Positions 1 through 64,000 of a DNA stretch of 64,000 nt are shown piece after piece (positions within the stretch are counted from its first letter, which is position 1; each line of letters begins with the position of its first letter). The DNA is taken from positions 62,001 through 126,000 of IMG/VR virus record IMGVR_UViG_3300038465_000091. One strand, written 5' to 3'. The notes under the pieces are model-generated. The model worked only from the letters and a program-made list of their open reading frames with translations, did not search any database and was not told the origin of the DNA. The position numbers and the translations under genes were made by a program.

Positions 1-158
1 GTTAGCTGGCACGCTGTTCTTTGCAGTCCCGAACTTCCTCCCCTGCGCTCAACGCCGGACTTGGTTGGGTATTTCACATCAACACTGCCGATGCGAATCT
101 TACACGCTTCCAAGCACAGGACGTATATCTACGCAGCAGCGGTCGTCCAATTCAACAC
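1..158 (-). ncRNA. rnpB: RNase P RNA (bacterial type), 5' portion; 3' part lies beyond the window start
   Basis: Minus strand reads GTGTTGAATTGGACGACCGCTGCTGCG...GCGCAGGGGAGGAAGTTCGGGACTGCAAAGAACAGCGTGCCAGCTAAC. This is colinear with the conserved bacterial RNase P 5' region (E. coli-type ...GGGGAGGAAAGTCCGGGCTCCATAGGGCAGGGTGCCAGGTAAC). P3 is closed by CTGCG/CGCAG, and the gene follows the tRNA cluster. Confidence 0.85.
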
Positions 159-234
159 AAATTTTCAAAGACCTAATAGACGATGCAAAAGCTTTGTTCT
201 GCACTCAATCACCCGATAAACTGGGCGATGATTT

Positions 235-309
235 TGGAGCACCCGGTCGGTGTCGAGCCGACTCATAATGGTTTTGCAGACCATTGCGTTCCCGTTTCGC
301 CACGGATGC
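235..309 (-). tRNA. tRNA-Cys(GCA)
   Basis: Cloverleaf GCATCCG...CGGGTGC-T-CCA; anticodon arm ATGGT-CTGCAAA-ACCAT; CCA encoded. Confidence 0.92.
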
Positions 310-313
310 AAAT

Positions 314-694
314 TTAAATGCGTTTCAATACCTGTGCTTCTTCAAAAGTCGCTAGGCGGTGATGATTAGCACAAAGCACATCACACTTTGCGGCTTCTCG
401 CTTCACTCGTACAAGGGACCAACCCTTCTTACGGGTTTCAGATAAATTCAGTTCTTTTGTCGCCCTATCGCGATGGGCAAAATCTAAACAGACTGGATGT
501 TCCCGCCATCCGCAAACTTTACAACCCATCTCCATTTTGTAAGCGTCCAGCCATTGACAAATAACGGCTATCCGCTTTTTATCATTCTTCCGCACCGCTT
601 TCAAGTGTCGTGCCTTCCGAACTGGATCGGCGTAATACCGCTTCCAGTACCCAGCACGATATTCCTTGCGCTTCTTGCAATCCTTCAACGGCAT
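314..694 (-). CDS. HNH-type (His-Me finger) endonuclease-like protein inserted in the tRNA cluster
   Basis: CKVCG...LDFAH...KCDVLCANHH motif; basic N-terminus; lies between two tRNA genes. Confidence 0.75.
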   Translation of the reverse strand: MPLKDCKKRKEYRAGYWKRYYADPVRKARHLKAVRKNDKKRIAVICQWLDAYKMEMGCKVCGWREHPVCLDFAHRDRATKELNLSETRKKGWSLVRVKREAAKCDVLCANHHRLATFEEAQVLKRI

Positions 695-699
695 AAATT

Positions 700-773
700 T
701 GGCGGGGATACGGAGAATTGAACTCCGATTTTATGATAGACAGTCAAATGTCCTACCCTTGAACGATATCCCC
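700..773 (-). tRNA. tRNA-Asp(GTC)
   Basis: GGGGATA/TATCCCC acceptor, G73, CCA; anticodon loop CT-GTC-TA. Confidence 0.9.
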
Positions 774-785
774 GTTCTTAAATTT

Positions 786-860
786 TGGTGGACACGGGGG
801 GATTTGAACCCCTTCTTTCACTTTGCAAGAGTGACGCATTCCCAGTTATGCTACCGGCCC
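786..860 (-). tRNA. tRNA-Ala(TGC) with irregular (bulged) acceptor stem
   Basis: TCACT-CTTGCAA-AGTGA anticodon arm; G3:U70; A73; CCA. Confidence 0.85.
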
Positions 861-1075
861 ATTTTTGCTGGTTTCGCGACACTCTTCGTGCCGTGTACCA
901 GATCAAACTCTAATTGCCGAACCACCATCAGGTCCATCTTGAACAGGGCTTCATCCTCGGTGTCGGCAGATGCGACTAGGCCGAGGGTGGGGTGAACCAC
1001 TTTGAATCCCCAATCATACCTCTCGACCTCCACGGTCGTTACCAGCTTGACGATGCGTTGTCTGTCGCGTTTCAT
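851..1075 (-). CDS. Small HicB-like (RNase H-fold antitoxin-like) protein
   Basis: ATG at 1075 after GGAG; VVHPTLGLVASADTEDEAL resembles the HicB P-x-L-x3-G/A-x-T-x-E-E-A signature. Confidence 0.45.
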   Translation of the reverse strand: MKRDRQRIVKLVTTVEVERYDWGFKVVHPTLGLVASADTEDEALFKMDLMVVRQLEFDLVHGTKSVAKPAKMGR

Positions 1076-1090
1076 CTTCTCTCCGAATCT

Positions 1091-1169
1091 TGGTACGCCG
1101 AGAGGGACTCGAACCCCCGATAATACTTGCTTGTAGGGCAAGTGGTTTCGCCGCTCACGCCATCGGCGT
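1091..1169 (-). tRNA. tRNA-Val(TAC)
   Basis: ACGCCGA/TCGGCGT acceptor, A73, CCA; anticodon arm CTTGC-CCTACAA-GCAAG; GGTTCGAGTCC T-arm. Confidence 0.9.
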
Positions 1170-1180
1170 AAATTTACCGC

Positions 1181-1214
1181 AAAAACAAAAAGGACGCCTT
1201 TTTAGGGGCGTCCT
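1181..1214 (-). terminator. Intrinsic terminator directly upstream of tRNA-Val (attenuator terminator)
   Basis: Minus strand AGGACGCC-CCTAAAAA-GGCGTCCT followed by TTTTGTTTTT. Confidence 0.85.
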
Positions 1215-1266
1215 CGGAATTCGTTGGTTTTAGGCTATTTAGCCACCCCAACCATCCAAGGACACC
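1207..1266 (-). promoter_or_regulatory. Antiterminator hairpin, mutually exclusive with the terminator
   Basis: GGTGTCCTTGGA (1255-1266, inside the leader ORF) pairs over 12 bp (2 G:U) with TCCGAGGACGCC (1207-1218), which contains the terminator 5' arm. The helix is extended by GTTGG/CCAAC and GGCTA/TAGCC. Confidence 0.8.
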
Positions 1267-1385
1267 ATATCTCCTACCGGCGCCGCGTCAGCGGCGACAG
1301 TACCGCGTTCGGCTGTACAAGCCGACAGGACCACGCCTGCACAGACGACCGTCACGACAACACCGTCTTGGAGAATGGAGTTCAT
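1239..1385 (-). CDS. Putative attenuator leader peptide (48 aa; Val/Ala/Gly/Asp/Cys-rich)
   Basis: MNSILQDGVVVTVVCAGVVLSACTAERGTVAADAAPVGDMVSLDGWGG*; the stop codon lies inside the antiterminator hairpin. Confidence 0.7.
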   Translation of the reverse strand: MNSILQDGVVVTVVCAGVVLSACTAERGTVAADAAPVGDMVSLDGWGG

Positions 1386-1397
1386 AAGCGTCTCTAT

Positions 1398-1427
1398 TTA
1401 CAATACTCGGTATTCAGGAAACTTGCA
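1398..1427 (-). promoter_or_regulatory. Sigma70-like promoter for the leader/tRNA operon
   Basis: Minus strand TTGCAA-17 nt-TATTGT, 12 nt upstream of the leader ATG. Confidence 0.55.
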
Positions 1428-1451
1428 ACAACTATTTTTCAGAAAAGTTTG

Positions 1452-1525
1452 AGGGCGCAACCACGGACGAACCGTGTGATCTTCTGTCTTGCTACGGCTA
1501 TCAGCCGCCTTCCGAACTGCGCCCC
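1452..1525 (-). ncRNA. Unidentified small structured RNA
   Basis: Closing stem GGGCGCA/TGCGCCC with internal hairpins CGGCT-GAT-AGCCG and CACGG-TTCGT-CCGTG. Confidence 0.4.
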
Positions 1526-1537
1526 GATGAAAATACA

Positions 1538-1688
1538 TCGGCTACAGTAACCCTGCACGTTGAACTGGTGCCAGCTAGAGTTCGGGACCGTTGCCACCGT
1601 TGCACCTGAGGTACACCGGATTATGCGGGTCATGACTCCCGTGACAGTGGGTTTTAGCCCTAGCCAGCCGTGCACAGTATGCAGCCGA
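1538..1688 (-). ncRNA. Unidentified ~150-nt rod-like structured RNA
   Basis: Nested helices TCGGCTGCA/TGTAGCCGA, TGCACG/CGTGCA, GCTAGGG/CTCTAGC, TGTCAC/GTGGCA; immediately downstream of tRNA-Ala. Confidence 0.5.
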
Positions 1689-1700
1689 ATCTCAAAATTT

Positions 1701-1775
1701 TGGTGGACCTAGAGGGAATTGAACCCCCGACATCAGCCTTGCAAAGGCTGCGTTCTCCCGCTGAACTATAGGCCC
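1701..1775 (-). tRNA. tRNA-Ala(TGC)
   Basis: GGGCCTA/TAGGTCC acceptor with G3:U70; CAGCC-TTTGCAA-GGCTG anticodon arm; CCA. Confidence 0.95.
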
Positions 1776-1973
1776 AACCCCTTTCGGACGCGGTACACGT
1801 GCTACCCGTCGTCCTTAGGGCTCCCCCTCGTGCGATCCTCATGCCCGTGACAGGGTGATTGAAGACGGGGGCTGCGGTGCATACTCTAGAACTGTCACGT
1901 CCTATTGCCTTTTACGGCAGAGCAGGGGCAGAACGCAGGCTCACATTAAGATAATACCGTAGTCTGGGGATTC

Positions 1974-2222
1974 TTACAAGCGGGTCGTGACTTCTTTGTA
2001 GATGCCATCCACCCGTTCAACGAATCCGTAAATGCCCGTGTGCTGTTCCAGCCAGCGGGTAGTCTTGTTGTCCGACCGTGTAGGACCGATCAGCTTGCCC
2101 AATCGATCTTCCAGCGTGCGGGCCTTCTTCTCGTTGCCGCACACGTGCCGCACGAACCTTTGACGCGGCGAAGCGTCGTAGTCATAGACCAGCAAGTTGA
2201 TGTAGACCTTTTCAGTCTTCAT
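1974..2222 (-). CDS. Hypothetical protein (82 aa)
   Basis: ATG at 2222 (MKTEKVYINLLV...), overlapping the end of the small upstream ORF. Confidence 0.6.
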   Translation of the reverse strand: MKTEKVYINLLVYDYDASPRQRFVRHVCGNEKKARTLEDRLGKLIGPTRSDNKTTRWLEQHTGIYGFVERVDGIYKEVTTRL

Positions 2223-2340
2223 GCGCCCCCGTCCAGCCGAGCACCCGCTCCAGCCCTGTCTCGAACATACCACCAGCCCACATGCGCCACAGGACGAACG
2301 CAACATTGAGCGATAAAACAACGACACCAGCGGTTTCCAT
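2212..2340 (-). CDS. Small putative membrane peptide (42 aa)
   Basis: AAGGGAG RBS; METAGVVVLSLNVAFVLWRMWAGG... hydrophobic stretch. Confidence 0.45.
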   Translation of the reverse strand: METAGVVVLSLNVAFVLWRMWAGGMFETGLERVLGWTGAHED

Positions 2341-2539
2341 AAAGGCACTCCCTTAAACTACGATCTCAATCAACTTCCCCGTATTCTTTGGGGGAGGGCG
2401 GGGCGCAGGATGACCGTAACTTCTTCGACCAGTAAACCACGTCTGGCTGTTAACGGCGTCCTGCGTCCCAAATGTTGTGGGTCGGTTGATTACCGACCAG
2501 TTAGCGTTGTTTCCGAGGCCGTAGCCTATAGAGATTAAG

Positions 2540-2624
2540 TCTCGGGGCGGCAGGAATCGAACCCAGCTAGCCTCCCACGCATTTCTTCTGTGGGTGTGCT
2601 TCCATTACACCATCGCTCCCGAGA
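2540..2624 (-). ncRNA. tRNA-like element with expanded anticodon loop, extended acceptor stem and no CCA
   Basis: D-arm GTGTAATGGAAGCAC; stem CCCAC/GTGGG with an 11-nt loop; T-arm GGTTCGATTCC; closing stem TCTCGGG/CCCGAGA. Confidence 0.65.
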
Positions 2625-2767
2625 TTTGAGTCGTTCAATTCGTGCCCATACGATCCACCTCAGATGGTTGGGTACTCCATTTGAACATCGTACCCGTACT
2701 AAACCGTTACGGGCAGAACGTGTCTGCCACGACTGGCTTTCGGGGTGCGTGTCCCTTAACGATTCCA

Positions 2768-3736
2768 TTATACCAAACTCAGGGGAGGAATCGCTAGGAA
2801 TCTGAAATTATTTTTCGTGGTGCCGTCCATCAGCGGACGGAACACCCACGCCTTGACCAGCCCCTCGTGCATTTCAACGTCGATCTTGAGCAGCCTGATG
2901 TTCGACTCGGTGCGGTAAATCATGTTCTCGCGAATCTCTTCGTACTCAGGCGTGCCTTTGGCGAACGTCTCGGTGACGGAGGTACGCTTGCCGCCTTCAT
3001 ACTTCTCTCGCGTGCGGTCCAGCGTCAACATGGTGCTTGCCTTCAACTCTTTCAGGTACTTGCGGTTCCCTGCAAGCTGCGGGCGAAGAACCTGCGCCAA
3101 CCACTGCTTGTTGCCTTCACACGAGAATTCGTAGGGCAGGAAATCACAGCCGAAGCAGCGCCCGACGCGGTAGCCAGAGTGGTTGTATTCCGACATCTGG
3201 TAGCCGTGGTGCACCATTTTCTGCTCGTCGGTGAGCTTCTGGCGGTTCTGACAGATGGTGCAGGTGCCCGTGTTAGCGATCTCGGCGGCGAGTGCTTCCG
3301 GGGTTTTGTTGGTGACGTTCGGCTTGCGGCCCTTCTCGATGAAGGGTTTCACTTCCTTGATAAACTTGCCGATTTCAACCAGTTCCCGCAGGTATTCCAT
3401 GTATTCCAGAATGATCGTGTTGGCGTAGCCATTCTTCTTTTCGAGGTTGCGGAGCAGCTTGGGGGCGCTGATGGGGGTCATGTAGCCGCTGATGTCGTAA
3501 CGCGGGTCGTTGTGGCTGAAGTCGTAGTCGTTGCTGGCCCGACGCTCAACGTAGAAAGGCTCGGCGGCGACGGTCATCGCTTGTTCAATGCAACGTGAAA
3601 CCGTGTCCTTGGCGTTCTGAAAATCGACGTTCCAGATGTGGTGTTCTTTGACGCCCAGTTCGAGGACCGACAAGGCGGTTTGAAAACGCTCGACGTTTGC
3701 TGGCTGGAGGGCGGCGGTGATTTTGTTCGTCTTCAT
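2768..3736 (-). CDS. Hypothetical protein with CxxC...HHG...C putative Zn-binding motif
   Basis: 322-aa ORF; GTCTICQ...MVHHGY...CFG; GGTATAAT promoter just upstream. Confidence 0.75.
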   Translation of the reverse strand: MKTNKITAALQPANVERFQTALSVLELGVKEHHIWNVDFQNAKDTVSRCIEQAMTVAAEPFYVERRASNDYDFSHNDPRYDISGYMTPISAPKLLRNLEKKNGYANTIILEYMEYLRELVEIGKFIKEVKPFIEKGRKPNVTNKTPEALAAEIANTGTCTICQNRQKLTDEQKMVHHGYQMSEYNHSGYRVGRCFGCDFLPYEFSCEGNKQWLAQVLRPQLAGNRKYLKELKASTMLTLDRTREKYEGGKRTSVTETFAKGTPEYEEIRENMIYRTESNIRLLKIDVEMHEGLVKAWVFRPLMDGTTKNNFRFLAIPPLSLV

Positions 3737-3793
3737 GTCCCTATTATACCCCGAAACTCGTTGAAACCGCTAGGAATTGCGGTATTATTTAGT

Positions 3794-4132
3794 ATGACAG
3801 ACCAACGCAAGGAACACGCCCTACGGTTAGAAGTTATTGAAAACAGGGTATTTATGGTTGTAAAAGAGGTAACCGACCGTAACGATCCCGAAATGTTACT
3901 AAAGGTTGGGGCTCCGAGTGATGAATATGACCCGATTTCGAGACGGATTGCCGAGGGTTGGGTGCATAACGGACAGGGACGGGTGGGTGAGACGGGGTTG
4001 GCACACATTATCGCCCTGCAATGGCATTATTCGTTCGGCGATTGGACGAAGCCCGTACAGTTTTTCTCCGTGTATTTCGAGATGGCTAAGGAAATGCTTC
4101 CACTAATGTCGTGGGATACCCCCACAGCCTAA
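3794..4132 (+). CDS. Hypothetical protein (DUF1871-like GAPxDEYD motif)
   Basis: ATG 5 nt after a GGTATTAT promoter motif (leaderless); DP...GAPSDEYD motif. Confidence 0.6.
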   Translation: MTDQRKEHALRLEVIENRVFMVVKEVTDRNDPEMLLKVGAPSDEYDPISRRIAEGWVHNGQGRVGETGLAHIIALQWHYSFGDWTKPVQFFSVYFEMAKEMLPLMSWDTPTA

Positions 4133-4293
4133 TTACAGGCTGCTGGAGCCCCCGCCCCATCCACTGGAGGCGCATCACACCACGCTTTGGCAGGATCGTT
4201 TTTCTGAACCCTGTGGTGCCCCACCACCGCTGAGACCCCGAGTACGAAGACCCAAATCAAACAGGCGATGAGAATTAGTGTGCGGGGTTTCAT
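4129..4293 (-). CDS. Small membrane/secreted peptide (54 aa)
   Basis: MKPRTLILIACLIWVFVLGVSAVV...; ATGA overlap with the upstream gene. Confidence 0.5.
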   Translation of the reverse strand: MKPRTLILIACLIWVFVLGVSAVVGHHRVQKNDPAKAWCDAPPVDGAGAPAACN

Positions 4294-4589
4294 CCGCTCA
4301 CCAGTCCGCCGCGAGGCGCGGGCGGCACATCAAGAGCGTTCGCTATCAGGACAGAGTTTAGCTCGCATTCCACAAACGCGATCTGGCTCGGGCAGAGCAG
4401 GATGAAATGATCTTTTGAGGGTTGACGTAACATACCAACCTGTGCATACTGGTTGAACATACGCTGCATCACAATCATGCGCTGCTGGTCGAATGTGATG
4501 TTTGGATCGTTAGCTGCCGGGGCGGTGATTTCTTGATCTTCTATTTCACCATCAACTCTGGTGATCTTAAATTTTAGCTGGATGTCCAT
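4290..4589 (-). CDS. Hypothetical protein
   Basis: 99-aa ORF with AAGGAAG RBS downstream of the reductase. Confidence 0.7.
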   Translation of the reverse strand: MDIQLKFKITRVDGEIEDQEITAPAANDPNITFDQQRMIVMQRMFNQYAQVGMLRQPSKDHFILLCPSQIAFVECELNSVLIANALDVPPAPRGGLVSG

Positions 4590-4637
4590 TATCTTCCTTT
4601 TCCTCGTCGATACGGAGACTATACGGAGAAAACGAGC

Positions 4638-6908
4638 TTATATCCATTTATACTGGAATTCGAGCGGCAACGGTGTGTGTTTTTGTAATTCCCCTAGAAA
4701 AGTTGGAGGCACTAACCCAGAAAACTCACACTGCCCCCCAGCGCAGGCCGATGTTTCCTCTATGGTGGTGGTATCTTCGTCCTCTATCAACTGACTATAA
4801 TCGACCACTACGGTCTCACGGCGCAAATCACACCAGAGCTTCCAGTTATTCACCTCTTTCAAACAGTAGCTCATGCGCCGAAGATCACCTTCGAAATATC
4901 GTTCGGCAAATTGTTTCGCCCGGCGAACCCAGTCAATCTGTTCGAGGGTAAACTTTTCGGATTCGGGAATGGCACCTAAAGCCGCGTCACACGCTTTCCA
5001 CAAATCGTCTGGGAAAACATGAAGTCCATCGACAATTAACCCCGAAGCCATCAGGCTACCGTCGCCATACATTCGAGCAATCTCCGTTGGGGTGTGGATA
5101 GCTAGAAATGGGGCCTGACGATAATCCAAATCCCCCATGTCCGACAACAAAGACACTCCCGCAAGATGCTCGCGGTTTTCGTAGATGAACCCTTCGACCG
5201 CATCCCATTCATCGGCTCTAACGTTGATCGTATTGGAAACGTTATGACGGAGCCACGGGGCGGTGCAGCGTTCAAGCACCTTGCCAGCCGCTACCCAATT
5301 TTGCTGGGTCAAACAGACGTGCTCCAATTGCGTGCGGGCGTTCTCCCCATCTTTCGTTTTTGCCGATTCACGAGTTTCGATGCAAAAGGAAATTATGCTG
5401 TCAGTGCCGTTCGCGCTCCAGAAACTCTTTTCGACGGCGCGAGGATTGTGCTTCTTGAAAAACAAGTATGGAGCTTCCAACTCGTTTGCCTGCACCCTGC
5501 GGATGTACCGCTTGGCGTGATGGAAATGGACGCCGCTGGATGTACCCAGCAGACACGCGGAATTTCCTGAGGGCTTCACGCAAGTGCTTCTGGCGGATGG
5601 GTTGATTCCAAGTTTCCGAGCAATATCCTCATTGACACTCACGACCAGTTGTGCCATTTCGCGCTGGGTCTCGGGGTTGAAAAGCACCTCAGGATTTTCC
5701 ATCATTCCTGTGATGGAAACCCCCAGAAGGGCCTCTCGTTCCACTATTCGCTTTGTTGCCTCTCCCAGATACGGGAAGTCTGTGTAAGCCGCCTGCAACG
5801 TGCCTATGATGGCACCCGCCCGTGCTGCTATGGCAAAATCTTCTTTGGTGCGGCATTTACCGCCATTGATTTCACACAAGTTGCAGAATGCCCAACCCGA
5901 TTCGCCTGTTGTGATATCGAGTGGGTACATTCCGATTTCCACACAAGGATTGAAGAGCATTTCCGTGGAATCGGACCACACAAACCCGGGCTCTCCGAAC
6001 TGCTTCACCGAACTCATGAATGCATGGAATTGTTCGCGTGTCGTGTCCGAGCGCAGAAGCAGGACGCTGTTGTTAGACCGCCCTCGCTGGGGATCGGTAT
6101 ACGACCAAGAACCTGTTTTGGCATTCAACATCAGATCGTCGTCAGGTGAGAAAACACAGATGGTAGCCGACCGTCTCACCCCGCCACTGAGCACCGCATC
6201 GCTGGCGTGCATCACCAGATCATAAGCGTCGATGGTACGCAATTTGGTTTGTCCGTTGCTGATGCAACGATCAAGCAACCCACGTATATTCTCCAAGGAT
6301 TTCTTGAGAGGTTCTGGGCCGGGAGCTTTACCGACGCCCGAAGAAAGATAACTCCCCTTCGGTCGGATTTTGCTATAATCAAATTTGACCGTAGTTCCAA
6401 GCCATTCCATCAGACCATCAGATGGGAAGTAGCTCGCAAGTAGTACACCGAGAGCGTCAGCCCAACCTTCGATTGAGTCTGGAATCGTGAACACTTTCTC
6501 GGGGAAAGACCCACCATTCATGCGGGAAGACAAAAAACTCGGAAGTTTGGCGATATGGTGTTTTTGTACTGAGAACCCCACACCACAACCACTTAGCAGG
6601 AGCCACAAAGCTTCTTGGAAAAATTTGATGCGGTCGCAGTAGGACACAACGCAGTTGTACATTCGGGCGTTGTTGCGGAGGATAGGTCGCCCGCCGTATT
6701 GAAGGGCTCTCTGAGAGCCTAGAACGCGCTTAGCCCTCACTTGGTTAAATGCCCATCGAATCTCTTCTTCGACCTGTGGGAAACGGTCTAAGTGCATTTG
6801 TTGCACACGGTCAACGGCTTCGTGCCAAATTTCTCGACGTTTCGTTGCTTGATCGTAACGGGCGTACTTTGAATTGAAGGTATAATCTTGTAGTGCTTTG
6901 ATGGACAT
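4638..6908 (-). CDS. nrdJ: Class II (adenosylcobalamin-dependent) ribonucleotide reductase
   Basis: YNC, GCGVGFSV, SGGVRRSA, NPCVEI, CNLCEING, TCVKPSG and C-terminal CAGGQCE redox pair; no adjacent beta-subunit gene. Confidence 0.9.
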   Translation of the reverse strand: MSIKALQDYTFNSKYARYDQATKRREIWHEAVDRVQQMHLDRFPQVEEEIRWAFNQVRAKRVLGSQRALQYGGRPILRNNARMYNCVVSYCDRIKFFQEALWLLLSGCGVGFSVQKHHIAKLPSFLSSRMNGGSFPEKVFTIPDSIEGWADALGVLLASYFPSDGLMEWLGTTVKFDYSKIRPKGSYLSSGVGKAPGPEPLKKSLENIRGLLDRCISNGQTKLRTIDAYDLVMHASDAVLSGGVRRSATICVFSPDDDLMLNAKTGSWSYTDPQRGRSNNSVLLLRSDTTREQFHAFMSSVKQFGEPGFVWSDSTEMLFNPCVEIGMYPLDITTGESGWAFCNLCEINGGKCRTKEDFAIAARAGAIIGTLQAAYTDFPYLGEATKRIVEREALLGVSITGMMENPEVLFNPETQREMAQLVVSVNEDIARKLGINPSARSTCVKPSGNSACLLGTSSGVHFHHAKRYIRRVQANELEAPYLFFKKHNPRAVEKSFWSANGTDSIISFCIETRESAKTKDGENARTQLEHVCLTQQNWVAAGKVLERCTAPWLRHNVSNTINVRADEWDAVEGFIYENREHLAGVSLLSDMGDLDYRQAPFLAIHTPTEIARMYGDGSLMASGLIVDGLHVFPDDLWKACDAALGAIPESEKFTLEQIDWVRRAKQFAERYFEGDLRRMSYCLKEVNNWKLWCDLRRETVVVDYSQLIEDEDTTTIEETSACAGGQCEFSGLVPPTFLGELQKHTPLPLEFQYKWI

Positions 6909-7067
6909 TTCTAATTTTCCTTACGAGGTCGGCGGCGGATAAAATTATTTGCTCGATGTATTAGCTTTCGAGATTGGGTGAACAGTTTCACGGGTGTTTT
7001 TCATTTCGCCTGTGTTGATGGGTTTTTCGTCAAGGGGCTTTTTCGTTTTCACAGTGCTGTTGGGAAA

Positions 7068-7745
7068 TTAAATTTTCCAGAAATCATACACCTTGCAGAG
7101 TTGGCTTACCCGCTTCTGAGTACCCAGCGGGTATTTGGTTTCATCATTCAAGTCTTCGTACCTCAAGTTGCCTGTGAGCACCAGATAACCATTGAAATCT
7201 CGTAAGGCATCGAGGATATCAAAGATAATCTCTCGCTTGAATTCCGAGCTACGTATTTTCTCGAATTCCCCAAGAAACAGGTAGGTACGAACCCCCACGC
7301 TGGCGAACCTCTCGATTGTCTGCGGTGTGATGATAGGAGACCCACTTTCACCCACTTCCCAACTACGGAACGCTTCCATCAACTTTTTGGCTGTGGTGCG
7401 AACGATGGCGGTACCGCTGATGTAAGCCGCTTTCCCCGCGAATTTAGGATTGAGCATCGACACGGAGATTAAGTCTCTATGGCTCTCCAAGATATGTCGA
7501 TACAAAGCGATTTCCATGACTGTCTTGCCAATAGAACTCGGCCCGAAGAACGCACGACCACGTTCGGGGTTGTTCTTAACGTCAACCCACATCCGTTTCT
7601 GAAGTTCATACGGCATCTCGGACTCTTCCGATGGACCCACGGTATCCCACCGTATGAACTCAAAATGCAGCGGAATTTTTGCTAGCCGGTTGGCGAGACG
7701 TTGATCGTCATCTGGAGGTTGGGGAAAATCCCTTACGTGGTTCAT
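7068..7745 (-). CDS. DnaC/IstB-like ATPase (helicase loader)
   Basis: Walker A GPSSIGKT; degenerate Walker B LFLGEF; LVLTGN; in an operon with the helicase. Confidence 0.7.
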   Translation of the reverse strand: MNHVRDFPQPPDDDQRLANRLAKIPLHFEFIRWDTVGPSEESEMPYELQKRMWVDVKNNPERGRAFFGPSSIGKTVMEIALYRHILESHRDLISVSMLNPKFAGKAAYISGTAIVRTTAKKLMEAFRSWEVGESGSPIITPQTIERFASVGVRTYLFLGEFEKIRSSEFKREIIFDILDALRDFNGYLVLTGNLRYEDLNDETKYPLGTQKRVSQLCKVYDFWKI

Positions 7746-8263
7746 TCTGACTTCCTAATCTTGGCGAGGCACACCTCGCAGCGGTTTGTAACACCGTACA
7801 CCACTGCTACTGGAATAAACTCTACCCTACAATCAGGTTCACAACAAACATTCCGCACATCCACCAAGTAAGACCCGGGAACATATTCGAGCTTGCCACT
7901 CCGCTTCTTGGTTTTCGGCGGTCTGGGGGCGGTGGTCATCAGTTTGGCGACGAACCCTTTACGTTTGAGGGCTTCCTCACCTTGATCGGTAAACCACATG
8001 TCCCCACCATCGGTATGAGCTTGAAGTTGAGCCATGATCTCACTCAGCTTGTACCCGAACCGCGTCTCGTCCCGTTCAAAAGTGACAGGAATGGGAGCCA
8101 CTGACAGGTGCTCGGGTGGAGACCCGACCAGCGAAGATTTAGATGAAAGGGACCCAGCCGATATGGTCAGGAACGAACTCGGGGTCTCGGGGACTTCACC
8201 AGCTTCTTTGCAAGCTTCAAGGTAGTCGAGGCGGCTGGTGAAATCTTCTCTACGAATGGTCAT
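7742..8263 (-). CDS. Hypothetical protein with C-terminal Cys motifs
   Basis: 173-aa ORF coupled to its neighbours; CCEPDC...CEVC. Confidence 0.7.
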   Translation of the reverse strand: MTIRREDFTSRLDYLEACKEAGEVPETPSSFLTISAGSLSSKSSLVGSPPEHLSVAPIPVTFERDETRFGYKLSEIMAQLQAHTDGGDMWFTDQGEEALKRKGFVAKLMTTAPRPPKTKKRSGKLEYVPGSYLVDVRNVCCEPDCRVEFIPVAVVYGVTNRCEVCLAKIRKSE

Positions 8264-8268
8264 TTTCT

Positions 8269-8724
8269 TTACTTTCCGTGCGCTACTGCGCTCTTTGCGT
8301 CTTCTGCTTGCAGTGGGTTCGGTTCAGGTTCGGTTCGGTTTGCTTCGGTTGTCCCGAGTGGCAGGTTCAATTTCACATCAATACTGAGAAAATGAAGCTT
8401 GCGGTTGTGCACCCTCCCTGTAAGGTCGCTGCACTGGCACTGCGGTTTTACTGCATTCCAACAGCGATGGCACTGTATACATGCTAGAGTTTTACTGTAA
8501 GTTTGCAGGAACTTTACAGTAGTTCTGTAGTCAGCTTTGATGTCCTTGGACAGCTTCCATGGGTCACGTGGTACATCTCCGAATACCCATTGTTGGAGGA
8601 GTATTTCGAGGAATATACCGCGCTGTGCCATAGTCATACTTCGGACATCTGGGTCGCTAAGCCAATCCTGCCAGATGATCGGTAGGTATGGCGGCACTCG
8701 GTCGAGTTTGTCTTGTTTACTCAT
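8269..8724 (-). CDS. YdaU/DUF1376-like phage replication initiator (N-terminal HTH) with Cys cluster
   Basis: PYLPIIWQDWLSDPDVRSMTMAQRGIFLEILLQQW matches the DUF1376 pattern; lies between helicase and loader. Confidence 0.7.
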   Translation of the reverse strand: MSKQDKLDRVPPYLPIIWQDWLSDPDVRSMTMAQRGIFLEILLQQWVFGDVPRDPWKLSKDIKADYRTTVKFLQTYSKTLACIQCHRCWNAVKPQCQCSDLTGRVHNRKLHFLSIDVKLNLPLGTTEANRTEPEPNPLQAEDAKSAVAHGK

Positions 8725-10330
8725 CTTCCAGCCCTACGTCAACGATGTCGGTTCGTGTGGTCGGGGGGCTCGTGCGTACGTCGTCATCGGTCATGAACTT
8801 CTCTGTTGACGCCGTTCCCCCGGTGACACCCGAGCCGATTTTCTCAACCACTCGTCCTGATCCGGGTGTGATTTCCATAAGAGCGAGCGGTGGTCGCTTC
8901 CCCTTGCGTACTTTGAGAGTTTCCATGATGAGTTCGTTCTTGCTCTTCATCTTCTCGTCCGAGTACACGGAAAAAATATAATCCATGTCATGTTGATACT
9001 CAGAAAAGTTGGCGATAGCGTTGAGATCGTAGAACGTACTGCCTTCATTGTTGGTGCTTTCTTCCTTTTCGGAGGCTTTCTTTGCCGCTTTGTTGGCCTC
9101 ACGGTTGACCTGCATTGGAGTTGCAACCACAAGCCCGCGACCATTATGGTAGTTGCGGGTGAGAATTTGAGTTTTGTGGATGGTGTCCTTGGTCTCCTGA
9201 TCGCGATAGCGGGAATCCCCCGCCGTAGCGAAACGGGCAAGATAATCGACCACAGCGAAATGGTAGTTTCCCTGATCGGCGAATGCTTCCAAATAGCCGA
9301 CGAAAGCTTCGAATGTGTTGATGTTCACGCTGGCTTGCACGTCGAGATGACCCGGAAGATTGACGTTGGTTTTCATGTCCCGCAGGATGCGAGCCATGTG
9401 AGCCCTGTGTTCGGGTGAGATCGTGATGCCAGACTCTTCGTCTCGTGCCAAATCCCAATCCGATATGGATGGTAATTCGACACCACAATCCTCGTAGTCC
9501 CCGTGCGAAGAATGTAGGAACGCCATGAATTCCCAGATTTCAAGTGGTGCGTGCTCGAAGCTGATGTAGAGCCCGTTGAATCCCTGTTTCAACCAATTGT
9601 AAACAACGGTATTAAGGATGGTGGTCTTACCATCACCGCTCATTCCAGCGATACCAACGAAGCTTAGGTTTTGTGGCCCGATGATGATTGCTTTGTCTAC
9701 GTGGGGCATCAACGTTTTCATGCGGGTTGCGGTGTCTTCTTCGGCTAGGCGTTTGTCTAGAGATTCGGCAACGGCGTCTATGTGCTCATGTAGGTATCCA
9801 GACTCGATCTCGGTCTCGGTGTAGACATCATCCATGAGTTGTTTGAGTAAATAGGCTTTGGCGTCCTTGACTCCGCTGGGGTCTTTGAACTTCCCCGTCT
9901 GTTTCGTCGGCCCAGCGTTGACAACATCCTCGGAATGTTTGAGAGCAAACCGTATGTGGTCCTTCTCAGCCTCTTTGATGACGCTTTCAATCAGAACGTT
10001 GATGTCAGAGATGGACTTCAGGCGGGTCTCGTCGATGTCGTTCAGACCTTTGAGTGCCGCAACCAATGTTTCCGACCACCCCATCCGAAGTTCGTGCTCA
10101 TCGGACGTTTTTACGAAGTCGCGAAGTGCGTTTTTGTTCGGCGGGAGTTGATGGAAGCGTTCTGAGTATTGGATGATGATGTCGAGAATTTTGTAGCACT
10201 CGTCATCCTCCAACTTTGCCCAGTTGCAGATTTTCTTTAGGGGTTTTGTGTTTTTACGGAGAACATCGAGGAGAGTTTGGTCTCCCGAGAGGAGGCGGTA
10301 CACCAATACATCGATTTTTACTTCGTTCAC
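8717..10330 (-). CDS. DnaB-like (SF4) replicative helicase
   Basis: AGMSGDGKT Walker A, YISFE, VVDYL, PMQVNR, KVRKG. Confidence 0.88.
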   Translation of the reverse strand: MNEVKIDVLVYRLLSGDQTLLDVLRKNTKPLKKICNWAKLEDDECYKILDIIIQYSERFHQLPPNKNALRDFVKTSDEHELRMGWSETLVAALKGLNDIDETRLKSISDINVLIESVIKEAEKDHIRFALKHSEDVVNAGPTKQTGKFKDPSGVKDAKAYLLKQLMDDVYTETEIESGYLHEHIDAVAESLDKRLAEEDTATRMKTLMPHVDKAIIIGPQNLSFVGIAGMSGDGKTTILNTVVYNWLKQGFNGLYISFEHAPLEIWEFMAFLHSSHGDYEDCGVELPSISDWDLARDEESGITISPEHRAHMARILRDMKTNVNLPGHLDVQASVNINTFEAFVGYLEAFADQGNYHFAVVDYLARFATAGDSRYRDQETKDTIHKTQILTRNYHNGRGLVVATPMQVNREANKAAKKASEKEESTNNEGSTFYDLNAIANFSEYQHDMDYIFSVYSDEKMKSKNELIMETLKVRKGKRPPLALMEITPGSGRVVEKIGSGVTGGTASTEKFMTDDDVRTSPPTTRTDIVDVGLEDE

Positions 10331-10544
10331 AGTCGCGTCCTTTACAGCGTGTCGGCGTTGTTAGTGGAAATACCGTCCTTTTCGAAAAAGTGGGGGTGTA
10401 GGACGGTGACCACCCCCACGAACTCGGTTCATCAACAATCAGACCGAGACGCATGTACTGCTTAATACCAGCTTTCAGGCGGTTCCACCGTATTAAACTA
10501 CTGGCGATGATTTCACCCGTTTGTGCTTTGCGTTTGAAAGGTAT

Positions 10545-11063
10545 ATGGACAACACAGTCGAGGTTAAGGTTCTCAAGTACCAGTTCTGGTTCAGGTCTAT
10601 CCATTGGCGTGAAGAGTTCGGGATCAAACCAGACCCTAAGCTCGACCGCAGGAGACAAATCCTCGCTTATGCCTTGACGGAAATATCCGTAGCGAAAACC
10701 AGATTAAAAATCAACAACATGGCGGAAGCGACCAAGGTGTTCATCGCTATCCCGATCTCGATCATCGACCGTATTTTTACAGTGTATAAAGGGTCCCTAC
10801 CCACCCCTCGGGTTTTTAAGACTTTGGGTTTGTACAAAGCCCCTGAGCCTCTCAAATATTCCCGTCGTGTTGAGAAAGAGGTCAGAGATCAGGAAGACGA
10901 AGCATTCAGGCGGGCCGAAGAGTTGCTCGAAAGTAAATACGGTAAGGAAGAGCTTCGGGAAACTCGTGAACTTGAGGCGGCGATACTAAAGGGGTCGAAA
11001 CTCAGGGGAGCCACGAGAGCTACGCCTGATCCTAGTGACGAGGAAATCAATGGCCGACGATAA
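10545..11063 (+). CDS. Hypothetical protein (possible tail assembly chaperone)
   Basis: GAAAGG RBS then ATG; first gene of the plus-strand tail module. Confidence 0.65.
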   Translation: MDNTVEVKVLKYQFWFRSIHWREEFGIKPDPKLDRRRQILAYALTEISVAKTRLKINNMAEATKVFIAIPISIIDRIFTVYKGSLPTPRVFKTLGLYKAPEPLKYSRRVEKEVRDQEDEAFRRAEELLESKYGKEELRETRELEAAILKGSKLRGATRATPDPSDEEINGRR

Positions 11064-12249
11064 CAAGGCGATGCAGGATTGGCAGCGTGCAAATCCGGGC
11101 AAGAAGGTTAACCGTGCCGCCTTCGGGGGTCAGTTCGAGGACACTCCCAAACGCCGCCCTCAGCCGAACTTTCGTCGCTCCATACCCACGGGTAAGGAGA
11201 TGCTGGAGCGAATTCAGAGCGGGGAGTACAAACCCGCTCCCACGGAATATCTAGCCACGGTGCGTAGGCAGGTGTCGGAAAACATCGAGGAACTCCTTGA
11301 GATGGGAGCCCGTATTCGTCCTCTGATGGGTGGGGATAAACAACTCGGCTGGGTGCGCGGTGTTCACCCATCGGAGCGTAAACAACTCAAACGTTGGATC
11401 AAGAATCCAGACGATTTCATCCTCAACATGGTTCTATTGGGCACCTCCTTTCTCGTCGAGGAAGTTGAGGCGATGTCCTCCGTCGAGGTGTACGAATTGA
11501 TTGAGGTCATCCGTAAGATGACCGACTATGACATGTCTTTATCGCCGTACATGTCCGCGTTTTCCTGCACCCAGATGTCGGAAACCTTGTGGTTTAGTAA
11601 GGGGGTAAAGCTTACCAACTATGAAAATCGGGTGGTCACTATGCCCGATGGGAAACGCATACAAATTTCCACCCCGCCAGATCAAGTGCGAATATGGGCG
11701 AGTCTCTGTACTTACCGCGAACAGGCCAAGAAGCGGTTGGATGAAAACTGGAATGCCCTACTCATTGTCCGCCCACAAGTGGGCAAAGGTGCCGAGCCCG
11801 TAGTAGCGGATTTGAAAAGAGTATCTCGATCTTTGGAAACGGACTCCATGGACCCATGGGCTCGAATTATCAAGAACGAGGATAAGAAGGCGGACGACGG
11901 TTGGGCACACGGCGGCGGCTCGTCTATGGAAGAGTTGATGCGGGAAATGAACGCCATGATTAAAGGCGACAAACACGAGCGAGTCATGGATGCATGGGGG
12001 CTACAGATGGAAGCTGAAGAGGCAAAACGACTGAAGAAGGTCGATGAGGTTCGTAAAACACGCAACACCACCGGGCAGGCGGGTGTGGTTGACGAGCGCA
12101 TAGAGTATTTCACCGAAACAGAGATGCGTGAACGTCAAGCCGCCCTCAAAGCGGGCAAGCTTCCGCCAGTCAAAGAGCGCATCAAGGAGAGGGAACGTCG
12201 GGAAACTGTTGAAACTAATGTTTCTAAGCTCCGAAGATACCGTGGATAA
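11050..12249 (+). CDS. Hypothetical protein (tail module)
   Basis: GAGG RBS; ~400-aa charged helical protein upstream of the tape measure gene. Confidence 0.75.
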   Translation: MADDNKAMQDWQRANPGKKVNRAAFGGQFEDTPKRRPQPNFRRSIPTGKEMLERIQSGEYKPAPTEYLATVRRQVSENIEELLEMGARIRPLMGGDKQLGWVRGVHPSERKQLKRWIKNPDDFILNMVLLGTSFLVEEVEAMSSVEVYELIEVIRKMTDYDMSLSPYMSAFSCTQMSETLWFSKGVKLTNYENRVVTMPDGKRIQISTPPDQVRIWASLCTYREQAKKRLDENWNALLIVRPQVGKGAEPVVADLKRVSRSLETDSMDPWARIIKNEDKKADDGWAHGGGSSMEELMREMNAMIKGDKHERVMDAWGLQMEAEEAKRLKKVDEVRKTRNTTGQAGVVDERIEYFTETEMRERQAALKAGKLPPVKERIKERERRETVETNVSKLRRYRG

Positions 12250-12304
12250 ATAAACAGCGAATCTTAAATTTCAACCTGTGGGTTGGATTATCAGGAGGCA
12301 AGTC

Positions 12305-12514
12305 ATGCCAGAAAACGATGGATGGGGGCACGCCCTCGAAAGTACGACAATTGCAGACGACCTAAAGGAGCTTAAGGGCTACCTTGACGGCAAGGACAAG
12401 CACGAGCAGGCGATGCAGGAGTTCACCGAGGTGGTGAATTCGGAAGAGCACGAACAGCTACTCAAAAAGTGGCAAGAGCAGCGAAACTCGACTAACCAGT
12501 CGAATAACCAGTAA
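12305..12514 (+). CDS. Small protein paralogous to the C-terminal part of the preceding gene
   Basis: AGGAGG RBS; NDGWGH...DKHEQAM versus DDGWAH...DKHERVM. Confidence 0.6.
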   Translation: MPENDGWGHALESTTIADDLKELKGYLDGKDKHEQAMQEFTEVVNSEEHEQLLKKWQEQRNSTNQSNNQ

Positions 12515-12528
12515 CTTAGGGGTGTTTT

Positions 12529-13206
12529 GTGGAAGAGCAAATTAAGCAACAGGCTGACCAAGTTGTACAGGCGCAGGCCGAGATTGTCTCTCATTCGGAA
12601 GAAAGTCCCCTCTCTTTGGACGATATCATCGCTGATCTTAAGGGGTTCGGGATCGAAGACCTCGAAGAGATCATCACGATCAAGATGAAGAACGGCAAAA
12701 AAGTCGATCTTCGTGTCTCAAACATTCCAACAACCGACGAAATGCAGTCGTTGCTGGCGGTGGAGGGGCAAAAGGGTTACATTTGGGTCAAGTCGGTAAA
12801 GATCGAAATCCTGTCCCGAGCAATATCTTGGGTCAACGGAAGAAGTCTTCGCAGCCTGACGCTCGAACAGCGACTCGTAGTCGATCCGACCGCTGTGGAC
12901 GACGCTGGGAAACCGATCAAGGCAATACGGGATGTTCAGGTCGTCTTTCGGAATCTCCTTAAGGGTTGGGGCGAAGAAATTGTTGAGGTTCTCTGGAAGG
13001 TTCTCATGACGCACTCTCAAGGTATTGAGGATCGATTGAGGTTGAGTTTACCAGAGTCCGCTCTCATGACCGAGGTCGAGTCACGCTTGATGGAACAGGC
13101 GCGGCAGCAAATCGACGCGGCAACGGAGTCGATCATTCAAGAATCAGTGGCGAAGCTGTATGACCCAGAGATTGACGGGCCGCTTCCCACCGAGGAGAAA
13201 AAGTAA
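12529..13206 (+). CDS. Putative tail assembly chaperone
   Basis: Acidic 225-aa protein immediately upstream of the tape measure gene. Confidence 0.6.
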   Translation: MEEQIKQQADQVVQAQAEIVSHSEESPLSLDDIIADLKGFGIEDLEEIITIKMKNGKKVDLRVSNIPTTDEMQSLLAVEGQKGYIWVKSVKIEILSRAISWVNGRSLRSLTLEQRLVVDPTAVDDAGKPIKAIRDVQVVFRNLLKGWGEEIVEVLWKVLMTHSQGIEDRLRLSLPESALMTEVESRLMEQARQQIDAATESIIQESVAKLYDPEIDGPLPTEEKK

Positions 13207-16200
13207 ATGGCAACTGGCGGTATTCCTCCGGGCGGCGGTGCCCCTCCAGCGGGTGGAGGTGGAGTTCCGCCCGATTCCACCATTTCCAACGCTGTGAACG
13301 AACTCAATAGCGCGGTTGATAGCGCGGCGACCACTAAGGCTTTGCAAGCAATTGCAGACGGTCTGACTAAGATGGGCTCGTCCGTAGAGACCACCAGCAA
13401 GAAAATCGGAAGGTTCCGTGACGATGTGAAAGGCATCATCATGTTCACCGACGACGCTGCTGAGGCCGTTAAAGGTTTCTCCGATAAAACCAAAGAACTT
13501 GCCAAGAACCTATTACAGGACAAGAGTTACAAACACACCAAAAGCTCTTTGACGGAAATGGTGAAGCTTCTCAAGGAGATGGCTAGCAGGACTAAAGATA
13601 ATAAGGCGCAATACGCCGGGATAACCGCACAGATCATCAAGATGGAAAGTGCCCAGAAAAAACTTGGAGAGACGACGGAGGGGGTTTTTGATAAGGCTGA
13701 AGGCGCTGTGGATGAGTACGCGAAAGCTTTGAATGACGCGGGAAAGGCGATGGGGCGATTGGCTGCCAGTAGTGCGAAGATGGGTAAGATGCGTCTTGGC
13801 GGCGAGGCTGTGGGTTCCATCCGACAAAACTTGATTGACGCGGGTATGATGAAGCCCGGCAGGTTTGAAAAATTCGCTGCCATGGGCATCGGTGCCAAGA
13901 AATTGAAGGAAGCCGCGCAGATAAAACAGGACGAGACGACGGCGGTTCGTAGCGCACGCCGCGCTTCGGCTCAATCAACGCTGGAGGATTTAGAGAAGAA
14001 GGGTCACATCAAATTACAGCGGAACGCGGACGGTGGAGTGAACTGGGGAGCGATGGCGGCTGATCGCAAGAGGGTCGCAAAGGCTGGCGGTGCGGCAGGT
14101 GCGGGTGATTTGGGAACAACCATGGCTGCGCTTCAACAAGCAGGCGCGACTCCAAAGGGTGGGCTCATGGGCAAGCTGACGGGCGGGGGGCTCGTAGAAG
14201 GTACGGTAGGTGCGGTAGCGGGACTAGCAGGTCAGATGGCTCTTCCCTTAGCGATTGCCGAAGCGGTTAAAGACATGATTGCTTCTCTCTTTGACAAAAA
14301 CGCCAATATGAATAAACAGGCTGAAACGCTCGCTGGTGGTGGTTTGATCGGGGGTACACGGGGGCAAACAGGCGCTCAAGATTTAATGGCTGCCCGTTCA
14401 AATTTGATGCCAACTTATGGGGTCAGTGCTTTGGGGCTCAACTACGACCGAAACATCAAGATGGCGCAGTCAGTCATAGAGTCGGGTTACGATGTATCAG
14501 AATTGGGACAAGGGGGTGTGCACGGCGCTAAGCGCGGAGATTTTGGTCCCGGCTCTTTCGGCGACATTCAAGAACTAGCAGCCACGACAGGGCGTGTGTC
14601 TGGCTTAGGGGATGATAAATCCATTGAGTTGACGATGAAACTGCTTATGCAATATCGTAAGTCAGTGGAGGGCACGAAAGACTTCATGACTAACCTGAAC
14701 AAGGATTTCAGAACGGCGGGGCTTTCGGTAACTAAATACGTTTCAATTCTCGATGAAATCACAGGGCAGTTTGACCGTATGAACAAATCTATCGACCAGA
14801 CTTCGGGGATTCTGCGTGCTCTTGGTACGACAGGGCGTATGACATCCGAAGACCTCGAAGCAAGCATGAAGACAATTCTCGGAGACCCCAAGCGTGATGT
14901 GGGTATGCAGATATTCCTAAATTCCCAGATGAGGAGACCGGGGGCTGGCGGCGGGGCAAGCGTGGCTACTGAAGCTGCCGCGAAGCAAGCTGTCTACGCT
15001 GGTACTGAAGCTGATAATGCGATTCAAGCGTTAACGGCTCTCGGCGCAGGTAAGGGGTTAACCGACAAACAGATTAAGGAAAAGATACAAACGCCGCAGG
15101 GTCGTGACGAGTTGAACGCGATGTTGACTGGGTTTTCATCAGACAACCCTATGGTTGATTCCAAAAAACTCAAAGCTGCTCAAGGGGCGCTTGAGACTGC
15201 GGGGAAAGAGGCGCAAAGAGGGCAGAAAATGGCAGCGTGGGCGGCAGGAACGCTGTCGGATAACGAAATGCAGGCCGTCAATATCGGTCTCGGTAAAAAT
15301 CCGCAGGTACAGGCAAACGAGAACTTAGCGGCTGCAAAAACGGTTATGCAATTAGCGGGTATAAGCACGAAGGCGCTATACGAAGAAGGTGGAGCCGCGA
15401 ATACTCAAGAGTTTGAACAAGCTTCGAAAACGTTCGGCCTTGCGCCCACATTTCTTAGTGACCAGCAAAAAATATTAAAAGAAGAAGGCGATGCTAGGTT
15501 AAAAGCCGCATTGACTAACGAGACCACTGCGAAAGACACATACGACATGTTCAGGGGGAAGGGAGGAATTGTCGGGCCTGACGCAGAACGACGGAAAAAC
15601 GCTGACGGAACGATGGAATCTTATAAGGAAGCCCTCGAACGGTGGACTAAGGAAAAGACGGCGGGGGGCTTTGGTGGGAAATTCCAGCAGCTTCTTCGAG
15701 GTCAGGATGAGGGCCTCATCGCTTCGTATGATTCAGCGGCATCAATAACAGCCGCGATGTCAAAGACAGATAAAGATAAGGCAAAAGCTGACATAGACGA
15801 GCAGGCCCGATCCGTAGGTATGGTGACTCAAACTTCGGCGGAAATTTTTGCGACGGCGTTCAGTTACTACTTCAATGCAATCATCGACATTCTCACAGAC
15901 ATATCGTCATTTTTTGGGGGCACATCGAAGGCGGATAAAGAGCAAGCAAAGAAAATGTCGCAGGATGCACAGACACCCCTCGCGGAGGCTCTGGTTCAAA
16001 ACGGACGCCTGATTGATGATATAAAGAATAGGCTTCTCACAGCGACAGGAAATGACAAGGACACTCTTAAAACGCAACTTGACGATGAACAAGGCAAACG
16101 CTTGAGGTTAGAGCAGGCAAAAGCGGGGGACAATCAATCCCCGCAACAAATGTCTAACGCCTTCGACATAGCGAAAGATGAGTTCAAGTACACGCAGGCA

Positions 16201-16482
16201 CAGATGTTGAAGGGGTTAGATGCTGCCGGAGATAAAATTGTCGATAACCTCGTGACCCTAACACCCGAACAGATGGCAAGTCAAAAGGATTTATTCGCCA
16301 ACATAGACCCAGCCTCGATGACCACGACGACGGACAAGAATGATAAAAACAAAGTAATCAACTATATCTACAACACACAATACGACACCACGCACAACAT
16401 GAAAACGGGCGTGATGGATGATGCCCAGAAGACGGTCGCCGCCCCGCCGCCGATGGAGCCCCCCGTTTTAACGGGGGGTTAA
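13207..16482 (+). CDS. Tail tape measure protein
   Basis: 1091 aa, Ala/Gly/Lys/Met-rich and helical; position between chaperones and baseplate genes. Confidence 0.75.
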   Translation: MATGGIPPGGGAPPAGGGGVPPDSTISNAVNELNSAVDSAATTKALQAIADGLTKMGSSVETTSKKIGRFRDDVKGIIMFTDDAAEAVKGFSDKTKELAKNLLQDKSYKHTKSSLTEMVKLLKEMASRTKDNKAQYAGITAQIIKMESAQKKLGETTEGVFDKAEGAVDEYAKALNDAGKAMGRLAASSAKMGKMRLGGEAVGSIRQNLIDAGMMKPGRFEKFAAMGIGAKKLKEAAQIKQDETTAVRSARRASAQSTLEDLEKKGHIKLQRNADGGVNWGAMAADRKRVAKAGGAAGAGDLGTTMAALQQAGATPKGGLMGKLTGGGLVEGTVGAVAGLAGQMALPLAIAEAVKDMIASLFDKNANMNKQAETLAGGGLIGGTRGQTGAQDLMAARSNLMPTYGVSALGLNYDRNIKMAQSVIESGYDVSELGQGGVHGAKRGDFGPGSFGDIQELAATTGRVSGLGDDKSIELTMKLLMQYRKSVEGTKDFMTNLNKDFRTAGLSVTKYVSILDEITGQFDRMNKSIDQTSGILRALGTTGRMTSEDLEASMKTILGDPKRDVGMQIFLNSQMRRPGAGGGASVATEAAAKQAVYAGTEADNAIQALTALGAGKGLTDKQIKEKIQTPQGRDELNAMLTGFSSDNPMVDSKKLKAAQGALETAGKEAQRGQKMAAWAAGTLSDNEMQAVNIGLGKNPQVQANENLAAAKTVMQLAGISTKALYEEGGAANTQEFEQASKTFGLAPTFLSDQQKILKEEGDARLKAALTNETTAKDTYDMFRGKGGIVGPDAERRKNADGTMESYKEALERWTKEKTAGGFGGKFQQLLRGQDEGLIASYDSAASITAAMSKTDKDKAKADIDEQARSVGMVTQTSAEIFATAFSYYFNAIIDILTDISSFFGGTSKADKEQAKKMSQDAQTPLAEALVQNGRLIDDIKNRLLTATGNDKDTLKTQLDDEQGKRLRLEQAKAGDNQSPQQMSNAFDIAKDEFKYTQAQMLKGLDAAGDKIVDNLVTLTPEQMASQKDLFANIDPASMTTTTDKNDKNKVINYIYNTQYDTTHNMKTGVMDDAQKTVAAPPPMEPPVLTGG

Positions 16483-16488
16483 CAACAG

Positions 16489-17973
16489 ATGCCAATTACA
16501 GCCTCCAATCCGATTGCACTCTCTCTCGCCAATGCGATTGCTCTGGCGAATGGGTACAATATTGTGGGCTCTGTCCCGAACAACAACAACAACCCGGGCT
16601 ATTTGAAAAACGGGGATGTGGGGTTTGGCGTGGACAGTATGAGAAACACCGTATACGGAACTTCCGAAATGGGGAACATTGCGCTGCAAGCCCAAGCCGC
16701 TCACATTTTGAATGGGGACAACAAAACTTTCAGTTACGATCCTAACAAAACTCCGCTGAGTATCGTAGGGGCAATCCTCGCACCGAATGATGCGACTTGG
16801 ATAAAGAACGTTTCCGCCTCATTGGGGGTCAACCCCGCAACTAAGCTGGGGGCTATTGCCAGCGGTTCGACTCGGGTCACACCCGCACTCCAGATTCTAC
16901 CCAGTAACAAGTTGGCACTGCAAGGGACACTACCGGGGCAGGTGCAACCATCGGACGCGGCATCGGCGGGTAACTCCACGTCCCCTCTCGGGTTTGACGT
17001 GACCGCCGCCGTCCCCGTGGCGGGAGCGACCGTTTATAGCTCGCAGGCGGTGCAAGCCAATGCCGTTAGTCAGAATCTTCAAATTTCCGATGCTTCCATG
17101 AGTGCAGCCCCGTGGTACCAAGACCACAATCTACTCACTGGAAATCAGCGTATTCGCGACAGCGTGTTGCCCGTAGCTTTTCAAGTGTACTTGAGTAAAT
17201 CGAGCAACTCATTGCTGATAAATCCCATGACAAAACAGCCAATCACCCTGCGGTTGAACGCATCTATAACCCAAATTACCATTTTAAGCAAACACGTTGT
17301 CAATCGCCAACCGACCCGCACTGGTATGCTCGTTACGTTTTGGGGTATGGCTGCCGACACCATTAGTGGTACGGCATCAACTGGCGTCTTCATAAACCAA
17401 CTTGGAGTCACGGACTACTTCAGTACAGCTAAAGCCACAGACGATATCACCACAAAAATCGGTATGGCGTATAGCAACGACCCAGACGTGGAGATGGCGG
17501 TAGCCGCCAATCCAGAAGCGTATCGAGTGGCGGCTCAGGACGGCTTCATGGAGTTCCTGAAATTGTTTCAGATGAATGGTAACGTATGGTATACATCGGC
17601 TACGACGACCGATCCCACTCAGTTGAATCAGTCTCAGGTAGCCCCCGCCGTGTGGCAACAAAACGCTGGTGCAACGAACATTCAGCAGAACGCCAGAAAT
17701 AACGACGTGCGATCTAAAGGGTATGTCGTAATGTCGTTCAGAAACAACTTGTATCTGGGGTACTTCAAATCGCTTTCATGGACAATGGACGCCGAGAAGC
17801 CGTTCCAATGGGTTTTCAATTTTACGTTTCAAGTGGAACGCACGCTCACGGCGTACTACTATCCAATAGCGCCAGCGGCCCCAACGGTTACGAATGTTCC
17901 GATCAACACTCACCAAACTCCAACTTTGGCCTTGCCGAGCCCACTGCCGCCGGGTCCATCTACAGGATCATAA
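16489..17973 (+). CDS. Baseplate/tail-tube-initiator-like protein with N-terminal lysozyme-like (NNPG) domain
   Basis: N-terminal NNNPGYL...WIKNVSASLGV; C-terminal YLGYFKSLSWTMDAEKPFQWVFNFTFQVE typical of myophage tube-initiator folds. Confidence 0.6.
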   Translation: MPITASNPIALSLANAIALANGYNIVGSVPNNNNNPGYLKNGDVGFGVDSMRNTVYGTSEMGNIALQAQAAHILNGDNKTFSYDPNKTPLSIVGAILAPNDATWIKNVSASLGVNPATKLGAIASGSTRVTPALQILPSNKLALQGTLPGQVQPSDAASAGNSTSPLGFDVTAAVPVAGATVYSSQAVQANAVSQNLQISDASMSAAPWYQDHNLLTGNQRIRDSVLPVAFQVYLSKSSNSLLINPMTKQPITLRLNASITQITILSKHVVNRQPTRTGMLVTFWGMAADTISGTASTGVFINQLGVTDYFSTAKATDDITTKIGMAYSNDPDVEMAVAANPEAYRVAAQDGFMEFLKLFQMNGNVWYTSATTTDPTQLNQSQVAPAVWQQNAGATNIQQNARNNDVRSKGYVVMSFRNNLYLGYFKSLSWTMDAEKPFQWVFNFTFQVERTLTAYYYPIAPAAPTVTNVPINTHQTPTLALPSPLPPGPSTGS

Positions 17974-17976
17974 GAT

Positions 17977-19107
17977 ATGGCAAACGCAAACGACATCAGC
18001 GACGTACAGACACAGGGAGTAGGCGGCAGCACGACTGGTTCACCTCAGGTGCTCCCCATTAGGGGAGAGAAACGCATCCTGCCAATTCCAGTCAACCCGC
18101 CAACGTTGATTCCTCAGTTTGAGCAAGCCTATAACCATTCAAGTTCAAATCTGGGCTCACCACAGGACGAGGGGTATTACCCAACAGGGCGAACGCAACT
18201 TATTGAGTATCAAGATTTTTACGTTCGCGCTGCATTGAAGCCTTTCGTAGACTATGTGACGATTCGCATCCTGAATCGAGGACAAAGCGCAACGGGAACT
18301 CCCGACCCAACAACTAACGCAATTTATCGGTTTCTCATCAACCCGAGTCAGGTTCAAATCAGTCGAGCAACGCTGGACGCACAGTCATTCGCTCGCTCTG
18401 GATGGCAGTTCGGTATATGGGGTGAGGATGCAGTTCACGTCACGCTTACGGGAAAGACGGCGGGGCAATACTGGTCTTTTGGTATCACCGATAGGTATCA
18501 ACAGTACAGCCAGTCCTACCGCAACCTCGAACAACTTCAGGTGGTATTCGAAAACAACGGCTACTGGTTTGAAGGAGAACAAGCCGCATCAGGCCCACTT
18601 TCCGCTGACTTTGCCCGTCGCCGTATTAAAATGCACCAAGACGTGGAACTTACCGTTGGGAACTTTGTTTGGTCGGGTATGTTTGAGAGTTTAGAGATTT
18701 CTCAAAATGCCGACACGCCGTTTCTTGTGGATTTTACCCTTGCGTTTACCGCGTGGAAGGAGCGATACCGATCTAGTTCCCCATACCCACTCCAAATCGC
18801 AAATAACACACAACGTGGAAATTCGTATTCTGCTTACGCTGCAACGCAATCCGCCACTGCAACGTCTCCGGGGACGGCACAGGCTACCGCCCAGCAACCA
18901 CCATCGGCAACACCCGTTGGTTTAGCCACACCCGCAACCCCCAACGTAAATTCAAATTCGCCAGCGGTTAACTCGTTTTTTACTGGGATCAACCTGTTTC
19001 CAGTGTCCCCCAACGTTAGTGACGCTACGCCCACACAAGTTCCTCTCGCACCCACGATTGGTGGGGGGAGTTTTTCAATTGTAACGGGCACGACTGGAGG
19101 TAAGTAA
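17977..19107 (+). CDS. Baseplate/tail-tube-initiator-like protein
   Basis: FLINPSQVQI...WGED...GMFESLEISQNADTPFLVDFTLAF; paralogous to the C-terminus of the previous gene. Confidence 0.6.
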   Translation: MANANDISDVQTQGVGGSTTGSPQVLPIRGEKRILPIPVNPPTLIPQFEQAYNHSSSNLGSPQDEGYYPTGRTQLIEYQDFYVRAALKPFVDYVTIRILNRGQSATGTPDPTTNAIYRFLINPSQVQISRATLDAQSFARSGWQFGIWGEDAVHVTLTGKTAGQYWSFGITDRYQQYSQSYRNLEQLQVVFENNGYWFEGEQAASGPLSADFARRRIKMHQDVELTVGNFVWSGMFESLEISQNADTPFLVDFTLAFTAWKERYRSSSPYPLQIANNTQRGNSYSAYAATQSATATSPGTAQATAQQPPSATPVGLATPATPNVNSNSPAVNSFFTGINLFPVSPNVSDATPTQVPLAPTIGGGSFSIVTGTTGGK

Positions 19108-22085
19108 TGCCTCTTACCCCAGAACAACAAGCAATCGTTGATGCCACAGGACCAGCGCAGACGACGACATCCGCTCTTTCCAGCCCGACAACAGCGAATG
19201 CGCCCCCAACCACAATTCGCAACATCTCGCAGACGGTTCAAGAGCGAGAAATTATCAAGATTGCCCCCGATTTAGCGGTGTACCTTGAGGGGTTCCCCTA
19301 TCTGGTGAACAACTTCATCAGTGACCCCGAAACAAACAACCCCTACACTGTCGTGGGGTTCAACGATTACGTCACATCGTTTAATGCGGGGTATGACACG
19401 GAGAACCTCATCCCAGCGGCGTCGATTCAACTTACCGTACCGAACCACGTCAAGCATCTTTTTCAAATGCCGGGCGGGAACAACCTTATTCAATCAATGA
19501 TGGCGGTGCAGGTTTTTGCAAAGGGCTACTACTTCGGCAACGACGGCTCAACGCTGTTTCGGCGAGTTTTTAAGGGGATTGTCAGCCACATCTCTATGGC
19601 TGACGATGGTAAGATGCTTTCAATTCAGGTGCAATGTAACGGCACTCTCCGCATGTTGGAGTTGATGCAGGTGGAATTGGCACCCGCTGTAATTTCGAAC
19701 TCCCCTATGGGCACCGTACCCACAAAAACAAATTTGGCGTACTGCAACCCCTACCTGATGATCGTGGACATGTTCCTTCGAAGAATCTCGACCGAGGGAT
19801 ATTACATTGGCACCGTTAACCAGAACAACCCCGCCTTTGGTGCCGAGATAAAAAATTCTTCGGACGCATATAATCAAGCAGTGCTTGCTGGGTTCGTCCC
19901 CAAGTGGCAAAGCATTCTCGACGGGTTGAAAAAAGACGTGCATTTCTATGGGGTCACGTACAAGGAGCCCGCGCTGAATGATCCAACGAAGCTAACCAAT
20001 CTGTCGCTCGTTTATGAAACACAGGACGACAACAAGAAGGGCGCAGCCAACGATAAAATCCCATCGCTAAATGAAACCCAGCAACTCGGGGCTCTTGCAC
20101 TCACTCAAATTGCCCCACTCCCCACCGTAGCCACGGGCACCGTACAAACCACTGCGCCAAGTTCTAACGCCCCTTTCCCCGCCATTCGGCAGTATCTTCC
20201 AGACATGGAAATAGCATCGATTCAACTTTTGAATGGGAAAATTGTCAATCGTTTGGATGAAGTTCGTCAGGTTCTTCACGCCATTCTTTATGAGGGGTAT
20301 CAGGATGTCGATGGTAAGATCATCTTCAAACCGCCCCTTTACAATTTGGATGTAGCAAACGACAACATTGGAACTGCTACAACCACAGTTCCCGCCGCAA
20401 ATAGCGGCGGTGCGGGTGCCACACTACCAAATTCGTCCACTTCCAATGGGGGTGCCAGCCAAGCAAACTCCGCGACCGAAATCACGGCTGCGAATAACCC
20501 GTTCGTTATCTATCTGTCGGAGATCATCACCGAGCAGGAGACCGAAGATGAGGCAGCCGTCCGAGTTACTCGTATGACGGTGCGGGGCAACTGGGAGCCT
20601 AGCTTTCAGTTCGCTGGTTCGGAAGATTATCTCCTCGAAACTGTGGAATATATCGATATTCCGAAGCTACAGAAATTTGGTCTTCGGGAAACCCCAACTC
20701 AGTCAGTCGGCTGGTTTAGAGATGGGGATAAATACGGTTTGTTTGCGTATGCGGTTTCGGAGACAATTCGTGCTAACCGTGGGTATCGCACATACACCTG
20801 CACGATCCCAATGCGCCCAGAACTCAAGCTCGGCTTCCCCGTGTTCCTGCCCCATCGAGACATGTACGGTTATGTCAAATCGATTCAGCTACAGTATAAT
20901 CAGGGCGGGGCGGCAACCATGACGGTTACTCTCGACGCTCTTCGTCGTCGCCCATTGCTGCCGACTCAAAGTACAACCGCCCAAGGAAGCCCAATAACCG
21001 TTTTTGCAAGTCAGCCAGATTTGGTCTATCAGTGGACAAGTGCCCCCGTTCCGCCAACTTCAGGTCAATCCCCCAGCACAACGGTGTCATCCACATACCC
21101 GCAGGGAAGTTCATTCGCCCTCGGCTCATCCCCCTCCAGTTCATTTACTGCGTTGAGTACAAGCTCGTCGAATTCCTGTCTCGTTCAACCCGCCCCGAAT
21201 TCTCCCGCGAATCTCGTGGGGTTGCCAGCGACGGTCCAGACGACACCAGATCAGGCACTAAATCCTCAACAGCAGGCAGTACTCAAAACTCAGCAAACAA
21301 GATTGGGCACTTCGATGGGGATTGAGCCCGACAGCGCGACAGCGTGTTTCCGTGTTCAAAACGATGTTTTTGCGCCGTATCAAATGCCTCTTTCCGTCAC
21401 CCAAACTGCGGGCAGTGTGCCTACATTATCCGCACCCCAAGGAAGTTATTCAACCAATGCGAACGGCGGGGGAGTCTTTAAGAAGCAGCGAGTTGTAGAT
21501 TCAGCGTATTATCACGATATTCGTCGCACAATGCCATTCACGGATGGTAAGGGTTATGAGGTTGTTGCACCATTCCCGTGGGGACGGTACATCACCCTGC
21601 GTCAGGCATTTAAGGAATTCACTCAGGATGGGTACGTCGTTAACCCCCTGTTGGTTGGCCCTGATTCCTACGTTCCCTCCGATCAGGTGCAGGCGCTCCT
21701 CGCAGCGGGATTGGTCACTCCCACGGGTCAGGGCGAGACGGTGGATCAACTGCTAACGCAAATGAGTAAAACAGCGATATCATCCGACACCACCATCATT
21801 GTCCTTTCATATTCAGGGCAAAATACAGTCTCGGATTCGGCGTTGATGACAACCGCTCAGCCCGATGTCAATTCGGCCATTCAGCAGCTTCAAAATACGA
21901 TCACCACCCAAAATCAGGCTATCGCCGTATTAGTAAGCGGTGGGGTTTCGCCAACACAGGCTACGGCTGACGCATTAGCGAGCATCACGACGCCCAACCC
22001 AACTGCAAATATAGGGCTTACATCTAGTCCTTCGTCACCGCCAAAGGATTTGTACCCGACCACGAATCAACAAGGAATTAAGTAA
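19107..22085 (+). CDS. Baseplate hub protein (gp27/GpD-like)
   Basis: RRVFKGIVS, YEGYQDVDGKIIFKPPLYN, IPMRPELKLGFPV...YVKSI motifs. Confidence 0.65.
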   Translation: MPLTPEQQAIVDATGPAQTTTSALSSPTTANAPPTTIRNISQTVQEREIIKIAPDLAVYLEGFPYLVNNFISDPETNNPYTVVGFNDYVTSFNAGYDTENLIPAASIQLTVPNHVKHLFQMPGGNNLIQSMMAVQVFAKGYYFGNDGSTLFRRVFKGIVSHISMADDGKMLSIQVQCNGTLRMLELMQVELAPAVISNSPMGTVPTKTNLAYCNPYLMIVDMFLRRISTEGYYIGTVNQNNPAFGAEIKNSSDAYNQAVLAGFVPKWQSILDGLKKDVHFYGVTYKEPALNDPTKLTNLSLVYETQDDNKKGAANDKIPSLNETQQLGALALTQIAPLPTVATGTVQTTAPSSNAPFPAIRQYLPDMEIASIQLLNGKIVNRLDEVRQVLHAILYEGYQDVDGKIIFKPPLYNLDVANDNIGTATTTVPAANSGGAGATLPNSSTSNGGASQANSATEITAANNPFVIYLSEIITEQETEDEAAVRVTRMTVRGNWEPSFQFAGSEDYLLETVEYIDIPKLQKFGLRETPTQSVGWFRDGDKYGLFAYAVSETIRANRGYRTYTCTIPMRPELKLGFPVFLPHRDMYGYVKSIQLQYNQGGAATMTVTLDALRRRPLLPTQSTTAQGSPITVFASQPDLVYQWTSAPVPPTSGQSPSTTVSSTYPQGSSFALGSSPSSSFTALSTSSSNSCLVQPAPNSPANLVGLPATVQTTPDQALNPQQQAVLKTQQTRLGTSMGIEPDSATACFRVQNDVFAPYQMPLSVTQTAGSVPTLSAPQGSYSTNANGGGVFKKQRVVDSAYYHDIRRTMPFTDGKGYEVVAPFPWGRYITLRQAFKEFTQDGYVVNPLLVGPDSYVPSDQVQALLAAGLVTPTGQGETVDQLLTQMSKTAISSDTTIIVLSYSGQNTVSDSALMTTAQPDVNSAIQQLQNTITTQNQAIAVLVSGGVSPTQATADALASITTPNPTANIGLTSSPSSPPKDLYPTTNQQGIK

Positions 22086-24508
22086 TGAACGTTCAGGATA
22101 ATTCAGTACTCTATCCACCGAGCCCTCTAACAAGAGGCCGAACGCAGTTGCAGTACGAGATTTTCATTGGTCGCGTGCTCTCGGTTGACCAAGAACGGAT
22201 AGTGTTGACGCTAGAAGACATCCGTGACGGTACGGTGTACAAGGAAGTTAGCATCTTCCCAAGCGAACACTCGTCCGTTGAAGCGACTGTTATCCAAATG
22301 CCAGAGCAGTTCTCAACCTGCGTGGCGTGTCATACAATGTACTTGCAGGGGTTCAGCCAGATTGCCATCATAAGCTGGATCACCAGTAACGTTACAAAGG
22401 CTTTGGACGCCATCGCCACTCGTCCGATTTCCGGCACTGTGATTCAAGGGCAGTCCGACCGTCTGCGCGGCACCTACCGAAAAGCTTACCCGGGGCAGAA
22501 GACCTCATCCTATACAGGCGGCTACACGGAAAAGATCGACACGGGTTGGGATCGTGCTGGGTATGACTTCAGTCGAGACCGCCTCGATCCTGAACGTCGG
22601 CAGTGGACTCAGATCACGGGGCGGCACGTCGGATACTCCGATGCGGGTCTCTCTTTTCGTGGCACGGTGAATCGCCCGAATGCGGTCAACATAACCCCCG
22701 CCGTACTGCCTGATGGGAGCTACCAGTACGTATACTATCTCGCACCGGGATCGCAGCCAACCGACCGCTACATGTCGGGTAAGCCCGATGTAATTCCGTT
22801 TGTTGAGAACACGGAACTCACGCAAGAGTTTGCTCTTGATTACCCGCTACCCGCCGAACTTCTTCAGACCGACCTGTTTGACCAGCTTCTCGGAACCACG
22901 CAATCTCCATGGACCCGCACGTCCATTGGTGCGCTCCCGATAACGGGAGCTACGCCCCCCACCACCGTCGATGCAACCGCCGTCATTCCGAAGGTTTTGG
23001 CGGATAACCAGACGTATCTCATACAGCAAGGTGTCGATCATCCGTATGACACCACGGCCACACCAGTAGGTCCGACACTGAATGAGGGTGCTACGCCGCA
23101 ACGTCGAGCGTTCATCGTGGAAAAGGTCGCGGGCACGCTCGTTGGGTACAACCGTTTCGACAAGGGGACCTACGGTCACGTACTTAAGCCAGCCCTGTTC
23201 CCCTACACATCACAAGGGCGCTTCGGTGCGGATGTGGATTCGAGCTATTTGGCGGTTAAGGATTCAACTAATCACGCTGAAGCTCGGCTCGCGGCGTCGG
23301 CTCTTGCAATTCGGTTTCCCCACGAGTACAACACGACTCGCCTTGACGTGACTAAAGAGGGATTCACGAGCATGGAAATCGGTTCTACACTTCCGAAAGA
23401 GAACAACCAATTCGGTGGTGACTACGAGCACCCCCACGGCGCGGGTCGGTCATTGGAAGCTCATTTTGTTGGCAGTGTCAAGGCGGTCATCGGTAAGAAC
23501 CGTGACGAGGAAGAAGCCATTGATCTTCAAGCGTTAGGGCAGGTGGTTGTTCGTATCGGGGCGGACGATCAGGGATTGCCTAACGCTCGTCGCAGCGTAC
23601 AGACACAGATTCGCGGCAAAGCCGATGCCCCAGCCGACCGTCAGTTGCAGTATTGGGACTCTAGCCATCTGGGACTAAAGGTTGCGGGGGATTCAGGCGT
23701 TAACGCTCAGGGCTACAATAAGACTGGTGCCGAAAGCATTTCACTTCAAGCAGCATTCGACGGAGCGGCGGTTATTCGCCTCGGAGCCCGCAACCCCGCC
23801 GCCCTTCGTCGGCATTTGATTAACGGTTACGTGGATGGTCAGGGGATCACCGCATACGGTGTGGGCAATTCAGGCCGAATCGACTCTCATACCGTTGGGC
23901 GTCCGAACTACGGTGGTGGGGACAGTAAGTACGCCTTCCACGACATGACAACGGCTGGCGCACCGACTTTGAACATGTTGCCTTACAACACGGCGGCATA
24001 CAACGCTCTTGGCACGCCCCTTCCAATTAACCCGAACGTGACGCCAGCAACTTCGGCTATGGACCAACACGGGTTGTCGTTTGATTTCCATTCAACTCGG
24101 GATATGTTAGTTCGCGTCGGGAAGAACCCGGGATCGGGTCAATCCATATTGATCGATTCGGCTGGCGGTTTAGTCGCGACTATTGGGAAGGACAACACGG
24201 GGCGTTCGATCACTGCATCGTTTGACGGCGGCGTGCAGATCACCATTGCAGCAAATAATAGCGGCAAGGCCCTCCAGCTTGAGCTTCTAGGTGATATTGA
24301 CATTGTACAGAAGGGCAACTTCCAATTCCTGTGCACGGGCGATCTTGTTACACAGTGTGTGACATGGAATCACGTCAGCCTGACGGATACTATCTTTACG
24401 CAACAGAAACTTGTTCAGTCGTCTTTGACACGCCATACAGTAGAGGCCCCCGATATCGTGCACAATCAAGGAACGCAGGTTCCAGCACCGGGGGGAGAGA
24501 ATAGCTAA
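22085..24508 (+). CDS. Baseplate central spike protein (gp5/GpV-like)
   Basis: N-terminal OB-fold-like GRVLSVD; C-terminal beta-helix-like repeats; follows the hub gene. Confidence 0.6.
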   Translation: MNVQDNSVLYPPSPLTRGRTQLQYEIFIGRVLSVDQERIVLTLEDIRDGTVYKEVSIFPSEHSSVEATVIQMPEQFSTCVACHTMYLQGFSQIAIISWITSNVTKALDAIATRPISGTVIQGQSDRLRGTYRKAYPGQKTSSYTGGYTEKIDTGWDRAGYDFSRDRLDPERRQWTQITGRHVGYSDAGLSFRGTVNRPNAVNITPAVLPDGSYQYVYYLAPGSQPTDRYMSGKPDVIPFVENTELTQEFALDYPLPAELLQTDLFDQLLGTTQSPWTRTSIGALPITGATPPTTVDATAVIPKVLADNQTYLIQQGVDHPYDTTATPVGPTLNEGATPQRRAFIVEKVAGTLVGYNRFDKGTYGHVLKPALFPYTSQGRFGADVDSSYLAVKDSTNHAEARLAASALAIRFPHEYNTTRLDVTKEGFTSMEIGSTLPKENNQFGGDYEHPHGAGRSLEAHFVGSVKAVIGKNRDEEEAIDLQALGQVVVRIGADDQGLPNARRSVQTQIRGKADAPADRQLQYWDSSHLGLKVAGDSGVNAQGYNKTGAESISLQAAFDGAAVIRLGARNPAALRRHLINGYVDGQGITAYGVGNSGRIDSHTVGRPNYGGGDSKYAFHDMTTAGAPTLNMLPYNTAAYNALGTPLPINPNVTPATSAMDQHGLSFDFHSTRDMLVRVGKNPGSGQSILIDSAGGLVATIGKDNTGRSITASFDGGVQITIAANNSGKALQLELLGDIDIVQKGNFQFLCTGDLVTQCVTWNHVSLTDTIFTQQKLVQSSLTRHTVEAPDIVHNQGTQVPAPGGENS

Positions 24509-27500
24509 TGAGCGCCCCTTCAGGTAGTCTTTTTCCGATCTTAACCCCGGGAGCAATCATCCGCCACACCCCTGCGGGCGACCCCACTGTCGAGCAATAC
24601 TACCATAAATCGATGGAGGACGGACGTTTGCTCGAAGCCAGCGTTGGAGATGCGAACAATCAACTGCTCGAATTGAAGATGCGGATCACCAAGGACATTA
24701 ACACTTGGCTGAGCATGAATCAACTTGCCGTAGATGGACAGCTTGGCCACACGCCCCGCGTGCCAAAGTACATTGCGGACTCGATTAAATTGTTGCAAAC
24801 CGTCAGTAAATATCAAAAAGAGTTGTCGGGCGTAATCACGGCGGTGCAACAAAATATCGCCCTACTCCTGACGATGAAGAATAGCCTAACCTCTATGGTT
24901 CAATCGAGCCTGAATGCTCTTGCGAACCTGCTGAACAACATCTGTAATTGGAATCTTCCGAAGATACCGTCTATTCCAAACCTGATCGCTGACGGACATT
25001 TCAACTGGAATGGATTTACCTTCTCTCCGTTGCAAGCGTTCGCGAAGTCAATCGGCAACCTTCCGAAATTCAATTTCAATTTTTCGTTTAGCCAGTGCAA
25101 TTTGCTGAGCTTGGGGTACAACCCCACGACTCAGCCTTCGTCGCTCACTCAGATGAACGGCAACGTCATCAATCCCTCGGCGCTTTTCATCCCACCGCTG
25201 GGCGGCACCATAGCGACTGAGAGCGAAACCCCAGCGCAGATGCAAGCGATTACATCGTTTCCAGTATACGCCGCGTTCAATCCGAACTCATCTATGTTGG
25301 GTGCGGTTCCCGACCCCCACACGATCATCTCGGATTACCAGATGCCGTCCGCGACGTACCAGAGCAACATCGTGAGCATTGTGCCCGCTCTTCGCGGCGA
25401 CACCGTAGAGCCAACCGATCTCGACTACGCCAATCCGAATCTGGTTGTTCGGCAGGCAAATCTCCGCAAGGATTTGGTGCACTACATCACACTGGAACAA
25501 GTGGTTGCTTCGAACTATGACCCGTATATCACATCCGCGTGGTTGTTTTATCTGCAAATCTGTCGTAATGGGCGTGGCGGCAATTGGCTAGCGAGTTTCC
25601 AAGCGGTTTACAATCAATACATCGTGCCGTCTCTCACCGCGTTGGCGAATAACCCCATTCCGTGGAATAACGTACTCGGGAGCTTGGGCGATTTTTACAT
25701 GGGTGTTTGGGTTGCTGGTACGACTTACGAAGCGGGCGACGTAATTGTCTACAACAGTGCATTTTACACCGCCCTTGCCGCGAACACGGGGCTTGAACCC
25801 GACACTAATCCCATCACTTGGCAAACTCCCCCGCCCACGGGTATCGTGTATCAAAACACGCCAACTGACATACCTCTGGTTGACACACTCGTCGCGGCTG
25901 GAGCGGGCACGCAAGCTCAATTAAACATCTTGTGGCGGCTATCTTACGTCGAGGCGTCCTTGTTGGGTTACACTCGGACGGCACTTTGGGACGGCGGTGG
26001 GGATTCGAACTACCTTTCGAGTTTCACTGGAACTGATCTTGATTATCAGCCCACCACGATAGGTACGAATATGACAAGTGAGATTCTGGGCTCGGGGACG
26101 GCGGCATACCCCGTATCCGTCATCATTCCGACCTCGATCAAGGCAATTTTTGATGAAGTTGTGGCTCAGGCGACCCTCAGTATCGCGAATGACACGACAT
26201 ACCAGTCGTCTTACCCGCGATTCAAGTATGTTTATGACCAATTTGCCACGGCAACTCTTGTGGATAGGTTTACTCAATTCTGGAGAACTTTCAACTACAA
26301 TTTATTGCTGCTGCTGGCTCAAGACCCATATCTCGTGTCGTTCGTCGCATCGTATGAGGGTGCGCTGGATTCTGCAATCGACCCGCTCGGCAGCCCCACG
26401 GACTACAACATCATATCGGCGGATGCCGCGAGTCGCAACCGTAGCTGGACTCCCGGGACTCCGCTGTTGAATATTCCCATTGCCCCTATCGTGGCATACG
26501 CAAACAGTACCCCGCCATCTGGCCCGACCAGTGGTTGGTCTTCGGCGACTCAATTTGACGCCAATACTTTCTTGCTGCGCCCCGACGTTCAGGCGCTTCC
26601 AGTTCCAACGCAGTTGGCTATGTTGCGAACGAATATTAGTTATGCGGGGTTGAGTCTATTTGTGCAACAAGCGGTTGCAGAAGTCGATAACCAAATTGCC
26701 AACGCTCAAAGCATTATCTCCTCATCACAACAGTTGGGGTTTGCGGTCGCCGCTTTAGGTGATACCACAGTGGTTCCTCAAGGAGCGGCAGGCGTAGCGG
26801 TGCAATTCGACGAGACAGATTTCGATCTCACGGGCAATGTCACCAGTCCGACCACGTTTACCATTCAAAGCGCGGGAGATTACGCAGGCTACGGGCAGGT
26901 TGTTTGGGATGCGACTGAAATGGGCAATTACACGATCACCGTGACCCAGAATGGGACCCCGATCTACACGATTTCATCCGACCCCTCGGCTTCGCCAGCC
27001 AACCCCCTGACGTTGCCATTCTCGTTCACGGGAAGTTTCGCGGTGGGAGACATTGTGCAGGTGGTTGCTTCCCAAAATACATCATCTCCGCAGAACGTGT
27101 TGCCGACAAGCTATTTCAGCATGATCCTTACGGGCGCAACCTCCGCTCCGTCTGTTGCCCTGATAGCGACGGATATTGCCAATAGTTTTGTGACGGACAA
27201 CCCCATCGCTGCTTTGACGGTTGTTAGGGTCCAACCCGATGGGAGTGTCGCCCCCGTGGACCCGTCTATACCACTCGTCACAGCCGTTACAACGGATGTC
27301 ACAGGCGCGTTCGTGGCAGTTACAGTGGCGACACCCGCCTACGGCAACCCGTACAATTTCACCGTTGGGCAGGTGAATCCAGTTGTGTTTTCAGGTTTGC
27401 ACGTGGCGACTTTCTTAAACGGTCAGGCGGGAACGATCTTCGCTACGCCGACAACCACCACGTTTGTCGTTCAACTTTTCACTCCCACGTCTCACGTGAG

Positions 27501-27849
27501 CTATTCTGCGGTTGAAACCTCGGGCTCCGTGCTGTATGCTATTGATAGTTCGGGCGTCGTACTCGCCCCGCTTCCAGATGGTGTCACCCTCACATCGGCT
27601 GCCGCTGGCGATGCAGTGTCCGTAGGGACCGAGTATGGTGGATTGTTCTCGGCTACGGGAGCCAACCTCACGATTGGCGGCCTTCTCTATGCGGGGCTGG
27701 GCGGCGTCGTTACCCAGAGCTACCAAGACCTCATCAACGGCCCTGCTGTTGGTCCAGTGGGCTGGATCATCTGCGTTGGTAGAGCAATCTCCGCGACCGA
27801 GTTCATCTACGAACCGCACCTTCCGACCCGTTACGCGGCGTTCTTCTAA
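24508..27849 (+). CDS. Virion structural protein with CBM5/12-like carbohydrate-binding module and C1q-like segment
   Basis: WVAGTTYEAGDVIVYNSAFYTALAANTGLEP...W; VQFDETDFD...FTIQSAGDY. Confidence 0.65.
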   Translation: MSAPSGSLFPILTPGAIIRHTPAGDPTVEQYYHKSMEDGRLLEASVGDANNQLLELKMRITKDINTWLSMNQLAVDGQLGHTPRVPKYIADSIKLLQTVSKYQKELSGVITAVQQNIALLLTMKNSLTSMVQSSLNALANLLNNICNWNLPKIPSIPNLIADGHFNWNGFTFSPLQAFAKSIGNLPKFNFNFSFSQCNLLSLGYNPTTQPSSLTQMNGNVINPSALFIPPLGGTIATESETPAQMQAITSFPVYAAFNPNSSMLGAVPDPHTIISDYQMPSATYQSNIVSIVPALRGDTVEPTDLDYANPNLVVRQANLRKDLVHYITLEQVVASNYDPYITSAWLFYLQICRNGRGGNWLASFQAVYNQYIVPSLTALANNPIPWNNVLGSLGDFYMGVWVAGTTYEAGDVIVYNSAFYTALAANTGLEPDTNPITWQTPPPTGIVYQNTPTDIPLVDTLVAAGAGTQAQLNILWRLSYVEASLLGYTRTALWDGGGDSNYLSSFTGTDLDYQPTTIGTNMTSEILGSGTAAYPVSVIIPTSIKAIFDEVVAQATLSIANDTTYQSSYPRFKYVYDQFATATLVDRFTQFWRTFNYNLLLLLAQDPYLVSFVASYEGALDSAIDPLGSPTDYNIISADAASRNRSWTPGTPLLNIPIAPIVAYANSTPPSGPTSGWSSATQFDANTFLLRPDVQALPVPTQLAMLRTNISYAGLSLFVQQAVAEVDNQIANAQSIISSSQQLGFAVAALGDTTVVPQGAAGVAVQFDETDFDLTGNVTSPTTFTIQSAGDYAGYGQVVWDATEMGNYTITVTQNGTPIYTISSDPSASPANPLTLPFSFTGSFAVGDIVQVVASQNTSSPQNVLPTSYFSMILTGATSAPSVALIATDIANSFVTDNPIAALTVVRVQPDGSVAPVDPSIPLVTAVTTDVTGAFVAVTVATPAYGNPYNFTVGQVNPVVFSGLHVATFLNGQAGTIFATPTTTTFVVQLFTPTSHVSYSAVETSGSVLYAIDSSGVVLAPLPDGVTLTSAAAGDAVSVGTEYGGLFSATGANLTIGGLLYAGLGGVVTQSYQDLINGPAVGPVGWIICVGRAISATEFIYEPHLPTRYAAFF

Positions 27850-28058
27850 ACCTGTAACCCATTGTGGTCATTGGGTTTATAAAAAACCACCCTAGTTTAC
27901 CCAATATCACCCCCTATATGTACCCGTTTCACCCGAAGTCAAAGATAAGTCCTTTGTCTTCAATGGTTTATATTCATAGATATTAGGCATTTTAGGTTGG
28001 TATAATGGCAGGAGCGATGATAGAATGAAACATTGTCCGAAAAAGAAAGGGGACGAAC

Positions 28059-28610
28059 ATGAAAAACACACGAGCACTATTGCTACTCGCTGTTCTAACA
28101 GTTATCCCGATCTTCGCTCAGGCTCAGGCCGTGGATACCGAAAAGGTGATCGCCATGTCACAGGCGGTTGCTCAGGCTGAGGGCTTTGGCGTACCACACA
28201 CGATTCCCACCCGTTATCACAACCCGGGAAATATCCGCAGCACTCGTAACGGACACCACTACGCGGGGCAAGTCGGACTCAACCATAGCGGCTACGTGAT
28301 CTTCAAGAATGATTCTTACGGCTGGCGGGCTCTTCGTGAGCAGCTTACCTTGATGGCATCGGGGCAGTCAGCCCACTATGGCGTTGACATGACCATCACA
28401 CAGGTCGCCAAGCGATACGCGACAAACTGGCGGGTATGGGCAAAGAACGTTTCCAATCGACTCGACGTACCGCCGACCACCACCCTGCGGGCGTATTTCA
28501 CACCTGAGGAACCCGTGGCTCCGAGCATGGAGAACGTCGAGATCGCTCAGATTGATCTGAGCGACATCCTGAATGTCGCAATTTCACTCCCAGTTCTCTC
28601 GAAAAATTAG
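28059..28610 (+). CDS. Secreted lysozyme-like (NPGNIR-family) cell-wall hydrolase
   Basis: Signal peptide; AQAEG...YHNPGNIR...YVIF...GWRAL...RYA...WAKNV; own TGGTATAAT promoter. Confidence 0.65.
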   Translation: MKNTRALLLLAVLTVIPIFAQAQAVDTEKVIAMSQAVAQAEGFGVPHTIPTRYHNPGNIRSTRNGHHYAGQVGLNHSGYVIFKNDSYGWRALREQLTLMASGQSAHYGVDMTITQVAKRYATNWRVWAKNVSNRLDVPPTTTLRAYFTPEEPVAPSMENVEIAQIDLSDILNVAISLPVLSKN

Positions 28611-28632
28611 TATCATAGGGAAGAGGCATTAC

Positions 28633-28923
28633 ATGAAAGTGATCCGCACTGAGTTGCCGCCCGAGTTGCACGACTATTTGGTCTCCGTTGTTCGGCAGCA
28701 TTCGCTTGCTGGGCATGAGCCCGACGAGAGCATGATGCTTTTCCACCTGTGGGATTCCGTTACCAAGCGAGCACAGGTTGTCGAACTCGAAATGCCGAAA
28801 GCCACTACCGCACCAGTCCACCAGTCACCAAACGGTACGGTTCATTCGGACGGCTCCGTGGAAATGCGGACAGTTCAGGTTCCTAACCCACCAGCCGACG
28901 AGGATGATCTAGGGGATCGGTAA
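28633..28923 (+). CDS. Hypothetical protein
   Basis: GAGG RBS, 96 aa. Confidence 0.6.
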   Translation: MKVIRTELPPELHDYLVSVVRQHSLAGHEPDESMMLFHLWDSVTKRAQVVELEMPKATTAPVHQSPNGTVHSDGSVEMRTVQVPNPPADEDDLGDR

Positions 28924-29195
28924 TGCTGCCCCTTCTTCGCCTCTTCGTGTTGCACCACCTTCATCTCGTGATCGCAATGGACGCCGCGCTCCACGGTCTG
29001 ACCATCGGCTTGTCCATCCTTGCGTTGGTCTGGGTATTCAAACTCATCAAGGTGGTCAAGAACCAACCCAGTACAAGTTTAACCGCTTTGGTCACCGCCT
29101 ACTGCATGGTTCCAATTGTTCTATTCATAGTCATTGACACGTTCCGCAGTCTCTACGCTTGCGCTACCCAGTATCCGCAATGGTGGAATCGCTAA
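28923..29195 (+). CDS. Small membrane protein (holin candidate)
   Basis: Two hydrophobic segments; lies between two putative peptidoglycan hydrolase genes. Confidence 0.5.
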   Translation: MLPLLRLFVLHHLHLVIAMDAALHGLTIGLSILALVWVFKLIKVVKNQPSTSLTALVTAYCMVPIVLFIVIDTFRSLYACATQYPQWWNR

Positions 29196-29235
29196 TCCCC
29201 TGACTTTCAGCCTCTTTTACAGAGGATTGAAGGTC

Positions 29236-30021
29236 ATGCTAGATGATAAAAGTTTGTTGGAACTGTGCTTGCGAATATCGGGAGCTTTTGAGAACGGTTC
29301 TGGGTCCTCGTATACGGCGGTAAGCGGAAACTTTGACGGTATGGGTATAAGTTGTGGCTGTCTTCAATGGAACGCGGGGCAGGGCACCCTCCAGACCCTC
29401 GTCAAGAACATTGCCGCCGCCACGGGCTGGGATAAAGCCAAGACGTTCTTCTCCTCCGACATCCAGCAGTTCGCCTCGCTCCAGCCCGCCGCCGCCATTG
29501 CATGGGTTCAACAGCACTACCTCACGACAGGCAGCACGAACCTTGACCCCGGGGCAAAGGCTCGCTGGGTTAGCTTCCTGAATCAACCGGAGAGCGTAGA
29601 CGCTCAAGTTCAGATGGCGACTAATGGTGTCCTCGGTCACGCCAAGCGGGAAGTCGCGACCTACTGCTCCGATTACATCGACCGCAATCGCCCGTATGCA
29701 TTCTTCTTTGATCTCGTCACGCAGGAGGGCGGCATGACCGTGGGCAAGCAGACTGTTCCGCCAGTTCCCGTGGGAACCCTCCCCGATATTTCGGACGCCT
29801 TGAACTTCGCCAGCACGCACGACGCGATCTGCACCATGACGTGGAAGACCAACTCCAGCAGTGACCAGCTTGCCCAGCTTCTTCTGCACTACGCATACGC
29901 CCGCTCGATGTTCGCAAATCCTCAGTTTCAATGGGATACTTTGTCACGGCGGGGCACCATCGCGTGTCGCGGCGGGGTGGTTCACGAAGCTACGCTCGAC
30001 TTCACGTCGATCCTCGACTAG
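29236..30021 (+). CDS. Putative endolysin (lysozyme-like fold)
   Basis: SGAFE...GNFDGMGISCGCLQWNAGQGTLQ...FFDLVTQEGG...SRR motif. Confidence 0.65.
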   Translation: MLDDKSLLELCLRISGAFENGSGSSYTAVSGNFDGMGISCGCLQWNAGQGTLQTLVKNIAAATGWDKAKTFFSSDIQQFASLQPAAAIAWVQQHYLTTGSTNLDPGAKARWVSFLNQPESVDAQVQMATNGVLGHAKREVATYCSDYIDRNRPYAFFFDLVTQEGGMTVGKQTVPPVPVGTLPDISDALNFASTHDAICTMTWKTNSSSDQLAQLLLHYAYARSMFANPQFQWDTLSRRGTIACRGGVVHEATLDFTSILD

Positions 30022-30662
30022 AGCGCCACGTCCAAATACGCCAAATCTTGGGCAAAATCGATATTTACAACCATGTGGGATTGAGAAGAATCACCCGATA
30101 CGGGTATGCCGGGGGCGGGAGGGCTTCCGTCTATTATGGCTGGCGCTTGATTCCCAGCGTCAGGTGTGTAGATGATGCTGATGATGCCATCGGCATACGA
30201 TAGGCCCGAGGGCGTGAATCCCTGAACCGCCAATGCGGGTGTGGGGAGGAACGCCGCATAGTTGTTACTCATCATGTATTGATCCGCAAGACCGAACGTC
30301 ATCCACATCCTCAACTGATCTGCCTGCGGGACGGGCGTACTTTGCTCCACAATCGTCATAGCTACGGGAGAAAGCAGTATTAGACCATAGGCGGGGAATG
30401 CTGCCTGAAAGTCACGTGAAGGTTGTGGTCCCTGAGTGACAGCACAGACGCTTGGGTTGGCAAGTTCCAAGTACCACGAGGCGTATATCGGATTTGTCGG
30501 CGGCGAACCAACCAACTGCTGTATCCCGTTGAGGTATAAAGTCCCATCGGCGGCGAAACCGTAGTGGTTGTTGGTCGTCGGGTTGTAGAAGGAGTCGTTG
30601 TTGTACGCCTGAATCAGCGTTGTTGCGACGATGTTCTGATCGAGGTAGTCGTAATTCGCCAT
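30018..30662 (-). CDS. Hypothetical virion-type protein (inverted orientation)
   Basis: 214 aa, AGGA RBS, composition like neighbouring structural proteins. Confidence 0.7.
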   Translation of the reverse strand: MANYDYLDQNIVATTLIQAYNNDSFYNPTTNNHYGFAADGTLYLNGIQQLVGSPPTNPIYASWYLELANPSVCAVTQGPQPSRDFQAAFPAYGLILLSPVAMTIVEQSTPVPQADQLRMWMTFGLADQYMMSNNYAAFLPTPALAVQGFTPSGLSYADGIISIIYTPDAGNQAPAIIDGSPPAPGIPVSGDSSQSHMVVNIDFAQDLAYLDVAL

Positions 30663-30750
30663 GGGTATTCCTACAAAAGAAGAGAAAAGTCAAGTTCCGC
30701 GTTTTGTTTTATGTTTTCCGACTATTGTTGCTCTTCCTTAGGGGTACATT

Positions 30751-31224
30751 ATGGGTACGGTTTCAAAGGACCTGAAAGGGCTACAATTTGGGCTTTTGAT
30801 TGTTCAACGTGAGGGTGAGCCTCAAGGGAAACACCACCTACCCGTATGGATATGTCGCTGCATCTGCGGGGTAGAAAAGCCTTTTCGCTACGACACTCTC
30901 CAAGACGGCAGGGCAAAAAGTTGTGGCTGCGCTACCCAAAGGTTTAGAAAAACAAAGCTCGAAAAACGCCACAGCCTCGTAAACCAGCGATTCGGACGGC
31001 TGTTCGTTCTTTGGCGGGTGGGGTCGGTGAAATATGGTAAAACGCCTTCTTCCCATTCTTTGTGGGAATGTAAATGCGATTGCGGAAAAATTGTCAAGGT
31101 CGCAGGCCGTTACCTGCGTGCGGGCACCAAGAAAAGTTGTGGTTGTTTGAAGAGAGACATGATTTATTTGATGCGTGAATTATCTAAACACGGATACTTG
31201 CAGTCGGCGATGGGGGCTCACTAA
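30751..31224 (+). CDS. Homing-endonuclease-associated protein with two DLxGxxFG...CxCxCG...SCGC repeats (no nuclease domain)
   Basis: KDLKGLQFGLL...WICRCICG...KSCGC and LVNQRFGRL...WECKCDCG...KSCGC. Confidence 0.75.
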   Translation: MGTVSKDLKGLQFGLLIVQREGEPQGKHHLPVWICRCICGVEKPFRYDTLQDGRAKSCGCATQRFRKTKLEKRHSLVNQRFGRLFVLWRVGSVKYGKTPSSHSLWECKCDCGKIVKVAGRYLRAGTKKSCGCLKRDMIYLMRELSKHGYLQSAMGAH

Positions 31225-34200
31225 TGTCTTCTACTTACGATTGGCAGAAAACGTATCCTACGGTTTGCAGTCGCACGTTAGACCCGACCGGGAAAAACCT
31301 GACGACTATCGTTGGTATGCACGACCGTCAAATCACCGACGCCGATATCAACCTCATTCAGGACCTTCAGGATTACAAACGCCAGCGACTCCTCAACGAT
31401 CAGGTCACCTCGGGGTGCTTGACCTACGTCCCCTTCCAGTTTGCGCCTTTGGTTTCGAACACGTTTTACGTTCCCGCCTTTGACATCCTTTTCAACGGTG
31501 AGGTAATCTCAATTCAAGGCAATAACTCATCCGCCTTGACGCTCAACGCGGTGACGCTACCCACACCCCCAGCTTGGTCTTCGGGCACGGCGGAAGAAGA
31601 CGCCAGATTGTACATCGCATTTGTCGAAGTTTGGTATCAGTCGTTGAACCCGCAGACGGGGCAAGGCTACTATATCGATCCTATTACGGGGTTGCGATTC
31701 TTTTACCCGTATGGCGGCGTCAATCCAGTCTCAACGAACGCCGAAATAGTTCCCGATGATTCAGTTGACCCCTTCCAAGGATTGTTCACCACCGAACGCG
31801 CCCAGATTCAGTGGCGTATCAATGTCCAGCGTGTGGGGCTCAACTACGACTTCACACAGTTTCAGTATGGTCTCGACCCATCGACGGCAACCAACCCCTA
31901 TGCTCGCATGGCGGTGTACGCGCAGGCGCTCCAGTCCGCCCCCAATACATCCTCTTCTATTTATCAATTCACGAACATGGGTCCGATCAACGGCGATACG
32001 GCGGTGTGGCGTGCTGGTGATGGTAACGTTTTCAATTCACTCGGTACCATGGATGGTTACAGTTACGCTTTCCCGCTCGCGATCATCTTTCAGAAAAACT
32101 CGGGCAACTTCGACATCGCCAACAATTTGTGGGGTTCCGCTAACTCTAATCCGCCCGCATACTGGCTAGCTTTGCCGTTTGCCCAGCAGGGTGTCAATGG
32201 TCTACTTTCGTCAGGCATCTCGGGCCGTTTCGATTCTCGTCTCGCCGATCAGATTTTCCAAGACAACGTGGTGGATACTCGTTCGACGATTAACCTCGCT
32301 GGTTGGGACATGGACGCTCTATGCCGCTACGGGTTTGGCGATCTCGTACAGGGTGAAACCCAACTTGCGATCTCTCGTGGAGATGCGGCGGTTTCCCCCG
32401 CCAACGCGGAAAATTGCGGCTCACGACTGAATTACTATGTTTCCATGGCTCCAGCGGGTATCATCAACACCAACACTATCGGTGCGTGGGATGGATTTTC
32501 AAATGGATTCAGTAGTGATCTTCGCACCTTCACATCGACCATTGCGGTTTCGACCAGCGGTAAATCTCTCGGCAACATCGGTCAGCCGTGGATTAGTGGA
32601 CCACCTCAAGGCGATGCATTCACGATTACCCTACCCGTCAACTCAACGGCAACCATCCAATCCGTTGCGGTGACCGCGCTGGTGACCAACCAATTGACGG
32701 GCGCTAATACGCCCGCCGCCTTGCTGAAGGGGCAGGTGACGATCAACGGTCTGGGCTCCAAGTCGGCGACCGTGCAGTTGACCGATGCGTTGGGCGGCAC
32801 CGCGTTTGATCCGGGTACAAACAATATTTACGCAACAGTTGGGGTCCAGTACCCCGCAGGATCGAACATCGATCTCCATCACGTCCCTTATGTGGTGGAC
32901 GGCGGTCAGTTGTTTGACAACTCTACAGGCATTACGATGCCCGTATATGGCGTTTCTGAATATCAAGTACAGTCGCCGCAACTTGCGTTGCAAGCACAGG
33001 CGGTTTGGGCAGTCAACCCCGAATACTCGGACACAGTGTTTGGCACTCGAATTTGGGTGCAAATTCCGGGCTCTTCGGGACAATCACAAACATTGGGCAC
33101 CCAGACGTATACAACATTCGTTATTTCTCGCATCGACCTCAATGAGTCAGTGAATGGCTTGTACGGCGTCAGTGCGTGGGATTCACAGGTAGGTCCGAGC
33201 GTACTTTACCCCATTTCAAATCGCGTGATGAACGGAAACAACTTTGTTCTGACGATCCAACAGGCGGTTCCCGCGTCATCCACGTTGGTCGTTGAATTCG
33301 TAGCACAAAATACCGCTCAGTTGGCCTACAACGCTCCCGTAAAGGGCGTCACTGAGATTGAGGAAACGGTTCTGTTTGGTAATTATACCGGACCTTTCTT
33401 TACGACCGACCAACGTGTGCAGGCGGTTTCGACGGTGTACAACGGCGCGATTGCAAACACCACCACGGTTATCTTGGCGGCTCAGCAGCCCAACATCAGC
33501 ACCCTATCGACTGGGTGCAGCATCAAAGGTATCTCGGGCGACGATACGGGGAATAGATTCATCTGGGTTTCCGATGGGGCTACGCCTACGTCAAACTTTA
33601 CCGCCATAACCATACCAGCAACCAGCATCACCATTAACAACGGTGTCGTTACCTTGGTTGTTCCGGGTAATCTATCGTCAAAGCAGTTTTTCTTCGTGGG
33701 ATCAATTCTTCCAGCATTTGATCCGCTCTCAAAGTTGATCGTTGAGATGCACTACATTCCGTATCAGGGCGAGGGCGTATTGAATCGTGATTATGAATTC
33801 TTACACGCCGAAGACAACGCTCTCATCACCACCAACGGCACTGGTTCCGCCCCCATTGTTGGATTGAAGGACATCTATCCTTACAATCGTGAACTACCGA
33901 TTGCAATCACTATGCCCGCTCAGCCCGGTTGGAGCGATGCTACGCTTGCCAATGCCCCGCTTGAAACGTTCTTTGATTCAAACTTCGTCGCCATGCGAGT
34001 AAACAACGTAGAGCACACGTTCTTGGCCCCACTACATACCAATGATTTCATCCCTCCGATCAATAGGGATATTCGTAAATCTGTGCGCTTCGTGGCTGCG
34101 GCCACAGGCGGCAGGGGCTTCGCGACGGCTGTGCCACATCTAGGCTTCGCTATTGCCCCGCCAACTGCCCGCACGGTATTAGGTGCGAACCTACAAACCA

Positions 34201-35132
34201 CCACTGCACCCATCACGTTGTACGTTAACAACGTCACTGGTCTCGACAGTAATAGCGGACTGTCGCTGGCTACGGCGAAGCTGACAATCCTATCCGCAAT
34301 GAATGAACTACCGCCCGTTCTTAGCTTCCCATGCGTCATCGAGCTTGCGGATACGGTAGTAGCCTACAACCTCACCAGTATCCAAAGCAGCGGTGGGCTG
34401 GAGGAAATTACGCTAGGAGATGGTGTGAGTGAAAGTCTCTTCGCGTTCGCTTTGGCTAACTTGTCCCGTGTAATACAGGGCGAGGGTCGTTTGGTCATCT
34501 CGATTCAATCAGGGTCGAGTAATCAGGCGGTCATCGACGCTACGGGGTTTGCGGGCACGGGCACTGGTCCGACGTATGCGTTCTACACCGATACAAGCCG
34601 CGTGATCTTTAACGGCATCATGTTCAAAGGGTTCCAAGACGCCGCGATCAAGGGTAGAAACGCCGACATTCAATTTGTGAATTGCAGTTGGACGGATAAT
34701 CTTCAAGCAGGTTCTTACGAAGAGGCGTGCGGCGTTGTCATCGACGGAGGCAGTATCACGCTGCCGAGTTCAGGTGTGGGGCACATCGGAACAGGCGGTA
34801 CAAGCATCAGTGCTACGAGTGTCAACATGCTTTTGGAGACGAGCCCCGCCGCTTTGAACACGGCTCCGTTCTTTGTAGTTGAGCGCGGATCGAACCTGAC
34901 ACTCATGACGCACGGTGTCAGCGGCTTGCAGGAAAATCTCCCGCAAGTATCTCCGTTCATTATCGTGGCTCAAGCGGAATTGAATAGTAGCGTTGTAGTT
35001 ACGGCAGATTTTCAAACTTGGGGAAGTTGCGTGCTTGAAGCAAATTCAGTCTTGGCTCAGACCGTTCAAACAAATTCGTTTCTCGGCGGCGTGATAGCGG
35101 ACGTTACGTCAAGTACGGTGACACAATTATAA
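31224..35132 (+). CDS. Large baseplate wedge/tail fibre protein with C-terminal beta-helix
   Basis: 1302 aa; DADINLIQD N-terminus; LYVNNVTGLDSNSGLS...TI pectin-lyase-like entry motif. Confidence 0.65.
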   Translation: MSSTYDWQKTYPTVCSRTLDPTGKNLTTIVGMHDRQITDADINLIQDLQDYKRQRLLNDQVTSGCLTYVPFQFAPLVSNTFYVPAFDILFNGEVISIQGNNSSALTLNAVTLPTPPAWSSGTAEEDARLYIAFVEVWYQSLNPQTGQGYYIDPITGLRFFYPYGGVNPVSTNAEIVPDDSVDPFQGLFTTERAQIQWRINVQRVGLNYDFTQFQYGLDPSTATNPYARMAVYAQALQSAPNTSSSIYQFTNMGPINGDTAVWRAGDGNVFNSLGTMDGYSYAFPLAIIFQKNSGNFDIANNLWGSANSNPPAYWLALPFAQQGVNGLLSSGISGRFDSRLADQIFQDNVVDTRSTINLAGWDMDALCRYGFGDLVQGETQLAISRGDAAVSPANAENCGSRLNYYVSMAPAGIINTNTIGAWDGFSNGFSSDLRTFTSTIAVSTSGKSLGNIGQPWISGPPQGDAFTITLPVNSTATIQSVAVTALVTNQLTGANTPAALLKGQVTINGLGSKSATVQLTDALGGTAFDPGTNNIYATVGVQYPAGSNIDLHHVPYVVDGGQLFDNSTGITMPVYGVSEYQVQSPQLALQAQAVWAVNPEYSDTVFGTRIWVQIPGSSGQSQTLGTQTYTTFVISRIDLNESVNGLYGVSAWDSQVGPSVLYPISNRVMNGNNFVLTIQQAVPASSTLVVEFVAQNTAQLAYNAPVKGVTEIEETVLFGNYTGPFFTTDQRVQAVSTVYNGAIANTTTVILAAQQPNISTLSTGCSIKGISGDDTGNRFIWVSDGATPTSNFTAITIPATSITINNGVVTLVVPGNLSSKQFFFVGSILPAFDPLSKLIVEMHYIPYQGEGVLNRDYEFLHAEDNALITTNGTGSAPIVGLKDIYPYNRELPIAITMPAQPGWSDATLANAPLETFFDSNFVAMRVNNVEHTFLAPLHTNDFIPPINRDIRKSVRFVAAATGGRGFATAVPHLGFAIAPPTARTVLGANLQTTTAPITLYVNNVTGLDSNSGLSLATAKLTILSAMNELPPVLSFPCVIELADTVVAYNLTSIQSSGGLEEITLGDGVSESLFAFALANLSRVIQGEGRLVISIQSGSSNQAVIDATGFAGTGTGPTYAFYTDTSRVIFNGIMFKGFQDAAIKGRNADIQFVNCSWTDNLQAGSYEEACGVVIDGGSITLPSSGVGHIGTGGTSISATSVNMLLETSPAALNTAPFFVVERGSNLTLMTHGVSGLQENLPQVSPFIIVAQAELNSSVVVTADFQTWGSCVLEANSVLAQTVQTNSFLGGVIADVTSSTVTQL

Positions 35133-35141
35133 GGATCAAAA

Positions 35142-38100
35142 ATGCCTAATCCTCCAAATCTCGGTTACGTGGGTCCAGTATCGGCGCTCATTGACAACAA
35201 CAATGTCTTGACCGTTAGCTGGGTGCCGCCGACAGGTCCCGCTTACACAAATTGGGAAATCATCCTCAATGGGAACCCCACCGCGTCCATACCTGCTCCA
35301 TCCCCGTACACGGGAACGCCGCTGTTTTACACGACGACGTTGACCGCAGGCTCGTGGACGATGGACATGCTCACCAACATTGCGGGCAGTCCACCCCAGT
35401 CATTTGACTGGGAAGCGTATAACTCGACTCTTAACGTATGGCAGTCAGTTGCTCCTCCAACGGGATCGTATCTTGCCTTCCCCGACGCCATCCCTTCGGC
35501 GGATGTTGTATTCAGCAGCCTTACCCTCGAACTCGGGCAGCCCTTGACTCTTACGCTTCAGTCCGCGTACACGGGTGCCGATCAATGGCAGGTCCTCTGG
35601 CCTGATGGCTCGAACACGGGGTGGTTGCCACTCTCCGCATCTCTCCTGACTAAGCAGTTCTCGATCTCGGGTCCGTTGGACGTTGTAATTCAGTCCCGCA
35701 GACTTTACAACACTTCGTCAAACAGTCCAGCCGTCATTCTGATGCGGCAACTTACGGTTCAAATATTCGTTGTCGATCAGCAGTACACGGGGACGACCAC
35801 GACATCATCTTCCTTGACAGGCACGCTAGGTATCGGCGGTCAACAGGGATTTGAGATCACAGGCGCAACGGGCGTAGGCTCGGTCGCCAATCCATGGGAA
35901 GTGGCTGCTCGTGCGATTGTACGTGACACGGTTACTAACGAACTCAAGCTGCTCGTTGCGACGACTCGCTTCTCCAATGCTTCCTCCCTGCTGGGTACGA
36001 TGGGTATCGACGTATTCCCCATTGAAGGACGCCCAAAGATCAAGGAACTGATCCAGCCCGTTTACGAAAACAGCTTTAACTCACTTACATCTTCGGTCCC
36101 AGTAAACATCACGACAACGCAATTGCCGACAAGCATCTACGTCGGTAAGCCGATGGCCGAATTCCAAATGCAGGCATCGGGCGGCACTACGCCGTATGCT
36201 TGGTACACGGACGGCTTGCCTGATGGCTTGAAACTGAGCATTAACGGCGTACTGAGTGGAACCCCCTTGGCCTTAGGCACTGCCTCTATCAACTTTGCGG
36301 TGCAAGATTCCAGCGTGCCTTTCTATATTGCGGAAGCAGCATTCCCCATCACGATAAGTACCGATTTATTGGTGGAGCTTGCATTGGGTCAAACCGATGC
36401 TAACGGTAACCCGCTATCTCAGTTGGGCAATTCGCTTGGTATAGCGAAGATCGATGCGCCCTATTCCGTGCAGATGATAGTTGGAAACGTCAACCCAGCC
36501 AACCCAATTCCGGGTGGATTGCCGCCGTATACGTGGAGTATCCCCGCAGGTAGCCTACCTATCGGACTCAGCATCAATCCAAACACGGGACTGATCTCGG
36601 GCACTCCGAGCACATACAACTCGACCTCGGACTTTGGCAAGACATTCTCAGCGGTCATTCAGGTAACGGACGCTATCGGTGCCATCGCCACACAAACGTA
36701 TCAGATAACGTTGGAACCAGCCGTGCTCCAGTTCGGCAATCTCTCCCAACCAACTATTTACGCGGATCAGCAATTCAAACTGACGATTCCAATCTTTGGT
36801 GGGTTTTCGCCGTATTCGATCACGGCGGCAGGCTCAGGGTTCTTTCCAGCGGGGGGAACAAGCGCATACTACGGTCCAGTAACCCTCGTGGACGGGCAAA
36901 TTCAGGTCGATGTCAACTATCCAATTGCGGGCTCGTACTCGTTCATTGTTATCGCTCAGGACAGTCCGTCCCCCATTGGGTATGTGCCTGTAACACTTGC
37001 TCAGCAGGTTACGCGCCAATTCACCGTCGTTGTCGAGGCCGCTCTTAGCGATCCATTTCTCGTCCCAGCTTTCGTGGGCCATGTGTGGGGCTACGCAGAC
37101 ACGCAAGTGAACGGCGGCTATAAAGCAACGCCGATTGCCATAACCGGAGACTTCGCAGGTTTCACGCTCGGTGGAGTATTTGTCAGCCTGAATTCCGCCG
37201 CGCCAGCTTTCGGGGGCAACACCCTGTATACGGGCACACTCGGATTTTGTAGTGGGGGCGGAAACAATGCTTATTTGGGCAAGACTTTCGTTGTCTCGGG
37301 ATTCCAAAACCCGACGAACAACGGCACATTCCTGTGCACTGCGTCCGACACGACACACCTGACGTTGAACAATCCTAATGGCGTAGCGGAAACGATACCA
37401 GCCCTTGGCTACAGTTCATTTCTTACCACAGCTATCCCTACGCCCCTTCCAGCGGGCTCTACTGGCACGCCAGCTAGCCCCGTTGCCCCGTTTGCTTTAA
37501 CGACCTTGTATACGGGAACGGTTTTAGGCGGGGCGAATAACGCCCTTGTTGGACAAGATTTCATTGTCTCGGGATTCGCTCCTCTCTCGGGAAACAACGG
37601 TACATTCTACTGCGTAGGGTCCACCGCAGCCACCTTGACGCTGAGTAACCCAAACGGGACGAACGTGACCGTCCCTAGCACTGCGTACTCGTTAATCTCA
37701 GCAATCAGCGGGTCCGGAGCGGGGTCCCTCGTCACCGTTGAATTAGGTTCGGCGGCTAATTACGCCCTGCTCGCCTACAGTGGGATCACGAACGCTGATC
37801 CAGCGACCTCGATTTCGGGAGGTGTTATTGGCTCAGCCCCAATCATGAGCATCACGGGCTTTAATCCCCCTACGGCGACCGTAGACAACGCTGACGCTCC
37901 TGCGGCCCGTCTCGACGGTAACGCCGCGTTTGGTTATTATAGTGGCCTGACCCCAACTCAATCGAGTCTAAACAACTTGAGCACGAACAATGGCGGGGGC
38001 GGCGTAGGGGTTTATCGCGCTGGCATCTTCTCAGGCGGTGCTTTGGACATGCCTACCAGTATCACCCTTGATGCTCAGGGCAATGCGAACGCGGTCTTTG

Positions 38101-41100
38101 TGTTCATTTCCGCGTCTACGACTCAACTTCAAAGCGGTGCATCCATCCTCTTGCTCAACGGCGCACAGGCTGCGAATGTTGTCTGGGTGGTCGGAAGCTC
38201 CTTCACGCAGTTCGGCACGGCTGGCACAATGGTTGGTACTATTCTCGCTTACGCGAGTATCACCCTTGGTGGTGGGACATTAAACGGCAGGGCGCTAGCC
38301 GTAGGCGGCGGCAATGGGGCCGTGACCATCGCGGCTGCCGAAGCCATTACGGTATCGGCGGGCGCGGGTTCGCCATCAACCACAATTTACACCGCCGATT
38401 TGGGCACGTTCTCACCGTCCCTATCGGGCAACTTTACAGTTAGCGGGTTTGACTACACGGGAAACAACGGCACCTTCGCTATCGTGTCTAACACATCCAG
38501 CCAATTGATTCTGGCTAATCCAAATGGCTCGCCAACCCTTGACTCTATCGGCAGCCCGCCAATAGCCATCGGCACCGCCACTCAAGTAGCAATTGCGGTA
38601 CAGTCGGCGGCAAAGGCGTTGCAAGCAACAGCTTTGTCAAACGGCATCACGGTTGCTATCGACCCAGTAATCCCAGAGGTAGAATTTAGTGGTCCTCCGT
38701 CTGGAGTTTATGGCAACGTACAATACATGGTGCCTCTCCTGCTTCAATTGGCAGGTACCACCGTTGCTACGACCTCGCAAGTGTACACAGTACTAACGCA
38801 CGATGACGCGACACTCCTCGGTTGGGTGACGGGTACAGACATTGGAACGATAAGCACGGTCACACGCCCCTACGTTGTCGGGGAAGTGGTTGGTTTGAAC
38901 CCGCGTCAACCGTACTACAACTCGCCAGATGTTCCTCAGATTACCCCAACGAGCCCCGTACCGAGTGACGCTCCATGGATCGCCACGATGCCCATCACAG
39001 TGTCGGGCAATGCCCTACCATTGGGTCTTTCGCTCGATGCAAATACGGGGTTGATCTACGGGACACTCACGGGCGTGGCTACAGGTCCCAGTGTTATCCA
39101 ATACGTAGGTGCGATGGGCATAATCCACGGCACGGTGACCATCACTTGGAACACTGTAGTGAGTGCTTTCTCTCCGATTGATAACCTTCAGGATAGCGTG
39201 CCGCTTGGTACGATACTGAACAGGACAAGCAACACCAGCTATATAGCCGTACCTGCGGGAGTCACACCAGCATCGGCATCCATATACTACATAAGAGGCG
39301 CTGCTCAAGGGGCACTCCCAGCGGGCTTAACCCTTGACTCCACCCCAACGGGTCAGAATTTCTATATCACAGGCGCAGCCACAGAGAGTGGGTATTTTGA
39401 CGTTTGGTTTCAGGTGACCGCAAACACGGGCACCGCGTACTTGTACCATCGTATATCCATCGATTTTACCGCCCCGTTGACGATTGTAACTACATCACTG
39501 CCCAGTATTAGTCAACAGGCTTACTCCGCGCAAACACAGGGGTTTGGCGGCGTGCCTCCTTACACGTGGTCAGCGGTTTTCCCAGCAGGCGCGGCGGGGC
39601 TCAGTATCTCGCCATCCACGGGTATAATTTCAGGCACGCTGTCGTCTTTCCCTGTAATTAGCCCCACCGACTTCGACAACGTTGCAATTACTTTAACAGA
39701 CTTCCGAGGCTCCACCACTACAGCGCAGCTTGACCTCACGTACAATAACAGTTTGCGGCTTACGACGAACCGCATAGCGACCATTACCGACGATCTTAAC
39801 GGGTATTCGTTTCAAATGACGGCTGCGGGCGGCATAGCGCCGTACACTACATGGGCTGAGATTGGCACGCTGCCAACAGGCATCACGTTTAATGGCAGCA
39901 CGGGTTTGTTTTCGGGGGTTTATTCTGGTGCCACGGGATTAAGTTTTCCCATCACCATTGCAGTGACGGATAGTACACCCCTGACGACTGCACCCATACC
40001 ATTTACCATAACTACTGGCGGCTTGTCTGGAAGTATTAACGACAGCGGAGTAGGGCCTATCCCGCGTGGCGAAGCTTATCAAGGCACGCTTTCAACGGCG
40101 TGTATGACAACTCCTGTACAGTGGCAAGTTGCGCCTACCACCGGATATCCAAATCTTCTTCCTTCGGGGCTGTCATTACAAGTCAACGGCACGGGAGCAA
40201 CAGCAACGATTGCTGGCATTTATTCAGGTCCTATAATTCTGCCTACAAGTCCGTATCCAGTCAGGGTTATTGCGGTAGATAGTCTAGGCGATACGGCAGA
40301 GGCTATCGTAGAGTTCAGTACCGATACAAACCTGACCATCATCGGATGGGACTATGCGTTGTCCCCTATCGGCGTGCAGCCATTTCCGCTTCCCAACGCT
40401 GTTATTACTGGCAGCTATCCGCCGCCAAGCGGCGGTGGGATTCAGCTTGTAGCAATTCACGGCGTACCCTCGGGCGTACTGGCGAACGGATACAATCAGT
40501 ACGTTTGGAACACCATACCTTCAGGTCAGTTCCCATTCAATGGGATTTCGCTCTCCTCGACTGGCGTGCTCTCGGGCGCAGCTACGACGCTGTTTAGTCA
40601 GAGTTTTGACTTTGTGGTGTCGGATAGTCTCACACCGCCTAACACCGCCCCCCCAGTCACCACTACGTTTGCTTCGCAGACTTCGGCACTCGTTATCACC
40701 ACGTCATCGTTACCACAAGCAACCGCTGGCGTAGTGTACAACGGAACAGGGTTCCAACTGCAACAAACGGGAGCGGTGGGTTCCTTCACATTTTCCGTTG
40801 TCGGCGGCACCCTACCTTCAGGGCTTTCGTTGTCACCTACAGGTTTGATTACGGGCACTACGCTTCAGGTAGGAAGCACCCCCATCACGTTCCGTGTGAC
40901 GGACAGCACGTCGGCCTACTTCAACAGAACCTTGACGTTTACGGTTATTTCTGGGTTGGCGCTGAAGACGGGTATCGATTACGAGGATTCAACTGCGTAT
41001 GGCTACATCGGATATGTTGATACGGGCAACGTGGTTGGTATTGCACCGCGCACAAACCTGTCATTCTATGTGGTTGCAACGGGCGTAATTACCACCGATC

Positions 41101-41354
41101 CTGCCGCGCTCGGAATAATTGTCAGTGGCGGGTTTGGTGTCGGGACCGTGACCATTTCGGGCGGCGTGGCAAAAATTCCACTGACCGGGGCATTTTCATC
41201 GGGCACCATCGGAAATGTCAACCCCATATCCATTTCTGTCACCGATTCTGGCATAACTGCTACAGCAACTTTTAATTGGGTGGTTTATAACGACGGAGTG
41301 TTGCGACTGGTCGCTAACAACGCATTCCCAGTCAAGTTAACGACGCCGAACTAA
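35142..41354 (+). CDS. 2070-aa virion adhesin with multiple putative Ig (He_PIG) repeats and a DUF3494 ice-binding-like domain
   Basis: Repeated GG(T/V)xPYxW...LPxGLS(I/L)xxxTGxISGTP; internal LGSAANYALLA...TLDAQGNANAVFVF...NGAQAANVVWVVGSS...GTILA...LNGRALA. Confidence 0.85.
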   Translation: MPNPPNLGYVGPVSALIDNNNVLTVSWVPPTGPAYTNWEIILNGNPTASIPAPSPYTGTPLFYTTTLTAGSWTMDMLTNIAGSPPQSFDWEAYNSTLNVWQSVAPPTGSYLAFPDAIPSADVVFSSLTLELGQPLTLTLQSAYTGADQWQVLWPDGSNTGWLPLSASLLTKQFSISGPLDVVIQSRRLYNTSSNSPAVILMRQLTVQIFVVDQQYTGTTTTSSSLTGTLGIGGQQGFEITGATGVGSVANPWEVAARAIVRDTVTNELKLLVATTRFSNASSLLGTMGIDVFPIEGRPKIKELIQPVYENSFNSLTSSVPVNITTTQLPTSIYVGKPMAEFQMQASGGTTPYAWYTDGLPDGLKLSINGVLSGTPLALGTASINFAVQDSSVPFYIAEAAFPITISTDLLVELALGQTDANGNPLSQLGNSLGIAKIDAPYSVQMIVGNVNPANPIPGGLPPYTWSIPAGSLPIGLSINPNTGLISGTPSTYNSTSDFGKTFSAVIQVTDAIGAIATQTYQITLEPAVLQFGNLSQPTIYADQQFKLTIPIFGGFSPYSITAAGSGFFPAGGTSAYYGPVTLVDGQIQVDVNYPIAGSYSFIVIAQDSPSPIGYVPVTLAQQVTRQFTVVVEAALSDPFLVPAFVGHVWGYADTQVNGGYKATPIAITGDFAGFTLGGVFVSLNSAAPAFGGNTLYTGTLGFCSGGGNNAYLGKTFVVSGFQNPTNNGTFLCTASDTTHLTLNNPNGVAETIPALGYSSFLTTAIPTPLPAGSTGTPASPVAPFALTTLYTGTVLGGANNALVGQDFIVSGFAPLSGNNGTFYCVGSTAATLTLSNPNGTNVTVPSTAYSLISAISGSGAGSLVTVELGSAANYALLAYSGITNADPATSISGGVIGSAPIMSITGFNPPTATVDNADAPAARLDGNAAFGYYSGLTPTQSSLNNLSTNNGGGGVGVYRAGIFSGGALDMPTSITLDAQGNANAVFVFISASTTQLQSGASILLLNGAQAANVVWVVGSSFTQFGTAGTMVGTILAYASITLGGGTLNGRALAVGGGNGAVTIAAAEAITVSAGAGSPSTTIYTADLGTFSPSLSGNFTVSGFDYTGNNGTFAIVSNTSSQLILANPNGSPTLDSIGSPPIAIGTATQVAIAVQSAAKALQATALSNGITVAIDPVIPEVEFSGPPSGVYGNVQYMVPLLLQLAGTTVATTSQVYTVLTHDDATLLGWVTGTDIGTISTVTRPYVVGEVVGLNPRQPYYNSPDVPQITPTSPVPSDAPWIATMPITVSGNALPLGLSLDANTGLIYGTLTGVATGPSVIQYVGAMGIIHGTVTITWNTVVSAFSPIDNLQDSVPLGTILNRTSNTSYIAVPAGVTPASASIYYIRGAAQGALPAGLTLDSTPTGQNFYITGAATESGYFDVWFQVTANTGTAYLYHRISIDFTAPLTIVTTSLPSISQQAYSAQTQGFGGVPPYTWSAVFPAGAAGLSISPSTGIISGTLSSFPVISPTDFDNVAITLTDFRGSTTTAQLDLTYNNSLRLTTNRIATITDDLNGYSFQMTAAGGIAPYTTWAEIGTLPTGITFNGSTGLFSGVYSGATGLSFPITIAVTDSTPLTTAPIPFTITTGGLSGSINDSGVGPIPRGEAYQGTLSTACMTTPVQWQVAPTTGYPNLLPSGLSLQVNGTGATATIAGIYSGPIILPTSPYPVRVIAVDSLGDTAEAIVEFSTDTNLTIIGWDYALSPIGVQPFPLPNAVITGSYPPPSGGGIQLVAIHGVPSGVLANGYNQYVWNTIPSGQFPFNGISLSSTGVLSGAATTLFSQSFDFVVSDSLTPPNTAPPVTTTFASQTSALVITTSSLPQATAGVVYNGTGFQLQQTGAVGSFTFSVVGGTLPSGLSLSPTGLITGTTLQVGSTPITFRVTDSTSAYFNRTLTFTVISGLALKTGIDYEDSTAYGYIGYVDTGNVVGIAPRTNLSFYVVATGVITTDPAALGIIVSGGFGVGTVTISGGVAKIPLTGAFSSGTIGNVNPISISVTDSGITATATFNWVVYNDGVLRLVANNAFPVKLTTPN

Positions 41355-41372
41355 GGCGTCAAAGGGTGAACA

Positions 41373-43658
41373 ATGGCACAAGTAACAGAAACAATTACCG
41401 TAACGGTGACAGGAGCAAACCCCTCTACAAAAACGTACTCCGTTCTTGTGGATGTAGGCACGGGTGCGGGTAGCCTGTCTATCCCTCTCACGGGCACCAA
41501 CGCGGGGACGGATACGGTAACGGCGTCCATGACATCGCATTCGCCTCTCTTTACGTCGAATCCTGTCCAAGTCGCATGGTGGGGAGCTACACAAATATTG
41601 CCGCTTCTTGGCGCTGTCATAGAAACTCCGATGCCTTTTCTCCAGAGTGCGGCGGCGGGGTCTACAACTCCGGGAAATATTCTTACGGTGTATTACAACG
41701 ATTCCAACACTCATGGTAATTGGGTTGCCCTTCAGAATTCGTTCAATGCAGGACCCGCCTATGTATATCTATCAGGCGGCTCATTACCAGCCCTATATGC
41801 TAATGGTCCATACCACGGAAGCGTGTGGAAGGTTATAGCTATGGGTAACGATGTGCCTCCGGGTGAAAGCGATCAACACAACTATTTTCAGATCACGGTA
41901 GGCGGTCCCGCTGTTTACGTGAATGCCGAATATGGTGCCGCACAAGCACAGCAGGCTATAGTTAGTCCTATTCTCGCTCCTCCAATAGGAACAGCAGGAA
42001 CCGCGCAATTGCGGTTGACGCCAGTTGCCAACGGTAGTAATAACTGGCAACAGCAAGGCTCGGGCTACGCTCTAAACTTGACAATTCAGAATGTAGTGTA
42101 CACCACCATCCCGTACATCCCAGTTTTGGAGGGTGTTACGGGTGGTGTTTTCCTCTACGATAGCGCATCACCTCGATTTGATTTCGGTGAAATTGGTGGA
42201 ATTCCTATAACCTATCCTCCAGTCGGCGGTGCTTCCCCATCTGCCGCCGCAGTCACAGCGGCAGGCGCGGTGAGTTTGTCAGGCGATAATACAGCTTGGC
42301 AGGGCTTGTTCACGCTTACGTACAGCGGCACATCCCCGACAGGTTTTTACACGCTAGCATACAATGGTGGTCCAGCGGTATTTGGCGTTGATGTTACCAA
42401 CTTGGTAATCACGGCAGACGACATTGCGTGGTACGACAGCGCAAATGACAGTCTCGATCTTTTCCCCATATCCAGTGGCGGGGTTTTGCAGTACCCAATT
42501 CAGGTAGCGTACATGGTCATGCCTGATCGAACTGGAATTACTGTCACTCCGTCTACGTTGCAGGCTAACGGTTCGGCTCAGACACTCAATGTTAACCTGC
42601 CCAAATCGTTGAGTCCCGAACAGCAAGGGCTGTATGGTACGGGCGATGCGGTTAACGCTCCAACAGTTTCCACCACGGGCGGCGTCACCGTCACCACACC
42701 ACCTTCCGTGGTTTTGGACAGCAACGGCTACCTCACGGGTTGGACTATGAAGGTCACGGTACCTTCAAGTTCATCCAGCGGCTCTTTTCAACTGACCTTT
42801 GGAGTTACGGGCACGCTCACGTATCTGAGCGGTAATTTGTTTGTGACTAACACCGTCACCTACATTTCAGGAGCATCGCCGCTTGCCACTATCGGCACAG
42901 TTAGCAACTCGTACGCGCTACCCACAAACTACTCGTTCGTCGTTGGGGGTGGGAGGACAGGCACCGCACCGAACTACACCATCACAGGGCCAATCACACT
43001 CACCGCGATTGTATTTTCCACCGACAATGGCGCGTTTACGGGAAATTTCTTTCGTATCTTGGGTGCAACTAAAACCTCATTGGGGGCCGCTACGGTTGGA
43101 TCGCCCACCCCCGTCGCTGGTGGGTACCACACCCAATTGACTTTGGGAGTAACCTCCGTGTTTGCTTGGGGCACACCTCTTAGCCTCGGGTACACGGCTA
43201 CAGACACTCTAAGCACCCTGTCAGTTTCTTATACTGACACAAACACCTATAACAACGGTAATCCAAATCCGGGTGGTGGAGGCGGCGGCGGTGAATGCTT
43301 CACAGGTTCCGTTGAAATTAAGGCTCCAGAAGGCTTCGTAGCATTTGAGGACTTCGCGGACGAGACCGAACCGTTCGAGATCGTCAATGAGACGGGCACT
43401 CACAAGGCCGAACTTGTGGTGCACGAGAACTACGCAGGCTGGATGGTTGAACTCGATGGCGGCAAGCTCGTCACCTTGGATCACGCTATGAAGATGTCGG
43501 ACGGCACATGGGATCGTGCAGATGAGAAGTACGCCGACCTGCCTCACGTGTGGTTTGAGGGCACCGTCTACAACCTGCACGTGCTGTCTGATGATCCAGC
43601 GGATAAACATTACATTCTGTTCAACGGCGACGTGGCGCACAACGTCAAGATCGTCTAA
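41373..43658 (+). CDS. Tail fibre-like protein with C-terminal Hint autoprocessing domain
   Basis: Poly-Gly linker, then CFTG...VTLDH...VYNL...AHNVK. Confidence 0.8.
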   Translation: MAQVTETITVTVTGANPSTKTYSVLVDVGTGAGSLSIPLTGTNAGTDTVTASMTSHSPLFTSNPVQVAWWGATQILPLLGAVIETPMPFLQSAAAGSTTPGNILTVYYNDSNTHGNWVALQNSFNAGPAYVYLSGGSLPALYANGPYHGSVWKVIAMGNDVPPGESDQHNYFQITVGGPAVYVNAEYGAAQAQQAIVSPILAPPIGTAGTAQLRLTPVANGSNNWQQQGSGYALNLTIQNVVYTTIPYIPVLEGVTGGVFLYDSASPRFDFGEIGGIPITYPPVGGASPSAAAVTAAGAVSLSGDNTAWQGLFTLTYSGTSPTGFYTLAYNGGPAVFGVDVTNLVITADDIAWYDSANDSLDLFPISSGGVLQYPIQVAYMVMPDRTGITVTPSTLQANGSAQTLNVNLPKSLSPEQQGLYGTGDAVNAPTVSTTGGVTVTTPPSVVLDSNGYLTGWTMKVTVPSSSSSGSFQLTFGVTGTLTYLSGNLFVTNTVTYISGASPLATIGTVSNSYALPTNYSFVVGGGRTGTAPNYTITGPITLTAIVFSTDNGAFTGNFFRILGATKTSLGAATVGSPTPVAGGYHTQLTLGVTSVFAWGTPLSLGYTATDTLSTLSVSYTDTNTYNNGNPNPGGGGGGGECFTGSVEIKAPEGFVAFEDFADETEPFEIVNETGTHKAELVVHENYAGWMVELDGGKLVTLDHAMKMSDGTWDRADEKYADLPHVWFEGTVYNLHVLSDDPADKHYILFNGDVAHNVKIV

Positions 43659-43666
43659 GGGGAGAC

Positions 43667-44974
43667 ATGGCGACCACGAATCCGTATAAGTACGCCTACC
43701 CGGGTCCACCGTTCAATTGGCTCGGGCATGTCTCCGAAACTCAGTTCAAAGCCTTTCAAAGTTGGTACACAGCTTTGAATATCAGTGCGCCCGCGTCTTC
43801 CGCCGCCACGTCTCCCGGAAGCACGAGCACAAATCCCGCCGCCCCGCCGGGCGCGGGAACCACCACTCCCATAACCCCACAGTCGAATTCGTCAACCACC
43901 AATGCAGCGGCTCTGGCTGCGACCATCGTCAAGAATTTCGAAGGATTCAGTGCAACAGCATATCCCGATCCTGCGGGACAGACGAAAACGTATTCCATTG
44001 GGTATGGGCATCAGATTGTTCCGGGTGATGGGCTTTCTACGTCATCGGTAGTGACGATGGATCAAGCGAATACGCTTTTGATGTCCGACCTGTCGGCGTC
44101 GATCAATACCGTCAACAATTCCGTAATGTCGCCGACACCCTTGGAGCCCACTCAGACGGCGGCTTTAGTCTCGCTGGCGTACAACATCGGCGGCACTGCT
44201 TTTAAGAATTCTACACTGGTTTCTGATCTCAACAGCGGCAATACGGCTGCGGCAGCGGCTCAATTTAACAACTGGGTGTACGCTGGCGGGACTGTAAATT
44301 CGTCGTTGGTTGCTCGGCGTACACAGGAGCAAGCACTTTTCAGCACGGGCGTCATCCTAAGCAACTCGGGCAACCCGACCGTCAACGCCGCCAATGCCGC
44401 CAACAGCGGTGGGTCGATGACCACCCAGCTTCATTACCAGATTCGTGCTCAGCAGTTACGGAAGACCGCAGGAGCTTTGGAACAGTACTACCAAACGGTG
44501 AATGAAATCTCGCTAGGCGTGCTGACTCCATCGTTTGCAAAAGCCGCATGGCAACCACCTACGGGCGGGTACTTCCAGTACGCTCATCGGGACGATCACC
44601 TACCGATGGTTGCAATGGGGCAGGTCAAGACCTACCTGAAGGATCGGCTCCAACGTCAGGATGAAGCGGTTTTTCACATGAATCATGCTCGCAATATCAT
44701 TGAAAAGATTGAAGATAAGGCACAATATCAAGCGGATGCTAAGACCCAAATCCCCAACTTAATCGCTCAAATCAACGGCTATTTTGCTCTCCCGCAGTAT
44801 GCTCCCGTGCTGGTTAAAGATCAAACTGATGTATACCCAACGGATAGCACAACACCCAGATATCGAGTTCACGAACTCGATAATCCGACCATTTTCGAAC
44901 TCGAACAACACGGTCGTGCTCTCCCGGGAGGTCCAGTTGATCTGAAGGAAACACCACAACCCGCTACTGGCTAG
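43667..44974 (+). CDS. Baseplate-associated protein with inserted GH24 phage-lysozyme domain
   Basis: FEGFSATAYPDPAG...SIGYGH...ALVSLAYNIG...LVARRTQE. Confidence 0.85.
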   Translation: MATTNPYKYAYPGPPFNWLGHVSETQFKAFQSWYTALNISAPASSAATSPGSTSTNPAAPPGAGTTTPITPQSNSSTTNAAALAATIVKNFEGFSATAYPDPAGQTKTYSIGYGHQIVPGDGLSTSSVVTMDQANTLLMSDLSASINTVNNSVMSPTPLEPTQTAALVSLAYNIGGTAFKNSTLVSDLNSGNTAAAAAQFNNWVYAGGTVNSSLVARRTQEQALFSTGVILSNSGNPTVNAANAANSGGSMTTQLHYQIRAQQLRKTAGALEQYYQTVNEISLGVLTPSFAKAAWQPPTGGYFQYAHRDDHLPMVAMGQVKTYLKDRLQRQDEAVFHMNHARNIIEKIEDKAQYQADAKTQIPNLIAQINGYFALPQYAPVLVKDQTDVYPTDSTTPRYRVHELDNPTIFELEQHGRALPGGPVDLKETPQPATG

Positions 44975-45025
44975 TAGCGAATTTGGATATTAAAACTGTG
45001 AAACTATTTGAATGAGGAATAATTT

Positions 45026-45154
45026 GTGAGGAAATTGAGAAAAGACCTTACGGGTCAACGGTTTGGTAGGTGGACAGTTGAGAGACTTCAGAGTCGTCAA
45101 CCCACAATCTGGAAGTGTCGATGCGATTGCGGGACTGTAGGGGCGGCGGTCTAA
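45026..45154 (+). pseudogene. Truncated homing-endonuclease remnant
   Basis: MRKLRKDLTGQRFGRWTV...WKCRCDCGTVGAAV*; TAATG-coupled to the next gene. Confidence 0.7.
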
Positions 45155-45948
45155 TGTCATTCGACTACAACGTTTTGGTAATCGATCCAACCACACAGCA
45201 ACCCATTGGCGCGTGCGATCACCAACAGAGTTTTGAAAGATACGTTTGCGACTTTAATGATTTTAAGACGTTGCACTACGCCGGGAATACCGCGTTGAAT
45301 ATGCGGGCTCCAATCAACGGCACGGATATGGTTCGGATGTGGATTTCCGAGGAAGAGGTCCGGCAAAATGATCCTACGTATGGGTGGACAATCGTGCGTG
45401 ACCCAGCCCGACTGGATGCCGTTAACGCAACCGATCAGTTTTACAAGGTCATGTTTGTGAAGCCTGTCCGCCTCGTGGTGCCGTTGATCGAGGTGTCGTA
45501 CTTAACCTCACAGGGGTACTGCCTGAAGTGTAGTGCCATAGGCTTTCTAAACGATTTTAAGAATGCGTCCTCAGGAAGTTTCGTACGAGTCACCCAGCAG
45601 GTAAAACTGGCCCAAAAGGGGTTGAAATGGGTTTTGACATCTCAGTGCGCTTTCTACCCGACATTTGTTTGTCCTCTTAAGAGTTATGTTGGCAAGAAAT
45701 TGGGTATTCAACTAACAGACACCGACATTCAGAATGCCGTACAAACCGCTCTGAGCACAATGCAGCGAGTGCAACAGGCTCAAAATACGGTCCAAGTGCT
45801 CGACCCGTTGGAAATGATTAAAGATATCCAGTACGTAACGGCGCAGGTCGCCGCTGATGATCCGACAACCATACAGGTCGGGGCTATGATTACGACATTC
45901 AGCGGCACGTCAGTTCCTCTGTCGTTTCAGATGATGGTGAATAACTAA
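45154..45948 (+). CDS. Baseplate wedge protein (gp25-like C-terminus)
   Basis: Directly upstream of baseplate J; C-terminal DPLEMIKDI...DDPTTIQV. Confidence 0.55.
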   Translation: MSFDYNVLVIDPTTQQPIGACDHQQSFERYVCDFNDFKTLHYAGNTALNMRAPINGTDMVRMWISEEEVRQNDPTYGWTIVRDPARLDAVNATDQFYKVMFVKPVRLVVPLIEVSYLTSQGYCLKCSAIGFLNDFKNASSGSFVRVTQQVKLAQKGLKWVLTSQCAFYPTFVCPLKSYVGKKLGIQLTDTDIQNAVQTALSTMQRVQQAQNTVQVLDPLEMIKDIQYVTAQVAADDPTTIQVGAMITTFSGTSVPLSFQMMVNN

Positions 45949-48900
45949 TGCCGACTCCCGTGACATCGCTTACCGCGCTTCAGTTGGTGACGCCGATATT
46001 ACCGAATAATGTCCAGACGATCTCCGTAGATTCATCCGTACTTCCCGTCGTGATCGTCGCTGACGCGAATACAACTCGCATCGAGGTGTCGATCTACAAC
46101 ACAACTTACGTGGCGACAACGTTCACTACCGCAACAGTCAATGGGGTGACTCAAAACACATTTTCTATCAGCGTTCCCTTGATTCCTACGGTTCTGGAAG
46201 CCACAGTTCAAATCCTTGGGCGAAACTATAACCCCTTCGGTGCTTGGGCACCACTCACCACGTTCCCGACTGGCTACACTTTCGTTGATCCTAATGGAAA
46301 CGTGCAAGTCGCCACAGTCGGCGGCGTTTCGGGCAGTTATGGGTTGGTTGGCAGCCCACCCACCATCCCAGTGCAACCCCCGTGGAGTGCACAGAAGGGT
46401 GGAGTCACATTAGATGGCAGCGGTGCTACGATAATCACGTGGACGAATGTTGGCGTCCTCGCTGTTTCTCCGACCATCAAGTTTTCGCTGATCTTTTTCC
46501 AGAGCAACCTCGCCGTCCAGTTCGGCCCGCCATCGGGTATTCAGGCATTCAAGGATCAGACAGATTGCACCCTTCAGTGGGTCACTCCGTCGTTTACAAC
46601 CCCGAACATCAGCCTTGTCGGGGTGCGAGTCCTGCTTTCGACGGACCCCGCAGGCATCAATCCGCCGTTCGTTCAATTCGGCGATCTGGTGCAGGACATT
46701 TCAAGCTCCGTCAACACGGTGATTGATTCTGAAACGACTACATCCACGGTCGGCAACACGACCGTTACCACCACCTCTTCGACGACGATGCCGACGAACT
46801 ATAGTACAGTGGACGTACCCTCGTCGTTCTTTGGCGCTGCCCCAGAGTTTTACGCGATGTTCTCCACGGTCATTCAGGAGACCAACCCCAACTCAACCAC
46901 CATCTATGAATCTCAGCAGAACGGTCCTCTGACTTGCGGATTCGTGAACCTCAAAGTGGTCAGTCCAACTGATTTCCCAGTGCTCCAACGTCAACAGGAT
47001 ATCGCTGGGCGCATTATAAGTCAGATCATGCGGCAGCAACCGAATCTTGATCTTTCACCACGCTCGGAAATTCGCGATGTGGTCGTCGATCCGATTGCCG
47101 TGGAATTATCAAGCATGAGTGTCCGCGAGTGGTTTGCTCGTTGCTCCGCATCTATCTCGGCTATCAGTCAAGTTGATAACGCGAGTGGCAACGGGATATC
47201 CGATCCTTTCAATAGCAGCCCCTACAAACCCCAGATAGCCCGCGCATACGGCCTTAACGCCTCCAACACTCAAAGTTTAATCGACACTCAGTTCAACATT
47301 CTCGGCGAACAGGCGGGACTGACCCGAGGTGGGACAACTTCGGCCACTACAATTTTGACGTTCTTCACGTACACGCAGCCCACGCAAAGCATTACAATTC
47401 CCGAGAACGCTACGGTCGCGACCATCGCCGACGCCAACACCCCAGCCTTGAATTTCATCACCCGAGGTTCGGCGGTGCTCGATGTAAACAACCTGAACTC
47501 TTACTACAACGCGGTACAAGGCTGGTGGGCGGTCACCGTACCTGCGGAATGCACGGTCGCGGGCTCCGTAGGAAACGTCGGTGCGGGTACGATCCGTTCC
47601 GTCGTGAATGGGTTGCCATCGGGTATCAACGTTACAAACCTTGTGGCGGCTCAGTATGGCTCCGACCAGCAATCCAACTCTCAGTTTGCGGCTTTAATTC
47701 AAGCACGTCTCGTCACGGGCGTGGATACGGGCACGCGGCACGGCTACCGTGTAACTGCCTTGCAGACTCCGGGCATCATATCGGCTGTAATCGTGGCGGC
47801 TGGTGACATAGATATGCTTCGAGATTGGGACCCAATTCGTCAGAAGCACGTCTTCGGTTGCGTGGATATTTACACTCGCGGTACGACACTTACCCAGCAG
47901 GACGAAAGCGTTACGTTTACATACGGAACCACAGGAACTTACGGCAACTTGCTAACGTATCTACCTCTCGTACTATCCGATTCGCAGTTGATCCGTTTCA
48001 ACATTCCGACATTCAACACGTTGACCTCCCCAATATACACGGCTGTGGAACTCGTCGTGACTCGCGGGTCGAGCAATTTCTACCTCGGCATTGAACGCGC
48101 CCAAATCGATAATGTGGGCGGTAATATTTTCATCAATCCGAACGACCCATGCTATCAGTACGTTGGATCGGGAGCTACTACGGCCAAGATTCCGTTGCTT
48201 ATTAACGGCAACCCAGCTACCAACCAAACAGCGGTTGCCGCCCTCGCTAGTGCTTCGGGTTCCTACACTTTTGGATTGTTTGCACGTCTTCAATCATCGT
48301 TGCTTCATACCCCAATTCTTCAACCCGTCATCGATGTAGATTCGGTTACAGGCGAAACGGGGGAAACGGGGTCTGTTAGCAGTCCCCTGATCGAACTCAT
48401 TCACACCTCGGATTTTCTATTGTACGGCGGCTCCAACAAGGCGGGTGATGAGGTTAACGTATCGACAACCACGAGTGCCCCCGTCACCAAGACAATCACG
48501 GCGAGCACCGCCACTCCCGCCATTATCGATATTGCAATGGATGTGCCGCTCAGCGCGACTGGTGTGCCACAAGACATCATATCGGTGTTGAGTACGGACC
48601 TTTCAACCAAATACATTTGGGGTGTCGATTACACCGTCGTCGCATTGGATACCTACCACACTTATGGGCTGAATCTGCTGACCTCCACGGTTCCGATCAC
48701 CAACATCGAGATTTCAGGCGATGTACTGACGGTCACAGGTCCCAATAACTTTGGTGCGGGGGCAGTTGTCGCTCTTAGCCAACTCGGAGTCGCCCAATTC
48801 TTAAGCGGACAGAACGTCACCGTCGCCACGGCCTCACCTTCGCAGTTTACGGCAACCTATTCTCACGCTGATTATGCATCGGCCACAGATTCAGGGCTCG

Positions 48901-50219
48901 CTACGGGATCAGCAATTCAAAACTTCGAGCAGGTGGTGGTCACGTACAACCAGTTCACGGTGTACGAGCGTCCGTCGCTCATTACGGGCGAGCAGCACAT
49001 CCTCACGGGAGTGATTCCCACGCCGCTGAACAATGCCTTCAGCTTCGTAGATGATGTTTGGTTACCCGAAAGTTATGCCCCGGGTGTACCCGTTTATCCG
49101 CCCGATCTGTACCACACCCTCACGCTCGATGGTTGGGACGGCTCGTACAATACCACGGATGGCGGACTGGATGTGGTTGGCTCCACTGGACTCGTCGGGG
49201 CTCAAGTTCCATACCTTAATCGTTACATCAAGGTCACGTATAACGGTGCAGTTATGCGCGAAAACATCGACTTTACCCTTAACCAAGACCCGAATACGGA
49301 AGCATGGCAATTAACTCGTATCGGAACTGGCAGCATTCCAGACGGGCAGACCGTCGTGGTTTCGTACTTCGCTACGGAGACGTTCACGGTCAGCACCGAA
49401 TACCCAGCTTTCGTGCAGATTCTTGCAAACCAGATTGCAATCACCAAATCTGCGGCTGCGGACGTGCTTATTAAGGCGATGGTCGCAAGCCCAGTAGACA
49501 TTACGATGACCGTTACGCTTCAAGCAAATGCGTCACCCGAGGTGGTCGATTCTCAAATCCGTACGGCGATTAGCATCGTGCTCGACAACGCGCAGGGTAC
49601 ACTCTACCAGTCGGAGTTGGTTGGTCAGGTTCAGGCGATCACGGGCGTCACCAGCGTCAACTTACCGTTGCTTCGTTGTGCAAAAGCCGATGGTTCGTAT
49701 GATATTGGAGTCGTTGTCCCTACGCAAACCCCGTGGATTCCTCTGGTCCAAGACCCACTTTTCGCTCCGCTGGGGGCGACGGCATTGCCGACAAACAGCT
49801 TTATCACAACGTCAAAAGTTTTAGCCGACAGCACCATCCCATCGGGGGGATTGGCGGACGCTGTTGTTGATATGCTGTATCAAGGGCAGCTATTCCGCCG
49901 AGCATCATCGGTCGCAGATTTCCTAGCCAATAGTCCAGCAGCGGTGACTATTGCCAGCACAGCCGTGCCGGGGTCATTCTACATCTTCGGTGAAAATGAT
50001 AACGTGAATGGCACGCCGACTTCAGCATACGACGGGAGGATTGCAATCGTGGTGCCGCAAGATGTCGCCAACCCCGGTTTGTACAGCTACTTCGTGACCT
50101 ATCAGGTTTACGATGAGACGGGTGCAAGCGACATCACCGTATCGTCCACCGAATACCTGACGACTGGCAATATCGTCATCAACTATGTGACGCCCCCAGC
50201 TACGACGACGGGACAATAA
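45948..50219 (+). CDS. Baseplate J/gp6-like wedge protein
   Basis: DLSPRSEIRD, GLTR, AECTVAGSVGNVGAGTI, G.DQQSN, GCVDIY, LYQSELV...ITGVTSV. Confidence 0.8.
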   Translation: MPTPVTSLTALQLVTPILPNNVQTISVDSSVLPVVIVADANTTRIEVSIYNTTYVATTFTTATVNGVTQNTFSISVPLIPTVLEATVQILGRNYNPFGAWAPLTTFPTGYTFVDPNGNVQVATVGGVSGSYGLVGSPPTIPVQPPWSAQKGGVTLDGSGATIITWTNVGVLAVSPTIKFSLIFFQSNLAVQFGPPSGIQAFKDQTDCTLQWVTPSFTTPNISLVGVRVLLSTDPAGINPPFVQFGDLVQDISSSVNTVIDSETTTSTVGNTTVTTTSSTTMPTNYSTVDVPSSFFGAAPEFYAMFSTVIQETNPNSTTIYESQQNGPLTCGFVNLKVVSPTDFPVLQRQQDIAGRIISQIMRQQPNLDLSPRSEIRDVVVDPIAVELSSMSVREWFARCSASISAISQVDNASGNGISDPFNSSPYKPQIARAYGLNASNTQSLIDTQFNILGEQAGLTRGGTTSATTILTFFTYTQPTQSITIPENATVATIADANTPALNFITRGSAVLDVNNLNSYYNAVQGWWAVTVPAECTVAGSVGNVGAGTIRSVVNGLPSGINVTNLVAAQYGSDQQSNSQFAALIQARLVTGVDTGTRHGYRVTALQTPGIISAVIVAAGDIDMLRDWDPIRQKHVFGCVDIYTRGTTLTQQDESVTFTYGTTGTYGNLLTYLPLVLSDSQLIRFNIPTFNTLTSPIYTAVELVVTRGSSNFYLGIERAQIDNVGGNIFINPNDPCYQYVGSGATTAKIPLLINGNPATNQTAVAALASASGSYTFGLFARLQSSLLHTPILQPVIDVDSVTGETGETGSVSSPLIELIHTSDFLLYGGSNKAGDEVNVSTTTSAPVTKTITASTATPAIIDIAMDVPLSATGVPQDIISVLSTDLSTKYIWGVDYTVVALDTYHTYGLNLLTSTVPITNIEISGDVLTVTGPNNFGAGAVVALSQLGVAQFLSGQNVTVATASPSQFTATYSHADYASATDSGLATGSAIQNFEQVVVTYNQFTVYERPSLITGEQHILTGVIPTPLNNAFSFVDDVWLPESYAPGVPVYPPDLYHTLTLDGWDGSYNTTDGGLDVVGSTGLVGAQVPYLNRYIKVTYNGAVMRENIDFTLNQDPNTEAWQLTRIGTGSIPDGQTVVVSYFATETFTVSTEYPAFVQILANQIAITKSAAADVLIKAMVASPVDITMTVTLQANASPEVVDSQIRTAISIVLDNAQGTLYQSELVGQVQAITGVTSVNLPLLRCAKADGSYDIGVVVPTQTPWIPLVQDPLFAPLGATALPTNSFITTSKVLADSTIPSGGLADAVVDMLYQGQLFRRASSVADFLANSPAAVTIASTAVPGSFYIFGENDNVNGTPTSAYDGRIAIVVPQDVANPGLYSYFVTYQVYDETGASDITVSSTEYLTTGNIVINYVTPPATTTGQ

Positions 50220-52918
50220 TGGCGACAATAACCAACATTGTCGAGACAGCGGGTAGCGTCGTCACACTCACCGTCAACAGTGGGTACACGTTCGCAGTGG
50301 GTAGTATCGTCCAGATGTGGGGATTGACCACGGGCTGGTGGTTGAATGGGCGAATTGTCACCCTTTTAACGGGTACGACCAACACGTCACTGGTATTCGC
50401 CGATCCGACGCAAAACGGTCCTCAACCCTCAGTTGAGGAAACGGGTCAAGTAGCGATATTCATACCCCAAAACGTGCTGCCTGACGAGTTGTATCTCCAG
50501 CCAAGAGAAAATCTACTTCCTTATGAAGACGCACGTTTCAACTCTTTGATTCAATCCGTTGCAAACTTCTACATGACTCGCAACGACCAGAGCACATGGG
50601 GCAACTGTCTTCGCGCTGTTGCCATGGAGTTGTCAAGACTGGAATATTACTACGCCTACGACCTTATCAACAAAGTTCCGTCCTATTTGACGCCGCCAGA
50701 TATCCGCCGACGTTGGGCTGATCCGTGCTATGTGAGTTCCTATTGGCCGAGTCCCACACAGTTTGATCTCGATTTCAAAACGATGCTCGTGGATTTGATC
50801 GCCGCCTACCGTCTGGGCTCCACTGTGGTCAGTATCCAAGACGTGATCTTTGCCTACACGGGCATCAACATTGTGGTGGAAGAACTTTACAAATTCATTG
50901 GTGATGGTTTCTACGATCAATCCGACCGTAACGCAATCAAAGTCAGCGTCAATGTCGGCAATGTCGGCGGTCTTAATTCGTTACAGGACATTACCAATCT
51001 GGTTCAATTACAGAGCATCGTTCAAAGTCTTTATGGGGCTATCGACCTTGCAAAAGCCGCCCACGTGGGGCTTGAATTCACTACGGTTTTTGGTGAAGGC
51101 GAAGATTTGGACTGTTTAATAAGCCCAAGGTACGTGACTCAACAGATGTACGATACGCTTTCCGCTGCGATGCAAGGGTACTATCATCTGGATTCTTATG
51201 TAACGGTCAACCCAGTCCTGTTCTGGAAGCCCCTCACATCATTTGTCAACCCCAATCAAACGAATGGACTGGGGCTTGTCATTACGGATTCAAACGGCAA
51301 CCTCCAGATGGTCACCGCGATCACGACGGGTCAGACTGGTTCATCGCAGCCCGTGTGGAATCTCGCCGCTGGGGGCGTCACCGTTGACGGCAACGTGACG
51401 TGGACGAACATTTCTGCCACAGTGACGGATGTCCAGATCGTGAATAACCTGCTGACAGCAACCGTGAGCAATACATTTCTGCCAGTCACACCCACCCCCG
51501 CGACGATCAAGTTCGTGGGTCTGGGCAATGCTCAATTCCTTAATGGGCAGCAGGTGACGGTGCTTACGTCGAGCCCAACGGGATTCACCGCGACCTACGT
51601 GAGCAACGCTTACGTCACCAACGTTCAGATCGTGGGGACAACGCTCACGGTGTTGTACGCGAACAATTTTCAGCCCAATATGACCGTTGAATTTTCTGGG
51701 CTGCTCGATGCAACCTTTTTGAACGGGCAGCAGGTGGTAGTGGACACCATCATATACGGCGGTTCGCCAACTGTCGCTATTGGATTCACGGCGACGTTCT
51801 CGTTTGGTTCCCCACCAGCCGACTATCCATCCACGGCTGACTCAGGTACGGCTGCCGTGATTAGCTACCCGCTTACGCCAGAAACATTCGGCACCATCGC
51901 GTACTTCCCAGCCACACCGATACCCATTGCTCAGTATCAGGCGTTGACACCTCAGTTCCAGACCTTGTATCAGGCTCAGTACCTCAACTACTGTTGCCCC
52001 AACTATTTGCCTAATCAGTCCTGCGCGGATGTTCCGCCCGATGAACAACCGGGCATCACCGATACGCTCCGCATCATCATTCGTGAATTCGAACAACCAC
52101 CATTCGCTCCGATGCTTATTCAGGCCCCAGTTCTGGGCAGACCGTCTTTGGAAAATGGCGTCCTCACACCCGCCGAACTTATTGAATGGGATAATGAGGT
52201 AGCGAACACGTTGTTTGGGCATGAGCCCACGACAACCCTCGCGGCTTGGGGCTACAGGGTATCCGCAACTCCCGATCCGAACCTCTCAGTTATTACGACA
52301 GGTCAAAAATTGACGCCCGCGCAGTGGGCAGCTTTGCCACAGATTACTTTCACAATTACGAACGTGGTTTCGGACGGCAAGAATGCGACATACACTTACA
52401 CCGCATTGGCGAGTACCCCCGCCGCCGCGACTCCCATTGTCCCGCCGTACTTGCAATTACACGAAGGAGAACTCGTCACCATTGGGGGTTGCACAAACGG
52501 TCTTCTAAACGGTACAGCGAAGATCAAGGATGTAACGGCAACCACATTCCAAATCCCGAACCCTAACGTGGTCGTGTCGGCTCCACAGACCGCTTCAGGC
52601 AACGTCGCTCCGCTGCTTCAGTCAGCATACACGCTTCAGTACGGAAGCTACCAGTTGCTTATATCGCCGCCCGCACCGCTTGCGCCGTACCTCGGAGTTA
52701 CGCCCATCCTCAGTGCCCCGACAAACTGGGTGGAGATTGTACTCAACGTCCCGTTTGTCTTCGGTGTCCCATTGGCTCCGAATGAATACAACTTAGAAAT
52801 CACGGGTGAAGTCGCGAACTGGGATCAGACGCACCAGATGGGACTTTTGGCCCCTAGATTATCGCAAGTCTGGGAAATTTCTGGTGGAGATCAGTATTAC
52901 ATCTTTGAAGAAACGTAA
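50219..52918 (+). CDS. Baseplate/tail protein (gpI-like core with inserted beta modules)
   Basis: Follows baseplate J; DLAKAAHV motif; repeated ITNV...LTV...GL...FLNGQ.VTV modules. Confidence 0.65.
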   Translation: MATITNIVETAGSVVTLTVNSGYTFAVGSIVQMWGLTTGWWLNGRIVTLLTGTTNTSLVFADPTQNGPQPSVEETGQVAIFIPQNVLPDELYLQPRENLLPYEDARFNSLIQSVANFYMTRNDQSTWGNCLRAVAMELSRLEYYYAYDLINKVPSYLTPPDIRRRWADPCYVSSYWPSPTQFDLDFKTMLVDLIAAYRLGSTVVSIQDVIFAYTGINIVVEELYKFIGDGFYDQSDRNAIKVSVNVGNVGGLNSLQDITNLVQLQSIVQSLYGAIDLAKAAHVGLEFTTVFGEGEDLDCLISPRYVTQQMYDTLSAAMQGYYHLDSYVTVNPVLFWKPLTSFVNPNQTNGLGLVITDSNGNLQMVTAITTGQTGSSQPVWNLAAGGVTVDGNVTWTNISATVTDVQIVNNLLTATVSNTFLPVTPTPATIKFVGLGNAQFLNGQQVTVLTSSPTGFTATYVSNAYVTNVQIVGTTLTVLYANNFQPNMTVEFSGLLDATFLNGQQVVVDTIIYGGSPTVAIGFTATFSFGSPPADYPSTADSGTAAVISYPLTPETFGTIAYFPATPIPIAQYQALTPQFQTLYQAQYLNYCCPNYLPNQSCADVPPDEQPGITDTLRIIIREFEQPPFAPMLIQAPVLGRPSLENGVLTPAELIEWDNEVANTLFGHEPTTTLAAWGYRVSATPDPNLSVITTGQKLTPAQWAALPQITFTITNVVSDGKNATYTYTALASTPAAATPIVPPYLQLHEGELVTIGGCTNGLLNGTAKIKDVTATTFQIPNPNVVVSAPQTASGNVAPLLQSAYTLQYGSYQLLISPPAPLAPYLGVTPILSAPTNWVEIVLNVPFVFGVPLAPNEYNLEITGEVANWDQTHQMGLLAPRLSQVWEISGGDQYYIFEET

Positions 52919-52922
52919 ACCC

Positions 52923-53618
52923 ATGAATTACTTAGACTTACAATACGGTGTTTGTGGCGTTTACGCAATTATGAATTGTGTCAATGGGCAGGTTTACATC
53001 GGTTCGGCGATGGACATCAAACGTCGTTGGGTCGTTCATGTTAACCGACTACGAGCGGAAACTTATACTACCCACACCAGTCCCATTCTTTGGTCGGCGT
53101 GGAAGAAGTACGGTGAATCCAGCTTCGATTTTTTCGTTCTTGAAGAAGTGCCTGACCGCCTCTGGTTGATGGTTCGAGAGCAACTTTGGCTCAACGATGT
53201 TCAACCGTGGAAGCGGGAAAATGGCTATAACATTCTTCCTACCGCTGAGAGTAGGCTAGGGCACATAGCATCCGAGGAAACGCGACGTAAATCATCTGTC
53301 GCTACAACGCGAGCTAAACTCGGGAAACCGCTCTCACAAGAACACTGTGAGGCTATTTCTAGAGGACATATCGGTAAACCTTGGACTGATAAACAACGGG
53401 AGGCTGATAGAAGTAGGGCTTACATAACGGAAGATTGGCGAGCCGCCAATTCTGTCCGTACTTCTGGCGAAACCAATCCATTCTTCGGTAAGACTCACCC
53501 ATCCGAACTCTTACCGACTCTTCAACAAGCCGCTGTATTGGGTCGCCATACTCGCTGGCACGTAAACCGTGGCATCGTCAATCCCGCTTGTGGACTTTGT
53601 GAAATAGGGGTTTCATAG
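52923..53618 (+). CDS. GIY-YIG homing endonuclease with NUMOD3 repeats
   Basis: GVYAIMNCVNGQVYIGS...RW..H...KYGE..F.F.VLE...RE...GYN; HIASEETRRK and NPFFGKTH. Confidence 0.9.
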   Translation: MNYLDLQYGVCGVYAIMNCVNGQVYIGSAMDIKRRWVVHVNRLRAETYTTHTSPILWSAWKKYGESSFDFFVLEEVPDRLWLMVREQLWLNDVQPWKRENGYNILPTAESRLGHIASEETRRKSSVATTRAKLGKPLSQEHCEAISRGHIGKPWTDKQREADRSRAYITEDWRAANSVRTSGETNPFFGKTHPSELLPTLQQAAVLGRHTRWHVNRGIVNPACGLCEIGVS

Positions 53619-53622
53619 GTAT

Positions 53623-54990
53623 ATGCTTGAACACCCGCCTATCATGTACCACGGGACGAGCCATGAGAATCGTCAAAGTATTTTGGAACATGGTTTGTTG
53701 CGATCCAAGGGCGAAGCTGCACAGATGGGCGGCTATGGTGGAATCTTTCTCTCCTCAAAATACACGCCTCAAGGCGGTGGAATTGATGAATGGGAAGTAG
53801 ACGTGAGGGGCCTTGATCTTGAAGAGGACGATACAACTATCCCCGAAGATGAAGAAGACACATGGTGGGTTACCTACGATGTGGACATACCACCAGAACG
53901 GTTAAAATTGATGTCAAAAGAAAAACAGGCATCTTCTAAGCTCTCATACATCTCGTCGCCGCAAGGCATTCTGGAACTTAACGTCATCCGTGACGCAAAC
54001 CCCCGCGTGACTTTGGTGTTAGACCTCGGAATTCCCAATTTTACCGTGTTTTCCATGACCTTACCGCTGGTGGAAAACCAGCCCCAAGCCATGTCCGAAC
54101 TCTTGGCGGAAGCTATTCATGTCCTCTGCGATGAGGTCGCGAACTTCATGCTCGTGATGGACTATCAGCAGGAAATAATAGTGCAAATTTATAGTACCGT
54201 GCTCAATTGCTACAAAGGAATGAGTAAGGAGACGGACTCAGACAAAACCACGGGCGACTTGACGGAGGACGATTTTGTTAAGACGTACGCGGGCACTTTC
54301 AACCTGCCTCAATCATTCGTGAATGAAACGCAAAACCGCGTAGTCACCGCAGCCAAAGTTATCAAGCGCCCACCGAAGTGCCGTAGGATTGAATTCTCGA
54401 CGGAGAAGCCCGCAAAACCCACGACAAGCGATGTGGCTCGGGTGATCCGTCAGTACCGAGGACGTTCGCTTAGGACACAGCCAAAGCCGCTGTTTGTTGT
54501 GGTATACGATCAAGTTGGTCGTCCTTCGGGCACGCTCCCGCTCGGCCCGCAGTTTAAGAACAAGTTGCTCAATTTGGTCAATAAGAGGGGCTCCGCAGAA
54601 TTCACTAACGCCGTCACGCTGGACAACGAACATGAGATGCGTTATCTTGCGGTGGACGGTATCCCCGGCACAATCACAATCGACGGTCGCATCTACAGAC
54701 CAACAGCCACGGCGGGGCTCGATACGGCACTTTACTCGGGGGATGAGGGCGACTGGTTGGTAAAGCTTATGGATGGGCGGATTGTAGGACCCTTCCCCGG
54801 GCGTCCATGCTTTATTGACTTACGGCGTCTGAACTACCCCATTCCGAAGAATCGTAACCGCTGGCATCTTTTGAGTGAGGGGGATATTCCCGATCCTGAA
54901 CCTGAAGAGCCCGAGGAAAGCGACGAAAATGGCGTATTAGAACCTGAGGGCGGTAGTCAGGACGAAAACGCGGGGAAAATTACCCTTTAG
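53623..54990 (+). CDS. Multidomain protein with N-terminal ADP-ribosyltransferase-like (Tpt1/KptA-fold) domain
   Basis: MYHGTS..N..SILEHGL...GIFLS...EVD...IPPERL. Confidence 0.55.
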   Translation: MLEHPPIMYHGTSHENRQSILEHGLLRSKGEAAQMGGYGGIFLSSKYTPQGGGIDEWEVDVRGLDLEEDDTTIPEDEEDTWWVTYDVDIPPERLKLMSKEKQASSKLSYISSPQGILELNVIRDANPRVTLVLDLGIPNFTVFSMTLPLVENQPQAMSELLAEAIHVLCDEVANFMLVMDYQQEIIVQIYSTVLNCYKGMSKETDSDKTTGDLTEDDFVKTYAGTFNLPQSFVNETQNRVVTAAKVIKRPPKCRRIEFSTEKPAKPTTSDVARVIRQYRGRSLRTQPKPLFVVVYDQVGRPSGTLPLGPQFKNKLLNLVNKRGSAEFTNAVTLDNEHEMRYLAVDGIPGTITIDGRIYRPTATAGLDTALYSGDEGDWLVKLMDGRIVGPFPGRPCFIDLRRLNYPIPKNRNRWHLLSEGDIPDPEPEEPEESDENGVLEPEGGSQDENAGKITL

Positions 54991-55018
54991 GACTATCCCC
55001 CGCTATAACGAGGACATC

Positions 55019-55648
55019 ATGCGTAATTTTGACCAATTCGGTAGCGTTGTGTCGGACGTGAACGTCAGCATCAAGCGACAGGACACGGGCGAGACCCTGT
55101 ATCAAGCTCACAACGTCATTGTAAACACTTCAAAATTTTTGTTCGCTCGTCTTATGGCGAACGTATTCCCCAATGACCCGAATCCTCCGTACCAGCAAGG
55201 GCACGAACCCCTGTACGGCGTGTGGGGCTTGGCTCTCGGCGCAGGTTCCGCACAGTGGGCTCCAGAGACACAGCCCGATCCGACGCCCGTGCAGACGGCA
55301 CTCGTCGCCGAGTTTCTCCGTAAAAAGTTGTCCAAAGTCAACTTCGTGGACAGCAATCAAAACCCTCTGAGTACGTTGAGTACCGTGGTTGATTTCCAAA
55401 CCACGATCAATGCGACCACGGACAACATCACGCAAGGCATCCGTGAGATGGGCTTGATCGGCGGCGGCACTTTCGGTACAAATCCACCAAGCACACAGAC
55501 ACTCATGGAGACGGCTCCGTATTTCAATCCGAGCGCCATTCCTCCGGGTCCTGCGAACAGTGTCATATTGGTAAATTATCTTACCCTACCGCCGCTCGTT
55601 CTCCCACCCGGCGTGAATGTAATCATCAGTTGGATTTTACAATTTTAG
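55019..55648 (+). CDS. Baseplate/tail-fibre attachment protein
   Basis: HNVIVN...LALGAG...TALVAE..RK...IREMGL.GG...ISWILQF. Confidence 0.65.
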   Translation: MRNFDQFGSVVSDVNVSIKRQDTGETLYQAHNVIVNTSKFLFARLMANVFPNDPNPPYQQGHEPLYGVWGLALGAGSAQWAPETQPDPTPVQTALVAEFLRKKLSKVNFVDSNQNPLSTLSTVVDFQTTINATTDNITQGIREMGLIGGGTFGTNPPSTQTLMETAPYFNPSAIPPGPANSVILVNYLTLPPLVLPPGVNVIISWILQF

Positions 55649-55684
55649 CGACTGAAAAAATCTGACTTCCTCAGTGTAGTTGTA

Positions 55685-55966
55685 GTGACTGAAAACATGC
55701 TTTCCTTTTGGCCCCACATTCCGTTCGCACACATAGCCAGTGCCGTCGCCGGCGGAATTCTGGGCTATCCGTTCAAGGCAGCTTGGGACTGGTGGATCGA
55801 GACGTTCTGGATCGGCTTCAAGCTGGGTATCAAAGAATCGGAAGGCGGCAGGCGACTCATAGCGGCTTTTAATCAAGGCAAAGCCGAGGCGGAAGCGAGG
55901 ACTCTGGCGAAGCATCCCGAACTCAAGTCTGCACTCGACGAAATACACGCGAAAGAGGCCCAGTAA
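55685..55966 (+). CDS. Small membrane protein
   Basis: Hydrophobic N-terminal half. Confidence 0.55.
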   Translation: MTENMLSFWPHIPFAHIASAVAGGILGYPFKAAWDWWIETFWIGFKLGIKESEGGRRLIAAFNQGKAEAEARTLAKHPELKSALDEIHAKEAQ

Positions 55967-56112
55967 TGGCATTTTTCAAACGGTTCGCAGCGAAGGTCAA
56001 CGAAGAGGATAACGTCGTCTGCACTGCGGAAGAAGTTGACGAAGTGGTGAAAGACCGCAAGAAGCGGAAGAAGAAAAAGAAGGAAGACGATTCCTCGGAC
56101 ACCGATTCCTAA
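55966..56112 (+). CDS. Small basic/acidic protein (48 aa)
   Basis: TAATG coupling; MAFFKRFAAKV...KKRKKKKKEDD. Confidence 0.5.
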   Translation: MAFFKRFAAKVNEEDNVVCTAEEVDEVVKDRKKRKKKKKEDDSSDTDS

Positions 56113-56140
56113 AATCGCTCCCGCCGCAGTATTAGACCCT

Positions 56141-57013
56141 ATGGACAATGTAGAATGCGGGGATAGTTTAGCGGTAAAACAGCCGACCCAATCGGAAATC
56201 GGGGGTTCAAATCCAGCCTCTCCGCTCCAATCTGCACGCCAACTTGCCGAGCAACGATTCAAGACCAATCCAGTAATGTGTTTCCAGCGACATCTAATTG
56301 AAGCTTCCGCCGAGCTTAATCCTCGGGAAAAATACCCTAAAGAATTCCTGCTTCACGAAGGTGTGCGGGAGATCACTCGTGCTGAGTGTGCGACATTCAT
56401 TGAGCAGTATGAATACCTCGGCACCCTCGGTCGCGGTAGCGTGTACTACGGGTTGTTCATGCCGAATGGCGAGATGGTTGGGGCCAACTGCTTCTGCACA
56501 AGTGGCGGCGGGATTGGGAACATTTGTGGGCCTGAGTACGCGGGTAAGACCGCTAACCTAGCCCGTGGGTGTTGTGTCCTCCACGCCCCCGTCAACGCGG
56601 GCTCGTTCTTTACTGCTCGTTCAATCAAGATGGCGTATGCGAAATACGGATGGCAAGTGTACTTTGCTTACAGTGACCCCAACGCCAGTGAGAACGGCAA
56701 GCTTTACAAAATCCTGAACTGGTACTATCTTGGCGCGGGCCTCAACCATAGTGGCGGGCATAGTGACTGGTATAAGGACGGCAACAGGATCAAAAGCTAC
56801 GCCGTGTTCCGCGATGGCGGCAAGGCCCTAGTGAAGTACGGCTATGAGCCGGGCACAGGCGGGCAATGGGCGTGGCTGCGAGCTAATGGTTGGGAGCAGA
56901 GAATTGATCCCGACAAAGGGAAATTCTGCTGGTTTGAGGGCAACAAACGCGAAGTACGAGCCGCAAAAGCGGCGTGTCGCTACCCCCTTGATCTACCATT
57001 CCCAGAAAAATAA
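56141..57013 (+). CDS. mom: Mom-like (GNAT-fold) DNA adenine modification protein
   Basis: VREI...FIEQYEYLG...YYGLF...LARGCC...PVNAGSFF...AYSDP...GKLYK..NWYYLG. Confidence 0.75.
   Translation: MDNVECGDSLAVKQPTQSEIGGSNPASPLQSARQLAEQRFKTNPVMCFQRHLIEASAELNPREKYPKEFLLHEGVREITRAECATFIEQYEYLGTLGRGSVYYGLFMPNGEMVGANCFCTSGGGIGNICGPEYAGKTANLARGCCVLHAPVNAGSFFTARSIKMAYAKYGWQVYFAYSDPNASENGKLYKILNWYYLGAGLNHSGGHSDWYKDGNRIKSYAVFRDGGKALVKYGYEPGTGGQWAWLRANGWEQRIDPDKGKFCWFEGNKREVRAAKAACRYPLDLPFPEK
56157..56229 (+). ncRNA. tRNA-Gly-like element embedded in frame in the 5' end of the mom-like gene
   Basis: GCGGGGA/TCTCCGC acceptor, U73, CCA; D-arm GTTT-AGCGGTA-AAAC; T-loop GGTTCAAATCC; shortened anticodon arm CCGA-CCCAA-TCGG. 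Confidence 0.8.
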
Positions 57014-57156
57014 ATCAACTAAAATCTTCGAACTTGTGGTATTATGTAAATGCGGGATGATATCCCGCTAGTACGAGGGTCAGGGCGCAATGACCATCAC
57101 AACAGACGCGCCCCTTGGGTTTCAAAGAAACTCATTGTACAAACGAGGAGGGTCAA

Positions 57157-58143
57157 ATGACCATTACTCAGAGCACGATCTCTAAATCCACCCAGACTGT
57201 CGAAAAGCCGACATCGGCTTTCATTTATGACAGCGAAGGAAATCGTTATCAGGTTTCCTTTGAAATTGTTACACCTGATGCATCCCGAGCATACCGCTCA
57301 AAACGGGTTGGGAATCGCAAAGAAACTAACATCGACAAATATGGTGCGGACATGGTGAACGGTCGGTGGACCGTCACAGGTCAGCCCATCATTTTCGATG
57401 AAAATGACGAGTTGAACGACGGCAACAACCGCACGGGGGCATCCGACAAGTTCAATGTCTCCTTCGAGACTCTCGTTGTTCGCGGAGTTCAGACCGCCGC
57501 ACACCTGAACATCGACACGGGCGCATCTCGTACCCTTCTCAACGCCCTCCAGTTCATCAATCACAATCTTTCCGAAAGTGAGAAGATGGACTACATCGGC
57601 ACGGTCGGATACATGTTGAAACGTATCGTGCAGGTAGATATGGGACGCGCCGTCGCTTCAAACTCCTTCACCACTCGCTCCGAAGAACTCGAAGCATTGA
57701 AAACGTACAAGTCGGGTACGCCCGAATGTGCCGCTGGCGTGGAAGACATCGTGGCCTTAGTACAACATTTCAAGGTCGGGCGTGAGTTGCTCGGTTTCTT
57801 GACATGGCTGTACTCCCGTAAGGCTTACGGTTATAAGGGGAAGATGAAAGAGTTCCTCGAAGCCTACCAGCCCAAGGACCCAAGTGCATCGACGAAGTGG
57901 AACCATCCTGCTCAGGTGCTCTACCGCAAGTTGAGCAAGTCGAATCTGAACAAGAGTGAGCGTCTTGGTGTGGCGATGGCCGCTATCAATTCGTACATCT
58001 TGGACAACCCGCTGCCCAAAACTGCCACTGGCGATTCTTACCTTAAGGTGCCTCGGCTGTTTGAGGTTGGCGACACGGGTGAAATTATTCGCACGAGCAA
58101 TCCGAAGCCCCCAAAGACGAAAAGGGCTGTAGCGGGCAACTAA
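57157..58143 (+). CDS. ParB/Srx-like domain protein
   Basis: DMVNGRW..TGQPIIFD....LNDGNNR...VVRG...IDTG..RT; GAGGAGG RBS. Confidence 0.7.
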   Translation: MTITQSTISKSTQTVEKPTSAFIYDSEGNRYQVSFEIVTPDASRAYRSKRVGNRKETNIDKYGADMVNGRWTVTGQPIIFDENDELNDGNNRTGASDKFNVSFETLVVRGVQTAAHLNIDTGASRTLLNALQFINHNLSESEKMDYIGTVGYMLKRIVQVDMGRAVASNSFTTRSEELEALKTYKSGTPECAAGVEDIVALVQHFKVGRELLGFLTWLYSRKAYGYKGKMKEFLEAYQPKDPSASTKWNHPAQVLYRKLSKSNLNKSERLGVAMAAINSYILDNPLPKTATGDSYLKVPRLFEVGDTGEIIRTSNPKPPKTKRAVAGN

Positions 58144-58162
58144 ACTACTGTACCCTATTCCC

Positions 58163-58193
58163 ACCCCCCGCCTTTTGGCGGGGGTTTTCTTTT
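58163..58193 (+). terminator. Intrinsic terminator
   Basis: CCCCCGCC-TTTT-GGCGGGGG followed by TTTTCTTTT. Confidence 0.85.
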
Positions 58194-58241
58194 GTGGTGT
58201 TATTTCATTCGTCTCGGCGTATTATGTAGGAAGGAGATTTT

Positions 58242-58460
58242 ATGCAGCGGCATCGACGGTGTGGAGAGCACAGGAAATTTGCCTCACAAAAAGAGGCTGA
58301 TGAAGAGTTAGGCAAGGTTGCGTTGTGGGGAATGAGACGCGGGGGCGACACGTGGCGGTTGCTCAAGGTGTTCCCCTGCGGGGATCATTGGCACATCGGC
58401 AGGGATTGGGCGTCGAAGTTTATGCTTCCCGAAGACAAATCTGTTGGAAAGTCAGTTTAG
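58242..58460 (+). CDS. Small hypothetical protein (C...C..HWH)
   Basis: AAGGAG RBS; upstream promoter motif. Confidence 0.65.
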   Translation: MQRHRRCGEHRKFASQKEADEELGKVALWGMRRGGDTWRLLKVFPCGDHWHIGRDWASKFMLPEDKSVGKSV

Positions 58461-59290
58461 GGTCGTCCCGGATAGCCGTTACGCGGTTTGCCCTCACCTA
58501 ACCGCACCCGCTCATACTTATCGAACTCACAAAGGCAATTCTGGAGGTCCTGCATGTGGATTTCCGGCATACCCACGTTGGCGACCAATGGTTTGATCTG
58601 CCGCCGCAGGTCGAGCATGGTGTCTAACCACATTGACTCTTGCCAGCTTTGATCCACGGGGTAATTCATGACGCGATTCAACCCGCGTTTACTGCCCGGT
58701 CCGCTGCACGCCCAGTCCGACCAATCCACACAGTTTTCAAGTAGGTAGGTGTATTTCGTGTCGCACACGATTTGTCCCCCGAGAAAGCTGCCCAAGCCGT
58801 TAAACTCGGTCAGACGTTTGTGGAAGGTCGCAAGGCTCCACGCTTCTTCGGTGATGTAGTCGCGTTGACACCAAAGAGGGTTGAGAACTTCGCTGGCGAG
58901 ATACCTCGCCTTGGATGCAAATCCTGCCTTTGCGGGTACGATGTAGACGCCCGTGAAGACTTTCTCTTTCGCCTGCTTGCGGCGTTCGAGCACTTCGACG
59001 AAATGCATCGGGTCAAACGGGACGGGGTAGCCAAGCTCTTCGAGCGTGTCGGGCCAATTTACGAGACGGGCGACTGCCATCGCAAACCATACCTCAGGTT
59101 CATCAACGTGTGGTTGACGCCAGTTCTTGGCAATCCACTGCGTCACCTTGTCAAGTTCACGATACACGTTGCAGAAACGATAGGCTTGCAGGATGGGGTC
59201 TTCTGTCCAAGGTTTCGGGTACCCAGCGGTTTTGGCTTCGTAGATCGCGTGCCGTTCGGTGATCCATGCAAAAAGGGCTTCAATTCTCAT
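58457..59290 (-). CDS. Amino acid:DNA transferase-like protein (aGPT-PPlase1 / 5-hmdU kinase helical-domain family; thymidine hypermodification)
   Basis: ERHAIY......PKPWTEDPILQAYRFCNVYRELDKVT...NWP...FTGVY...GLGSFLGGQIVCD...GPGSKRGL...QNCLCEFDKY. Confidence 0.85.
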   Translation of the reverse strand: MRIEALFAWITERHAIYEAKTAGYPKPWTEDPILQAYRFCNVYRELDKVTQWIAKNWRQPHVDEPEVWFAMAVARLVNWPDTLEELGYPVPFDPMHFVEVLERRKQAKEKVFTGVYIVPAKAGFASKARYLASEVLNPLWCQRDYITEEAWSLATFHKRLTEFNGLGSFLGGQIVCDTKYTYLLENCVDWSDWACSGPGSKRGLNRVMNYPVDQSWQESMWLDTMLDLRRQIKPLVANVGMPEIHMQDLQNCLCEFDKYERVRLGEGKPRNGYPGRP

Positions 59291-59350
59291 CTTTTCAATA
59301 ATACCACAATTCTCTTCACTTTCGACTATATTACTGAGGACCTTTTCCTG

Positions 59351-61069
59351 ATGAACCCGCTTTTCCAGAAAAAGACAAACGACGAACAAGACCCCATCAT
59401 CCTGCCGCAAGATGATAACCAGCAAGGGGATATGCTCGATCCAGCTACCCAACAAGTTGTCGCTCCACCGCCCGTAGCTCCCGCCGAGGATGAGAAAGTC
59501 GTCGAACAGAGTCGGATGGCAGCCCAGAAAAGCGCGGCTGCTCATACCCCATGGGATGTCTACCTTCGAGGGAAATGGGTCAATCGTGTTTTTACGGTGC
59601 CGAACATGACTGCCGACGACGTGAAGCGTGGTCTGGTAGATCATGATGGTCTCAACCCAGCCATTGAAGTGCGGTCTGGACAGGGGCGAAACGTCCCGGG
59701 TAGTGTCCCACTCAATCGGATAGGCTCCAACCCCCTACTTCAAAAAAGGGGTGCGGGTGCACCTATTGGCATGGATCAGGATCAGCAGACCTGTCGCAGA
59801 TGCAAACAGCCGATTCAACAGGGCCAAATGGTTTCGTGGGAAAGTGGTAGTGAGACTCACGCGGGCGTCTGTCCACCTCCACCCCCAACCGCCGTAAAGG
59901 AGCAGAGCCGTCTCATGTTTCCTAAGGGGTATGAGCCAAAGCAACCGCCAACGGCCCCCCAGCGGCCCCAGAAGCCCCCTACGCAGCCCCAGTACGCTTC
60001 GGCTGAGAAAGTAGCCACACGACGTAAGATCAGCGGCTACGTGCCCGCCACAAGCTGGGGCGTACCGCAGGAATGCGCTCATCAAGTTGCCCATGCCCTT
60101 GCCAACGCGGGTGTGCGTGATTTTGACGTGGCGACGGACGAAAAACTGCATGTGGCATACTTTTCATTCGGCAACGAGGTCGAGATGGAGGTCAGCGCAG
60201 ATATTGTTTGTGAATACTTTGGTCCTCAGATCGCCGCATCCAAGGGCAAATGGATTGGTTGGCAGTGCCGTCCCGAGCGCCAACCGAGAGTGCCTGACGT
60301 GAACATGCCACTGAGCAAGATGAATAGCAAGCGGGCTGGCAGCCAAGGCACCCGTGAAGCCGTCGCCAAGTTGCAAAGACTCGGCATCAAGACTACGGCG
60401 GACCTCGACAAATGGATCAAGGAGCACCCGAAGACTGAGACCAAGGGACCCTACGCGGGCTCGCGGTCGCTCATGAGCCGTTACGACGCCCTGAACGAGC
60501 TTGTGGGCACCTTCGCCGCCACGTGGATTCTACACGATTTGGCGACCGACGCCGCTGTTAGGGAAGGGCTCCCCAAGAGAGGATTCTTCTCCCCCGAGGA
60601 TGCCAAGCGGTTCCGCGACGACAATCAGGGCAGCAACGTCGCTTTGAATCAGGATGAAGAGGGCAGCCAACTGTGGGAGAAAGTGCCCGATAACGAGTTA
60701 CTTAGGAAGAAAGAGGGGGCGGTTCCGCCTCCCCCACCTCAGCCGCCAGCTTCGCATGTCAGGGAAGCACCAGCACCTCGCAAACCCGCCCCGCCGCAGG
60801 GTTCGCCGAATGTCACCTTTCCATCGGACATGCCTGACATTTATATTGGAGGTGAGCCGCCACGAGGCGCACCAGCGGATTTCGGTGGGGCTGTCTTCCC
60901 CAATCCAAAGGGGTTAGCGCCAACGCTGGATACAGCCCCGCCTCCACCTCGGCCTGAGCTTAATGCAACCCATGAAATGGGCGTATATAAGGGCGATATG
61001 AAAATGGACATGACCAATGCAGACGTGTCGGACGTGGTGCCAAACCCATTGCAGCCCCGTGAACAGTAA
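59351..61069 (+). CDS. Proline-rich modular protein (probable head-associated protein)
   Basis: GAGG RBS then MNPLFQKK; short domains separated by low-complexity linkers. Confidence 0.7.
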   Translation: MNPLFQKKTNDEQDPIILPQDDNQQGDMLDPATQQVVAPPPVAPAEDEKVVEQSRMAAQKSAAAHTPWDVYLRGKWVNRVFTVPNMTADDVKRGLVDHDGLNPAIEVRSGQGRNVPGSVPLNRIGSNPLLQKRGAGAPIGMDQDQQTCRRCKQPIQQGQMVSWESGSETHAGVCPPPPPTAVKEQSRLMFPKGYEPKQPPTAPQRPQKPPTQPQYASAEKVATRRKISGYVPATSWGVPQECAHQVAHALANAGVRDFDVATDEKLHVAYFSFGNEVEMEVSADIVCEYFGPQIAASKGKWIGWQCRPERQPRVPDVNMPLSKMNSKRAGSQGTREAVAKLQRLGIKTTADLDKWIKEHPKTETKGPYAGSRSLMSRYDALNELVGTFAATWILHDLATDAAVREGLPKRGFFSPEDAKRFRDDNQGSNVALNQDEEGSQLWEKVPDNELLRKKEGAVPPPPPQPPASHVREAPAPRKPAPPQGSPNVTFPSDMPDIYIGGEPPRGAPADFGGAVFPNPKGLAPTLDTAPPPPRPELNATHEMGVYKGDMKMDMTNADVSDVVPNPLQPREQ

Positions 61070-61120
61070 GAAGTTAAATATTCCTAGCCAAAATCCTCAG
61101 ACTTCTGGTATCATGTAATA

Positions 61121-61390
61121 GATGGTCGTAAGCCCCGCAAGGGGTAAAAGGCACTGGTACTGATTTTCAGACAGGGGTTCGACTCCCCTCAGGTCCACCA
61201 TAAATTTTTGCACCACCTTATGGGCCTGCCCCGGTTTCGATGGAGACGGTATGGGATGGCAGCCAGCGACCCGAGCGCAAGGGTGTACCCTCGTTAAACA
61301 GGCATTCAAAAAAGTAAACGCTGAAGCTCCAAAGGCTTTCGCTGCTCATGCTTAATGAGCCAGACCCCGTGGGTCTGTTCCTCAACACGG
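61121..61390 (+). ncRNA. ssrA: Circularly permuted two-piece tmRNA; tag (A)AEAPKAFAAHA
   Basis: Acceptor piece ends ...GACAGGGGTTCGACTCCCCTCAGGTCCACCA (61200). A 21-nt spacer follows, then the coding piece starts GGGCCTG (61222), which pairs with CAGGTCC (G3:U70). Tag ORF at 61320-61355 follows GTAAAC. Outer boundaries are approximate. Confidence 0.9.
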
Positions 61391-61396
61391 CAAGAA

Positions 61397-61422
61397 CGCC
61401 CGCGCAAGCGGGCATTTTTGTT
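61397..61422 (+). terminator. Intrinsic terminator after tmRNA
   Basis: GCCCGC-GCAA-GCGGGC-ATTTTTG. Confidence 0.8.
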
Positions 61423-61467
61423 TCTGGTTGACAATCTGAATTCCAAAGGCTAGTATAGGGGCACATT

Positions 61468-62529
61468 ATGGCAAACGACAAGGTTAGGGAAGCACTCAAA
61501 GCCGCCGCGAGCTTCAAGGCACGCGGCATCAAGAAAGCCGCTCTGGGCGTAGTTGCGGAGTACGAAGCGAAGAAAGCCAAGGACTACGACGACATCAACG
61601 GCTCCAAAGACAAGTGTGCCGACTGCGGTGTCAAATCCGGCAAGCCCCACAAAGAATCCTGCAATGGTGGACTGCACGATATAAAGTCCAAGAAGGCCGC
61701 TCCCGGCGATCCGATCCAACGTGACCAACCCGCCGCCCAAGCCGACCCCGCCATCCCCGATCCGACTGCTCAACCTGCCGCTCCCGTTGCCCCACCCGTG
61801 GAAGAGGTCGAAGAGGCAGAGGAGACTCCCGAAGCTAAAGCCGCTCGCGTGCGTGAAGCACTTGAGACCGAGTTAGGCGACGACGATCTGGTGACGGCTG
61901 TCCTCGAATTTCTGGAAGCCGAAAAATTCGACTACGACGATTACAGCGTCGATGTCACGGATAACAGCGACGGCACAGCCACGGTCGCTGGCTACATCAT
62001 TGCCCCCAACGACGACATTCCAGAAAGCATCGCTCTGGCACAGGTCCGTAGCGATTTGGAAAGCGAGCCTGAGCTTTTCAATCAGGATTGGCTCCAAGGA
62101 CACATCGACGAGGTGCGCCTCCGTGACCATCTGTACTCAGACACGGAGGAAATGATCCGTGATTCCCCCGACTCTTATGGGTGGGTGCCCGGAGGCGGCG
62201 AAGAACTCGTCCGCTTTAACGCCGAGGGTGAAGAAGAGGATGACGGCGAGTACGATTCGGCTGGTGAGCCCATTGTAGAGGAGACCGAACCCTCCGACGA
62301 CTGGCTTGAAGAGAAGACCAATGAACTCCTCCGCTATCCCGTGCAATACCTGACGGACATGTTAGGCGAAGAGGACGGCATCAAACAGGCGATATCGATT
62401 GCTGGGATCGACATTAACGCAGCGGCAGAAGAAGCGGTTGCAGCCGATGGCTGGCAGCACTTCCTGTCCCGTTATGACGGAAACTCGTACGATCTCGCTT
62501 CTGGCGGGGTTTATTGGCGAGAAAATTAA
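61468..62529 (+). CDS. Acidic hypothetical protein with basic N-terminal leader
   Basis: 353-aa ORF; basic N-terminus with CxxC..H..C, acidic C-terminal domain ending HFLSRYDG. Confidence 0.75.
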   Translation: MANDKVREALKAAASFKARGIKKAALGVVAEYEAKKAKDYDDINGSKDKCADCGVKSGKPHKESCNGGLHDIKSKKAAPGDPIQRDQPAAQADPAIPDPTAQPAAPVAPPVEEVEEAEETPEAKAARVREALETELGDDDLVTAVLEFLEAEKFDYDDYSVDVTDNSDGTATVAGYIIAPNDDIPESIALAQVRSDLESEPELFNQDWLQGHIDEVRLRDHLYSDTEEMIRDSPDSYGWVPGGGEELVRFNAEGEEEDDGEYDSAGEPIVEETEPSDDWLEEKTNELLRYPVQYLTDMLGEEDGIKQAISIAGIDINAAAEEAVAADGWQHFLSRYDGNSYDLASGGVYWREN

Positions 62530-62530
62530 C

Positions 62531-62737
62531 ATGAGCCAAATCAGTCCCGTCTACCACGTAAATCGTCATGGTGGTGCGGCCTGTGAGCACTGTTTGGGTA
62601 TTGTCCGCTGCGCCTCGTGGTGCCTCACCAAGAACACTGAAATTTTCTACGCCTACGACATCCTTGTCCATCCAGAAACCCTGACCGAACAAGATAGAAT
62701 TACTCTTCACGCTCTCGGCGTGCTTTGGACTAACTAA
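62531..62737 (+). CDS. Small Cys/His-containing protein
   Basis: CEHC...C...C. Confidence 0.6.
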   Translation: MSQISPVYHVNRHGGAACEHCLGIVRCASWCLTKNTEIFYAYDILVHPETLTEQDRITLHALGVLWTN

Positions 62738-62763
62738 AATCCTCAAAAAGCGGTATTATCTAA

Positions 62764-63009
62764 TAGCTCCGGTGACCGTGGGCAGCAGCCGTTTCTGATT
62801 CCGAAAGTATTCCCACGGGTGTATCTGACTTTGCCATGGGCAAAAGGGTTGCTGGTGCCCTCCGTGGTCGGTTCGCAAACACACCGTAAGCACCGCGATG
62901 GGTCGAAAGCGAACTAGGCCCTCCTTGGTTTCAGGAATAGGCTGAGGCGTCGGCGGTGGTCAGGCGGTTGAGCCATGGTGACCGAGACGGAACTCCATGG
63001 CCGGAGCTA
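62764..63009 (+). ncRNA. Unidentified ~245-nt structured RNA
   Basis: Terminal stem TAGCTCCGG/CCGGAGCTA starts right after a GGTATTAT promoter motif; several internal helices. Confidence 0.6.
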
Positions 63010-63024
63010 ATTTTAGGAGAAAGC

Positions 63025-63801
63025 ATGAATCTCAAGTTTTGGGAGTGGTTTAAGAAAAAACAGGAGACCGATCCAACTCTCCTCGATCCTTTCGAAGGCA
63101 GCGTACTCAAAGAGTATCAGGATGCCGTAGGAATACGGCGTATCCCGATGCAGGTCACTGATCGCCACGATCTCACCACGAGTGAAGTCGCCAACCCCGA
63201 CCTCGGTAAAGATGATGCCGAGACTCTCAAGAAGAAACTCAAGTCCGGCATCCACCAGTCTGTTATGACTGGTCCCGATACGCACAGAGTCAGCGGCGTG
63301 CGAGTAATATCGGAAGAGGGCGGCACTGTCGAGGTCATCAAAAAGATCGACAAGTCCAAGCTGTACGAACTTGGCTATGACATTACGGAAGAAAATGAAA
63401 CTTTCGTGAAGAACCTTGGATTAGAGCCTGAACCTTCGCTTTTCCTCGGACTCTCTCAAATACGGAAAAACGTGGAAGGTACGTCAGAGGAAGAGCGACT
63501 TCATTCAGAAGGCGTTGACTTCCATCACTACTCAGGTAAGCCTGCAAATCGTCCTTCGGAAATGCAGCCCAATGAACTAATGGGGGGTTCGGAGCCAGCC
63601 GAATCGTATCCGACTGCCGTGGCTGAACTTGTTGTGCCTGAACTGGAAGAAAGCATCAAGGCCAGAATTGAGGCATTCCACGCTGGAGCCAAGAATCATG
63701 ACCCCTCGTGCCCATGCTACGAGCATTGCATGGAGCATATCGACAAGTTGGGTCAGGAGTACGACTGCTTCCACGTCTGTAACTGCAAAGGGAAACAATG
63801 A
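63025..63801 (+). CDS. Hypothetical acidic protein with Cys/His-rich C-terminus
   Basis: AGGAG RBS, MNLKFWEW... Confidence 0.7.
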   Translation: MNLKFWEWFKKKQETDPTLLDPFEGSVLKEYQDAVGIRRIPMQVTDRHDLTTSEVANPDLGKDDAETLKKKLKSGIHQSVMTGPDTHRVSGVRVISEEGGTVEVIKKIDKSKLYELGYDITEENETFVKNLGLEPEPSLFLGLSQIRKNVEGTSEEERLHSEGVDFHHYSGKPANRPSEMQPNELMGGSEPAESYPTAVAELVVPELEESIKARIEAFHAGAKNHDPSCPCYEHCMEHIDKLGQEYDCFHVCNCKGKQ

Positions 63802-64000
63802 CGATCAAGGGGACCTTGCACTTGTATAGCGAGACGGGAACCGAAGGCGGCTATTGGGCGATTCAGGATGAGCGGTTCATTCAACCGCCGACCGAGGAAT
63901 GGCCGCATGAGCGGTGGTCCTACGACGGTCTACATGCTCTCAACGACGGCGACCACCTGAAAATTTTCCATCCTGACGGCACGCTCCTGTGGGAAGGTGA
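63798..64000 (+). CDS. Hypothetical protein (partial; runs off the window)
   Basis: ATGA overlap; MTIKGTLHLYSETGTEGGYWAIQDERF... open to the end. Confidence 0.6.
   Translation, partial: MTIKGTLHLYSETGTEGGYWAIQDERFIQPPTEEWPHERWSYDGLHALNDGDHLKIFHPDGTLLWEG

What the first reader, a model, noticed from the sequence alone, without database searches (positions are those of the whole stretch)
56110..57013. tRNA-Gly mimic encoded in frame inside the 5' end of a Mom-like DNA-modification gene
Seen: 16 nt after the start of the mom-like ORF, nucleotides 56157-56229 fold as a cloverleaf. It has G1-C72, C2-G71, G3-C70, U73 and CCA (bacterial GlyRS acceptor identity elements) and recognisable D and T loops. 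The anticodon arm is shrunken (CCGA-CCCAA-TCGG) and the T stem is distorted, so it is unlikely to decode. The same bases are read in frame as CGDSLAVKQPTQSEIGGSNPASPLQ. A promoter-like motif (AAAATC...AGTATTAG) lies 5 nt before the ATG, suggesting a leaderless mRNA. Established: Mu Mom makes N6-carbamoylmethyl (glycinamide-type) adenine, and GNAT/Fem-fold enzymes can use aminoacyl-tRNA donors. I recall reports that Gly-tRNA-Gly is the Mom donor, which should be verified. Inference: the gene carries either its own ribosome-orthogonal glycyl donor RNA or an autoregulatory decoy. Excising it with RNase P (which this phage also encodes) would destroy the mRNA start and so couple donor supply to enzyme level.
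Basis: partly seen in the sequence, partly recalled or inferred. Interest (0 to 1): 0.88.

Follow-up and report, generated by a model that had tools for sequence, protein, structure and literature searches.

The report
tRNA-Gly look-alike inside mom genes
A conserved glycine-tRNA look-alike is written, in frame, into the first codons of a phage DNA-modification gene (mom) whose enzyme family uses glycyl-tRNA as its substrate, and the same arrangement recurs in many distantly related mom genes, so one transcript may supply both the enzyme and its private glycine carrier.

Summary
Window 56157-56229 (+) is a 73-nt tRNA-Gly-like cloverleaf lying 16 nt after the ATG of a Mom-family ORF (56141-57013) and read in frame. 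On its own it is sub-threshold (Rfam tRNA 26 bits against a gathering score of 29; ARAGORN silent). I found 26 distinct homologous elements, all at the 5' end of mom genes or just before a Mom domain, always in an open frame. They come from uncultured phages and Acidobacteriota genomes whose Mom domains are only 27-45% identical.

Across the 26 sequences, 96.8% of cells are paired and 13 of 21 pairs carry compensatory changes; slid controls give 46-56% paired. Invariant features are G1-C72, C2-G71, G3-C70, U73, CCA, two Cs followed by A in the anticodon loop, and a bulged nucleotide in the T stem. Anticodon loops are 4-8 nt; only one element (L072) allows a 7-nt reading. One branch has UGC in the T loop, like staphylococcal non-proteogenic tRNA-Gly. 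A close relative (L003) lacks the element through a precise 81-nt in-frame deletion.

Mu Mom uses Gly-tRNA-Gly (Silva 2026), and this phage encodes RNase P RNA. My best model is a ribosome-shunning glycine donor excised from a bifunctional mom transcript. A purely cis-regulatory tRNA mimic is the main rival. I found no prior report.

The parts
56127..56137 (+). Conserved -10-like motif CAGTATTAGAC, ending 3 nt before the ATG. It is a possible promoter for a leaderless or near-leaderless mom transcript.
   Evidence: AGTATTA is invariant in window, L003, L004-L007 and L010/L016, and is similar in L018, L033 and L072. An exact second copy lies at 30375 and a one-mismatch copy at 39503. The promoter role is inferred.
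56141..57013 (+). The mom ORF (290 codons plus stop), starting at ATG 56141 and read through the tRNA-like element.
   Evidence: The same ATG is used in L003, which lacks the element and lacks Met46. There is no in-frame start between the element and 56276.
56157..56229 (+). The tRNA-Gly-like element, 73 nt including U73-CCA.
   Evidence: Rfam tRNA 26 bits. CM R1 and 26-member family with covariation.
56157..56163 (+). Acceptor stem, 5' strand (GCGGGGA).
   Evidence: It pairs with 56219-56225. Pairs 1-3 are invariant and pairs 4-7 covary in the family.
56166..56180 (+). D arm: stem GUUU/AAAC with loop AGCGGUA, which contains GG.
   Evidence: Three of four pairs show compensatory changes. GG in the D loop goes with UUC in the T loop; D loops without GG go with UGC.
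56183..56195 (+). Shortened anticodon arm: 4 bp plus the 5-nt loop CCCAA (56187-56191).
   Evidence: The stem covaries across the family. Loop size is 4-8 nt, and CC followed by A is always present.
56201..56218 (+). T arm: GGGGG, loop UUCAAAU, then CCAGCC, with a G56203.A56215 mismatch and a bulged G56216.
   Evidence: The bulge after position 63 is present in all 26 members. Pair 51-63 occurs as C-G, U-A, A-U, G-U or G.A. The bulge is absent from the phage's canonical tRNA-Gly genes.
56219..56229 (+). Acceptor stem 3' strand (UCUCCGC), discriminator U73 and the encoded CCA.
   Evidence: CGCUCCA is invariant in all 26 members.
56230..56275 (+). Coding segment between the element and Met46, an N-terminal extension of the type-A Mom.
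   Evidence: It is conserved as protein in L003 and L007, with mostly synonymous differences.
56276..56278 (+). Internal ATG (Met46), chosen as the start by automatic gene callers (P0001, 245 aa).
   Evidence: L003 has AAG (Lys) at this position.
56363..56743 (+). Core of the Mom (GNAT-fold) domain matched by Pfam PF25680.
   Evidence: hhalign against the type-B profile aligns the catalytic Ser motif.
1..86 (-). 5' part of a phage-encoded bacterial class A RNase P RNA. It is context for the proposed 5' processing of the element.
   Evidence: the full copy is L113:5068-5413, 139 bits. Its action on the element is inferred.

Best explanation
Window 56157-56229 belongs to a previously undescribed family of tRNA-Gly-derived RNAs embedded in frame at the 5' end of mom genes. 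Mom is the GNAT-fold enzyme that transfers glycine from Gly-tRNA-Gly to N6 of adenine in DNA. I propose that the mom transcript is bifunctional.

Read as mRNA, it is translated from the ATG 16 nt upstream of G1, straight through the element. The element contributes only a disordered N-terminal tail, and translation continues into the Mom domain.

Read as a tRNA precursor, it is cut at G1 (by RNase P; this phage encodes its own RNase P RNA) and trimmed to the encoded CCA. This releases a ~73-nt RNA. That RNA keeps everything bacterial GlyRS needs but cannot decode and should bind EF-Tu poorly. Once charged, it would serve Mom as a private glycine donor outside translation. This is the same logic as the non-proteogenic tRNA-Gly that feeds the Fem transferases in staphylococci. 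Each processing event also destroys one mom mRNA, which ties donor output to enzyme output and caps a toxic enzyme.

Shown here: the RNA structure is under selection; the GlyRS determinants are invariant; the anticodon loop and T stem are non-canonical; the frame is kept open; and the association with Mom persists across deep divergence and across a swap of the mom cassette. Inferred: processing, glycylation, use by Mom, and poor EF-Tu and ribosome binding.
For: 1. Structure under selection. 26 distinct elements give 96.8% paired cells and 13/21 pairs with compensatory changes, against 46-56% paired when partners are slid. RNAalifold agrees. D-loop GG with T-loop UUC versus no GG with UGC looks like a tertiary covariation. 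The whole L-shape is therefore maintained, not just a hairpin.

2. GlyRS determinants. G1-C72, C2-G71, G3-C70, U73 and CCA are invariant. Position 4-69 is purine-pyrimidine in 22/26. CC followed by A is present in every anticodon loop. The published identity set is G1C72, C2G71, C35, C36 and U73, with a purine-4/pyrimidine-69 preference and a requirement for the whole L-shape (PMC10464925).

3. Features against decoding. Loops are 4-8 nt, and only one element (L072) allows a 7-nt reading. A bulged nucleotide in the T stem is universal and is absent from the phage's canonical tRNA-Gly genes. One branch has UGC instead of UUC, as in the S. aureus non-proteogenic tRNA-Gly that bind EF-Tu weakly (PMC7826273).

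4. Link to the enzyme. Mu Mom uses Gly-tRNA-Gly and reads the tRNA body or acceptor end, since Gly-tRNA-Ala is rejected (PMC13219725). The element accompanies Mom domains that are only 27-45% identical. It also stays in place when a type-B mom body is exchanged for a type-A one, with the homology breakpoint at the element's 3' end.

5. The peptide is a passenger. AF2 gives pLDDT below 50 for the element-coded residues 1-30, and the first strand starts right after CCA. Variability shows no 3-nt periodicity. L003 lacks the peptide altogether.

6. Processing is plausible. The phage encodes RNase P RNA and at least 13 tRNAs, all with encoded CCA and A/U-rich trailers. In L032 and L118 a sigma70-like promoter ends 6-7 nt before G1, so the transcript would start at the mature 5' end.

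7. Cases that argue against simple start-codon occlusion. In L019 and L020 the element lies deep inside long ORFs. In L031 it lies 220 nt upstream of mom.
Against: There is no direct evidence of processing, charging or use by Mom. Excision necessarily destroys the mRNA. In L019 and L020 it would also cut a multi-domain ORF in two, which is awkward for an efficient donor pathway.

Mu Mom works with all ordinary tRNA-Gly isoacceptors, and most Mom genes lack the element (69 of 95 loci). L003 lost it and kept mom. A private donor is therefore not required.

The distorted anticodon loops might weaken GlyRS recognition of C35 and C36. The window copy has a G.A mismatch in its T stem and no significant folding z-score. 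The window phage already carries canonical tRNA-Gly(GCC) and tRNA-Gly(UCC).
Confidence: 0.45

Rival explanations
1. The element is a purely cis-acting tRNA mimic. It is never released or charged. It folds next to or over the start region and is bound by Mom itself (autogenous repression, as ThrRS does on the thrS operator), by GlyRS, or is cut by RNase P. The effect is to throttle translation of a toxic enzyme or to couple it to the state of the glycyl-tRNA pool.
For: The start codon always lies 2-16 nt upstream of G1 or inside the D loop. In L032, L017 and L118 the Shine-Dalgarno GGAGG is the acceptor 5' strand itself, so the tRNA fold and initiation are mutually exclusive. Mom recognises tRNA-Gly. 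Mu mom is known for elaborate translational control. This model avoids the problem that excision destroys the mRNA.
Against: A hairpin would suffice for occlusion. Here the whole L-shape, CC-A in the anticodon loop and the CCA are conserved. In L019 and L020 no start codon lies within 79 to more than 900 nt of the element, and in L031 the element is detached from mom. In the window the ATG is 16 nt upstream, largely outside the fold. This model does not explain the features that should keep the RNA away from EF-Tu and the ribosome.
Confidence: 0.3
2. The element is a decoy or shield against host defences that act on tRNA-Gly or on charged tRNA, such as anticodon nucleases or GNAT toxins that acetylate Gly-tRNA-Gly. 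It would keep Mom supplied or soak up the effector.
For: Phages often carry tRNAs to counter tRNA-targeting defences (general knowledge). The altered anticodon loops would escape anticodon nucleases. The element keeps the acceptor features that GNAT toxins read (discussion of PMC13219725).
Against: This model does not explain the strict physical coupling to mom or the in-frame position. No defence or counter-defence gene context was seen. It is a refinement of the donor model rather than an independent one.
Confidence: 0.08
3. The element is a decoding tRNA with unusual loops, for example a frameshift or quadruplet suppressor used for phage recoding.
For: ARAGORN reads 2-nt or 4-nt 'anticodons' in several members, and an 8-nt loop resembles sufD-type suppressors.
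Against: Homologous elements have loops of 4, 5, 6 and 8 nt, so no single decoding geometry is conserved. The universal T-stem bulge, and UGC T loops in one branch, argue against use by EF-Tu and the ribosome. Canonical tRNA-Gly genes exist in the same phage.
Confidence: 0.04
4. The element is a neutral or selfish relic: a tRNA pseudogene, an attachment-site remnant or a recombination hotspot that happens to be open in the mom frame, possibly with the conserved peptide as the true target of selection.
For: A canonical tRNA-Gly is naturally open in this frame (my reading of L075). The mom cassette breakpoint coincides with the element. L003 lost the element without losing mom.
Against: The massive compensatory covariation cannot be explained by protein-level or neutral evolution. 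The peptide is predicted disordered, and variability shows no codon periodicity. The identity nucleotides are invariant over Mom divergence of more than one substitution per site. No integrase is adjacent in the window.
Confidence: 0.04

Closest known systems
Non-proteogenic tRNA-Gly of Staphylococcus aureus and S. epidermidis, the donors for the FmhB/FemA/FemB peptidoglycan transferases
   Same: Both are tRNA-Gly variants that keep GlyRS identity but carry changes expected to exclude them from EF-Tu and the ribosome. One branch of the present family even shares UGC for UUC in the T loop and a D loop without GG. Both would feed a non-ribosomal glycyl transferase.
   Different: The staphylococcal tRNAs are stand-alone host genes with normal-length arms. 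The present element is phage or prophage borne and lies inside the ORF of the transferase itself. It is translated in frame, has an anticodon loop of 4-8 nt (5 nt in the window), and always has a bulged T stem. Its charging and use are unproven.
tmRNA (SsrA)
   Same: It is a single RNA combining a tRNA-like, aminoacylatable domain with a translated reading frame. The same phage also carries a permuted tmRNA.
   Different: In tmRNA the tRNA-like domain is not translated. Its identity is alanine, it works on the ribosome with SmpB, and it is not linked to an aminoacyl-tRNA-dependent transferase.
tRNA-mimicking operators in mRNA leaders (E. coli thrS operator; T-box leaders)
   Same: These are RNA structures at the 5' end of an mRNA that exploit tRNA recognition to control expression of a tRNA-handling enzyme.
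   Different: Those operators mimic only an anticodon arm, or bind a tRNA in trans. They are untranslated and carry no acceptor stem with CCA. The present element is a complete cloverleaf inside the coding sequence.
Aminoacylatable tRNA-like structures (TLS) of plant RNA viruses
   Same: These are virus-encoded tRNA mimics charged by host synthetases and not used for decoding.
   Different: They sit at the 3' end of RNA genomes, are pseudoknot based, have Val, His or Tyr identity, are not in an ORF and are not donors for an enzyme.
Phage Mu com-mom translational control
   Same: It is a structured RNA at the mom start region that limits translation of a cytotoxic Mom.
   Different: Mu uses a simple hairpin opened by the Com protein. 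Nothing tRNA-like is described there, and I found no mention in PMC13219725.
tRNA-mRNA co-transcripts (the thrU-tyrU-glyT-thrT-tufB operon; mitochondrial tRNA punctuation)
   Same: A tRNA and an mRNA are made from one precursor and separated by RNase P and 3' processing.
   Different: In those cases the tRNA lies outside the ORF, so processing liberates a functional mRNA. Here processing would remove the start codon or N-terminus.

Membership tests
tRNA (Rfam RF00005 / canonical elongator tRNA) | Score at or above the curated gathering threshold, or detection by a tRNA finder | tested here: not met
   The window copy scores 26 bits against a GA of 29 and ARAGORN is silent. Some relatives are called, but with 2-nt or 4-nt 'anticodons' or as 'Trp'.
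tRNA (Rfam RF00005 / canonical elongator tRNA) | Four-helix cloverleaf supported by covariation | tested here: met
   96.8% of cells are paired and 13/21 pairs are compensatory, including all four helices. RNAalifold agrees.
tRNA (Rfam RF00005 / canonical elongator tRNA) | 7-nt anticodon loop with U33, and a regular 5-bp T stem | tested here: not met
   The window has a 5-nt loop (CCCAA). Loops across the family are 4-8 nt. A bulged nucleotide after position 63 is present in all 26 members.
Substrate of bacterial (alpha2beta2) GlyRS | G1-C72, C2-G71, (G3-C70), U73 and a CCA end | tested here: met
   These are invariant in 26/26 members. The identity set is taken from PMC10464925.
Substrate of bacterial (alpha2beta2) GlyRS | C35 and C36 presented in an anticodon loop; an overall L-shape | tested here: inconclusive
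   CC followed by A is present in every loop, and the D-loop/T-loop partners co-vary. The loop geometry is abnormal, so recognition cannot be judged from sequence.
Substrate of bacterial (alpha2beta2) GlyRS | Free 3' CCA end and actual glycylation | not testable with these tools
   This needs RNA end mapping and an in-vitro charging assay.
Non-proteogenic tRNA-Gly (staphylococcal type) | UGC or UGU instead of UUC in the T loop, and a D loop lacking G18G19 | tested here: not met
   The window copy has UUCAAAU and a D loop with GG. The feature is met only in branch b and in L017 (PMC7826273).
Non-proteogenic tRNA-Gly (staphylococcal type) | Weak EF-Tu binding and preferential use by a non-ribosomal transferase | not testable with these tools
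   This is inferred only, from the T-stem bulge and mismatch.
Mom family (PF25680; Mu Mom, PDB 8bv8) | Significant match to the family profile | tested here: met
   The window ORF scores 35.8 bits against a cutoff of 27.1, and hhalign to the type-B profile gives 94.9% probability. The type-B profile hits 8bv8 at E 4.7e-18, and Foldseek's top hit is 8bv8 at E 2e-10.
Mom family (PF25680; Mu Mom, PDB 8bv8) | Catalytic Ser (S124 of Mu) and Arg (R111 of Mu) | tested here: inconclusive
   Both residues are invariant in the type-B alignment (ELNR and ES motifs). Mapping them onto Mu R111 and S124 rests on my inferred numbering offset in the 8bv8 chain. In the window protein the Ser aligns (NAGSFF). 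The Arg (ANLARG) falls in a gapped part of the alignment.
Mom family (PF25680; Mu Mom, PDB 8bv8) | Glycyl transfer from Gly-tRNA-Gly to adenine N6 in dsDNA | not testable with these tools
   This needs nucleoside LC-MS and an enzyme assay.
Autoregulatory tRNA-mimic operator (thrS type) | Overlaps the ribosome-binding region and is bound by the encoded enzyme | tested here: inconclusive
   The start codon lies 2-16 nt upstream of G1 or in the D loop in most members, and SD GGAGG lies within the acceptor strand in L017, L032 and L118. L019, L020 and L031 break the rule. Binding is not testable here.

The most novel reading that the evidence does not exclude
The mom 5' region is a truly bifunctional tRNA/mRNA: a translated, in-frame tRNA gene. 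Its excised product is charged by host GlyRS and consumed, off the ribosome, by the very enzyme encoded downstream on the same transcript. Translation and tRNA maturation are mutually exclusive fates that set the enzyme-to-donor ratio. This would be the first virus-encoded non-ribosomal aminoacyl carrier and the first tRNA nested in the ORF of its own client enzyme.
Probability: 0.35. Interest if true: 0.95.

Novelty: new variant of a known kind. Interest (0 to 1): 0.88.

Why it matters
That Mom uses Gly-tRNA-Gly was established only recently (Silva et al., preprint 2023, paper 2026). Nothing is known about how phages secure that substrate or restrain a cytotoxic enzyme outside Mu. This element gives a concrete, testable handle. 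It is a covarying RNA family, below the thresholds of standard tRNA finders and annotated as coding sequence. It keeps glycine identity while shedding the decoding features.

If it is a donor, it extends the idea of 'non-proteogenic' tRNAs from one bacterial genus to viruses and to DNA modification, and it provides a naturally ribosome-orthogonal GlyRS substrate. If it is a regulator, it is a full-length tRNA mimic inside a coding sequence.

Either way it shows that tRNA genes can be nested in frame within ORFs and persist there. Gene callers mis-start these genes: here at Met46, and elsewhere at a D-loop ATG. tRNA scanners also miss such elements. The recognisable peptide signature (GG-S/A-x-P...L-Q/H just before the first Mom strand) offers a simple way to find more.

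Tried and rejected
- **DNA similarity to 50,697 GenBank phages:** none.
- **Cultured phages whose tblastn match seemed to reach the N-terminal peptide:** Mycobacterium phage Ohno789, Microbacterium phage Lupine and Bacillus phage BC-6 have no element by CM with filters off, by ARAGORN or by eye. No cultured model system was found.
- **Single-sequence folding:** the z-score is not significant, so thermodynamics alone cannot support the element.
- **Codon periodicity of variability in the element:** weak (0.57/0.63/0.79). This gives no evidence for protein-level selection.
- **Microhomology at the L003 deletion junction:** none obvious.
- **The 11-mer CAGTATTAGAC as a phage promoter:** there is a second exact copy and a one-mismatch copy. 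One lies inside a minus-strand ORF and the other inside a 2070-aa ORF, and Rfam finds nothing downstream. This is left as unproven.
- **Is the element a recent copy of the phage's own tRNA-Gly?** No. The canonical phage tRNA-Gly genes share only general tRNA-Gly features and lack the bulge and the short loop.
- **Complementary presence of tRNA-Gly(CCC):** it is absent from the cluster of the window phage and present in the element-free relative. The sample is only n=2, and a further scan found one uninformative contig.
- **Attachment-site or integrase explanation:** no integrase flanks the window copy, and the element is not a canonical host tRNA.
- **Ascertainment bias in the pattern scans:** the scans required the anticodon arm, so invariance of that arm within the closest group is partly due to ascertainment. 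The wider set was collected by Mom protein similarity and does not have that bias.
Full report
**What is in the window.**
- The ORF 56141-57013 (+) encodes 290 aa. It matches Pfam Mom PF25680 at 35.8 bits (cutoff 27.1), but only over residues 75-201.
- Sixteen nucleotides after the A of its ATG, positions 56157-56229 read as a cloverleaf:
  - a 7-bp acceptor stem beginning G1-C72, C2-G71, G3-C70;
  - a D arm GUUU/AAAC with GG in its loop;
  - an anticodon arm of 4 bp with the 5-nt loop CCCAA;
  - a T arm GGGGG-UUCAAAU-CCAGCC, with one mismatch and one extra nucleotide;
  - then U73 and CCA.
- Rfam's tRNA model scores the element at 26 bits (gathering 29), E 0.008 locally and 0.39 over the whole window.
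- ARAGORN does not call it, and the folding energy is unremarkable (z -0.46). Taken alone, the element is only suggestive.

**Relatives make it decisive.**
- The same contig (IMG/VR 3300038465_000091, 223.5 kb) and two others carry identical copies.
- L007 has a Mom 79% identical to the window's. It carries the element at the same place and in the same frame, with compensatory changes at acceptor pairs 6-67 and 7-66 and at D-stem pair 11-24.
- L003 has a Mom 85% identical. It uses the same ATG but lacks the element through a precise 81-nt in-frame gap. It has Lys where the window has Met46.
- The segment between the element and Met46 is conserved as protein in L003 and L007, and no in-frame start codon lies between the element and Met46. 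The window gene must therefore be translated from 56141 through the element. The 245-aa gene call that starts at Met46 (P0001) is probably wrong.

**A second, very different Mom carries the same element.**
- P0004 and P0005 (318 aa, PF25680) align to the window protein only over the first 33 residues, which are the translated element.
- Their contigs, together with L010 and L016, share the window's upstream gene, the motif before the ATG and the element. They then diverge completely.
- blastn shows synteny up to window 56233-56239, the 3' end of the element, resuming near 58212-58242. The mom body has been swapped (type A versus type B) while the element was retained.

**The family is large.**
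- Searching with the type-B Mom body alone gave 228 homologues. 34 of the 83 listed homologues with complete N-termini begin with a peptide that is a translated tRNA D arm, T arm and acceptor end, running directly into the first strand of the Mom domain.
- Fetching 95 Mom loci by protein similarity and scanning them with a covariance model built from the window group found an element at the 5' edge of the Mom domain in 26 loci. Six are Acidobacteriota genome loci and 20 are viral contigs.
- Two more distant Moms found by the exhaustive profile search also carry it.
- In all there are 26 distinct sequences.
- ARAGORN calls some of them as tRNA-Gly(tcc), 'Trp(cca)', or tRNAs with 2-nt or 4-nt anticodons.
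- The remaining 69 Mom loci start conventionally.
- On a Mom-domain tree, the element-bearing genes make up 21 of 30 members of one strongly supported clade, plus a separate small clade. At least 4-5 gains or losses are needed, and branch lengths between groups exceed one change per site.
- The profile search finds about 3,500 representatives of the Mom family at 50% clustering. The element therefore marks a minority of the family, but a deep one.

**The RNA structure is under selection.**
- On the 26-sequence alignment (A8), the cloverleaf has 96.8% of cells paired.
- 13 of 21 pairs have changes on both sides (105 cells).
- The covariation score is 0.52, against 0.16 in shuffles (0/500 reach it). 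With partners slid, paired cells fall to 46-56% and the score to 0.09-0.12.
- Acceptor pairs 4-7, three D-stem pairs, all five anticodon-stem pairs and T-stem pair 51-63 all covary.
- D loops with GG go with UUC T loops. D loops without GG go with UGC T loops. This suggests that the tertiary elbow is maintained.

**What is invariant and what is free.**
- Invariant: G1-C72, C2-G71, G3-C70, U73, CCA, the T-stem G-C pairs, and two Cs followed by A in the anticodon loop.
- These are the published determinants of bacterial GlyRS (G1C72, C2G71, C35, C36, U73). The enzyme also needs the whole L-shape (PMC10464925).
- Free: the size of the anticodon loop, which is 4, 5, 6 or 8 nt. Only one member (L072) allows a 7-nt reading.
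- Always abnormal: a bulged nucleotide in the 3' strand of the T stem. The phage's own canonical tRNA-Gly genes lack it.
- One branch replaces UUC by UGC in the T loop. The same change marks the non-proteogenic tRNA-Gly of S. aureus, which bind EF-Tu poorly and feed the Fem transferases (PMC7826273).
- The pattern is that of an RNA selected to be recognised as tRNA-Gly at its acceptor end and by GlyRS, but released from decoding.

**Translation through the element.**
- In all 24 sequences tabulated, the mom frame is open across the element, while the other frames contain stops.
- The nearest ATG lies at -16, -15, -13, -10 or -2 relative to G1, or at +14 in the D loop. In L120, found later, it lies at -7.
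- In L032 and L066, in-frame stops lie just upstream of G1, so initiation must be at the D-loop ATG. In L118 the start is a D-loop GTG.
- In L017, L032 and L118 the acceptor 5' strand contains GGAGG, 7 nt before that start codon. In L032 and L118 a sigma70-like promoter ends 6-7 nt before G1 (11/12 match in L032).
- L018 (72 nt) and L036 (74 nt) read the 5' half in other frames. L018 has C9 instead of A9, which removes the TAG that would otherwise stop its frame.
- In L019 and L020 the element lies in the middle of long ORFs (542 and 838 aa) that string together two or three Mom paralogues.
- The encoded peptide is a passenger. AlphaFold2 on the type-B alignment gives pLDDT below 50 for residues 1-30 and starts the fold at residue 33, right after the CCA. 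Variability shows no clear codon periodicity. L003 does without the peptide.

**Context.**
- The type-B profile matches the crystal structure of Mu Mom (8bv8, E 4.7e-18), with the ELNR arginine and ES serine conserved. The predicted fold's best PDB match is also 8bv8.
- Silva et al. 2026 show that Mu Mom transfers glycine from Gly-tRNA-Gly to adenine N6. It accepts all three E. coli isoacceptors and rejects Gly-tRNA-Ala.
- The window phage carries a class A RNase P RNA, whose 5' end is window 1-86(-), a cluster of at least 13 tRNA genes that includes canonical tRNA-Gly(GCC) and tRNA-Gly(UCC), and a permuted tmRNA.
- All five of its tRNA genes that lie within the window encode CCA followed by an A/U-rich trailer.
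- Genome hits place the lineage in Acidobacteriota.

**Interpretation.**
- Firmly supported: the element is a conserved, structurally constrained tRNA-Gly derivative, co-inherited with Mom and translated as part of its ORF.
- My preferred mechanism (confidence about 0.45): a fraction of transcripts is processed to a free ~73-nt RNA. GlyRS charges it, and Mom uses it as an EF-Tu-independent glycine donor. Processing simultaneously inactivates that mRNA.
- Main rival (about 0.3): a purely cis-acting tRNA mimic that limits or tunes translation, through Mom, GlyRS or RNase P.
- The two are not exclusive.
- For a trans-acting product: the whole L-shape and the anticodon Cs are conserved, the features that should exclude EF-Tu and the ribosome are present, and in some members the element is far from any start codon.
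- Against it: excision costs the mRNA; ordinary tRNA-Gly suffices for Mu Mom; most Mom genes, and L003, do without the element.
- Minor rivals (decoding or suppressor tRNA, defence decoy, neutral relic or peptide function) are listed with their evidence.

**Novelty.**
- Full-text searches found no description of a tRNA-like element in mom genes. The Mom papers do not mention one.
- Dedicated non-ribosomal tRNA-Gly, tRNA-mimic operators, viral TLS and tmRNA are known kinds. The in-frame nesting of a complete, covarying tRNA in the ORF of its presumptive client enzyme is, as far as I can tell, new.

**Limits.**
- There are no expression data, no cultured phage with the element, and no biochemical test.
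- The closest group was partly collected with a pattern that fixed the anticodon arm.
- The promoter assignment in the window is an inference.

Noticed in passing
window 1-86 (-); full copy L113:5068-5413 (-): The phage encodes a full-length bacterial class A RNase P RNA (139 bits; 165 bits in the relative L112). It is embedded in a cluster of at least 13 tRNA genes, directly next to tRNA-Gly(UCC) and tRNA-Gly(GCC).
   Followed up: partly
window 61104-61446 (+): A permuted (two-piece type) tmRNA with tag peptide AEAPKAFAAHA. The homologous stretch in L003 (95% identical over 122 nt) is called tRNA-Thr by ARAGORN, probably the tRNA-like piece of the same gene.
   Followed up: no
window 58457-59644 (-): The ORF matches the 5-hmdU DNA kinase helical domain (PF18723, E 5e-49). 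The phage therefore seems to combine a thymidine hypermodification pathway with Mom-type adenine modification within 1.5 kb.
   Followed up: no
window 30375-30385 and 39503-39513 (+): The 11-mer CAGTATTAGAC found before the mom ATG recurs exactly at 30375 and with one mismatch at 39503 (about 0.03 exact copies expected by chance). Both extra copies lie inside ORFs, so it is unclear whether this is a promoter.
   Followed up: partly
L019:1607-3235, L020:1439-3955, L022; proteins P0127 and P0244: In Acidobacteriaceae genomes, two or three different Mom paralogues are strung in one uninterrupted ORF, with the tRNA-like element as the linker before the type-B domain. P0244 carries the tRNA-coded signature at its C end.
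   Followed up: partly
L062:5298-5370 (-), L075:3551-3624 (-), L079:5307-5378 (-): Element-free mom genes with a canonical tRNA-Gly(UCC) 1-3 kb downstream on the other strand. Their Moms form the sister clade of one element-bearing group, which hints at a looser mom/tRNA-Gly association.
   Followed up: partly
L113:4666-5061 versus L112:2979-3468: The window phage (element present) has tRNA-Gly GCC and UCC but no CCC gene at the syntenic spot. The relative without the element (the contig of L003) has CCC, GCC and UCC. The pattern is complementary, but the sample is n=2.
   Followed up: partly
L021:2442-2506: A Mom subgroup with N-termini like MSECGLRR... may carry a decayed 65-nt derivative of the element: acceptor-like GTGGTTT/AACCCAC followed by TCCA. 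The covariance model does not detect it.
   Followed up: no
L031:2178-2249: A diverged copy of the element (30 bits; loop GUCCA; bulged T stem) lies about 220 nt upstream of its mom gene in another reading frame. It is detached from the start codon.
   Followed up: no
window 55966-56112 (+): A small upstream ORF (48 aa) with a KKRKKKKK tract and an acidic tail is conserved in all relatives together with the motif and the element. Its function is unknown.
   Followed up: no

What the first reader, a model, noticed from the sequence alone, without database searches (positions are those of the whole stretch)
61107..61422. Circularly permuted (two-piece) tmRNA in a phage, with a tag ending -AHA
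Seen: a promoter motif, the acceptor piece ending in CCA (61200), a 21-nt intervening segment, the coding piece from GGGCCTG (61222), the tag AEAPKAFAAHA* and a terminator. The gene is very compact (~270 nt). Established: permuted tmRNAs are known from alphaproteobacteria, some betaproteobacteria and some cyanobacteria, and canonical tags end in -LAA/-AA for ClpXP. Inference: this is either a host clue or an independent permutation in a phage lineage. The His at the penultimate position might change the proteolytic fate of rescued proteins.
Basis: partly seen in the sequence, partly recalled or inferred. Interest (0 to 1): 0.68.

Follow-up and report, generated by a model that had tools for sequence, protein, structure and literature searches.

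The report
Two-piece tmRNA in peat jumbo phage
A giant phage from peat soil, related to a phage that infects Acidobacteriota, carries a genuine circularly permuted ribosome-rescue RNA (tmRNA) gene whose degradation tag ends unusually in -AHA; phage genes of this kind are already known, so this is a new variant, not a new kind.

Summary
ARAGORN calls a permuted tmRNA at 61104-61446 with the tag AEAPKAFAAHA. Rfam's tmRNA_permuted model scores 69.7 bits against a cut-off of 47. Six more variants of the gene exist in related jumbo phages. Across them the acceptor stem, T arm, inter-piece helix P2 and stop-codon hairpin co-vary, G3:U70 never changes, and most tag codons differ only synonymously.

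The window lies in a 223.5-kb IMG/VR phage record from peat and permafrost. Its only clear isolated relative is Tunturiibacter phage Tunturi_5, a 309-kb myovirus of Acidobacteriota. Tunturi_5 carries an unannotated homologue of the gene.

Sampled Acidobacteriota have one-piece tmRNAs (144 of 151 genomes), so the permuted form is not a host clue. The gene fails all three lineage models: alpha gives no hit, beta 49.7 of 84 bits, cyano 45.2 of 70 bits. Its origin, including an independent permutation, stays open.

Permuted tmRNAs in phages are already published and are common in IMG/VR. The -AHA ending is unusual: none of 51 other phage tags has it. It is derived within the clade, whose more distant members end in -MAA or -AAA.

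Processing into two pieces and tagging were not shown. No metatranscriptome contig covered the gene.

The parts
61085..61114 (+). Promoter-like site TAGCCA-18-TATCAT with TG before the -10 element. The start of transcription is inferred near 61121.
   Evidence: A TATCAT or TATAAT -10 element sits at a similar distance upstream of GAUGGUCGU in relatives L025, L026, L030 and L037.
61121..61200 (+). Acceptor piece, the 3' half of the tRNA-like domain. Its 5' end is inferred; its 3' end is the encoded CCA.
   Evidence: The 5' motif GAUGGUCGU is identical in six variants.
61124..61129 (+). GGUCGU, the top strand of helix P2. It pairs with GCGACC at 61266-61271 in the coding piece.
   Evidence: This pairing appears in the cofolds and in the single-strand fold. 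It holds in six variants.
61132..61145 (+). Variable hairpin (GCCCC-GCAA-GGGGU) inserted in the P2 3' strand. It is much longer in L026, L030 and L031.
   Evidence: compensatory changes occur in the stem.
61150..61169 (+). P2 3' strand. It pairs with the coding piece at 61241-61259.
   Evidence: The cofold energy gain has z -3.7 against shuffles for the window.
61173..61189 (+). T arm (AGGGG-UUCGACU-CCCCU).
   Evidence: Four of its 5 pairs show compensatory changes among variants.
61190..61200 (+). Acceptor 3' strand CAGGUCC, discriminator A, and the encoded CCA.
   Evidence: Three of the 7 acceptor pairs co-vary; G3:U70 is invariant in 7 variants.
61201..61221 (+). Intervening segment, presumed to be excised. 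It is 21 nt here and 32-81 nt in relatives, and it always ends in U before G1.
61222..61423 (+). Coding piece: acceptor 5' strand 61222-61228, D-loop analogue 61229-61240, P2 5' strand 61241-61271, then a hairpin/pk1 region up to about 61305.
61320..61358 (+). Tag reading frame AEAPKAFAAHA (resume codon GCU 61320-61322), followed by the stops TAA and TGA.
   Evidence: Six of 11 codons vary only synonymously among relatives, including CAT/CAC for His. The upstream UAAAC context is shown.
61344..61360 (+). Hairpin enclosing the stop codon (GCUCAU-GCUUA-AUGAGC), equivalent to tmRNA helix 5.
   Evidence: A comparable hairpin can be drawn in all 7 variants, with changed stem sequences.
61361..61388 (+). 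Post-tag hairpin (61361-61377) and the conserved UUCCUCAACAC stretch. A pseudoknot here is possible but unresolved.
   Evidence: The element is conserved out to Tunturi_5.
61398..61423 (+). Intrinsic terminator (GCCCGC-GCAA-GCGGGC followed by a U run).

Best explanation
This is a functional, circularly permuted ssrA gene of a lytic jumbo myophage of the Tunturi_5-like clade, whose likely hosts are peat Acidobacteriota.

Shown by sequence and comparison:
- One transcription unit, from a promoter to a terminator, encodes first the 3' half of the tRNA-like domain ending in CCA, then a spacer of variable length, then the 5' half.
- The 5' half is followed by a long helix-P2 strand, a short tag frame, a stop-codon hairpin and a conserved 3' domain.

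Inferred from what is known of two-piece tmRNAs:
- RNase P cuts before G1 of the coding piece, and the spacer is trimmed back to the encoded CCA.
- The two RNAs stay together through the 7-bp acceptor stem and P2.
- Host AlaRS charges the RNA through G3:U70, and host SmpB and EF-Tu deliver it to stalled ribosomes.
- Translation resumes at GCU, so the rescued peptide receives (A)AEAPKAFAAHA.

Likely role (inferred): to keep ribosomes free while host mRNA is being destroyed during infection. The tag's C-terminus departs from the host's -LAA, so tagged proteins may be handled by proteases differently, or more slowly, than host-tagged ones.
For: - Detection: ARAGORN calls a permuted tmRNA. RF04321 scores 69.7 bits against a cut-off of 47.
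- Relatives: seven distinct variants exist, namely the window, L025, L026, L030, L037, L031 and Tunturi_5.
- Covariation: in the tRNA-like domain plus P2, 247 of 262 cells are canonical pairs, and 18 of 40 pairs show changes on both sides. With partners slid by 1-3 columns the figures are 99-134 canonical cells and 3-8 pairs. The maximum over 500 column shuffles is 226 cells and 16 pairs. G3:U70 is invariant.
- Inter-piece duplex: the energy gain has z from -1.8 to -3.7 in 6 of 7 variants.
- Tag: codons differ mostly at synonymous third positions (GCT/GCC/GCA, CAT/CAC).
- Spacer: it varies from 21 to 81 nt while both flanks stay conserved.
- Stop-codon hairpin: it is kept in all 7 variants through compensatory changes.
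- Transcription signals: promoter-like and terminator-like sites bracket the gene.
- Activity in nature: neighbouring phage genes appear in four peat metatranscriptomes.
- Host dependence: neither this record nor the complete Tunturi_5 genome encodes SmpB.
Against: - No RNA evidence for the gene itself. Metatranscriptome contigs cover the flanking genes but not 61104-61446. These are contigs of standard libraries, so this is weak evidence.
- The single-sequence fold is only modestly better than shuffles (z -1.86).
- The window scores below the cut-offs of all three lineage models.
- The pseudoknots could not be resolved.
- The P2 cofold of L037 is no better than shuffles.
- Neither the role in infection nor the fate of tagged proteins was tested.
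Confidence: 0.85

Rival explanations
1. Decoy or inhibitor. The phage RNA competes for SmpB, AlaRS or ribosomes and shuts down the host's trans-translation instead of tagging proteins. This is what was reported for the CDS-less tmRNA-like RNA of mycobacteriophage DS6A.
For: The DS6A precedent is cited in PMC11915505. The phage encodes no SmpB of its own, so it must draw on the host's pool.
Against: The tag frame is intact in all 7 variants. It varies mostly synonymously and keeps its stop-codon hairpin. That pattern is expected only if the frame is translated.
Confidence: 0.07
2. Re-targeted tagging. The RNA rescues ribosomes, but the -AHA end is a weakened or altered degron. Tagged products would escape ClpXP, or go to another protease such as Lon, FtsH or Tsp, sparing the host's protease capacity or sparing truncated phage proteins.
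For: The -AAHA ending is kept in 5 variants with synonymous CAT/CAC codons. More distant clade members end in -MAA or -AAA. None of 51 other phage permuted-tmRNA tags ends in -AHA, and 41 end in -LAA. Acidobacterial host tags end in -LAA, -YAA or -VAA. From my own knowledge: ClpX recognition of the E. coli tag depends on the last three residues and the free carboxylate.
Against: No protease data exist for Acidobacteriota. The phage record encodes neither ClpP nor SspB. Part of the His codon lies in the stop-codon hairpin, so RNA structure also constrains it.
Confidence: 0.3
3. Not a working gene. It would be a chance juxtaposition, an attP-like remnant of host ssrA, or the same artefact that makes RF04321 fire on a tRNA gene followed by a standard tmRNA gene.
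For: RF04321 does give false positives of 49.6-58 bits in Acidobacteriota, where tRNA-Asp directly precedes a one-piece tmRNA gene. The window's score of 69.7 bits is not far above these.
Against: In the window there is no tRNA upstream. There is also no T arm or CCA downstream of the tag: RF00023 gives at most 24.7 bits. The upstream piece pairs with the downstream piece, and the pairs co-vary. The two acceptor strands change together in four different ways. The gene is kept in phages whose neighbouring protein is only 59-72% identical.
Confidence: 0.03

Closest known systems
Two-piece (permuted) tmRNAs of phages, such as OM43 phage Melnitz and pelagimyophages (PMC9004378)
   Same: A permuted ssrA gene carried by a lytic myophage and found by ARAGORN. 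In Melnitz too, the phage's tmRNA type does not match that of its host.
   Different: Those are marine, and Melnitz's gene groups with the alphaproteobacterial lineage and carries a glutamine riboswitch. This gene gives no alpha-model hit at all, comes from peat jumbo phages of probable Acidobacteriota hosts, and has a short tag ending in -AHA.
Betaproteobacterial two-piece tmRNA (Rfam RF01850)
   Same: It is the best-scoring lineage model. The T arm and acceptor region are 93% identical over 30 nt to a genuine beta-type gene. Piece sizes and spacer length are similar.
   Different: The window scores 49.7 bits and its relatives 47-51 bits, against a cut-off of 84. Genuine bacterial examples score 169-296 bits. 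For the window, only the tRNA-like core aligns.
Alphaproteobacterial two-piece tmRNA (Caulobacter; Rfam RF01849)
   Same: The same overall design: acceptor piece, spacer, coding piece, held together by P1 and P2. The piece sizes are comparable (Caulobacter's about 82 + 210 nt is from my memory of Keiler et al. 2000).
   Different: There is no RF01849 match at E <= 10. A genuine alpha gene scores 146 bits on RF04321, against 69.7 here.
Standard one-piece tmRNA of Acidobacteriota, the probable host phylum
   Same: The tRNA-like domain (24 + 36 nt) of clade members L037, L030, L031 and Tunturi_5 is 95%, 88%, 82% and 83% identical to the best acidobacterial sequence, and their top three matches are all acidobacterial.
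   Different: The host genes are one-piece (RF00023 at 95-213 bits), with four pseudoknots in the model and tags ending -LAA, -YAA or -VAA. The window's own tRNA-like domain is only 75% identical at best.

Membership tests
tmRNA (any form) | tRNA-Ala-like acceptor stem with G3:U70, discriminator A and a 3' CCA | tested here: met
   GGGCCUG pairs with CAGGUCC, then A and CCA. G3:U70 is invariant in 7 variants while 3 other acceptor pairs co-vary.
tmRNA (any form) | T arm with the GGUUCGAnUCC-type loop, and a D-loop analogue (GGnUUCGA) after the 5' acceptor strand | tested here: met
   Four of the 5 T-stem pairs co-vary.
tmRNA (any form) | A short tag reading frame that starts at a GCN resume codon and ends at a stop codon in or next to a hairpin | tested here: met
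   Codon variation is synonymous at 6 of 11 codons. The stop-codon hairpin is kept in 7 variants.
tmRNA (any form) | Acts together with SmpB | not testable with these tools
   No SmpB gene in this 223.5-kb record (71% complete) or in the complete Tunturi_5 genome. Use of the host's SmpB is inferred.
Permuted (two-piece) tmRNA, Rfam RF04321 | Score at or above the gathering score, with the gene order acceptor piece, spacer, coding piece | tested here: met
   69.7 bits against 47. Relatives score 52.9-86.4 bits. The known false-positive arrangement, a tRNA followed by a one-piece tmRNA, was excluded.
Permuted (two-piece) tmRNA | The transcript is cut into two RNAs held together by base pairing | not testable with these tools
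   Only contigs of metatranscriptomes were available, and none covers the gene. The inter-piece pairing itself is supported by covariation.
Alphaproteobacterial lineage (RF01849) | Score of at least 50 bits on the lineage model | tested here: not met
   No match at E <= 10.
Betaproteobacterial lineage (RF01850) | Score of at least 84 bits on the lineage model | tested here: not met
   49.7 bits, model positions 77-166 only. Genuine members score 169-296 bits.
Cyanobacterial lineage (RF01851) | Score of at least 70 bits on the lineage model | tested here: not met
   45.2 bits, model positions 54-122 only.
Standard one-piece tmRNA (RF00023) | Score of at least 47 bits with the 5' and 3' ends in the normal order | tested here: not met
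   Best local matches are 24.7 and 16.2 bits.

The most novel reading that the evidence does not exclude
The Tunturi_5-like jumbo phages carry a fourth, independently permuted tmRNA lineage. It would have arisen inside a phage from a captured one-piece acidobacterial ssrA. One subclade then evolved an -AHA tag end that changes which protease, if any, removes the rescued proteins.
Probability: 0.2. Interest if true: 0.6.

Novelty: new variant of a known kind. Interest (0 to 1): 0.4.

Why it matters
- It extends phage-borne two-piece tmRNAs from mostly marine phages to soil jumbo phages. The likely host phylum, Acidobacteriota, has only one-piece tmRNAs, so the gene's form cannot be used to guess the host.
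- A cultured phage-host pair already carries an unannotated homologue: Tunturi 5 on Tunturiibacter psychrotolerans. The basic questions can therefore be tested at the bench: is the RNA cut in two, does it tag proteins, and does it help the phage?
- The conserved -AHA tag end offers a natural test of how the last residues of the tag decide the fate of rescued proteins.
- As a by-product, the general Rfam model for permuted tmRNAs fires above its cut-off on tRNA-Asp followed by a one-piece tmRNA gene. This matters for automated annotation.

Tried and rejected
- DNA searches against 50,697 phage records found only a 39-nt T-arm match for the gene and nothing for 19 kb of the window. The relative Tunturi_5 was found only through proteins.
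- A clade-specific post-tag motif, searched in one genome for each of 185,579 species, gave 18 places. None holds a tmRNA gene, so no bacterial source lineage was found. This was an exact-pattern search and is therefore narrow.
- RF04321 matches over the cut-off in 5 of 151 Acidobacteriota looked at first like host permuted genes. They are tRNA-Asp followed by a standard tmRNA gene.
- The origin tests are inconclusive. I compared tRNA-like-domain identity and ran BLAST against 38 acidobacterial, 11 other and 4 permuted bacterial tmRNAs. Four clade members are closest to Acidobacteriota, while the window's subclade is closest to a beta-type gene and to Variovorax. The comparison set is small and unbalanced.
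- Failing the lineage models is not unique to this clade. Nine of 50 other viral permuted tmRNAs also fail both the alpha and beta cut-offs, although most score higher than this one.
- TAG recoding was considered because the genome has a tRNA with anticodon CUA. It was not supported: ORF coverage is 0.868 under code 11 and 0.876 with TAG read as sense, no more than for the other stop codons.
- The pseudoknots pk1 and a possible post-tag knot could not be settled by hand or by folding.
- Metatranscriptome contigs did not cover the gene. This says nothing firm about expression.
- Neither ClpP, SspB nor SmpB is encoded in the record.
- The more distant relatives L033 and L034 have no tmRNA gene within 4 kb of the neighbouring gene's homologue.

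Full report
**1. What is in the sequence**

Region 61085-61423 (+ strand) reads as one small transcription unit.

- A promoter-like site lies at 61085-61114: TAGCCA, 18 nt, TATCAT, preceded by TG.
- From about 61121 runs an 80-nt stretch that ends in a T arm (61173-61189), an acceptor 3' strand CAGGUCC, a discriminator A and an encoded CCA (61198-61200).
- After 21 nt (61201-61221) comes GGGCCUG (61222-61228). It is the exact partner of the 3' strand and gives G3:U70, the alanine identity pair.
- Then follow a GGUUUCGA D-loop analogue, a long purine-rich strand (61241-61271) and a hairpin region.
- The frame GCU GAA GCU CCA AAG GCU UUC GCU GCU CAU GCU (61320-61352) is followed by TAA TGA.
- Next come a hairpin around the stop codon (61344-61360), a second hairpin (61361-61377) and a conserved UUCCUCAACAC stretch.
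- The unit ends in an intrinsic terminator (61398-61413 plus a U run).

ARAGORN calls this a permuted tmRNA with the tag AEAPKAFAAHA. Rfam's tmRNA_permuted model (RF04321) gives 69.7 bits against a cut-off of 47.

**2. Is it more than a look-alike?**

This needed care. RF04321 also fired above its cut-off (49.6-58 bits) in 5 of 151 Acidobacteriota genomes. There the match was only a tRNA-Asp gene followed directly by the 5' end of an ordinary one-piece tmRNA gene.

The window differs in every relevant respect:

- There is no tRNA upstream.
- There is no T arm or CCA downstream of the tag. The standard model RF00023 reaches only 24.7 and 16.2 bits locally.
- The upstream piece pairs with the downstream piece.

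Six further distinct variants of the gene were collected. Five come from related IMG/VR contigs of 11 to 455 kb: L025, L026, L030, L037 and L031. In L025, L026, L030 and L031 the gene sits just upstream of the homologue of ORF 61468-62529; L037 was found through the tag motif, and its neighbours were not compared. The sixth comes from the isolate Tunturi_5.

I aligned the tRNA-like domain plus helix P2:

| Measure | Observed | Partners slid by 1-3 columns | Maximum of 500 column shuffles |
|---|---|---|---|
| Canonical cells (of 262) | 247 | 99-134 | 226 |
| Pairs changed on both sides (of 40) | 18 | 3-8 | 16 |

Further points from the comparison:

- The acceptor stem occurs in five versions that always match their partner strand: GGGCCUG, GGGCUCG, GGGGGCG, GGGCGUG and GGGCCCG. 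G3:U70 never changes.
- The conserved 5' motif GAUGGUCGU pairs with GCGACC or ACGACC of the coding piece and forms the top of P2.
- The energy gain from pairing the two pieces exceeds shuffles in 6 of 7 variants, with z from -1.8 to -3.7.
- The spacer between CCA and G1 varies from 21 to 81 nt, with little conservation between subgroups. It always ends in U before G1. This fits a segment that is cut out and discarded.
- Tag codons differ mainly at synonymous third positions (GCT/GCC/GCA, CAT/CAC).
- The hairpin around the stop codon is kept through compensatory changes in all seven variants.

Together this is the signature of an RNA that is both folded and translated. Two points are weaker. 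The single-sequence fold is only modestly better than shuffles (z -1.86). The pseudoknots could not be resolved.

**3. What carries it**

- The window is bases 62001-126000 of a 223,506-bp IMG/VR virus record, estimated 71% complete. The record has 53% G+C and 37 tRNA genes.
- Near-identical DNA occurs in peat and permafrost metagenomes from many studies.
- Among 50,697 phage records, the only clear relative is Tunturiibacter phage Tunturi_5 (PP885688.1), a 308,711-bp myovirus isolated on Tunturiibacter psychrotolerans (Acidobacteriota) from Arctic tundra soil. Identities are helicase 49%, baseplate wedge 44.6% and a tail protein 38.7%. The tail protein matched Tunturi_5 only (PMC11924767).
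- Tunturi_5 has a homologous permuted tmRNA gene: RF04321 gives 86.4 bits at 157899-158195 on the minus strand, in the unannotated gap between gp218 and gp219.
- ARAGORN misses that gene, and the paper describing the phage does not mention tmRNA.
- Its tag is long, 34 residues as read from the Rfam alignment, and ends in -AFAMAA. Its post-tag domain is clearly the same as in the window.

**4. Host clue or not**

The probable host phylum uses one-piece tmRNAs.

- 144 of 151 sampled Acidobacteriota genomes have a standard tmRNA above the cut-off.
- The tmRNA database counts 1589 standard tmRNAs among 1595 in that phylum (PMC11915505, supplementary table).
- Acidobacterial tags end in -LAA, -YAA or -VAA.

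So the permuted form is not a mirror of the host. This resembles phage Melnitz, whose tmRNA type also does not match its host's (PMC9004378). Neither this record nor the complete Tunturi_5 genome encodes SmpB, so the RNA must work with the host's protein.

**5. Which lineage**

| Lineage model | Window score | Cut-off |
|---|---|---|
| Alpha (RF01849) | no match at E <= 10 | 50 |
| Cyano (RF01851) | 45.2 bits | 70 |
| Beta (RF01850) | 49.7 bits | 84 |

- In the window, the beta and cyano matches cover only the tRNA-like core. Relatives score 47-51 bits on the beta model.
- Genuine beta genes score 169-296 bits on RF01850. A genuine alpha gene scores 146 bits on RF04321.
- As a control, I tested 50 other viral contigs that carry ARAGORN-called permuted tmRNAs. 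35 pass the beta cut-off and 25 the alpha cut-off, and 9 pass neither. Being unassignable is therefore uncommon among phage genes but not unique.
- The tRNA-like domains of L037, L030, L031 and Tunturi_5 are closest to acidobacterial one-piece tmRNAs (95, 88, 82 and 83% over 60 nt). The window's subclade is closest to a beta-type gene and to Variovorax (75-78%). BLAST gave similarly mixed, weak signals.
- The comparison set was small, and this domain is constrained by host factors.

I therefore leave the origin open. An independent permutation of a captured host gene is possible but not shown.

**6. The tag**

Tags within the clade:

| Member | Tag |
|---|---|
| Window | AEAPKAFAAHA |
| L025, L026 | ATAPKAMAAHA |
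| L030, L037 | ANAPKAMAAHA |
| L031 | ANAPKAMAMAAAA (by homology; ARAGORN extends it upstream) |
| L214 | AETPAYAMAA |
| Tunturi_5 | ends in ...RAFAMAA |

- The -AHA end is therefore a derived state of one subclade, and its His codon varies synonymously (CAT/CAC).
41 end in -LAA and none in -AHA; the nearest is one tag ending in -ANA.
- From my own knowledge: ClpX reads the last three residues and the carboxylate of the E. coli tag, and variants of those residues tune degradation rates. A changed fate for tagged proteins is thus a reasonable idea, but nothing here tests it.
- The record encodes neither ClpP nor SspB.

**7. Expression**

Four peat metatranscriptomes hold contigs from the neighbouring genes (59444-59661, 61507-62088, 62318-62536), so the phage is active in nature. 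None covers the tmRNA gene. These are assembled contigs of ordinary libraries, which capture small structured RNAs poorly and cannot show ends. The result is neutral.

**8. Comparison with what is known, and verdict**

tmRNAs in huge phages are published (PMC7162821), and so are two-piece tmRNAs in phages (PMC9004378). The tmRNA database lists 79 phage sequences.

The kind is therefore known. What is new here:

- the setting, in soil jumbo phages of a phylum that has one-piece tmRNAs;
- an overlooked copy in a cultured phage;
- the distance from all three described lineages;
- the -AHA tag end.

I rate it a new variant of a known kind, of moderate interest.

Noticed in passing
window 62773-62921 (+): A conserved intergenic element between ORF 62399-62737 and ORF 62956-63801. 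It is very abundant in one peat metatranscriptome (contig depth 115) and present in a second. Identity is 90-94% in L025 and L026 and 72% in the distant L031. RNAalifold predicts 33 pairs, 7 of them with compensatory changes. There is no Rfam match at E <= 1. It is a candidate abundant phage small RNA of unknown kind.
   Followed up: partly
G000:C1:129385-129543 (about 3.4 kb beyond the window's end); also L031:8144-8594: A tRNA with anticodon CUA, an amber suppressor that ARAGORN labels Pyl, lies next to an odd tRNA-like gene with a four-base 'ctag' anticodon. ORF statistics give no sign that TAG is recoded in this genome. Read-through of TAG stops would raise ribosome stalling at mRNA ends, so a functional link to the phage tmRNA is conceivable but was not tested.
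   Followed up: partly
L124-L128 (Acidobacteriota genomes G123, G099, G087, G060, G077): Rfam RF04321 (tmRNA_permuted) scores 49.6-58 bits, above its cut-off of 47, on a tRNA-Asp gene directly followed by a standard one-piece tmRNA gene. This is a systematic false positive. It may bear on the few 'permuted' entries listed for phyla that otherwise have one-piece tmRNAs.
   Followed up: yes
PP885688.1 157899-158195 (-), = L099:1501-1797: The cultured jumbo phage Tunturi_5 has an unannotated permuted tmRNA gene (RF04321, 86.4 bits) between gp218 and gp219. ARAGORN does not find it, and the paper describing the phage does not mention it.
   Followed up: yes
G000:C1:175126-178608 (+), 200688-203201 (-), 53038-56238 (-): Three large proteins (1160, 837 and 1066 aa) carry Ice_binding-like domains (PF11999, E 6e-24 to 4e-61) in a phage from peat and permafrost. 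They could be fibre or adhesin modules; this was not examined further.
   Followed up: no
window 56141-57013 (+): A 290-aa protein matches the Mom family (PF25680; 35.8 bits against a cut-off of 27.1). This hints at a DNA modification function.
   Followed up: no
window 235-1775 (-) and G000 as a whole: Five tRNA genes lie at the window's start, and the 223.5-kb record has 37 in all, in three clusters. Tunturi_5 is reported to have 43.
   Followed up: no
L214 (IMGVR_UViG_3300029911_000060): A further permuted tmRNA has the same 5' design: AUGGUUGU followed by a GCAA-loop hairpin. Its tag is AETPAYAMAA, so it is probably a more distant member of the same clade.
   Followed up: partly

Follow-up and report, generated by a model that had tools for sequence, protein, structure and literature searches.

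The question raised by this locus is whether the roughly 245 nt between two same-strand open reading frames (ORFs) of a viral genome encode a structured RNA and, if so, of which kind. The analyzed stretch of DNA (64,000 nt, hereafter the window) comprises bases 62001–126000 of the 223.5-kb IMG/VR virus record IMGVR_UViG_3300038465_000091. The completeness of this record was estimated at 71%, which indicates a jumbo phage. The DNA runs with this stretch all originate from peat or permafrost metagenomes (20 runs, 17 studies). A preliminary description, made from the letters alone, had proposed a complex noncoding RNA with its own promoter and without a recognizable family, and had listed a closing stem and several further pairings. 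The listed sequence elements (GGTATTAT, the stem, TTTT, AGGAG, and ATG) are all present at the given sites, and the locus is laid out as follows.

62753–62759, + strand: −10-like element GTATTAT, within GGTATTAT (62752–62759)
62765–63008, + strand: structured RNA, 244 nt, bounded by the outer bases of the closing helix P1 (covariance model R1, covariation)
63011–63014, + strand: U-tract TTTT after P1, a possible weak terminator or 3′-end signal
63015–63019, + strand: Shine–Dalgarno sequence AGGAG
63025–63801, + strand: ORF cl3, 258 aa, ATG at 63025, no Pfam or PHROG match

The stop codon of the upstream ORF is located at 62735–62737, and the downstream ORF has its own Shine–Dalgarno sequence and ATG. 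The exact ends of the RNA are those that we infer.

Homologues were sought first with the upstream 353-aa ORF and then with short invariant motifs of the RNA used as DNA patterns. Public collections were searched with exact patterns, and the matches were scored with the covariance model R1. The family comprises 10 distinct full-length copies of 244–305 nt (the window, L003, L004, L009, L030, L032, L033, L036, L034 (= L021), and L039 (= L047)) and four copies cut by contig ends. All members were confirmed with scores of 175–302 bits; in the window, R1 matched positions 62759–63013 with 300 bits. Each genome contains a single copy, and all copies are found in uncultivated jumbo-phage or peat/soil contigs. 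A BLAST search of the RNA region against 50,697 phage records gave no match. Prokaryotes were scanned as well, with 185,579 species represented by one genome each and with a pattern that recovers every phage member except L039 (9 of 10). The two resulting matches were rejected as chance matches (only 14.7–18.3 bits with the model over a 35-nt motif). The viral contigs L040–L045 and L048–L051, obtained in loose pattern scans, were also discarded as chance matches. The RNA is carried by a narrow clade of peat/permafrost jumbo phages.

Folded as a single sequence, the RNA reached a minimum free energy of −104.6 kcal/mol (z = −2.47; 3 of 200 shuffled sequences folded as well), and the minus strand a z of −1.49. 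Single-sequence folding is mildly unusual and proves nothing alone; the comparative evidence is decisive. Covariation was measured in the 10 related sequences as pair counts against column-shuffled and slid controls. Across eight core helices and two pseudoknots, 96.4% of the cells form standard pairs. Changes on both sides were found in 28 of 62 pairs, compared with 10.1 ± 2.2 in column shuffles (0 of 500 reach 28) and 2–6 pairs in the slid control, in which the partner was moved by 1–3 columns. In an alignment of nine sequences that includes the P3 subdomain, both sides changed in 30 of 72 pairs. The alignment supports the helices P1, P2, P3, P3b, P3c, P4, P5, P6, P7, and P8 as well as the pseudoknots PK1 and PK2.

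62765–62772/63001–63008, + strand: P1, closing stem AGCTCCGG/CCGGAGCT, 8 bp, five with compensatory changes
62776–62818, + strand: P2 hairpin (62776–62782/62812–62818), 7 bp, 100% paired, three covarying
62789–62795/62984–62990, + strand: PK2, 5′ strand in the P2 loop and 3′ strand in the P8 loop, both sides changed in four of seven pairs
62819–62882, + strand: P3 domain with P3 (62819–62822/62879–62882), P3b (62833–62839/62862–62868), and P3c (62845–62848/62858–62861)
62870–62876/62909–62915, + strand: PK1, 5′ strand leaving the P3 domain and 3′ strand in the P6 loop, five covarying positions
62883–62968, + strand: P4 domain, with four of the five pairs of P4 (62883–62887/62964–62968) covarying
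62891–62896/62953–62958, + strand: P5, inside P4, 100% paired
62900–62904/62917–62921, + strand: P6 hairpin, inside P4
62923–62929/62941–62947, + strand: P7 hairpin, inside P4, 100% paired
62973–63000, + strand: P8 hairpin (62973–62978/62995–63000), 6 bp, 100% paired, three covarying

A five-way junction with linkers of 0–4 bases joins the helices P1, P2, P3, P4, and P8. P4, P6, and P7 contain conserved G·U pairs; on the opposite strand these would become C·A, which identifies the + strand as the RNA. The compensatory exchanges are extensive: CCGU/GCGG in P4 is replaced by GGGG/CCCC, and PK2 (CCGUUUC/GAGACGG) changes to AGUGU/ACACU in L009. PK1 (GGUUCGC/GCGAACU) reads GGUUUGC/GCAAACU in L009, GUUCCUA/UAGGAAU in L034, and GUUCUUC/GAAGAAU in L039. 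A structured RNA conserved in fold across the 10 full-length copies, as envisaged in the preliminary description, is strongly supported by this covariation. The pairings named there fared differently. GGTTCGC/GCGAACT corresponds to PK1, CCATGG/CCATGG to P8, and CCGTTTC/GAGACGG, which had been offered as an alternative or pseudoknot pairing, to PK2; all three covary. CCGTGGG/CCCACGG is also a real, covarying pairing, but as the ordinary helix P2 and not as an alternative. The closing stem of 9 bp is reduced to the 8 bp of P1, a helix supported by covariation in the 10 homologues, since the ninth pair, T–A, exists in the window only. Two pairings present in the window were not retained: TTTGCC/GGCAAA is missing from L004 (GGATCAAA), the helix P3b (GCCATGG with CCGTGGT) taking its place; GGGCA-GCAGCC/GGTTGC-TGCCC is not preserved in L009, and its second segment is the hairpin loop of P3c. 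P3, P3b, P3c, P4, P5, P6, and P7 had been missing from that list. In L034 and L039, a three-way junction larger by about 50 nt replaces P3b and P3c, so this region is peripheral.

Long single strands are invariant or nearly so. The 29-nt loop of P2 contains near-invariant GCAGCAG and CCGANAGUA in addition to the 5′ strand of PK2, and the P8 loop (16–18 nt) contains invariant UGAC, the 3′ strand of PK2, and invariant GAACU; UGAGCC is a further strand of this kind. To judge from the alignment, these strands point to tertiary contacts or to a binding or active site. The linker UGA(C) occurs twice, once between the 5′ strand of P1 and P2 (62773–62775) and once between the 5′ strand of P8 and PK2 (62979–62982), which makes the fold look pseudo-symmetric. 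Three further pairings were considered and rejected. A third pseudoknot resembling P4 of RNase P (AUUCC in the P2 loop with GGAAU in the P7 loop) is given no support by covariation, and the pairing of CAGCAG with GCUG in the P3c loop is lost in L009. An alternative helix between the 5′ strands of P2 and P8 is possible in most sequences because both are CCRYGG-like.

The same data bear on the possibility that the region is not a functional RNA at all but a protein-coding frame or a DNA site such as an origin, a pac site, or an operator. Minus-strand ORFs of 40–45 aa exist, and the frame of cl3 can be extended to a GTG at 62956. The compensatory changes, however, link strands as much as 240 nt from each other, those of the two pseudoknots among them, in a pattern made strand-specific by G·U pairs; indels of 1–50 nt between homologues ignore the reading frame, and the region is present in RNA libraries. 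Substitutions that are compensatory and, like the indels, disregard the frame rule out the coding explanation, and a nonfunctional or DNA-level role as a whole is extremely improbable.

The nucleotide identity of the RNA to five relatives (71%–98%) is higher than that of every neighboring segment, including the tmRNA gene. Typical values for the RNA are 89%–98%, compared with 71%–86% for the flanking genes (cl1, cl2, and cl3) and 79%–87% for the adjacent tmRNA gene. For three relatives, the values are as follows.

L004: RNA 93%; cl1/cl2/cl3 75%–86%; tmRNA 86%
L032: RNA 98%; cl1/cl2/cl3 80%–81%; tmRNA 79%
L030: RNA 91%; cl1/cl2/cl3 71%–84%; tmRNA 80%

The preliminary description had found no family for the RNA, and the comparison with Rfam 15 (4227 models) agrees with this. 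At the gathering threshold, only tmRNA and tRNAs were detected in the whole window; at E ≤ 10, no model matched in the region 62500–63300, and nothing overlapped the RNA in L047, L034, and L033. Accordingly, no match at E ≤ 10 was obtained for the RNase P classes, tmRNA, SRP, 6S, and group I/II introns, nor for self-cleaving ribozymes, riboswitches, GOLLD, ROOL, OLE, raiA, HEARO, pRNA, and Y RNA. Some of these candidates were rejected on additional grounds. For RNase P RNA, no CR-I/CR-V P4 arrangement was found by eye; a GAAAGU-like stretch lies inside the P2 hairpin loop, but by eye in the alignment its candidate partner in the P7 loop shows no covariation. A tRNA or tmRNA is excluded because ARAGORN made no call at 62765–63008, no conserved CCA follows P1, and no tag ORF is present. 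For a group I intron or another self-splicing element, the flanking ORFs have their own stop or their own start. For a retron, no msr model in Rfam matched and no RT domain was found near the RNA; the 10 neighboring ORFs examined (window and L032) have no Pfam match, so none of them shows an RT domain. The RNA family is new in the sense that it has no detectable relative in Rfam 15; no new function is demonstrated.

Transcription of the RNA was considered from its flanks. The element GTATTAT or GTATCAT is located 5–14 nt 5′ of P1 in 9 of the 10 homologues (GTATCAT in L039), and L009 has GTATTGA. A canonical −35 box is absent upstream of the RNA. In L039, the −10-like element directly follows the intrinsic terminator of the tmRNA gene, so transcription must begin anew there. 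The sequence GGTATTAT occurs 12 times in the 223.5-kb genome, and several intergenic copies have an upstream AAAATC block, as at the RNA. The conserved −10-like element, the layout in L039, and the family of similar genome sites support the promoter that the preliminary description had assigned to the RNA. In the genome (G000), a promoter-like intergenic block consisting of AAAATC(T), about 12 nt, and TGGTATTAT recurs, with examples at the following positions.

119039, 124753, 127074, and 131651 of the genome, + strand: AAAATC(T)/TGGTATTAT block
24554 and 20541 of the genome, − strand: AAAATC(T)/TGGTATTAT block

The recurrence of this block without a canonical −35 box suggests extended −10 or phage-specific promoters.

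On the 3′ side, a run of 3–6 U is located 0–9 nt past P1 in all 10 homologues. A canonical terminator between the RNA and the next same-strand ORF was found in none of them, and this ORF, preceded by a Shine–Dalgarno sequence, begins 6–25 nt past P1. Any transcript that enters this ORF necessarily has the RNA as its 5′ part, so that the RNA serves, at least for a time, as a 5′ leader. It might act in cis, as a riboswitch-like aptamer, an attenuator, or a processive-antitermination element controlling read-through into cl3, cl9, a PTH2-like gene, and the tRNA arrays; one mode could be a ligand- or factor-dependent stabilization of P1 beside the U-tract. In 10 of 10 homologues, the RNA is immediately flanked by a promoter on its 5′ side and by a same-strand ORF on its 3′ side, with no canonical terminator before the latter, which is what such a leader would show, as is the U-tract past P1 in all of them. 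In L033 and L034, GGAG of the 3′ strand of P1 is the sole Shine–Dalgarno-like sequence, and the many invariant unpaired bases resemble an aptamer core. The large riboswitch aptamers (the lysine five-way junction, cobalamin, FMN) share the position between promoter and ORF, the multi-way junction closed by P1, the long-range loop–loop pairings, and the many invariant unpaired bases. Unlike these, the RNA precedes unrelated, unannotated ORFs, shows no clear conserved expression platform, and has no bacterial copies in the stringent scan. As regards such a platform, the homologues all have the U-tract past P1, but no canonical terminator, and their Shine–Dalgarno sequence lies mostly outside P1. 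No conserved alternative pairing hides this sequence, which usually lies 6–12 nt outside P1, and a P1 enclosing 230 nt would be an odd terminator stem.

Four peat metatranscriptome assemblies were inspected over 61000–63900; they consist of contigs only, without strand or true ends, and their depths are rough.

X12: RNA contig 62773–62921, depth 115.5; flanking ORFs 2.3–2.8
X19: three RNA contigs within 62807–62988, depth 16–27; flanking ORFs 3.1
X13: RNA contig 62782–62918, depth 5.3; flanking ORFs 5.5 (about equal)
X14: no RNA contig; flanking ORFs 2.8–5.3, upstream ORF covered

In three of the four libraries, contigs are confined to the RNA body (62773–62988), and in two of them the depth is about 5–50 times that of the flanking ORFs, a ratio that conserved sequence common to related phages could inflate. 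None of the four RNA libraries contains a contig within 190 nt upstream or 330 nt downstream of the RNA (with 62552–62745 and 63037–63327 both empty), and none contains a contig of the tmRNA gene (61104–61446). Taken together, the libraries argue with moderate strength for a stable RNA that accumulates on its own. The sharp drop of RNA depth past the element is also what attenuation would predict. As a separate observation, the contig in record 10 of X19 matches only 62862–62891 (30 nt, to the start of P5), and the 167 nt that follow are unrelated. Either this contig is chimeric, or it represents a relative whose 3′ half differs.

The genes around the RNA are relevant for a cis-acting role as well as for a role of the RNA in its own right. 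They follow the usual order cl0, permuted tmRNA, cl1 and cl2, the RNA, a small ORF, cl3, cl9, cl5, cl24, and tRNA arrays, although cl1, cl2, the small ORF, and cl3 are each absent in some genomes.

61104–61446, + strand: permuted (two-piece) tmRNA gene, Rfam RF04321, 69.7 bits, terminator at 61398–61413
127235–127540 of the genome (65235–65540 in window numbering, outside the window): PTH2-like gene cl5
268–681 of L013, − strand: PTH2-like gene cl5
722–1045 of L047, − strand: PTH2-like gene cl5

The ORF directly after the RNA belongs to at least five unrelated families among the homologues, and cl3 is found within 0.8 kb 3′ of the RNA in 8 of 10 (absent in L034 and L039). The functionally coherent downstream genes typical of a riboswitch aptamer were not found, the next ORFs being unrelated and without Pfam or PHROG match. 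Riboswitch classes are normally widespread in bacteria, whereas the scan of 185,579 prokaryotic species (one genome per species, pattern recovering 9 of the 10 members) detected no copy of this RNA. A cis-acting leader is also opposed by the unrelatedness of the ORFs that it would precede and by a conservation of the RNA exceeding that of the genes supposedly under its control. We consider a cis-acting leader the main rival of the explanation favored below, but rather doubtful. A stable RNA is somewhat favored over a gene-specific riboswitch by the varying identity of the next ORF, by the extreme conservation, and by the way the RNA accumulates in RNA libraries.

The permuted tmRNA gene lies upstream on the same strand in 9 of 10 loci; the tenth, the 2.6-kb L033, is too short to show it. 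The distance between tmRNA and RNA ranges from 93 nt (L047) to about 2.2 kb. In L034 and L039, cl1, cl2, and cl3 are absent, yet the tmRNA–RNA pair is kept, and two related genomes without the RNA also have no permuted tmRNA. The RNA was found in none of 79 other viral loci with the permuted-tmRNA pattern, which shows that the linkage is specific to the clade. Since all 10 genomes are related and have a common synteny, the linkage could be inherited gene order. A duplex prediction between whole sequences of the RNA and the tmRNA of its own genome was uninformative. The tmRNA tag determined by ARAGORN reads AEAPKAFAAHA, and the tags in homologous phages end with AAHA or MAAAA.

A small protein of the cl5 type is encoded downstream of the RNA in all clade members. 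It matched Pfam PF01981 with E = 3.8e-4 and 21.1 bits, below the cut-off of 23. The predicted model has a low pLDDT of 50.6, and its best PDB matches (E 0.013–0.5) are almost all PTH2, among them 2zv3, 1q7s, 1rlk, 3erj, 1wn2, and 1xty. On the basis of these model comparisons, cl5 is probably a divergent PTH2 peptidyl-tRNA hydrolase. The called start and frame of cl5 are provisional, as the called ORF is without the N-terminal strand and helix in several genomes.

With separate accumulation and a neighborhood of RNA genes in view, catalysis has to be weighed. The RNA might be a ribozyme that excises itself from a polycistronic transcript or that processes precursors of tRNA or two-piece tmRNA in an RNase P-like role; this reading overlaps with that of a stable RNA. 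To our knowledge, few natural RNAs of comparable size combine a multi-way junction with two covarying pseudoknots and dozens of invariant unpaired bases, and those of known function are mostly ribozymes, riboswitch aptamers, or RNP cores. Natural ribozymes typically show such a size, a compact, doubly pseudoknotted fold, and many invariant unpaired nucleotides; the neighbors are genes of RNAs that need end-processing, and the RNA accumulates separately from its flanking sequence. Nevertheless, Rfam gave no match, including to the RNase P classes, group I, glmS, HDV-like, twister, hatchet, and pistol, and neither a CR-I/CR-V nor a P4 arrangement of RNase P was seen. The sequence 5′ of P1 is not conserved, and a 9-nt block of most homologues is missing in the window, which argues against a defined 5′ self-cleavage site. 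A ribozyme is thus an unlikely explanation. RNase P RNA and tmRNA, both stable RNAs, resemble the present RNA in being closed by a terminal helix, pseudoknotted, and encoded with tRNA genes.

The explanation that we regard as the best, with confidence evenly divided between acceptance and doubt, is that of a stable RNA with transcription of its own, which would function as a folded particle in a phage translation-RNA island. Transcription would start a few bases past the conserved −10-like GTATTAT, so that P1 would form the 5′ end of the RNA. The 244 nt would then fold into the five-way junction clamped by the two loop–loop pseudoknots. The compact body closed by P1 might outlive the downstream message, either by partial termination at P1 and the U-tract or by processing. 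Its action would most likely be in trans, either as a folded RNA particle or as a scaffold of an RNP, perhaps with a link to translation or ribosome rescue. The island to which it would belong comprises the permuted tmRNA, the RNA, the PTH2-like peptidyl-tRNA hydrolase, and the tRNA arrays.

Stable RNAs from phage tRNA regions have precedents. The phage T4 RNAs C and D (species 1 and 2) are stable RNAs of about 120–140 nt whose function is unknown; they are embedded among tRNA genes and cotranscribed with their neighbors. We know of no sequence or fold relationship between them and the present RNA. The phi29 pRNA (RF00044) is likewise phage-encoded, has its own promoter, and needs a loop–loop pairing for its function, but it measures about 120–174 nt, lies at the genome end by packaging functions, and has no Rfam match to the present RNA. 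No packaging genes were recognizable near the RNA in Pfam or PHROG searches.

In genomic context, the closest counterparts appear to be GOLLD and ROOL, of which the present RNA would be a small analogue. Both are described as RNAs of phages, encoded near tRNA islands and of unknown function, that form RNA-only cages (bioRxiv 10.1101/2024.12.08.627333). GOLLD (RF01998) and ROOL (RF03087) are likewise phage- or prophage-encoded, have elaborate pseudoknotted folds, and usually lie beside tRNA islands; the present RNA is found on viral/metagenome contigs between tmRNA and tRNA arrays. No protein partner is known for either. In contrast, GOLLD and ROOL measure about 580 to more than 800 nt compared with 244–305 nt, and neither RF01998 nor RF03087 matched. 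The present RNA is limited to one peat/permafrost phage clade.

A bolder version of this interpretation, which we regard as speculative and improbable, would place the RNA in a third class of phage tRNA-island RNAs, smaller than the other two and endowed with its own biochemical activity, either as a ribozyme or as a particle binding ribosomes, tRNA, or tmRNA. Together with the two-piece tmRNA, the PTH2-like hydrolase, and the suppressor-containing tRNA set, it would reprogram or rescue host translation in the course of infection. In any case, this is a giant-phage-specific RNA that is more conserved than any neighboring gene, lies in an island of translation genes, and is seen in environmental RNA. 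Its size of 244 nt offers a tractable way into the question of GOLLD and ROOL function and makes it a good target for structure determination.

Several minor observations were made on the neighboring genes. No Pfam, PHROG, or PDB-sequence match was obtained for cl0, cl1, cl2, cl3, cl9, and cl24; an atlas search with cl3 gave no match, and cl24 yielded a poor predicted model without a fold match. In all related phages, the tmRNA is closely preceded by cl0, which in the window is a 765-aa ORF at 58772–61069 (+ strand). The C-terminal part of cl0 is conserved, its long middle is Pro/Gln-rich and of low complexity, and its length varies from 338 to 1013 aa. The 68-aa ORF cl2 (62531–62737, + strand) lies directly 5′ of the RNA in 8 of 10 genomes; its conserved motif CxHCxGIxRHxxWC resembles a zinc ribbon. 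In L047, a weak tRNA-like match to the mascRNA model (E = 0.12) was detected some 200 nt downstream of the RNA (1249–1306, − strand).

Ten tRNA genes form a co-directional array approximately 4 kb downstream of the RNA (L174 4025–8552; 129024–133552 of the genome). This array includes a tRNA with the anticodon CUA, which is of the amber suppressor type ("Pyl" by ARAGORN). Despite this tRNA, the ORF statistics of the genome gave no signal of TAG read-through or recoding. Another tRNA of the array has an 8-nt anticodon loop (ctag). Five more tRNA genes, for Cys, Asp, Ala(UGC) (two genes), and Val, are located on the minus strand at 235–1775 of the window.
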